Position numbers and translations under genes: made by a program. A DNA stretch of 36,111 bases from Macrostomum lignano (Eukaryota): the NCBI GenBank assembly GCA_002269645.1, contig NIVC01004753.1:1-36111 (forward strand). The letters run 5' to 3'. The number at the start of each line of letters is the position of its first letter. Position 1 is the first letter of the stretch. The notes below the pieces were generated by a model that saw only the letters and a program-made list of their open reading frames with translations, was not told the origin of the DNA and ran no database searches. Shown here piece after piece: positions 1 through 36,111 of this stretch.

Positions 1-2745
1 ATTCCCCATCTCCCTCTGTCTCTCCCTTCTCCTTCTGTCTATTCCCCATCTCACCCTGTCTATTCCTCATCTCATCCTGTCTATTCCACATCTCACCCTG
101 TCTATTCCACATCTCCTTCTGTCTATTCCCCATCTCCCTCTGTCTCTCCCTTCTCCTTCTGTCTATTCCCCATCTCGCCCTGTCTATTCCACATCTCACC
201 CTGTCTATTCCACATCTCACCCTGTCTATTCCCCATCTCATCCCGTCTATTCCCCATCTCATCCCGTCTATTCCCCATCTCATCCCGTCTATTCCCATCT
301 CACCCTGTCTATTCCCCATCTCGCCCTGTCTATTCACATCTCACCCTGTCTATTCCCCATCTCACCCTGTCTATTCCCATCTCACCCTGTCTATTCCACA
401 TCTCACCCTGTCTATTCCCTATCTCCTTCTGTCTATTCCCCATCTCCTCTGTCTCTCCCTTCTCCTTCTGTCTATTCCACATCTCACCCTATCTATTCCA
501 CATCTCACCCTGTCTATTCCCCATCTCACCCTGTCTATTCCACATCTCACCCTCTCTATTCCACTTCTCACCCTGTCTATTCCTCATCTCACCCTGTCTA
601 TTCCACATCTCAGCCTGTCTACTCTCCATCTCATCCCGTCTATTCCCCATCTCATCCCGTCTATTCCCCATCTCATCCCGTCTATTCCCCATCTCATCCC
701 GTCTATTCCCCATCTCATCCCGTCTATTCCCATCTCATCCCGTCTATTCCCCATCTCACCCTGTCTATTCCACATCTCACCCTGTCTATTCCACATCTCA
801 CCCTGTCTATTCCCCATCTCACCCTGTCTATTCCACATCTCACCCTGTCTATTCCACATCTCCTTCTGTCTATTCCCCATCTCCTCTGTCTCTCCCTTCT
901 CCTTCTGTCTATTCCACATCTCACCCTGTCTATTCCACATCTCACCCTGTCTATTCCCAATCTCACCCTGTCTATTCCACATCTCACCCTGTCTATTCCA
1001 CATCTCACCCTGTCTATTCCACATCTCACCCTGTCTATTCCACATCTCACCCTGTCTACTCTCCATCTCATCCCGTCTATTCCCCATCTCATCCCGTCTA
1101 TTCCCCATCTCATCCCGTCTATTCCCCATCTCATCCCGTCTATTCCCCATCTCATCCCGTCTATTCCCCATCTCATCCCGTCTATTCCCCATCTCACCCT
1201 GTCTATTCCACATCTCACCCTGTCTATTCCACATCTCACCCTGTCTATTCCCCATCTCATCCCGTCTGTTCCCCATCTCACCCTGTTTATTCCCCATCTC
1301 CCTCTTTCTCTCCCTTCTCCTTCTGTCTATTCCCCATCTCGCCCTGTCTATTCCACATCTCACCCTGTCTATTCCACATCTCACCCTGTCTATTCCCCAT
1401 CTCCTTCTGTCTATTCCCCATCTCCCTCTGTCTCTCCCTTCTCCTTCTGTCTATTCCCCATCTCCCTCTGTCTCTCCCTTCTCCTTCTGTCTATTCCCCA
1501 TCTCCTTCTGTCTATTCCCTATCTCCCTCTGTCTCTCCCTTCTCCTTCTGTCTATTCCCATCTCACCCTATCTATTCCCCATCTCCTTCTGTCTATTCCC
1601 CATCTCACCCTGTCTATTCCACATCTCACCCTGTCTATTCCACATCTCACCCTGTCTATTCCACATCTCACCCTGTCTATTCCCCATCTCACCCTATCTA
1701 TTCCCCATCTCCTTCTGTCTATTCCCCATCTCCCTCTGTCTCTCCCTTCTCCTTCTGTCTATTCCCCATCTCCTTCTGTCTATTCCCCATCTCCCTCTGT
1801 CTTTCCCTTCTCCTTCTTTATTCCTCATCTCACCCTGTCTATTCCCCATCTCACCCTATCTATTCCCCATCTCCTTCTGTCTATTCCCCATCTCACCCTA
1901 TCTATTCCTCATCTCACCCTGTCTATCCCCCATCTCGCCCTGTCTATTCCTCGTCTCCTTCTGTCTATTCCCCATCTCACCCTATCTATTCCCCATCTCC
2001 CTCTGTCTATTCCTCGTCTCCTTCTGTCTATTCCCCATCTCACCCTATCTATTCCCCATCTCCCTCTGTCTCTCTCATCTCCTTCTGTCTATTCCCCATC
2101 TCCCTCTGTCTCTCCCTTCCCCTGTCTATTCCCCATCTCACCCTATCTATTCCCCATCTCCTTCTGTCTATTCCCCATCTCACCCTATCTATTCCCCATC
2201 TCCTTCTGTCTATTCCCCATCTCACCCTATCTATTCCCCATCTCCTTCTGTCTATTCCCCATCTCACCCTATCTATTCCTCATCTCACCCTGTCTATCCC
2301 CATCTCGCCCTGTCTATTCCTCGTCTCCTTCTGTCTATTCCCCATCTCACCCTATCTATTCCCCATCTCCCTCTGTCTCTCCCATCTCCTTCTGTCTATT
2401 CCCCATCTCCCTCTGTCTCTCCCTTCCCCTGTCTATTCCCCATCTCACCCTATCTATTCCCCATCTCCTTCCGTCTATTCCCCATCTCACTCTATCTATT
2501 CCCCATCTCCTTCCGTCTATTCCCCATCTCACTCTATCTATTCCTCATCTCACCCTGTCTATTCCCTTTCTCACCCTATCTATTCCTCATCTCACCCTGT
2601 CTATCCCCAATCTCGCCCTGACTATTCCCCATCTCACTATGTCTATCCGCTATCTCACCCAGTCTTTTCCCGTTCTTACCCTGTCTATTCCTCATCTCGC
2701 CCTGTCTAATCCCCATTTCCCCTGTCTATCCGCTATCTCACCCTG
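1..2745. repeat. Pyrimidine-rich minisatellite, ~20-21 bp unit (CTCACCCTGTCTATTCCCCAT and variants), truncated by the window start
   Basis: Continuous tandem copies with interspersed variants (CTCATCCCGT..., CTCCTTCTGT..., CTCCCTCTGTCTCTCCCTT). It degenerates after ~2600. Confidence 0.97.
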
Positions 2746-3224
2746 GCTAGACACCTCTAGATCGCCAAGCTTAACCTATCTATCCATAGACGTGCTGCAA
2801 ACTGGAACATATTAAAGCGATCAAGTACGTCTTGGTAACACGAATTTAAAGTTCCTTAAAAGTACACACTGACCCATAGCCGTCCCTGGGCTGTCCCAGC
2901 AGCTAAGGCAGGTTGAACAGCGAGTATCAAAACTAATAGGAAACCGGTCTCTTGGCGGACTTACTTCAAGCTGGGAAAGGAAGGAAGGAGAAGAGAGCGG
3001 AGTGGACGGAAAGAGATTCTGCTCCACCTTGGCAGCGTCAGTCACAGCCTCGAGCATAATTTAAAACTGTTGTATGAAGAGAGCCGGAGCTAAAGAGTGG
3101 CCACTTCAATCGGCTTGGCTCAAGCTAAAATGCTTGGCTATATTTTTTCCTTGAGGTTTATCAATGAATCAAATTTATTTCAATCTAATTCTGAGAAGTT
3201 AGGCTTAAATTTACTAGATTTTAA

Positions 3225-3350
3225 TGGATGAGAAAGAGGGAGGAGGGTGAGAAGGAGGAAGAGTCGGAGGGTGAGAATGAGGGAGAGTGGAAGGGTGAGA
3301 AGAAGGGAGAGTGGAAGGGTGAGAATGAGGGAGAGTGGAAGGGTGAGAAG
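3225..3350. repeat. Purine-rich 24-bp tandem repeat (GAGTGGAAGGGTGAGAATGAGGGA-like)
   Basis: About 5 imperfect copies visible. Confidence 0.8.
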
Positions 3351-3659
3351 GCGGGCCGCGGTGACCCTGGACACCGACTGATCCGGTAGGTTATTCGAAC
3401 CGGTCGAATAGTTAATTGGGCGGTCAAAGGTAAAAATGAAATAAGTACTTTATAATTACTTTGCACAGTGAGGGCGTCTCCACACGGTCAGTGAAGCAAT
3501 TATTTAATGGGGTTATTTCGCTCAAGAACTCTAATTACTGTCTTCGTTTATTGAATTGAGTCTTCAGTCACACTTTCCGAAGTGATTATACCCCAAATCT
3601 GTGAGCAGGATTCAATCAATTTCGTATTGTATAACATCTAACCTGCCCTGTCTCAGCGA

Positions 3660-3799
3660 CCTATTCTCCTCTCCTTTCTAACCCCCTCTCTTCTCCAGTT
3701 TTCCCTCTCTTTTCTGCCCTTTCTCCTAGTCTCCTTCCTCTATTCTCTCTCTCCTAGTCTCCTTCCCCTCTTCTCTCTCTCTCCTAATCTCCTTCCTCT

Positions 3800-3855
<56 letters not shown>

Positions 3856-4000
3856 TCTATTCTCCTTCCTCTCATCTCTCTCCTAGTCTCCTTCCTCTCT
3901 TCTCTCGCCTAGTCTCCTTCCTCTCTTCTCTCTCCTAGTCTCCTTCCTCCATTTTCTCTTTCCTCCCTCACATTTCCCTCTCCTCCCCTCTTTTCGGCCC
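3660..4000. repeat. CT-rich low-complexity tract with (TC)n core
   Basis: Pure (TC)n near 3805-3855, flanked by CTCTCTCCTAGTCTCCTTCCT units. Confidence 0.9.
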
Positions 4001-4041
4001 TCTCAAGCAATTAACTTGTTCGCTGCTTCTCAAATTTTCAG

Positions 4042-4109
4042 CCAAGGTGCTGGACATTGGCATGGAAGTGGTCATAGCAAGTTTCGACAGCATATCGGAG
4101 GTTAACATG
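4042..4109 (+). CDS. Lcch3: GABA receptor beta-like exon (68 bp)
   Basis: ttttcAG acceptor at 4040-41 and GTGAGA donor at 4110; encodes [22 protein letters not shown]. Confidence 0.9.
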
Positions 4110-4666
4110 GTGAGAAAATGTTGCCGGAACTCTTCCGCCAAATCACATTCAGTCCCCGGCGTGCCTCTAGTCGATTTTCTATGGATTTTTTAGGAGAAAA
4201 ATAGCATTGCACAGATTTAGTCTTTTTCTCAAAGTCCGCACAAGCGCATGACCCCGTCTTCGCTTGAGGTCATGCCGACAATAAATTGGTGCATAAGAAA
4301 CCTTCTCAAGGAAAATCGGTTATAAATAAAATGCAACAGAAAAGTTCAACTGGGTGTTACAGTCAGTTTCTAGCAGAAAAAGGCTGATTGGAATCAGTGC
4401 CGGATCTGTAAACTCTAGCAGATTTTTCTTCCTGCATCGGCACGAAATGTAAATAAGACTACAGGACCGCAATGCACTGCTGGTTAACTGGAAATTATAT
4501 TGCATTCTGCATATTGTTTTCATTCAGCCCCTGTCTGTCTTACTGACTGACTTTCAGTCTAGCATTGTCTTCTATCTCCTCTCCTGATCTCCGCTCTTCG
4601 TCTTTTGTCTCCATCTGCTTACATTCTTCTTTCCATGGTTTCATGTCTTTCTGTCCGGCAGTGTCA

Positions 4667-4728
<62 letters not shown>

Positions 4729-4765
4729 GTGTCTGTCTGTGTGTCTGTCTGTCTGTCTGTCTGTG

Positions 4766-4812
<47 letters not shown>

Positions 4813-4813
4813 G

Positions 4814-4876
<63 letters not shown>

Positions 4877-4877
4877 G

Positions 4878-4968
<91 letters not shown>

Positions 4969-7900
4969 GTGTCTGTCTGTGTGTCTGTCTGTCTGTCTGT
5001 CTGTGACTTTCTATCCCTCCCAATGCCTGTCTGTCAGTGCCTGTCTTTACCACTGTCTCTCTCAGAGTCTGTCTGTCATGCGGTGCAGTTCGGTAGTCCG
5101 GAACCATTTTCCACACCTCATTGCACCGATGTCTCTGTCGGAGTCTGAGTAGGAATATCAGCCCTGGCCGGCGCTACATTGAGCTCAATTTCGAATCTAA
5201 TGAGTCTCATCTGCGGCCCGCTGCACTTAGCAATTCCGAACTCTGTCTAGAAAAGCTACAACTCTGTCTGCTGGGTATAGAGATATAGATGCATGTACTT
5301 TTTAACTGCTCGGATTTCTTCCAAGTGGAGAGAAAGGAAAGAAGATGCTCATAGCTAGGCACTGTAGTGCAGAATCCGTTGTTAAAGATGTGTATCGTAA
5401 ATAATTTTCAAACAATTATGGAACGTAATTATTGTAGAAAATGAATTTCTTATTTAATCTATACAATATGTTAGCTCCTAGCTTATCTGACTAAATTTTT
5501 TTTAATTTAGTACGTTGGTACTAGTATTGTGAGCATACACAGAATTGAGCCTAGGACTCTTGGAACAAGAGTGCGATGTACTCAACCGCTCTGTGGCATC
5601 GAGACGGCGTGATGAAGCTGCACCGCTATCGCTAGTTATTTGATCGTCTATAGTCTAAGAGCTTAAGTGAAGGTCCGTCCAAGTCGAGAGACATCAAAGG
5701 AGCCGCAACCTTTCTCTCATCTGAAAATTTGATTACATATAAGAGCCTGATTTTCTATTAAACCATCCTAACAGACATTGTGACTCACTGTGATTGACGG
5801 ATTGCCCAAAAAGCTACCGGGGGGGGGATGTGTCAAAGCGCTCAATGAATGGGCTGCTTATGTACCTCTCAAATATTTTAAGCTTTAATAATAAAATCCT
5901 GTGATTAATGGTTTAGCGAGAATAATGATTTATGAGTCTGAGTTATTAAGTTGATTGCCTTTTTTTCAATTTCTCAGGACTATACTATCACAATGTACTT
6001 GAACCAGTACTGGACAGACAACAGGCTAGCATTTGACATTCGTAATGCAAATAAATCAATGACTTTAACCGGAGAATTTGCCAGCAAGATCTGGGTGCCA
6101 GATACTTTCATTGCGAACGACAAGCATTCATTTTTGCACGACGTCACCGAGCAGAACAAGATGGTGCGGCTGTATGGCGACGGGAGAATCATCTACGGAA
6201 TGCGGTCAGCACGGTTTTGGGACTGGGGTGTGGGATTGGGCATAGCGGAGCAGTGATTGAGGTGGATGCAGTGGGGCAAGGAGTGAGGTGGGTGCACTGG
6301 GGCAGGGAGTGAGGTGGGTGTAGCGGGGCAGGGAGTGAGGTGGGTGTAGCGGGGCAGGGAGTGAGGTGGGTGTAGCGGGGCAGGGAGTGAGGTGGGTGTA
6401 GCGGGGCAGGGAGTGAGGTGGGTGTAGCGGGGCAGGGAGTGAGGTGGGCGCAGCTGAAAAGGAAGTGAGCTATAGATGGTATAGTATAGCAATAAAAAAT
6501 CAAGCAGACTAGCACCTAATCATTTCCAGTTTATACGTACCCAATTGCAGGTTCACCACCACCTTGGCTTGCATGATGGACTTGCACTATTACCCACTGG
6601 ATGTACAGAACTGCACCGTTGAGATTGAAAGCTGTAAGCTGCGACAGACGTGCTTGTTTAATCTATAAGGATGTCTGTTCAATCGTTACCTCACTTCAGC
6701 ACCCGACATCCACCTCACTCCACCACCTATCTCACCCTAGATGGCTACCCAACGGAAGACGTGACAATGCAATGGAAAAACGGTCAATCGGCAGTCGACG
6801 GTGCTGATCGCGTGAAAATGCCTCAGTTCACGCTGGAACATTTTGAAGTTAGCACAACCACCATATCATTGTCGACAGGTGCGTCGAATTTTAATCCACA
6901 ATGCACTGGTTGAACTGGCTCGTATAGGACAGGGATCTAGAACAGGAATCTAGAACAGGGATCTAGACCAGGGATCTACACCCACCTAGAACAGGGATCT
7001 AGAAAAAGGAATGGGCAAACTTTTTACCTCAAAGGCCAGGTAGAGAACCTAGCGCGTGACTTCGGACCAGAGAAGGGGAGAGGAGAGGTCAAGGCGCATT
7101 GAGTTCTAATTTGAGCTCTAAAATCTTAGGCTTACCGGTTTCAAGCCTCTGGGTCAAGCGTAAAAATTAACGTTTAATGCAATGCAAGTTTGCCTTTTAA
7201 GTAGGATTTTTGTCGGTCTGATGAAATACATATGAGTACATCTAATAATCTGTGCTATTTGCTCAACCTTGTCACAAAGTTTACAATCGAGTGGTTGGGA
7301 GTGAGAGAGTGCTCTGATCCTGACGTAACAGTTCTCCTGTTAATGTTTGACCTGTGCTGGTTCATTCACTCTCTCATCTATCTCTCTCTCTCAGGAGAGG
7401 GAATAGAGAAGAGAGAAGAGAGATGAGAAAAAAATGAAGGAGACGAGAAGAGAGATAATGAAATAGAATAGGAGAGAGGAGAGAAGAAGAGAAGAGAAGG
7501 GACAGGAGAGGAGGGGAGAAAAGAGAGGAGAGAGGATAAAAAAGAGGAAACCTGTGAAGAGACACAAACCATGAGCGGGCCGGATTGGTATTGTGAAGTT
7601 TCAAAGGACCCGAGGGCCGGATAGAGAGGCTTCGCGGGCCGGATTTTGCCGACCCCTGATGTAGGAGACTAAGTATATGATAATTTGAAACCGAAGTTCA
7701 ATTCTTGAGGGAGCGATGGAAACCAAGTTACAAGTTAACTTAATTAGCATTTGATCAGAGGACAGACGGACAGACAAGACCGACCCGCTTTGGCCGTGTT
7801 TCACGAAGCTCAATCCGGATCAGGGCCCAAAAAAATAAATGAGCTTTTTTAGATACTATAAAATGTAGGCTGTTGGACTCAAAAAAGGGAGAAGGGGAGA

Positions 7901-10900
7901 AAAAACAGACAGCTTCATTGGCTACCCTGACAGTTTGGGAAGAGCGCCACGAGAGAGAGAGGGGGGAGGAGAGAGGGCAGTGGGGCTTTAGCTTGGATAC
8001 CCGGCAGTGAGTCCGGCTAGGAAGTGAGAGAGAGAGAAGAGGAAAACTCGTATAAGAGATGCAGCTTCCAGCATCCAAGCCCAGGCTCTCTTCACCCCCC
8101 CCATCCAAAGTCCCTAGTCCGGTGTTCCGGCCGGTTCCTATATCATACTACTTCTCTCCTACCGCACCCATGGGATGCGGCTGCGGGGGATAAGCTAGGG
8201 AAGAGCTGGAGAGGCTTTAGAGAAAGAGAAGAAGAAGATTATGCGAGTTTAGTTGAGCTCGGGCGAGCTGGCCGAATCTAAGGAGGATTTATTGCTGTTC
8301 AAACCGAGCGCTCCAAAATCCCGGAGTTGGGGAGCGGGGGAGGGGGGGTGGTGCCAAAGGCGTGCCACCGAACTTGGGCGGCTCAATTTCCATGCCATGT
8401 GCTCAACAGGCCCGGTCGATGAGCTAATATGATGGGGCCCGGGGACGCGGGATCTGTATGAAGAGAAGTCAACATGGCTGACTGTGGGTGAGACTGGGAA
8501 TCTTGATAGCTTTATATCCATCTGTTAGCTTCATGCATATCAACACTGAGTAACTGAGAATGTGTCCCGGGCAAGTGGACTCGCTGTGCAACTGCAGCAC
8601 ATCGATCCATTAGGGTGTGCTCAGGGACAGAAATGTGCCAATGAAAGATGCAGCATATTTTATTGCCAGTCTCCGGAGAACTGAGAGACCCAATACTCAA
8701 ACTTTTTTTTTTCTCTCTTGCTCGAATGAGATTTGGGAATTTTCTAAGAAATCGCTGACACCGAAAAACATTGCCCGTAGGACAACGTGTAAACTCTGTC
8801 ACAAGTTCTTAAGAGGCGAATTGAAGACGATGATCATAAATTGACTCAGCGAAAATATAAATGGAGTAACTCAAGGATAGAATCAGGGATAGACTCAGGG
8901 ATAGAATCAGGGATAGAATCAAGGATAGAATCGGGGATAGAATCAAGGATAGAATCGGGGATAGAATCAAGGATAGAATCAGGGATAGAATCAACGATAG
9001 AATCGGGGATAGAATCAAGGATAGAATCGGGGATAGAATCAAGCATAGAATCGGGGATAGACTCAAGGATAGAATCGGGGATAGAATCAAGCATAGAATC
9101 GGGGATAGAATCAACGATAGAATCAGGGATAGACTCAAGGATAGAATCAGGGATAGAATCAAGGATAGAATCGGGGATATAATCAAGGATAGAATCAGGG
9201 ATAGAATCAACGATAGAATCAGGGATAGACTCAAGGATAGACTCAGGGATAGAATCAAGAATAAACTCAATGATAGACTCGTGGATAGAATCAAGGATAG
9301 AATCGGGGATAGACTCAGGGATAGACTCGTGGATAGAATCAAGAATAGAATCTGGGATACACTCGTATAGGCAAGAATAGAATTAGGTTTAGAGTCAGAC
9401 GTAAATTCTGGGATTAAATCAATAGGATAAATGAAAACAAAGATGAAAGGGTGGATTCTCATAGTTCAGTTAATATCTGCGCTATACAGAATCAGCTACG
9501 GAGCACGTGATGGAATTTCGGAACAAGATGAGGCTAGCTAGGGCACAATGTCTCAGCACCACCGCCTCAGGGATATATCTGTGTAAACACTCGGCACTTC
9601 AAAGTACAAAGCTTGAGCGGGCTTGAAGGAAAAGAATATCTGGGGAGGGAGTGAAAATCCCGCTGCGCCGAAAAGTTTCTGAAGCTGCCGAGACTTCTAG
9701 CACCTCCGGGCAACTAAAGCATATTAATCTGCCCGGCCCTGGCCTACCCGCTCTTACAAGCTGCGCCCTTGCCCCCCCCTCTCTCTCTACACGGCAATTC
9801 AATAATGTTATAGCCGGCCCCTGTGTCCTCGCCGCTCTGTAATCCGATAATGCGACGCATTTTAGCTGTTCTCTCACCCCGCCACCGCCGCCGCAGTCCT
9901 TGCGGTGCCGATTCCCTCCGTCACTGAGAGAAACAGCGCGGTGGCCGCGACTGGCGGCGGAGTGGGATAGAAGCTAAAAAATACTATTATCATTAAGGCC
10001 GCACACATGCATCTCTCGCTTTCACTGATATGATGCTACTACAGGTCGGAGAGTCAGTAGATAATTGCTCAGATAAGCGAGTGACCTGTGGTCTGAGGGG
10101 TGAGGGGCCGACTTGAGACGCTCCAATTAGAGTATGTGGTCACTTGCTAATTATTTACCCTATGTCTGTACATAAGCAAGTTCCATTGTGTTCATTTGTC
10201 TGAGAACCAACCGACAGAATTTTGATTAATAATAATTTGCCGGTCGATAATCTCCCACTATAAGAATCTGACCTCAATAATTTTAACCCGCGTTAATTTA
10301 AGATAATTATCCCACTCGGACAAACTCATCCCCATAACCTCACCCCAATAATGCCACTCCGATAATCTCACCCCGACAATCTCACTTCGATAATCTCACT
10401 CCAATAATCTTACCCCGATCATCTCACCCCGATAATCGCAGCACGATAAACTCATATCAAAAGTTACCCAAATTCTGCAGCAATAATCCCAACTGCCATG
10501 AAAACCACCCCAGTGAGGCAGAGCAGCTCAGCGCCAAACGCGTCTGACTCGACCCCTGGTTCGACTCCGTGAGTATAGCCCCATTAATTTGAGGCTCGGC
10601 ACGAAAAATTGAGACCGGGGTTGTTGTGACATTCACACCCATGAGTGCCAACCTCTTCGATGGCACGCCTTACGTGCGTGATTGGTTTAGATTGATTTGC
10701 ACCCACTGTCCCAGCCGCGCTCTGAGATTTTGGACAATGAAAACAGAACCGAAAAATTATCAATCAACTGCATGCCCTTCAAGACTTCTCCAAGAAGCTC
10801 CCCTCATCCAATTGACTTTCAAAGAAGAAGCTTTGCAATGCAATCGAATCCAAGAACAGATTGCAGCTATGGGGCTTCTGGAAATCTTGTTTTCTTTTCT

Positions 10901-13900
10901 TGGAAATCCCTAAGTCTCGCTTTCTACCCTTATTCCTCTCTTTCCCTTCTGACGCTTCATCAAGTTCACGGGGGCCTGGCATGAGGATCTAAGATTCCTT
11001 TGGGCTTCGAGCTTCTGGTCGCTAATTGCTTGTTGCTGGCCTCCGATGCGCGGAGGGTTTCCAAGTCCATTCTGGCAGGCCGGCCGAAATCCCCCTCCAC
11101 CTCTTCCTGTGTCCATCCCGGCTTGCAATTCCCTCTGTTGAGTGACGCGTGAGCGACCTCCCCCCCACCCCCCAGGATTTTGGCACTTTCAGTCAGTCTA
11201 CTGGAAGAGAGAATTGTTGAATCGGGCGGCCCAACGCGAACACGTAGACCTGACAGAATCACACGCTTCCTTTCCAAGGGGAGCTTCTTTTTTCTCTCCG
11301 ATGTTTCGCCTCAGCTCCCGTTTCCATCTCTGTTTAGTGCATTAAAGTGTCCCGCGGTGTTGATGCGTCTGGCAAGCAAGGGCGATAAACAGTGCTTCAG
11401 AAATGAAGATAGAGAAGAAATAATGGGGCCTACAGATGAAGAAACAGGTTGCAGAAATATAATAGCTGTACTTTACTCATTTGTCAGAGCCGTGATAACG
11501 TTTCTTGTCTGTCAGATAACTATAAAAGAAAGTCTTAGAAAATCTTTGGCTACTGTTATCAGCAAAAAAACAACTTTCCAAGAGTAAATATTTGAACTTT
11601 TTTTCGAATGGCATCCGCAGAGAGTCGAGTTAATGAAAAAGTCGAAGTAAGGCATCGCTTTTTAACTTTGTACGTAGAGCTAATTTAAATTGGATTGAAA
11701 TGCACTTAGTGTACTCAATATCCGCCTTAAATTTTTATTGGTTCGAGGGTAGGAGAATTCAGGGGTGAGGGGCTACGACTCCGCATTCTCGACCTTAATT
11801 CTGATTGGCTGAAGCCACTCACGGAGGGGTTGAAAATTTGGGGGTGAGGGCTGCGACTCCGCATTTCCGACCTTAATTCTGATTGGCTGAAGCCACTCAC
11901 GGAGGGGTAGAAAATTTGGGGGTGAGGGGCTGCGACTCCGCATTCCTTATTTTATTGGCTGAAGCCTGAAGGCTCTACATATAATTTTTTAGGTCCGTTA
12001 TTACACTGGTTTTCCGAAATTTCACTTAATTTATTTTCAATTTTCCACAGGCTCCTATCAGCGACTGTCGCTCATCTTTAGACTCCGCAGAAATGTTGGC
12101 TTCTTTGTATTCCAAACGTACCTGCCGTCCATTCTAATCGTTATGCTGTCCTGGGTGTCATTCTGGATTAATCACGAGGCAACTTCGGCTCGCGTAGCAC
12201 TCGGTATGTACGCGTGTATCGCTACTCATGGCAGTAGTAGTATAGCAGTATAGCACTATTGGAGACGGTAGTTCTGGGCGTTTTCTGCTTGGATTTCTTG
12301 TAGAATGCATCGAATAGGAAGCATACGTAAATTGTATCCGTCGAAAACTGCATTCGAATCGAGCACATAGCCCTTGAAATTAGGCAGAAATAAGTAAGAG
12401 AAATAAAAATCGCGGATAAAATCTTTATTATATCAGGAAATGTTTTATTTAGCTGCTCTCATATCAAGGTAAACTACTCGTAGTTCGGGTTCCCAGCCGT
12501 TACATTTTATAATTTACCGATAAACTGCTTCTCCGTTACTATATTACTACAGGCATCACCACCGTTCTCACCATGACTACAATCAGCACAGGCGTTCGTT
12601 CCTCCCTGCCTCGTATCAGCTACGTAAAAGCCATAGACATTTACCTGGTGATGTGTTTTGTGTTTGTGTTCGCCGCTCTGCTGGAGTACGCCATGGTGAA
12701 TTACACTTATTGGGGCGCCAGGGCCAAGCGGAAGGCCAAACGGTTGAGAGACGCCAGCAGCGGAAATAACACACGAGGCAACTGCTCTGGAGACTTCATT
12801 GACAACTCGGTGAGGCCTCCTGCTAGGGATAAAAAATTCTCTGTTTAACCGGCTTAGTTTTAGTAGTATTTTACGAGCTAGAAGTATTTGAGAGCTTAAC
12901 TAGTTGGATTATAATTGGCTTGCGTACATTTCTGGGTAGAGTAGAATTTTCGAAACCAAAGCTTTGGGCTCTGATTGGCTGACAGGGAGTAGAAAAGAAG
13001 GTCTGAGTCAACGAGATGGGTTCTGATTGGCTGACATGGGGTATAGAGAACTTTTTTTAGCCAATAAAGTCGGACTCGGATTGGCTGACCCTAAAGCAGC
13101 ATTTTAGATCCTAGAAACGGTGTTTCTTATTGGTATAGCCAGATCGGCGTTCATATGGCTTTATCTGTCTGGTTTCAGAACACAGAGCTTTTTTAGTGCG
13201 TAGCCAAAACACCATGAGTGTCAAAATTAGGGCTCTAAAACCTTTTAAAGAAGGATTTAACTTAACGTAACCTCATCCGCATGCCTTAGTACTTTTCCTG
13301 TCAGCTAAGTTGTTCTCTGATTGTCTCCATCAAACTCCTCTCTGCAGCACTCGGGCGTTGATCTGAACAATCAGCGCATGTCGCCGATAATTGGCCTACG
13401 AATTCGACGCTTGAATCAGCAGCTGCACCAGCAGCAGCAGCAGCAGCAAAGCGAAGACGAAAGCCGAGAAGAGGAGACCAGCATTCAGTCGTGCCCTCAG
13501 CAGCAGCAGCAGCAGCCGGAGCCGCCGCCTCCATCATCCGTGCCCGTCTACCCGATGAGTCCCCATGTGCCCTACATCAGCCGGCCGGGCTGCTACCTGG
13601 GCGCCAGTGGATCTGGTCTCGGCGGCAGCAGCGGCGGCAGCGGAGGCGTCGGCGGCGGCATTGCAGGCGTTGGTCGCAGCTACCTTCGCCAGCGTCGCGT
13701 AACCGCTGGCAGCCTTGGTGGGGGCGGCTTCGACAGGCGGCATCAGCACCAGCGAGCGGCTGCCGCGGTCATCGGGCAGCAGCTACGACAGCGGGCGTTG
13801 CAGATCCGGGCGCGAATGCCGCGCATCAAGGATGTGAACAAGATTGACAAGTACTCCAGGCTGGCCTTCCCGTCGCTGTTCGTCCTGTTCAACCTGTGCT

Positions 13901-13929
13901 ACTGGTGCTTCTACCTGCTCACCGGCTGA
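4042..13929 (+). CDS. Lcch3: GABA-A receptor beta-like subunit (LCCH3 type), 5'-partial: join(4042-4109,5978-6204,6551-6633,6741-6878,12051-12203,12553-12809,13348-13929)
   Basis: All six introns are GT-AG and phases are compatible (1508 nt = 2 + 502 codons including TGA). Motifs: [10 protein letters not shown]|DYT, WVPDTF, Cys-loop [16 protein letters not shown]1 [19 protein letters not shown]2 [18 protein letters not shown]3 [22 protein letters not shown]4 [22 protein letters not shown]2-M3 matches the Drosophila LCCH3 sequence as I recall it. Confidence 0.93.
4665..5003. repeat. (TGTC)n tetranucleotide microsatellite, ~340 bp
   Basis: Near-perfect TCTG run with occasional TGTG variants. 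Confidence 0.98.
5978..6204 (+). CDS. Lcch3: GABA receptor beta-like exon (227 bp)
   Basis: ttctcAG acceptor and GTCAGC donor; encodes [14 protein letters not shown]...[39 protein letters not shown]. Confidence 0.93.
6272..6450. repeat. G-rich 26-bp minisatellite (GCGGGGCAGGGAGTGAGGTGGGTGTA)
   Basis: About 6 tandem copies filling most of intron 6205-6550. Confidence 0.93.
6551..6633 (+). CDS. Lcch3: GABA receptor beta-like exon (83 bp, Cys-loop)
   Basis: ttgcAG acceptor and GTAAGC donor; encodes [27 protein letters not shown]. Confidence 0.95.
6741..6878 (+). CDS. Lcch3: GABA receptor beta-like exon (138 bp)
   Basis: ccctAG acceptor and GTGCGT donor; encodes (Y)[11 protein letters not shown]...[20 protein letters not shown]. 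Confidence 0.92.
7006..7658. mobile_element. Degenerate non-autonomous hAT (Charlie-like) element
   Basis: Left end AAGGAATGGGCAAACTTTTT...AAAGGCCAG; right end GCGGGCCGGATTTTGCCGACCCCTG. Flanks ATCTAGAA / ATGTAGGA resemble a decayed 8-bp NTCTAGAN target. Confidence 0.6.
8872..9360. repeat. 12-bp minisatellite (GATAGAATCAGG / GATAGAATCGGG / GATAGACTCAAG)
   Basis: About 40 tandem copies; source of the IESG/LSLI pseudo-ORFs. Confidence 0.96.
10290..10455. repeat. Degenerate ~16-bp tandem array (GATAATCTCACCCC-like), possibly a TE subterminal repeat
   Basis: About 9-10 imperfect copies. Confidence 0.6.
10517..10720 (+). mobile_element. Possible tRNA-derived SINE head with Pol III A and B boxes; 3' boundary uncertain
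   Basis: A-box-like CAGCTCAGCGC at 10524-10534 and B box GGTTCGACTCC at 10558-10568. No complete cloverleaf. Confidence 0.45.
11762..11967. repeat. ~78-bp tandem repeat x2.6, each copy with an inverted CCAAT box (ATTGGCTG)
   Basis: GGGGTGAGGGGCTRCGACTCCGCATT...TGATTGGCTGAAGCC repeated at ~11762, ~11840 and ~11918. Confidence 0.88.
12051..12203 (+). CDS. Lcch3: GABA receptor beta-like exon (153 bp, M1 and start of M2)
   Basis: ttttccacAG acceptor and GTATGT donor; encodes [50 protein letters not shown]. Confidence 0.95.
12553..12809 (+). CDS. Lcch3: GABA receptor beta-like exon (257 bp, M2-M3)
   Basis: tacAG acceptor and GTGAGG donor; encodes [34 protein letters not shown]...NS. Confidence 0.94.
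13348..13929 (+). CDS. Lcch3: GABA receptor beta-like terminal exon (polyQ/Gly-rich loop and M4)
   Basis: ctctctgcAG acceptor in phase 0; ends [35 protein letters not shown]. Confidence 0.88.
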   Translation, partial: HSGVDLNNQRMSPIIGLRIRRLNQQLHQQQQQQQSEDESREEETSIQSCPQQQQQQPEPPPPSSVPVYPMSPHVPYISRPGCYLGASGSGLGGSSGGSGGVGGGIAGVGRSYLRQRRVTAGSLGGGGFDRRHQHQRAAAAVIGQQLRQRALQIRARMPRIKDVNKIDKYSRLAFPSLFVLFNLCYWCFYLLTG

Positions 13930-14129
13930 GCCAAACGGCCTTGTCTCTTCCCTTTGCTTCAGCGATTTTATGTTGTTGTCCCGCTGGTCAGCTGCTGTTT
14001 TGCTAACGATTTGGCTGCAAATCCTGTCGATTCTTTAGATAATATTTTATTAGAATCTTAATCGCGAGCAGTTCACTGGCCCCTTGTTTGCAGCATACAT
14101 TCTTAACCAAAACAGACAACATTGAGGGC

Positions 14130-14135
14130 AATAAA
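14130..14135 (+). terminator. Candidate polyadenylation signal of the GABA receptor gene
   Basis: AATAAA about 200 nt after the stop codon. Confidence 0.4.
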
Positions 14136-14451
14136 GCCTTCAGTCCTAAGCAGTTGAATTCGGCCATTTTACGGAATCTTTTAGTCCACAGTGCTTTTAT
14201 ACACTATACCAATACAGCATAGATTTCTGGCTATTGTGGACTGCTCGTGGCTTTTCAGTCGTGTTACTTTTTCTCAAACAGAACAGATTGGCATTGCAAT
14301 GTTAACTCAAGAGCCATTCGAGCGTAAAGTAACATGTAATTAGTTAACAAATTTTTTATTTAGTATATTTTCTTACAATCGCTTGAGCCTTCAAAATAGT
14401 ACGTGGCAATTACGTTATAACAAATTAAGCTACAATTAACTATATGTATCT

Positions 14452-14664
14452 GATTAAACATGCCTTTTGAGGGAGTTATTTGTATAAATCACGAGGGCCT
14501 GAGGCCCGGGGGATTTATGAAAATAACTCCCGAAAAAGGCATGTGTAATCTCGTATAAACCATAGACATAAAGACTTTACGGGATATTATTGAATATTAC
14601 CAAATAAAATCCCGGAGAACGCAAATATTGTCACGGAAAGTCTTTATTTCTATGGATTATTACG
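14452..14664. repeat. Two adjacent imperfect inverted repeats (double hairpin), likely a non-autonomous TE relic
   Basis: Hairpin 1: GATTAAACATGCCTTTT...AAAAAGGCATGTGTAATC (14452-14550). Hairpin 2: CCATAGACATAAAGACTTT...AAAGTCTTTATTTCTATGG (~14552-14664). Confidence 0.75.
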
Positions 14665-15503
14665 GCTTAATCGCTACCGTGCTGACAAGTCATAAGTTCA
14701 TATTCATGACAAAGATTCAGTTCCATTATTTATGTCTACGTCAGACACAAGACTCATAAAATTTGTAAGTGGATTATTAAACAGAATGAAACGCAAAACT
14801 GCTGTAAATTCTCTCTGATGACATGTTTTAGTAGATTAATGTTTCTATTTAACTGCAAAATTTGACAAAATTTATTTCATTTACGAAGCAACCTTCACAC
14901 ACATTGACAGATGAAGTTTGAGTTTCCCAATAAAATGGCTTTACATGAATAGTATATTTATATGCATGATTATCACTTTTTCATTTACGAAACCGTGACA
15001 GAATATAGCTGCACTTTCTAATCCACTATGATCCTTAGTTAGGTATTGAAAATATATAAAACAGAAACTCATATTACACAGGAAACTAATTGAGTTAGGA
15101 GTATTATAACAAAATAATTAAATAAACATATTATTAGGTACGGAGAATTTCAAGGTCTTTTCTGTTTTTTTTTGTAAAAAAATCTGCGCAATATGCTTCT
15201 ACGCTAGATTATTGTTCTAACAAAAATTTGAAGGCATTTTACTGATGATAGTGACGCTCGTACTACACAAAAAGCAATAATGTAGCTTACACAAACGTAT
15301 ACACAATATAATAGAGTAAAATAAGCAGTAATTGATTAAGAATTGGATAATAATGAACCCTTTTCACAAGTTTTACACCATTCGACCCTACGCATATAGA
15401 TACTGGTATGAATATAGCATCAGCGACAGACATCGATATAGCCTCGATGATAGGCTTCATAGAACTTGATACACATGTACTCGTAAATTTATTCAGAGCT
15501 AAT

Positions 15504-16900
15504 TCATGGCATGGATGTCAAGCCAAGATACAAGGCCAAGTGCAACTGCCAACTTCCGCGACGAACTGACCAAGCCGATAGTATAGTTAAGACTGCTGCT
15601 GTCGGAGAGCTTTGAGTTGCCTCTACCTGCTTCTCAATGTGACTCTCTCGATGGAAGCAACGCGACACTCCGGTCTCTAATTGAACGCGTATCAGTGCTT
15701 TACCAGAGAGCTGAAGTGTTTTTAACGCCAACTTTGATTCATATGAACTGCGATTTACTCGTGCATTTCACTGAAGAATTGCTTCTTCAGTTTCAGCCGC
15801 TGTGAGGTTCAGGCACAGAGGGAGATGTCTAAACTCCCAGGGTGTAGGTTCAGGTGTCGGGCTGCAGTTGTACCTCTGCTGTCTGTCCCTGGCTATCTCC
15901 GAATAGTAGCAGTGAGCCTCGCTGTAGCTGAACGCATCTGCGGCGCCGTTGTACGGGTTCAAGAACAGAACTAAGTCATTGTGTTTCTCTACGAACTGGT
16001 CGGGAAAGTCCGCCGGTGTCATCTGGGCATCTTGCATTGCGATGGAGACGTCGTAGGCTCGACCGGGACCCAGGCTGATCACATTAGAGGTGAATCGAGA
16101 CGGGTAGTGACCTCTGGGCGTCAGGTAGAGATACATTCCGCTGCCTTTATCGAACCCAATCGGATTTTCCAGGTTCCAGTCGAATGGATATAATGTTATC
16201 TGCTGACCAGATGCGACAACAGACATTGTTGGAAGTCGGTCTGTATGGTTTGAAAACAGGCCAAGCTTATCGAAGTCAAAAAAGTAAGGATCGAGAAGCA
16301 GGTCGAGCTGCAATCTGTTGTTCGTATTCTGCATGCGTGATAACTCAGCATCGGTGAGGGCAAGCTTGAAGCACTTCAGATGGTTCGGGTGGAACAGCGT
16401 CTCTACCGCGATCGGGGAATTCAGACTGCGATCTGAGCCTGCACTGAAGATTCCGTAGTTTCCGTAGAATGTCTGCAGTTTTCTCTGACCCACAATGTCC
16501 GCCAGAGTTCTGTAGGGCAGAGACTGGATCAAGCTTGTTGGCCGAAGTTCGCGCAGTGTTGTGTTTTCACTCTCCGACGCATTCAGAGATCCGAGAGCGG
16601 CATCGAATGCAGTCTGAGCAGCATAGAACGGCATGTTCACCTGGTCCGCCTCTGACCTGTTCAGTCGGTAGATAAACGAGCCAGCGGCTTGGAGACTGTT
16701 GCAAAAGTAGACATCGGGAAACTCGAATGGAACCTTTTCCGCTTGGAACTCTGACCTTACGCTCGGACTGTTCAGGCGTCGAATGTAGACGGTACAGGTG
16801 TTTAACAGAAGGCCCAGGAAGCTCAAGAATGCCAGAAGCCAGAAGATCCTCTTGCAGGGTCAATATGTTGTATTTTCTTCACAATGAAGAACTCGCGTGC
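15504..16900 (-). pseudogene. Intronless DEG/ENaC (amiloride-sensitive sodium channel family) gene, disabled
   Basis: TM1 KRIFWLLAFLSFLGLLLNTCTVY followed by FEFPDVYFCN, HPNHLKCF, GMYLYLTPRGHYP and YSEAHC...YNC...LPLC. In-frame TGA at 16862-60 lies just before TM1 and TGA at 15770-68 follows the Cys-rich region. The TM2 region is split across frames (YRLGQFVAEVGS / LALYLGLT). Confidence 0.75.
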
Positions 16901-17289
16901 GGTCAGATCAGTAACCGGAGAGTTTTCCCGCGTCAAATTAGTACCTCAGCTGTTTCCAGACTTGGCGTATGCGGATACAGCTTTGCATCGAAGCTGAGGG
17001 AAGTATTTTGAGGGCACAGAAGCTCAGAATCCCAAAAGCCATGGATACAGATGATCCTCAGCACAACGGTGCGACTTGCAGGGGCCTCACGGCCGATGGT
17101 GTGAGCTGTGTGCAATGGTGTTCGCCACGGATTTTTTCACTATCCCGGACAGAGAGGCGCTGGGCGTCCATTCCCCGGCAATTTCTCGGGGGAGGCTTGA
17201 TGACAGAGTACAATCTTGCTGTGCAGCAGCTGGTAGGAAATTGGAGCTTGGCATTTGCTTGTCGATCAGCTCACCATTCAAAAATAAAA

Positions 17290-17625
17290 AAGAATTTCTA
17301 TTTGCATACATGTACATGTACTTTAGGGTACTTGGCAAGGTTGTCTCGGAAACGAGTGAAGCAGATGGCTGGTGCAGGTCTATTTTCTGGGCTGTTGAGC
17401 TTCTGCTCGATGACGAAATTCAAAGCAAATCGAACATGTCGCACTTTGCAGAAATTTAGAGTTTGCTTTCTTCTTAATTCATACGCAGCAGCAGCAGCTT
17501 CACTGTATAATGCAATCTTTTTCTAGGATTATCACGGCATCCAGAGCATAGTTCAGCGCTTTCCAGAATCTTCTCGAGCTCTATATGAGACGCCGCATCC
17601 CGTGACCGCTGGTGATCCTCCTGCG
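17290..17625 (-). pseudogene. Possible relic N-terminus of a second DEG/ENaC copy
   Basis: FRRRITSGHGMRRLI*SSRRFW at ~17625-17563 resembles the HG motif plus RRxFW. QKLNSP further downstream echoes RRLNSP of the adjacent copy. Confidence 0.3.
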
Positions 17626-18009
17626 AAATTTCGGTTGAATATGCTCAAGCTGGATTATCTAATTGGTATAATAGCTCGATCGTATTCAGTTTAATTTTTG
17701 TTTTTCTTTGATCCTTGTTTAAGATTTCGACACTGACAGACACAAATATAATCTGGAAATACGAGTACATACATGTAAAGCACGATGGACCCTTACGATC
17801 GGGCAGTTGTGCCATTTGCCAGGAAATTTTTATTGTCTGGAAGCCTGTAGAATATGCATTTATTAACTATTATATATTTTCGTAAAGCAGCTGTGTACTC
17901 AAAGACCACTGTATACAGTGGTCCTTGCTAGTACTATAGTGGTCCGTGATAACAATGTGATGCGATATGACGTGTGAAGTGGTAAATTGGTAAATATGCA
18001 TGCACGTTG

Positions 18010-18741
18010 CAAGGACGACTTGATCGTAGAAGGACGGGAAACTTCGTTTCTTAGAAAATTTTAGAAGGCAGGTTTTCCTGAAAAAAATAAACTATCGAGA
18101 TAGGAAGTTTTCATTTTTTACAACAAAAATTGTTAATTGCTTTTGATAGGAGACAGTTCATCTTTTGATATGTTGTGCCTTTCTTATTGCTCGATTGATA
18201 TTCTGATATTCATACAGCTTTTCGTTCAAAAAATTAGGATTATCTAAGCATACAAACCTTAGAGATTTAGTATATTTAGATGTTTATTTTTTTTCTACGT
18301 ACATTTTCACGTGTCTTGTGCCTAAAAACCATTAAAATGGCACGGCTCGGCTCTTTGGCTTTATGATTCTATTTTATCATTCTTAGCTGACTGTGTAACA
18401 AATATGTGTAACAGAGATGATAAAATAGATTCATAAAACCATAGATTGAAGCTGTGCTATGCATTTTTATGAGTTTTAGGTACAGCAAAAAACGTTGAAT
18501 AAAAATTTACATAGAATACTAATTTTTTGAACGAAAAGCTTTACGATGGATAGAGCAATAAGAAAGGCACAACATATCAAAAGATGAACACTGGATCTGC
18601 CTCCTATCAAAAGCAATAACAATTTTTGTGCTGAAAAAATGAAAACTTCCTATCTCCGTAGCGTATTTTTTTCGGGAAAACCTGCCTTCTAAAATTTTCT
18701 AAAAAACGAGGTTTTCCGTCCTTCTACTTAAGTCGTCCTTG
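18010..18741. mobile_element. 732-bp foldback/MITE with ~230-bp imperfect TIRs, CAAGG...CCTTG termini (hAT or P superfamily)
   Basis: Perfect 8-bp TSD GCACGTTG at 18002-18009 and 18742-18749. The arms (~18010-18240 and ~18520-18741) are reverse complements. Confidence 0.9.
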
Positions 18742-20342
18742 GCACGTTGCATATCCCAATATAAGACAATATTTTGATTTTTAATTATTAAAACTTGTCT
18801 CTTAGACATCGATATGTAAAAAGTCCTAGTTTTTAATATATTTTTTAAAAGCCTGCTATCTTTAATATCAATACAATTTGAGTTTTGTTTTACTTTGATC
18901 TTTGTTTAATATTTTGAGACTGAGAGGCTCTTCATACTTGCTTGTTCTGGTTCTAGAACAGAACCAATTTGTAAAGTATAACTTTTTGTCTCCTAAACTA
19001 GAGGGATATCAGTGCTTTAAAATTGTGATTATTGAATGGCAATAGCCAAGAAGAAAATGAGAAATCGTGCAAAGTGAGGCTGTTAAGGCAGTCAAACATT
19101 CAACAAAGTTAAATAGTTATACTGCTTTTTTTTCTTGGAAATCCGAACCGATTCTGGTTCGAGAATCGATGCCGTGAAGAGGCTCTGACTGACTGACTGA
19201 CTGACTGGAAGTAAGAAGTCTGATCCAAGACCGGCGGCTGAGTCACGGTCACAAATAAATCTCAAAATTTAAATGACTTACTTTTACCATACCCATGTGT
19301 TCTATATAAATGTAACCACTAATTTTTGTGTTTTGTAAATGTTTGTTTTCACCATCATAGTCCATAGACTTGGTCAAGCTCTAAAATTTTGATTTTGCCA
19401 TTCTTATGAGAAATCTATGCTTTTGAGATAATCAAGATTTTATTGAATAAATTTGAGACTTGATATTAAGTATAATTAGCATCTAGTAGGCATACATGCA
19501 CAAGGTACCTGTCCATTTCGGCGACAAACCATTTTGGCAATACCCATTTCGGTGACAGGTCAATTTGGCAACAACCATTTCGATGACAATTCTTAAATAG
19601 GATTTCAAGTGTATTCTTATCTCATAGCAACAAAAAATTCAAAACTTACAGTACACAAATTTACAACCTTTGTTTAAATGTTGTTAAAATGAATTATAGT
19701 GTAAAACTTTACATTAAACTTTAAAAGCTTTGTTAAAACTATGTTAAAATTTTTAATGTAAAACTTAATTTTCAATGCATTGGCAGTATAAAACCTGGAC
19801 ACTGATGGACATTTAGACACCAAAAGTACAGTTAAAACAAATGGATTACAATAAGAAATTAATTTTTTAAGAAACAACAAGAAAAAAAGCTTGTAGAGGA
19901 CTTTAAATGTTAGTCCATTCAAATTACAATTCGTGTACAATGTCTACTCTTCCATAGGGGCATTCATGCCACTGCATGCAAGCAGCAACGCCTCAAGAGT
20001 TCTGGTGCTGGCTTTGTACTCCACCCAGAGGCGAAAGAAGGCCTCCTGCCTCGCATGTACTGCTGGCCTCATTTCCAAATGTTGGCACCCTGGCCGACCA
20101 ATGCTGCATCAATCTCAACCAAGAGGGCCTCTTCGTGCAGCAGCTTTAGCAGCTGGTAGAACTGGCCCTCATTGCACAGCGCTGCAGCTTATTGTGCCAT
20201 CCCTCGGTGTTGTTGTTCATTCTAATTGATAACCGGAAGACTGAGAGTTCATGCACTCGCCAGTTAGAGTTAGAGATACATGTAAGCAACTGACTATGCA
20301 CGCTGCAAGACTTGCATGCTTTGAATTGTGCATGATGAACTT

Positions 20343-20639
20343 CATACATGCGCAACCTCCAAATTTTGGTCGGCCATGCGACTTAGTTTTAACAAAAATG
20401 CGACGTAGTTTTTGGCCAAAAATGCGACTTACATGTAAAAAAACCCAAAAGCAAAATTAACGCAACTTTGGGTAAACGGCAGGAGTAACTATGACTGTCT
20501 TATAAAGCCAAAATGCCTCGTCAGCTACTTAGTACTACTACTCGGTGTTTTTTCGGGTTGGCATTTTTGCGACTTCCTTGGTTGGCCGCCAAATCGGTCG
20601 GCCGGATCGGCCGACTCGGCCGACTGTTGCGCATGTATG
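20343..20639. mobile_element. 297-bp MITE nested in the MULE
   Basis: Perfect 14-bp TIR CATACATGCGCAAC and perfect 8-bp TSD ATGAACTT (20335-20342, 20640-20647). Confidence 0.9.
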
Positions 20640-20959
20640 ATGAACTTTGAGAGTAGCACAATGGTAGCGCGCTCTTATATTTGCGCCATTATTCCACTCT
20701 GCCACATACGCTCGTACTATACCAATCAGATTGGATTTGATTAGGCAAGAGAGATGGGGTGGGTGAACTGATATTCACTTGGGTAGAGCATGATGTATAT
20801 GATGTACATGTGCATGACATTTTTGTACATGTGCAGACAGAGGGATAGTGAAAATATCAATCAGATAATATAATAAGGCAAGTCTGAAAATTAGGCATTC
20901 AATTCCTAAGAGTGTCCTTTTTTTCTATGAGATAAGAAAACATTCAAAATCCTATTTAA

Positions 20960-21250
20960 GAATTGTCGCCGAAATGGTTGTGCCAAATTGACCTGTCGCT
21001 GAAATGGTTGTCGCCAAATTGACCTGTCGCTGAAATGGTTGCGCCAAATTGACCTGTCGCTGAAATGGTTGCGCCAAATTGACCTGTCACTGAAATGGTT
21101 GTCGCCAAATTGACCTGTCGCTGAAATGGTTGCGCCAAATTGACCTGTCGCTGAAATGGTTGTCGCCAAATTGACCTGTCGCTGAAATGGTTGCGCCAAA
21201 TTGACTTGTCGCCGAAATAGGTGTTGCTGAAATGTTTTGTTGCCAAAATA
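20960..21250. repeat. Expanded ~32-33-bp subterminal tandem repeat in the right MULE TIR (GCTGAAATGGTTG(T)CGCCAAATTGACCTGTC)
   Basis: About 7 homogeneous copies on the right versus 2-3 degenerate inverted copies at 19510-19590. Confidence 0.9.
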
Positions 21251-22088
21251 GACCGGATTCCATGCACAGCACTTGTCTAACTATGGACAGGTGAAATGGC
21301 TGCCAGCCAAGATAAGTTGCAAAATTGAAAATGCAAAAAAACAAAAATTGGGGGAAGAAAAAAAGGAAAGGAAGAGAAAAAGAAAAGAAAAAAGGGAAAA
21401 GCAGAAGAGAGAAAAAGAAAGAGAAAAAAAGAAAAAGGCAAGAAAAGTCATACAAAGTGAAGATTAAGTTGCAATTGGGAGAAACTAAGTCACAATCAGG
21501 AGGAACTAAGTTGCAAATCTAGACAAAACTAAGTTGCATTAGATGGATGAAATTTTGAGGTTGGGCATAATGATCTTTTTCAGTGTTTATGCCAATTTAT
21601 TCCCTATCATTATATCTATCAAATCTGCTAGGCCTATTATCAATTTATCAAAAAACCATTGTTGGGTTACACCAAATTCATCAGTATCTAATTTGTCAAC
21701 AGACCTAAGTTTAAGAAATTGAAAGAAATCAAATTCGTCAACAGTTAAAACAAGCTGAGCAAATTTGTCAACAATAAAATAGACTTTCCTAAAGACAAAA
21801 GTGGTTTCCTAACTTAATAATGTAATTTTCTATAATTCAATGAGCAAAATATTGCTAAATACTTCAACATGACTTGAAGGTAATTGGAATTCAATATTTA
21901 ATTTAATATTAGAATTCTATTGGTTTAAAATACACTAAGTATTATAAATAGCTTGTAAAAAATAATATCAAATAAACCATTTTCCTTTGTTATCTTGCAT
22001 GTATCTTCTCAATAGGCTTTGTCTTTCAATTTTTAGCATATAGTAAATATACTAGTCAATAGCATATTATCAGGTAACTGAATTTGTC

Positions 22089-22321
22089 CAGTGGCATAGC
22101 CAGGAATTTCAATTGGAGAGAGGTGGGTTGGCCTGGCTGGCTATGCCTTATGCCATTGCCACTTTTGGTGCCACAGGCATTCATTTTGGTGCCATAGGCA
22201 CTTATTTTTAGCACTGCAGGCACTCAATTGCCTCATGGTTTTTGGTACTCACTATGCCTAACCCTACCCCCCTCTCCTAGGCAGTTGGGGGGGGGCTGCA
22301 GCCCCTCTAGCTATGTCACTG
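22089..22321. mobile_element. 233-bp hAT-type MITE
   Basis: TIRs CAGTGGCATAGCCAG / CTAGCTATGTCACTG and perfect 8-bp TSD AATTTGTC (22081-88, 22322-29). Confidence 0.9.
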
Positions 22322-24250
22322 AATTTGTCAATAGTGCATAGTAAGGTAACAAATTCTGTAGCACCCCCATTGTTAAAGGTAATGCTATGCAAAAAATGGG
22401 ATAAATATGCAACAAAGTGCTATAATATAGAATATGCTAGGCTATTTGCTTTATATTGTAGATAAGTATCTGTGACTATGAGTTAAGTTAAAATAAAAGC
22501 TAAAGCCAAAGCCAAATAGAATGATTATAATACAATATAATATACTAAATACAGGTATAATTTTATACAAATTTATAGCATCTATCTCTCTAAGACTCAA
22601 AGATCTAGGATCTACACCTAGTACTAATGGTAATTGTTATTGTTTTGGTGATTATAAAAAAATGAAATAACTTTTTCTAGCTTAAAGCTTACTCACATAA
22701 TTGTTAATTGTAACTATTAATGTAATTGAACTTTCTTCCCTGACTATAAAAATAGCCATTTTGCTTCTTGCGTACAGTAACCATAAAAATAATAGTTTCA
22801 CTATATGGTTACATTAAGTAAAAATCTCAAGTCCAAACAGTATTTTATGCATTGACTATAACAAAACATTTTGCTATATATATGGTCACCATAACAATAA
22901 CTGCCAATACTACTTACTGCCAATAGGAAATAAATTAAATATATAGAACCAGGCTTATTGTTATCTATTTAGACATTTAGAGTTATGGCCATCTTGGTCA
23001 TGCACTATCTAGTAGGCCTATTTATATTATTCTATCAAAGCTAATATTGTTATTTGTTAAATGTGTAAAATAATGATTATTGAAGGAAAAACAATTATTA
23101 TATAATACTGAGCTTGTCAAAGGGATTTTTTCTAGAGGGGTGCTAATCATTTTGTTTGCCAATAGTTTGTCTACTGAGTAGAGGAAAATTTTTCTCTTTC
23201 TAAAACCATTTATCTGCTAGGAAATGAAGGTGGGAATATGGAGTGAGATGGGAACTGCAAGGGTTAGTCTCTGAATATGACAATCTATATTAGTTTATAG
23301 ACATACCATTAGGAAAAAACAATTTTGAAGAGAAGCAAAATATGTTATATAACAACTCTAGTTTTGAAATGACTTATGTCTTGCATTTGAGAATTGTTGA
23401 ATCAGAAAAACAATTTGTTGTTTTTATCTATAGAAAATGTTAAACAGTTTTAGTTCTACTGGTTTCTAATCAAGCTTATTACTCTTTCTATAGATGTTAT
23501 ATGTATATATATATTCTGAAATTATTTGTTAAAATAATAGAACCAACAGCATTTTAAAAATATTAGCATACATTTTTAAGCAGCTTTTTACCCCATTCCC
23601 CATCCTACCCAACTCCCTTTTCTGGCCCTATTTCCTAGCAAATGAATAGTTTTAGAAGAAAAGGGCTTTTTTTCTACTTAGAAGATAAACTGTCAGCAGA
23701 CAAATGAACTGGAAACCTTCTAGAGTATGGCCTTAACCTAGCCTTATTTGTCCTTGCCCTATCTTTGCTTTACCTTGCCCTAACCTATATTGTACCTTGC
23801 CACACCCTGCCTTGCCTTACTTTACTTGGCTCTGCCCTAGGTTAAATTTGCCATGAATTTTTAATGAAAAAAGCTATGTTCTTGACTATAGAGACACCTA
23901 GGGAGAAAAAAGACTTTTAGGCTGTTTTAGGGAATACATCTCTCCCAACGTCCCCCCTCTTTACACCCCTGTTACATGCACCCCACAAAGCCTCTATATT
24001 TGGCACTTGGGTCATTTAAAACTTCACAATAGCAATCTGGTCTGCTTAGGGTTTTTATATTCTCATCTCTCTTCAGTTCTCTCCTCTCTCCCTTTATCTC
24101 TCCTCTCCTCCTTGCCTCCTCTCTTATTTTCTTTTTCATCTCGCATCTCTTCTCTCTTCTCTCTCCTCTATTCCCTCTTCCTCTCTCATTTTGCCCACAG
24201 CAATGATCTAGATTCTGTTTAATTGTTTCCTCATTGCATGTTTAAAAGTC

Positions 24251-24661
24251 ATGGCCTCCGGTGTAACTGTCGATGCCAGTCTCAAGGACGACTTCAATGC
24301 CATTAAGCTGGGCCACAAGTACGCCTACATGGTGTTCAAAATCGAAGGCGAATCGCAAATCAAAACCGAACGAGTGGCTGAGAACTCCACATACGAAGAG
24401 TTCATTGGTACTCTGCCGCCGAATGAGTGTCGCTACGTTGTGTACGACTACAAATACACCTTGGACGATGGCGCCAAGCGGGAGAAGCTGCTGTTTATCC
24501 ACTGGGCTCCAGATAGCGCCAAGATTCGCGACAAGATGCTGTACGCCTCGTCCAAGGACGCTATTAAAAAGGAGCTGAAAGGCGTAGTGGAAATTCAGGC
24601 CAACGATATGTCCGAAGTTGATGAGGCCGCTATTAAAGAGAAGGTCAAGGCTTCCGGTTGA
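24251..24661 (+). CDS. cofilin: Actin-depolymerizing factor / cofilin, 136 aa, uninterrupted CDS
   Basis: MASGV N-terminus with Ser3, YMVFKI, CRYVVYDY, KLLFIHWAPDSAKIRDKMLYASSKDAIKKEL and EIQAND are ADF-H family hallmarks. Confidence 0.96.
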   Translation: MASGVTVDASLKDDFNAIKLGHKYAYMVFKIEGESQIKTERVAENSTYEEFIGTLPPNECRYVVYDYKYTLDDGAKREKLLFIHWAPDSAKIRDKMLYASSKDAIKKELKGVVEIQANDMSEVDEAAIKEKVKASG

Positions 24662-24794
24662 AAGTTAATAACTGTGCACGCTTTACGTGTCATCAATTTA
24701 CGTAAATAGGGGCTTTTTGTGCTTTGGGATTAGCGTTTTTGGGTAAGTTCATATGCAGAGGTAGTTAGGATGGATTCTTTAATCAATTGTAGAG

Positions 24795-25500
24795 GCTGGG
24801 CCAGCGTCCCAGATCCTCAGTTGCTGAGCCAGCCTCTCCCAGATCCTCAGTTGCTGGGCCAGCCTCTCCCAGATCCTCAGTTGCTGGGCCAGCCTCCCAG
24901 ATCCTCAGTTGCTGGGCCAGCCTCCCAGATCCTCAGCTGCTGAGCCAGCCTCCCAGATCCTCAGTTGCTGAGCCAGCCTCTCCCAGATCCTCAGTTGCTG
25001 GGCCAGCCTCTCCCAGATCCTCAGTTGCTGGGCCAGCCTCCCAGATCCTCAGTTGCTGGGCCAGCCTCCCAGATCCTCAGTTGCTGAGCCAGCCTCTCCC
25101 AGATCCTCAGTTGCTGGACCAGCCTCTCCCAGATCCTCAGTTGCTGGGCCAGCCTCCCAGATCCTCAGTTGCTGAGCCAGCCTCCCAGATCCTCAGCTGC
25201 TGAGCCAGCCTCCCAGATCCTCAGTTGCTGAGCCAGCCTCTCCCAGATCCTCAGTTGCTGGGCCAGCCTCTCCCAGATCCTCAGTTGCTGGGCCAGCCTC
25301 CCAGATCCTCAGTTGCTGGGCCAGCCTCCCAGATCCTCAGTTGCTGAGCCAGCCTCTCCCAGATCCTCAGTTGCTGGGCCAGCCTCTCCCAGATCCTCAG
25401 TTGCTGGGCCAGCCTCTCCCAGATCCTCAGTTGCTGAGCCAGCCTCTCCCAGATCCTCAGTTGCTGGGCCAGCCTCCCAGATCCTCAGTTGCTGGGCCGC
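24795..25500. repeat. 27-30-bp minisatellite (CCAGATCCTCAGTTGCTG(A/G)GCCAGCCTC(TC))
   Basis: About 25 tandem copies starting ~135 nt after the cofilin stop. Confidence 0.96.
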
Positions 25501-26571
25501 CTTCGCAGATTTCCAGATCCAGCTCAATCCCAAATTAGGTTCTTATTTTTACTCGAGAAGCCTACGTTGAGTAATTATTGAATAATTCTCCATTATAAAA
25601 CTAATTACGAGTACTCATTCACACTAATAATTTTAACTATATTTATTTTTGTACTTATCAATTGTGTTTACCAGCGCTTGTTTAAATGGTTTAATAACAA
25701 ATTATTTATACTACATTTTTATTAAATTAAATTTGAAGCATTAAGCAAAAAAGTATCCCATTTGCGTCAAAGGTTACTTAACTATTGTACTGTATCGTAC
25801 TAATACTAGTAATAAGATCAGGCTATCGCTATTCAACAAATTCCACAGCATTCACTAATTCCTAATAGTTTAAAATTAATTAATTACTTAGCAATATATT
25901 ATTTTTACTGTTTTTATGGCCTGCTTGCTTTCGTTTCATATCCGGTTAAATTTTGATTCTTTCTTCCCGTTTTTTTCTAGAAAAATTAAAACAAATTGAT
26001 TATGTAACCGCCTATCCATGTCGGCTCATTGTTTTAAATATAGGAATTCTATGAAGTAACTAACCAGGTAATATTGATACATAATTAATCAATAGTTGCA
26101 TGCTTCGTCAGAATCAAAAGCAATCAAGAAAATAATAATTTTGTCAGTTTACTTTTTTGCATCCTAAATTACCTACTGTTAGTAGTTTCAAGTTATTAAC
26201 CAACCCCATTCAATGCGCCAATCAATGCTTGCTCTGTGTACTCGTGTGTGTGTCTGTGTTCTCTGTGCGTGCCCCTTGCCTTGTTAAAACAGGCCATTCT
26301 AACTGCTTATCTCTTTACGTAAATAAACAACTTTTTCAATTGCCCTCACCTCCTAATTTGCTGAATCAAAGAAACAAAAAATGAAGTTTAATTTGAAAAA
26401 ATCTATTATATAGTTAATCATTTGTCAAATGTATGTTTTGACTCAAATAAACGACCATCTTCGTTTGTTTTTTATTTTATATGTTTAAGATTATCCTAAT
26501 TGTAGGTTTTCGATTGTAAGCTTTTTTGTTTTATTATGGTTTAGAAGGCGCTTTCATATCTCCAAAATTTC

Positions 26572-27990
26572 ATAGCTCCGACATTTCTTATCTCTGACAG
26601 CACCTCTTTTATAGCTCCGACATTTCTTATCGATCCGACGGCACCTCTTTTTATAGCTCCGACATTTCTTATCGATCCGACAGCACCTCTTTTATAGCTC
26701 CGACATTTCTTATCGATCCGACAGCACCTCTTTTATAGCTCCGACATTTCTTATCTCTGACAGCACCTCTTTTATAGCTCCGACATTTCTTATCGATCCG
26801 ACAGCACCTCTTTTATAGCTCCGACATTTCTTATCGATCCGACAGCACCTCTTTCTATAGCTCCGACGTTTCTTATCGATCCGACGGCACCTCTTTTTAT
26901 AGCTCCGACATTTCTTATCGATCCGACAGCACCTCTTTTATAGCTCCGACATTTCTTATCGATCCGACAGCACCTCTTTTATAGCTCCGACATTTCTTAT
27001 CTCCGACGGCACCTCTTTTATAGCTCCGACATTTCTTATCTCCGACAGCACCTCTTTTATAGCTCCGACATTTCTTATCTCCGACGGGACCTCTTTTATA
27101 GCTCCGACATTTCTTATCTCCGACAGGACCTCTTTTATAGCTCCGACATTTCTTATCTCCGACGGGACCTCTTTTATAGCTCCGACATTTCTTATCTGCG
27201 ACAGGACCTCTTTTATAGCTCCGATATTTCTTATCTCCGACAGCACCTCTTTTATAGCTCCGACATTTCTTATCTCCGACGGGACCTCTTTTATAGCTCC
27301 GACATTTCTTATCTGCGACAGCACCTCTTTTATAGCTCCGACGTTTCTTATCTCCGACAGCACCTCTTTTTATAGCTCCGACATTTCTTATCGATCCTAC
27401 AGCACCTCTTTCTATAGCTCCGACATTTCTTATCTGCGACAGCACCTCTTTTATAGCTCCGACATTTCTTATCTGCGACAGGACCTCTTTTATAGCTCCG
27501 ACATTTCTTATCTCCGACGGGACCTCTTTTATAGCTCCGACATTTCTTATCCGCGACAGGACCTCTTTTATAGCTCCGACATTTCTTATCTCCGACGGGA
27601 CCTCTTTTATAGCTCCGACATTTCTTATCCGCGACAGGACCTCTTTTATAGCTCCGACATTTCTTATCTCTGACAGCACCTCTTTCCATAGCTCCGACGT
27701 TTCTTATCGATCCGACGGCACCTCTTATAGCTCCAACGTTTCTTATCTCCGACAGCACCTCTTTTATAGCTCCGACATTTCTTATCGATCCGACAGCACC
27801 TCTTTTATAGCTCCGACATTTCTTATCTGCGACAGCACCTCTTTCTATAGCTCCGACATTTCTTATCTCCGACGGCACCTCTTTTATAGCTCCGACATTT
27901 CTTATCTCCTACGGGACCTCTTTTATAGCTCCGACATTTCTTATCTCCGACGGCACCTCTTTTATAGCTCCGACATTTCTTATCTCCTAC
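26572..27990. repeat. ~36-39-bp minisatellite (ATAGCTCCGACATTTCTTATCTCCGACAGCACCTCTTTT)
   Basis: About 1.4 kb of tandem copies, with CGATCCGAC and CTCCGAC variants in blocks. Confidence 0.97.
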
Positions 27991-28607
27991 ATTCCATCTC
28001 TCCGACACTTCATATCTCTGGCAAGCTTGTCGAAACATCTAGCTAAACTGATTTGTCGGAGATATGAATCCCCCCCCTGATTTTAGTGCGCCCATCAAAG
28101 GCTACAATAGTCAATAATTGCTTAATTAGCTCAGCCCGTATAGGCGGGGGTGGCTGGGTGGCTGCGCTAACCAAATCCGAGGGTAAATGTACAATGCAAT
28201 GTACATTTATCAAGTTTTGTTTGCCTTCCAGATCAGCCAACCAATTGTATACGACAATTATAGTTTCGTTGGTGGGTTGGAGGCTGAATCGCTAGAAATA
28301 TGTACATACATAAGCGACGAGAACTTATATGTGCAGAAATTTGTCGTAATTGATAGCAGTATAAATGACATCGTCAATGCTATTCATTTGGTATTTTGGT
28401 TAGCGTTGAATTTAAGTTAAAAAAAGTGTCAGACTCATTAGCTATTAATTTAGTCATTCACTCTACCATATCTGTTCTGCAAGGGTTATACGTGTAAGCC
28501 TTCGGAATCTTTCAGTTTTATGTTTTTTTTTCTAATGTCTCGGCTAGCTCCTATTTTATTTAAAATAAAATAACGGTTACACATATTTTCAAACGATCAC
28601 TGGATCG

Positions 28608-29190
28608 CCAATAAACCAACCCATTGTATCACCAATAAACCAACCATTGTATCATCAATAAACCAACCCACTGTATCGCCCTTAAACCAACCCATTGGAT
28701 CGCCCTTGAACCAACCCTTTGGATTGCCCAAAAACAAACCCGTTGGATTGCCAATAAACCAACCCATTGGATCGCCCATAAACCAACCCATTGGATCGCC
28801 CTTGAACCAACCCTTTGGATTGCCCAAAAACAAACCCTTTGGATTGCCCAAAAACAAACCCGTTAGATTGCCAATAAACCAACCCATTGGATCGCCCTTG
28901 AACCAACCCTTTGGATTGCCCAAAAACAAACCCTTTGGATTGCCCAAAAACAAACCCGTTGGATTGCCAATAAACCAACCCATTGGATCGCCCATAAACC
29001 AACCCATTGGATCGCCCTTGAACCAACCCTTTGGATTGCCCAAAAACAAACCCTTTGGATTGCCCAAAAACAAACCCGTTAGATTGCCAATAAACCAACC
29101 CATTGTATCGCCCATAAACCAACCCATTGTATCGCCCATAAACCAACCCATTGTATCGCCCTTAAACCAACCCATTGGATCGCCAATAAA
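28608..29190. repeat. 24-bp minisatellite with higher-order variants (ATAAACCAACCCATTGGATCGCCC)
   Basis: About 24 copies; variant order repeats in blocks. Confidence 0.95.
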
Positions 29191-29360
29191 CTAGTCCATG
29201 AAATCGTCAACCATTTGAGTATCCCTAAAGCAACGGCCATCATGTGTCATCTTATATCCTCATTTTAAAACTAATTACATAAGGCTTTGTTGCGCAATTC
29301 ACCTAGCTGCCTAAATTAATATTTATTAATAATTTCTGGTTCCAGCTCCATCAATCAACA

Positions 29361-29993
29361 ATGAACACCCAGCTGGCTCCAGGTGCGGTCAGGAACACCC
29401 CCGTTCACCGCCAGCTTCCCCGGGCCAAGATCTTCCAACAGAATGAGCAGCAGCCAGCCACTCCGGCTACGCCTCGCACCGGCCTGGCGTTGCTTAGCAA
29501 CCGAAACGATAATAACAGTACAAACGTCTCCAAGCCGTCGGGCCCGGCTGCAGCTGCAAAGCCGTCAGCCAATCAGGCCGCGGCTGCAGCTGTTCACCCA
29601 CCGCCTCCAGTTGAGAAGCCGCCGCCAGATCCAGCCGAATTTGAGGCTCCCTACGAGTGGGAATTTCTGCCCGACACGGCTGACTGGCTCCGCCTGTTGG
29701 GTCGCATCGGCTCCGCCGGCTGTCCCGGCGGCCTGCCGTTCCGCGGCCGTCTGGCAACTATCGACCAGTCGCCGCAGCCGCTGGTCTCCGACAACAAGGA
29801 GAATGTACCGCCGCCGTCGCCCTCGTCTTCAGAGTCGCCTGGCGGGCATCACTGGGACGAGTCGCCAACTAGAAGCGGCTGTCGTCGTCGGAAGGGCTAT
29901 CGGCAGTCCAGCCTGGGCAGCAGCGACAGTCTGGACAATGATGTTGACGAGGATCGAGTGGCGATCTGTTTCGACATTGATAGAATCCTGTGA
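29361..29993 (+). CDS. 210-aa disordered protein, candidate securin (PTTG1-like separase inhibitor)
   Basis: GC-rich ATG-to-TGA ORF in AT-rich flanks, with an in-phase acceptor (tttctggttccAG, 29344-45) just upstream. Contains D-box RTGLALLSN, VEKPPPDPAEFE, LPD, KEN, PPSP and a C-terminal CFDID. Coding status is well supported; the securin identity is motif-based inference. Confidence 0.6.
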   Translation: MNTQLAPGAVRNTPVHRQLPRAKIFQQNEQQPATPATPRTGLALLSNRNDNNSTNVSKPSGPAAAAKPSANQAAAAAVHPPPPVEKPPPDPAEFEAPYEWEFLPDTADWLRLLGRIGSAGCPGGLPFRGRLATIDQSPQPLVSDNKENVPPPSPSSSESPGGHHWDESPTRSGCRRRKGYRQSSLGSSDSLDNDVDEDRVAICFDIDRIL

Positions 29994-30595
29994 CAGTTGG
30001 TTGCGGCACTGTGCAACTTGATTTATGACCAGTATAACAAGTGCGTTTATTTATATTTTAATCACCCTGCTCAATTAATTTAGCTCAATTATGTAATTAG
30101 AAACCCCTCTTTATTATACAATTTTCTGTTGCATTTTATATAGCTCATATTCTGTCTATCCATTGATCAATTGCTAGTTTCCGTCTTCATCATTTCTAAT
30201 TGACTTTTTTTGCTTTCGCTCATTCTATCAGCTTTTTTCATATATACTCCTCTTCGCGTATATATCTGCAGTGAAGAAATATGTGCAACAAAATTATTCA
30301 AAAGCATTTGTACTTTATGCTACAACTATTATTTGCTATTATTTATTATTCACTTTGCTACCCCATATCATAAATCGCACTTTATTTTTTGTCTATTATT
30401 TGTTTCATAAAATATGCCAATAACTGGACACCAGCAAAAATATTACATATTAATAACATAATAAACATTCATACGTCGATTATTAATAAATTTTTTCTCG
30501 TATGGTGGGCTGCAATTTTTTTGCTGTTTTTTGTCTTGTGGGGTTCCAAGTTCCAAGAATCCATTCTAGACATTCCTGTAAATGGCCAGATTTGT

Positions 30596-31136
30596 AGCTG
30601 TCAGATGGGAGTTCCAGCAGTGTCACATGGGAGTTCCAGCAGTGTCAGATGAGAGTTCCAGCTGTGTCAGATGGGAGTTCCAGCAGTGTCAGATGGGAGT
30701 TCCAGCTGTGTCAGATGGGAGTTCCAGCAGTGTCAGATGTGAGTTCCAGCAGTGTCAGATGGGAGTTCCAGCTGTGTCAGATGGGAGTTCCAGCAGTGTC
30801 AGATGGGAGTTCCAGCTGTGTCAGATGGGAGTTCCAGCAGTGTCAGATGGGAGTTCCAGCAGTGTCAGATGGATGGGAGTTCCAGCAGTGTCAGATGGGA
30901 GTTCCAGCAGTGTCAGATGGGAGTTCCAGCTGTGTCAGATGAGAGTTCCAGCTGTGTCAGATGGGAGTTCCAGCTGTGTCAGATGGGAGTTCCAGCTGTG
31001 TCAGATGGGAGTTCCAGCTGTGTCAGATGGGAGTTCCAGCAGTGTCAGATGGGAGTTCCAGCTGTGTCAGATGGGAGTTCCAGCTGTGTCAGATGGGAGT
31101 TCCAGCTGTGTCAGATGGGAGTTCCAGCAGTGTCAG
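30596..31136. repeat. 21-bp minisatellite (TGTCAGATGGGAGTTCCAGC(A/T)G-like)
   Basis: About 25 tandem copies ending ~95 nt upstream of the PABPN1 ATG. Confidence 0.96.
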
Positions 31137-31229
31137 GGGGAGTTACAGCTTCAAGCTAGTTTAATCGGAGGACTATCTTTAGTGTAGTATAAAACAACGA
31201 AGCGATACCCAAACCCGACCATTCATGCC

Positions 31230-31641
31230 ATGGCCGACCTCCTGTTTGAGGAGAACTCCAGCGAATTCGATGACGAGCAGCAGCAACAGAAGACTTCGAA
31301 CGAAGCTAGCGGCGGCGGCGGTGGACGAGCGGCGGCCGGTGATGAAGACACCGAGCTGCGGGACGACCCCGAGCTGGAGAGCATCAGGCAGAAGGTGCGC
31401 GAGATGGAAGCCGAGGCGGAGCGGCTGCGCATGATGCAGTCAGACATGGAGAAGCCCATGGCCGGCTCGTCTGTTGCTATGCCAACCGCCGTGTTAACAG
31501 ACGAGGAGCGCTTAGATACGGACTCGCGCTCAGTTTACGTTGGCAACGTCGATTACGGAGCCACGGCTGAGGAGTTGGAGACGCATTTTCATTCCTGCGG
31601 CGCTATTAACAGGATTACTATCCTGTGCAATAAGTATACAG
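31230..31641 (+). CDS. PABPN1: PABPN1 exon 1
   Basis: ATG at 31230; donor GTGCGG at 31642, phase 1. Confidence 0.92.
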
Positions 31642-34600
31642 GTGCGGCATGGGGTTCGAGTCCCTCTGGTGTGGGAACATTGTCTGATAAATCGAGCACG
31701 TGTGTACATTGAGCATGTGTGTACATCATCAGTGTGGCACATTGAGCATGTGTGTACATTTATCAGTGTGGCACATTGAGCATGTGTGTACATTTATCAG
31801 TGTGGCACATTGAGCATGTGTGTACATTATCAGTGTGGCACATTGAGCATGTGTGTACATTTACGAGGGTCACTCAGAAAGTCTTTAGCCTGAGTAGGAT
31901 CCACGAGACGTAGAAGCATGAAATTTGTCTATGGTAAAGACCAACTTTTAAAAGTATCGCAGCAAAAATTTCAAACAGAAGCAGCCACTTTTGAGTCCAC
32001 TGCAGCGAGTTAAAGTCAGTTCACCCCCTGAGATCTTCAATTCAACAATGAAGCTGGAAAATCGCGACTTCAGAGCAATGATGTACCTGCACTTCAAGCA
32101 AGGCAAGTCGCCGGCCGAATCGTATCAAACTTTACAGAACGTTTTCACCCATGTATGTCCTTCATACGCAACCGTCAAAAACTGGTTCGCTGAGTTTCGC
32201 CGAGGTCGAGAAAGCCTCGAAGATGAACATCGATCCGGGAGACCCTGTGACGCAGTGACTCCAGAAAATATCTGCGCTGTGTCCAGCATGATTGCCGCTG
32301 ACCGGCGAGTGACCTACCAGCAGATCCAGCAGGAGATCGGTATTGGATCGGGGAGTGTGCACGCCATTATGCACGAACACCTTGGAGTGCGGAAGCTGGC
32401 TTCCCGGTGGATCCCCCATCAGCTGTCGGACGTGCAGAAGGACACCAGGGTGGCTTGGTGCCGATTCATGCTGCAGAAATTCGAATCCGGGACCAGCCGG
32501 CGTATCTGGGACATCCTCACGGGCGATGAGACCTGGATTTATCAATACGACCCCGAAAGCAAGCGCCAGTCAGCCATGTGGACCTTTGGAGACGAGGACA
32601 GCCCCACCAAGTTTCGACGCAGCCGGAGTGTCGGCAAGCAGATGGTGGCCTGTTTCTTCATGCGCACTGGGCATGTGGCTTCCGTTTCACTTGAAGATCG
32701 CCAGACAGTCACCGCTGACTGGTACACAACGGTTTGCCTGCCCAAGGTCTTTTCTGCTGTGAGCCAGAGGCGCCCAAGGTGCGGAATGCGTGGGGTGCTT
32801 CTGCACCACGACAACGCCAGCGCGCACACGGCGGCTCAAACTCTGGAGTTTCTGGCTGACTGTGGGGTCCAGCTGATGACTCACCCTGCTTACAGTCCAG
32901 ACCTGGCACCGTGCGACTTTTTTCTGTTTCCGAAGTGCAAGGAGATTCTGAAGGGCCAGGTCTTTTCTTCACCGGAAGAAGCTGTGAATGAGTTTAAAAA
33001 CATCATCGAGGAGCTCCGGGATGAGGATTGGCGGCAGTGCTTCGACAGCTGGTTTCACAGGATGCAAGCCTGTATCAATGCCGGTGGAGAGTATTTTGAG
33101 CACTTGTAGTCGTTTTTTAGTTCATTTGTTGCTGTTTTCGTGTTCAAGCTAAGAACTTTCTGAGTGACCCTCGTATCAGTGTGGCACATTGAGCATGTGT
33201 GTACATTATCAGTGTGGCACATTGAGCATGTGTGTACATTTATCAGTGTGGCACATTGAGCATGTGTGTACATCATCAGTGTGGCACATTGAGCATGTGT
33301 GTACATTTATCAGTGTGGCACATTGAGCATGTGTGTACATTATCAGTGTGGCACATTGAGCATGTGTGTACATCATCAGTGTGGCACATTAAGCACGTGT
33401 GTACATCATCAGTGTGGCACATTAAGTACGTGTGTACATCATCAGTGTAGCACATTAAGCACGTGTGTACATCATCAGTTTGGCACATTAAGCACGTGTG
33501 TACATCATCAGTTTGGCACATTAAGCACGTGTGTACATCATCAGTGTGGCACATTAAGTACGTGTGTACATCATCAGTGTAGCACATTAAGCACGTGTGT
33601 ACATCATCAGTTTGGCACATTAAGCACGTGTGTACATCATCAGTTTGGCACATTAAGCACGTGTGTACATCATCAGTGTGGCACATTAAGCACGTGTGTA
33701 CATCATCAGTGTGGCACATTAAGCACGTGTGTACATCATCAGTGTGGCACATTAAGTACGTGTGTACATTATCATTGTGGCACATTATGCAGCCCCCAAG
33801 GCACATAGTGTACATGCCTGACGATCAGAAAGTCAGGGCCGGTGTACACCCTGTGTGAGCGTGTGCATGAATGCGTGCCTGCGTACTGAGGGTGGAATTG
33901 CTGTCAGCTCTTGTTGTGAGACGATTTCCTGCTGCAAATATTACACTACTAACCAGTAGCACCACATGACTATAATCCCAATTGTCGCAGGCCAGCCCAA
34001 AGGTTTCGCCTACGTGGAATTCGCCGAGAAAGACTCTGTAGAGGCGGCCCTCGCCCTAGACGAGAGCCTGTTCCGCAATCGTTCCCTCAAAGTGATGGCT
34101 AAGCGAACCAACACGCCCGGCATGTCTGTTACTAACCGGCCGCCGAGGGGCCGATTCCGCGGTCGCATGGCCCGAATGTACGGCGGGTCCGGTATGGCGC
34201 CCCGGGGAGGTCGCGGATTCAGGTATATAAATATGCTGAGAGCTCTGCGGTTATGTTGATGGCTTCGGCTTTGTTTGCGATTCTTTGCATTACCTGTTTG
34301 TGACTAAAGTACAGTGAGTACTATTAGTGTGCACCATTATTGTGATCATAGGGTCTATCCGATACTCTATTGCGGTATGAGATTAGGGATCTCAGTGCTC
34401 AGATTGGGGATCTCAGGTGCTCAGATTGGGGATCTCAGTGCTCAGATTGGGGATCTCAGTGCTCAGATTGGGGATCTCAGGTGATCAGATTGGGGATCTC
34501 AGTGCTCAGATTGGGGATCTCAGGTGATCAGATTGAGGATCTCAGGTGATCAGATTGGGGATCAGTGATCAGATTGGGGATCTCATGTGATCTGACTGAG

Positions 34601-35144
34601 GATCTCAGTGATCAGATTGGGGATCTCAGGTGATCAGATTGGGGATCTCTTTGATCAGATTGGGGATTTTAGGCGATCAGATTAGGTACCTCAGGTGATC
34701 AGATTGGGAATATCAGTGATTAGATTGGGGATCTCAGGTGATCAGATTGGGGATCAGTGATCAGATTGGGGAACTCTGTGATCAGATTGGGGATCAGTGA
34801 TCAGATTGGGGATCTCAGGTGATCTGACTGGGGATCTCAGTGCTCAGATTGGGGATTTTAGGTGATTAGATTGGGGATCTCAGTGATCAGATTAGGGATT
34901 TCAATCCCAAATTGTGCTTTCATATTTTTATTTTCAATACGGTATTTACTTACAACGTTAGTAGTTATACAATAGTTGCATTTAATTACCCAGGTGCTGT
35001 GAAGTTAAATGAATTTTTTATTACATTTTTGTCGCATTTGGCTTATTAGATTCAATTAGGTATTGATTATTTCTAGAGTATGCTGCAACGCTCATCACCA
35101 CTTGCAGACGCCGCCCACCACCTTACTGGTACGCGCCCTACTGA
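31230..35144 (+). CDS. PABPN1: Nuclear poly(A)-binding protein, 226 aa: join(31230-31641,33991-34222,35108-35144)
   Basis: Acidic N-terminus, coiled coil [40 protein letters not shown]...[10 protein letters not shown]|[20 protein letters not shown]-rich tail and terminal WYAPY*. Introns are GT-AG with consistent phases (681 nt). Confidence 0.93.
31697..31863. repeat. ~32-33-bp minisatellite, part left of the mariner (GTGTGTACATT(T)ATCAGTGTGGCACATTGAGCAT)
   Basis: About 5 copies ending at the TA target site. Confidence 0.93.
31864..33173 (+). mobile_element. Full-length 1310-bp mariner transposon
   Basis: TA TSD at 31862-63 and 33174-75. TIRs CGAGGGTCACTCAGAAAGT (19 bp perfect, 24/26 overall). 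Confidence 0.97.
32048..33109 (+). CDS. Mariner transposase (DD34D), 353 aa, intact
   Basis: ATG at 32048. Motifs [20 protein letters not shown] and [17 protein letters not shown], with 34 residues between the second and third Asp. No stops or frameshifts. Confidence 0.96.
   Translation: MKLENRDFRAMMYLHFKQGKSPAESYQTLQNVFTHVCPSYATVKNWFAEFRRGRESLEDEHRSGRPCDAVTPENICAVSSMIAADRRVTYQQIQQEIGIGSGSVHAIMHEHLGVRKLASRWIPHQLSDVQKDTRVAWCRFMLQKFESGTSRRIWDILTGDETWIYQYDPESKRQSAMWTFGDEDSPTKFRRSRSVGKQMVACFFMRTGHVASVSLEDRQTVTADWYTTVCLPKVFSAVSQRRPRCGMRGVLLHHDNASAHTAAQTLEFLADCGVQLMTHPAYSPDLAPCDFFLFPKCKEILKGQVFSSPEEAVNEFKNIIEELRDEDWRQCFDSWFHRMQACINAGGEYFEHL
33174..33790. repeat. Same ~32-33-bp minisatellite, part right of the mariner
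   Basis: About 19 copies; GAGCAT-type units next to the element switch to AAGCAC-type units distally. Confidence 0.95.
33991..34222 (+). CDS. PABPN1: PABPN1 exon 2
   Basis: ttgtcgcAG acceptor; encodes [40 protein letters not shown]; donor GTATAT. Confidence 0.92.
34380..34905. repeat. ~21-23-bp minisatellite (GATCAGATTGGGGATCTCA(G)GT) in the PABPN1 last intron
   Basis: About 23 tandem copies. Confidence 0.94.
35108..35144 (+). CDS. PABPN1: PABPN1 terminal exon
   Basis: cttgcAG acceptor in phase 2 gives [15 protein letters not shown], matching the conserved W-Y/F-x-P-Y end of the family. Confidence 0.85.
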
Positions 35145-35199
35145 TTCGTCGCTCAGCTTGAAAAAAATAACGAAAAAATGATACAAAAGAGTTAAAAAC

Positions 35200-35205
35200 A
35201 ATAAA
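35200..35205 (+). terminator. Candidate PABPN1 polyadenylation signal (a second AATAAA lies near 35265)
   Basis: AATAAA within an A-rich 3' UTR. Confidence 0.35.
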
Positions 35206-35749
35206 ATATTATTGTGCAAGAAAAAAGAAGAATCAAAGCAGCAACAGCAACTGAAAAAATGAAACAATAAAAAGAGTGAATATTTTGCGCAGAAAAAATA
35301 CCATTAATTCACTGCGCAGGCGTTTGTTGACTGAGAATTGCTGAGCAAATTTGGCGCGTTGTGCTTTTCTTTAAGTATAAATAATATTTAATAACCAATG
35401 TTCAATTATAAAGTGCATCCGCCTATAACAGGGGTCGAGAAACTCATCTCTATACCCACTCTGGTTTTGCTTGACCCCTTTGTTGTGTCATTTTAATTTC
35501 ATTTCTTGTCGCTGTTTTCAATGAAGTCATCTGCTTCAATCGACAATATTTGTCTATCTGTATGTGTTATCTAATTATAATAAGATAATAATAATAGGCT
35601 TGTTGTAATTAAATTGCTGGTCTGCCATCCACGATGGGATGCAGCGATCAATGAATTGATTGTCTTGTATTCTTTGTTTTATTTCGTTACGCAGGGTAGG
35701 TCTTTTTAGAATTTTTAATAACATTCTAAGCGATTGAATTTCTGTGTTA

Positions 35750-36111
35750 TTAGCATTCTAGTTAGGATTTCTGTGTTATAGCATTCTAGAGGATGGGATT
35801 TCTGTGTTATTAGCCATTCTAGAGGATGGGGTTATTAGCATTCTAGAGGATGGATTCTGTGTTATTTAGCATTCTAGAGGATGGGATTTCTGTGTTATTA
35901 GCATTCTAGAGGATGGGATTTCTGTGTTATTAGCATTCTAGAGGATGGATTTCGTGTTATTAGCATTCTAGAGGATGGGATTTCTGTGTTATTAGCATTC
36001 TAGAGGATGGATTTCTGTGTTATTTAAGCATTCTAGAGGATGGGATTTGCTGTTTATTAGCATTCTAGAGGATGGGATTTCTGTGTTATTAGCATTCTAG
36101 AGGATGGGATT
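35750..36111. repeat. ~32-bp minisatellite (TAGCATTCTAGAGGATGGGATTTCTGTGTTAT), truncated by the window end
   Basis: About 11 tandem copies. Confidence 0.94.

Follow-up and report, generated by a model that had tools for sequence, protein, structure and literature searches.

A candidate securin in the flatworm Macrostomum lignano

Securin, the inhibitor of separase, is essential for anaphase timing, and its fast evolution leaves the catalogues of whole phyla without a securin. Recognition of the plant securin came as late as 2019, and the only features conserved among securins are the D and KEN boxes, both described as N-terminal, together with a patch that contains an invariant Glu (PMC6690013). 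Separase cleaves substrates at sites of the form [D/E/S]-Phi-E-x-x-R, and securin swaps the P1 Arg of this site for a hydrophobic residue; in the human protein the pseudosubstrate reads E115-K-F-F118 with P119 at P1', and changing 118FP to RE makes it cleavable (PMC6858450, PMC10317155, PMC12609080). Past the pseudosubstrate come NxLxPhiE, then LPE(E), then a hydrophobic stretch, which in human securin follows LPE at residues 136-146; in yeast, securin carries VPE and Scc1 LPD (PMC6858450, PMC10317155, PMC12609080). One eukaryote-wide survey of SMC complexes used KEN, D-box, LPE and a separase-interacting segment (SIS) as securin criteria and excluded proteins with other domains; it reported D-box and LPE as less conserved, and Pfam family PF04856 now covers both the human and the yeast proteins (bioRxiv 10.1101/2024.01.07.573240 supplement). 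For Schistosoma mansoni, the one flatworm surveyed to date, the same work scores separase as present (Separase=1) and both securin and sororin as absent (Securin=0, Sororin=0), while oyster has Securin=1 (bioRxiv 10.1101/2024.01.07.573240 supplement). Our literature searches returned no described flatworm securin.

Here we analyse an open reading frame (ORF) of the flatworm Macrostomum lignano that lies in a window of 36,111 bp, the entire contig NIVC01004753.1 of assembly GCA_002269645.1. A preliminary description of this DNA had read the ORF as a securin orthologue, an interpretation that our analysis partly supported: to judge by its sequence, the protein is best explained as the M. lignano securin, a reading to which we assign a probability of about 45%.

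Gene model and genomic setting

The candidate is a single-exon ORF on the forward strand (29361..29993, +) that encodes 210 aa plus stop and runs uninterrupted from an ATG at 29361 to a TGA at 29991-29993, exactly as first described. The impression that it was unannotated was mistaken, as the exact same protein is already present in NCBI, UniRef and nr, with a deposited model that consists of a complete CDS in one exon. GC content at codon positions 1, 2 and 3 is 0.65, 0.56 and 0.67, respectively, the high third-position value (GC3) matching that of neighbouring genes. An Arg-rich ORF of 212 codons in the +1 frame (29383..30021, +) overlaps the candidate and looks like an off-frame by-product of GC-rich coding; since this second frame stays open for 212 codons across the same stretch, ORF length says little by itself.

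Fifteen nucleotides 5' of the ATG is a TTCCAG (29340..29345, +) that fits the M. lignano trans-splice acceptor motif [T/C]TNCAG (PMC8629364) and that we infer to be used as a spliced-leader (SL) acceptor. It is separated from the ATG by five open in-frame codons (LHQST), and an in-frame stop lies at 29304-29306. If the spliced leader (ending ...TTGCATG) were joined at TTCCAG (29340..29363), its own ATG would be in frame and would add MLHQST, giving a 216-aa product. Trans-splicing affects 85% of neoblast-specific M. lignano genes (PMC8629364), and the upstream consensus acceptor is weakly suggestive in favour of the securin reading. From the sequence there may be a further coding exon upstream, against which the deposited single-exon CDS and the upstream tandem array both speak.

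An identical copy of the candidate ORF, with the same gene call, lies on a second contig, and the two contigs share 99.6% identity across 10.6 kb. A third copy (NIVC01000459.1, 15645..16273, homologous to 29361..29993 of the window) contains a one-base frameshift and has no gene call. The frameshift falls just past codon 14, within or beside a five-C run at window positions 29398-29402, with full identity at the other 197 codons; because PacBio reads were used for the M. lignano assembly (PMC8629364), the change has the look of an assembly error, which it probably is, although a dead copy is possible instead. Being identical apart from this one frameshift, the three copies are uninformative on selection, and Macrostomum genomes besides M. 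lignano are deposited without annotation.

The locus reads, all on the forward strand, cofilin/ADF (24251..24661), the candidate ORF and a PABPN1-like RRM gene (from 31230), the cofilin gene being deposited under the name BOX15_Mlig... [Macrostomum lignano]. The candidate ORF sits between two tandem arrays, 24.7 copies of a 24-nt unit upstream (28601..29191, ~590 bp) and 24.9 copies of a 22-nt unit downstream (30599..31149). Once the downstream array is subtracted, ~690 bp separate the candidate from the PABPN1-like gene, a spacing below the 1-kb repeat-adjusted threshold that was used for operon calling in M. lignano (PMC8629364). Past a GT donor at 31643, the first intron of the PABPN1-like gene contains an intact-looking 372-aa Mos1/mariner-type transposase ORF (31991..33109, +; HTH_48, DDE), flanked by related 33-34-nt tandem arrays at 31706..31863 and 33175..33791. 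Other features of the contig include exons of a Cys-loop ligand-gated ion channel (Neur_chan_LBD and Neur_chan_memb; 5951..6256 and 13321..13929, +), a 352-aa ORF with a weak match to amiloride-sensitive sodium channels (ASC; 15768..16826, -), a 21-nt satellite (ATTCCCCATCTCACCCTGTCT) repeated 133 times at 1..2749 with strong strand asymmetry (GC skew about -0.8), and about a dozen more tandem arrays.

Motifs of the candidate and similarity to securin

The protein was first characterised as disordered and Pro/Ser-rich, and both parts of that call hold. Its composition is P 13.8%, A 10.5% and S 9.5%, and a single-sequence AlphaFold2 model has a mean pLDDT of 50.5 and one helix only (11 residues, 106-116), which makes the disorder call right. 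With this pLDDT and zero Pfam domains, it shows the predicted disorder and the lack of any other signature domain (cyclin, shugoshin etc.) that are looked for in a securin. Vertebrate securin (PTTG1; PF04856; 7NJ1 chain B) is likewise a fully disordered protein of ~200 aa (210 residues in the candidate, 202 in human), but the candidate is Pro/Ala-rich and not Lys-rich.

All motifs listed in the preliminary description were found at the residues given there, namely RTGLALLSN at 39-47, VEKPPPDPAEFE at 84-95, LPD at 103-105, KEN at 146-148, PPSP at 151-154 and the terminal DVDEDRVAICFDIDRIL. To gauge motif rarity we used 200,000 composition-preserving shuffles of the candidate. The D-box R39-T-G-L-A-L-L-S-N47 (29475..29501, +) occurs once, has the form RxxLxx[ILVM]xN that serves as the securin D-box criterion, and aligns with the human securin D-box R61-N68; the same pattern arose in 0.94% of shuffles. 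An extended KEN box, N145-KEN-VPP151 (29793..29822, +), overlaps the minimal Cdk site PPSP at 151-154. The pattern [DNE]KENxxP was present in 0.035% of shuffles (3.5e-4) and PPSP in 4.7%, and a plain D-box and KEN occurred jointly in 0.095%. A strict D-box plus an extended KEN would be expected in ~3 per million such sequences, a product of frequencies that assumes independence. This degron pair, each member of which is rare in shuffles, is the best objective signal in the candidate, and since degron motifs were defined beforehand and independently of the candidate sequence, we take it as likely that the protein is a substrate of the cell-cycle ubiquitin ligase APC/C. The securin-specific motifs were picked after the sequence had been viewed, so that their small single frequencies cannot simply be multiplied.

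Both vertebrate securin and the candidate have a KEN box in addition to a D-box in the N-terminal third, but the position of the KEN box differs: residues 9-11 in human, and 146-148, after the patch described below, in the candidate. That patch, V84-D105 (VEKPPPDPAEFEAPYEWEFLPD; 29610..29675, +), is rich in Pro, acidic and aromatic residues and was delimited by motif comparison as a putative separase pseudosubstrate and docking region. It offers three possible P6-P1 registers, V84-E85-K-P-P88, E93-F-E95-A-P-Y98 and E99-W-E101-F-L-P104. The first of these had been described as ExxP at P1 (VEKPP); the motif is present and its P1 is not Arg, but its P6 would be Pro, and the other two registers fit an acidic P6 and a hydrophobic P5 better. 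The residue at P1 would thus be Pro or Tyr, where human securin has Phe118. At least one [DE]-Phi-E-x-x-hydrophobic/Pro site was found in 6.9% of shuffles, and a pseudosubstrate match is therefore weak evidence.

The patch also follows vertebrate securin in a Phi-E-K-x-x-P element (VEKPPP in the candidate, IEKFFP in human), in xPxxFE (DPAEFE and NPLDFE) and in LP[DE] (LPD and LPE), and then leads into a hydrophobic stretch. Strict NxLxPhiE and LPE are absent from the candidate, the nearest sequences being DPAEFE, in which Ala replaces the Leu of NxLxPhiE, and LPD; in view of the yeast VPE and LPD and of the lower conservation of D-box and LPE reported by the survey, we regard this failure as soft. 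The hydrophobic stretch coincides with the sole helix of the AlphaFold2 single-sequence model, T106-I116 (TADWLRLLGRI; 29676..29708, +), which would correspond to the 136-146 stretch of human securin. Further towards the C-terminus the two proteins share PPSP, a Trp-acidic-Ser element (WDES in the candidate, WES in human) and a terminal C-x-D-I-D. The translation also contains a basic cluster, R174-R-R-K177 (29880..29891, +), followed by a 16-residue polar linker and by the acidic/hydrophobic tail D194-L210 (DVDEDRVAICFDIDRIL; 29940..29990, +), which is the best local match to the securin C-terminus (LDVELPPVCCDIDI). In an alignment of 27 mammalian securins, C197 and D199 reach at least 90% conservation.

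The human reference sequence is identical to PDB 7NJ1 chain B at 202/202 residues, and the human motifs quoted in the preliminary description proved correct. An unsupervised global alignment paired candidate with human at the D-box, VEK with IEK, PxxFE with PLDFE, LPD with LPE, PPSP with PPSP, W165 with W174 and C.DID with C.DID, and scored above shuffles (z 3.3-3.4, p 0.004-0.006); taken together, global and local alignments gave z 2.3-3.4 and p 0.004-0.032 relative to composition-matched shuffles. The same motif order claimed earlier is reproduced here. Between the patch and LP the candidate has 3-5 residues more than human securin, and its KEN box is relocated. A mammalian securin HMM (hmmsearch --max) scored the candidate at 1.2 bits (empirical p 0.011-0.016), semi-global alignment to a position-specific scoring matrix of mammalian securins gave p 0.011-0.044, and, of the 97 securin positions with at least 90% conservation among mammals, the candidate is identical at 29 (p 0.0085, or 0.059 with block shuffles). 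These profile tests were built on mammalian securins, the best 120 of 467 matches to human securin all being from mammals. The register of the central region shifted when the reference was swapped for a 98%-identical one, so the central alignment is not robust. Overall, the shuffle p-values of 0.004-0.06 are suggestive and would fail once corrected for how many ORFs, windows and families a reader might match.

In none of the standard homology tests was membership of the candidate in Pfam Securin or the securin family significant. A profile comparison with the Securin family, which had been proposed as a check on the orthologue claim, did not bear it out: Pfam hmmscan of the whole candidate and six fragments matched zero families, Securin PF04856 included (maximum E 10, with an effective limit of about E 0.1-0.25 owing to the HMMER filters), and hhalign against 27 mammalian securins aligned only the last 24 residues (P=0.061, probability 0.9%). 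In BLASTP against human securin the two best segments, in shared order, had E 0.16 (C-terminal tails) and E 0.49 (D-box regions). A PDB-wide scan with the whole candidate yielded a chance peroxidase match and did not retrieve securin, and a scan with the C-terminal fragment retrieved nothing. Designer PPR repeat proteins, found in the PDB scan with the central fragment, were rejected as an artefact of weak matches summed over repeats, and securin was again not retrieved. Word-indexed HMMER searches of ~5.8 billion protein clusters, one for the entire protein and one for residues 78-210, found no homologue other than the candidate itself, a full phmmer search of 1.84 billion representatives added only one low-complexity 2387-aa protein, and no relatives were found among JGI metagenome contigs. 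The candidate thus differs from vertebrate securin in being without significant sequence homology to it. In favour of the orthologue claim stand the same-order pairing of motifs (p ~0.005 in global alignment), the null result for sororin given below, the fit to published motif criteria and the S. mansoni score of separase without securin; against it stand the negative Pfam, hhalign (P=0.06) and PDB results, the unstable central register, the homologue searches that returned no orthologue and the position of the KEN box.

The divergent securins S. cerevisiae Pds1, S. pombe Cut2, Drosophila Pimples, C. elegans IFY-1 and plant PATRONUS were each established by genetics or biochemistry, and the candidate, known from its sequence, fits their description. 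By the motif criteria of the literature, which its sequence matches at least approximately, the protein qualifies as a candidate securin.

Alternative readings of the candidate

Next to the securin reading, the explanation that survives best is that of a real, lineage-restricted and disordered APC/C-regulated protein that does not inhibit separase, being either another substrate or a pseudosubstrate-type regulator, in which case nothing but short motifs and composition in common would make it look like securin. The degrons are the sole statistically strong features of the candidate, and cyclins, shugoshin and other proteins that also carry KEN and D-boxes are known to contaminate securin searches (bioRxiv 10.1101/2024.01.07.573240 supplement). 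The similarity to securin, at p 0.004-0.06 and with an unstable register, and the Pfam, hhalign and PDB scans that were negative for securin would also suit such a protein. It would leave unexplained why an unsupervised alignment pairs seven motifs in the order of human securin while the sororin control described below is null, and the Pfam scan detected no domain of another APC/C substrate family. Size and complete predicted disorder moreover suit securin, and on balance we consider this explanation somewhat unlikely.

We judge it unlikely, again, that the motifs arose by chance in a fast-evolving orphan whose protein, if made, has no cell-cycle role. The absence of homologues from the 5.8 billion clusters, the 1.84 billion representatives and the JGI metagenomes is what an orphan would show, a second frame is open for 212 codons on the same stretch, and one of the three genomic copies is frameshifted and without a gene call. 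Pro/Ser-rich disordered sequence readily yields short motifs, and the scan that brought up the candidate covered many ORFs. Chance would nevertheless have to produce the strict D-box with the extended KEN (~3 per million, independence assumed) in an ORF that is annotated as a protein in GenBank and UniRef and that has a high GC3 like its neighbouring genes, and the frameshift itself looks like an assembly error, given the five-C run, the PacBio reads and the 197 identical codons.

Sororin (CDCA5/Dalmatian) is a KEN-box APC/C substrate that shields cohesin from WAPL via a C-terminal motif, and a flatworm sororin was considered seriously on account of the AEFEA and KENxPP motifs and of the basic cluster, linker and acidic tail. 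Like CDCA5, the candidate is a small disordered protein with a KEN box. Its KENVPP resembles KENEPP of human sororin, the 5-mer AEFEA (candidate residues 92-96) recurs in the human sororin C-terminal region NAEFEAAEQFDLLVE, and RRRK, the 16-residue polar linker and the C-terminal FDI motif match the family layout of basic cluster, polar linker and acidic/hydrophobic C-terminal motif (PMC11148194). Sororin, too, was unfound in S. mansoni (bioRxiv 10.1101/2024.01.07.573240 supplement). As the lead reading it was rejected on the alignment statistics: in the same tests, global and local alignments to human sororin were no better than shuffles (p 0.18-0.39), a null result that doubles as a control on how specific the securin signal is. 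The human sororin sequence used agrees with PMC12976308 in length and at K227, W233, F241, A243, E245, F247 and E252. Neither the candidate nor its C-terminal fragments matched Pfam Sororin, the FGF motif of metazoan sororins is absent, W233 has no counterpart, and AEFEA lies mid-protein, broken by Pro97 and Pro104, where sororin requires a helix (K227-E245; PMC12976308). Taken together, these results make sororin a very improbable identity for the candidate. Nor is sororin known to rely on a D-box.

Geminin, CDK inhibitors and shugoshin were rejected because neither the candidate nor its fragments gave a Pfam match; geminin and shugoshin moreover require a coiled coil, and a single 11-residue helix is all that is predicted for the candidate.

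A putative flatworm securin and its implications

If the securin reading is correct, the candidate would be an intrinsically disordered M. lignano protein degraded in mitosis through the APC/C. Its N-terminal third would remain free and present the D-box R39-N47 to APC/C-Cdc20, and the patch 84-105 would occupy the active-site cleft of separase in antiparallel orientation and act as a pseudosubstrate that cannot be cleaved, with Glu at P4 and the P1 Arg replaced by Pro or Tyr. Helix 106-116 and the acidic/hydrophobic C-terminal tail would bind separase exosites and the N-terminal HEAT domain, and ubiquitylation via the D-box and KEN (146-148) would release separase and so permit cohesin cleavage. 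In this scheme APC/C targeting, separase binding, the active-site residues and homology to securin are inferred, on the basis of the ORF, its motifs, the predicted disorder, the rarity of the degron pair and a weak same-order similarity to vertebrate securin.

The arrangement of the degrons would be unusual for a securin, as NKENVPP (145-151) is C-terminal to the putative separase-binding patch, whereas in described securins the KEN box is N-terminal. That M. lignano has a working securin built of short motifs only, with this inverted degron layout and the KEN box inside the separase-bound half, seems unlikely. Were it true, separase-bound securin would offer just its D-box, the KEN box being accessible in the free pool only, a built-in means of destroying free and bound securin at different times, and the layout would represent either extreme divergence from the vertebrate design or convergence on it.

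The gain from identifying this securin would be incremental, in that a gap would be filled and no new principle established. Should the protein not be securin, it would still likely be a new APC/C substrate. Both transgenesis and RNAi are available in M. lignano, a model animal for research on stem cells and regeneration. A true securin reading would fill a phylum-level gap, and the candidate would offer a handle on neoblast and germline mitosis in this animal and a seed sequence for securin searches in planarians and parasitic flatworms.
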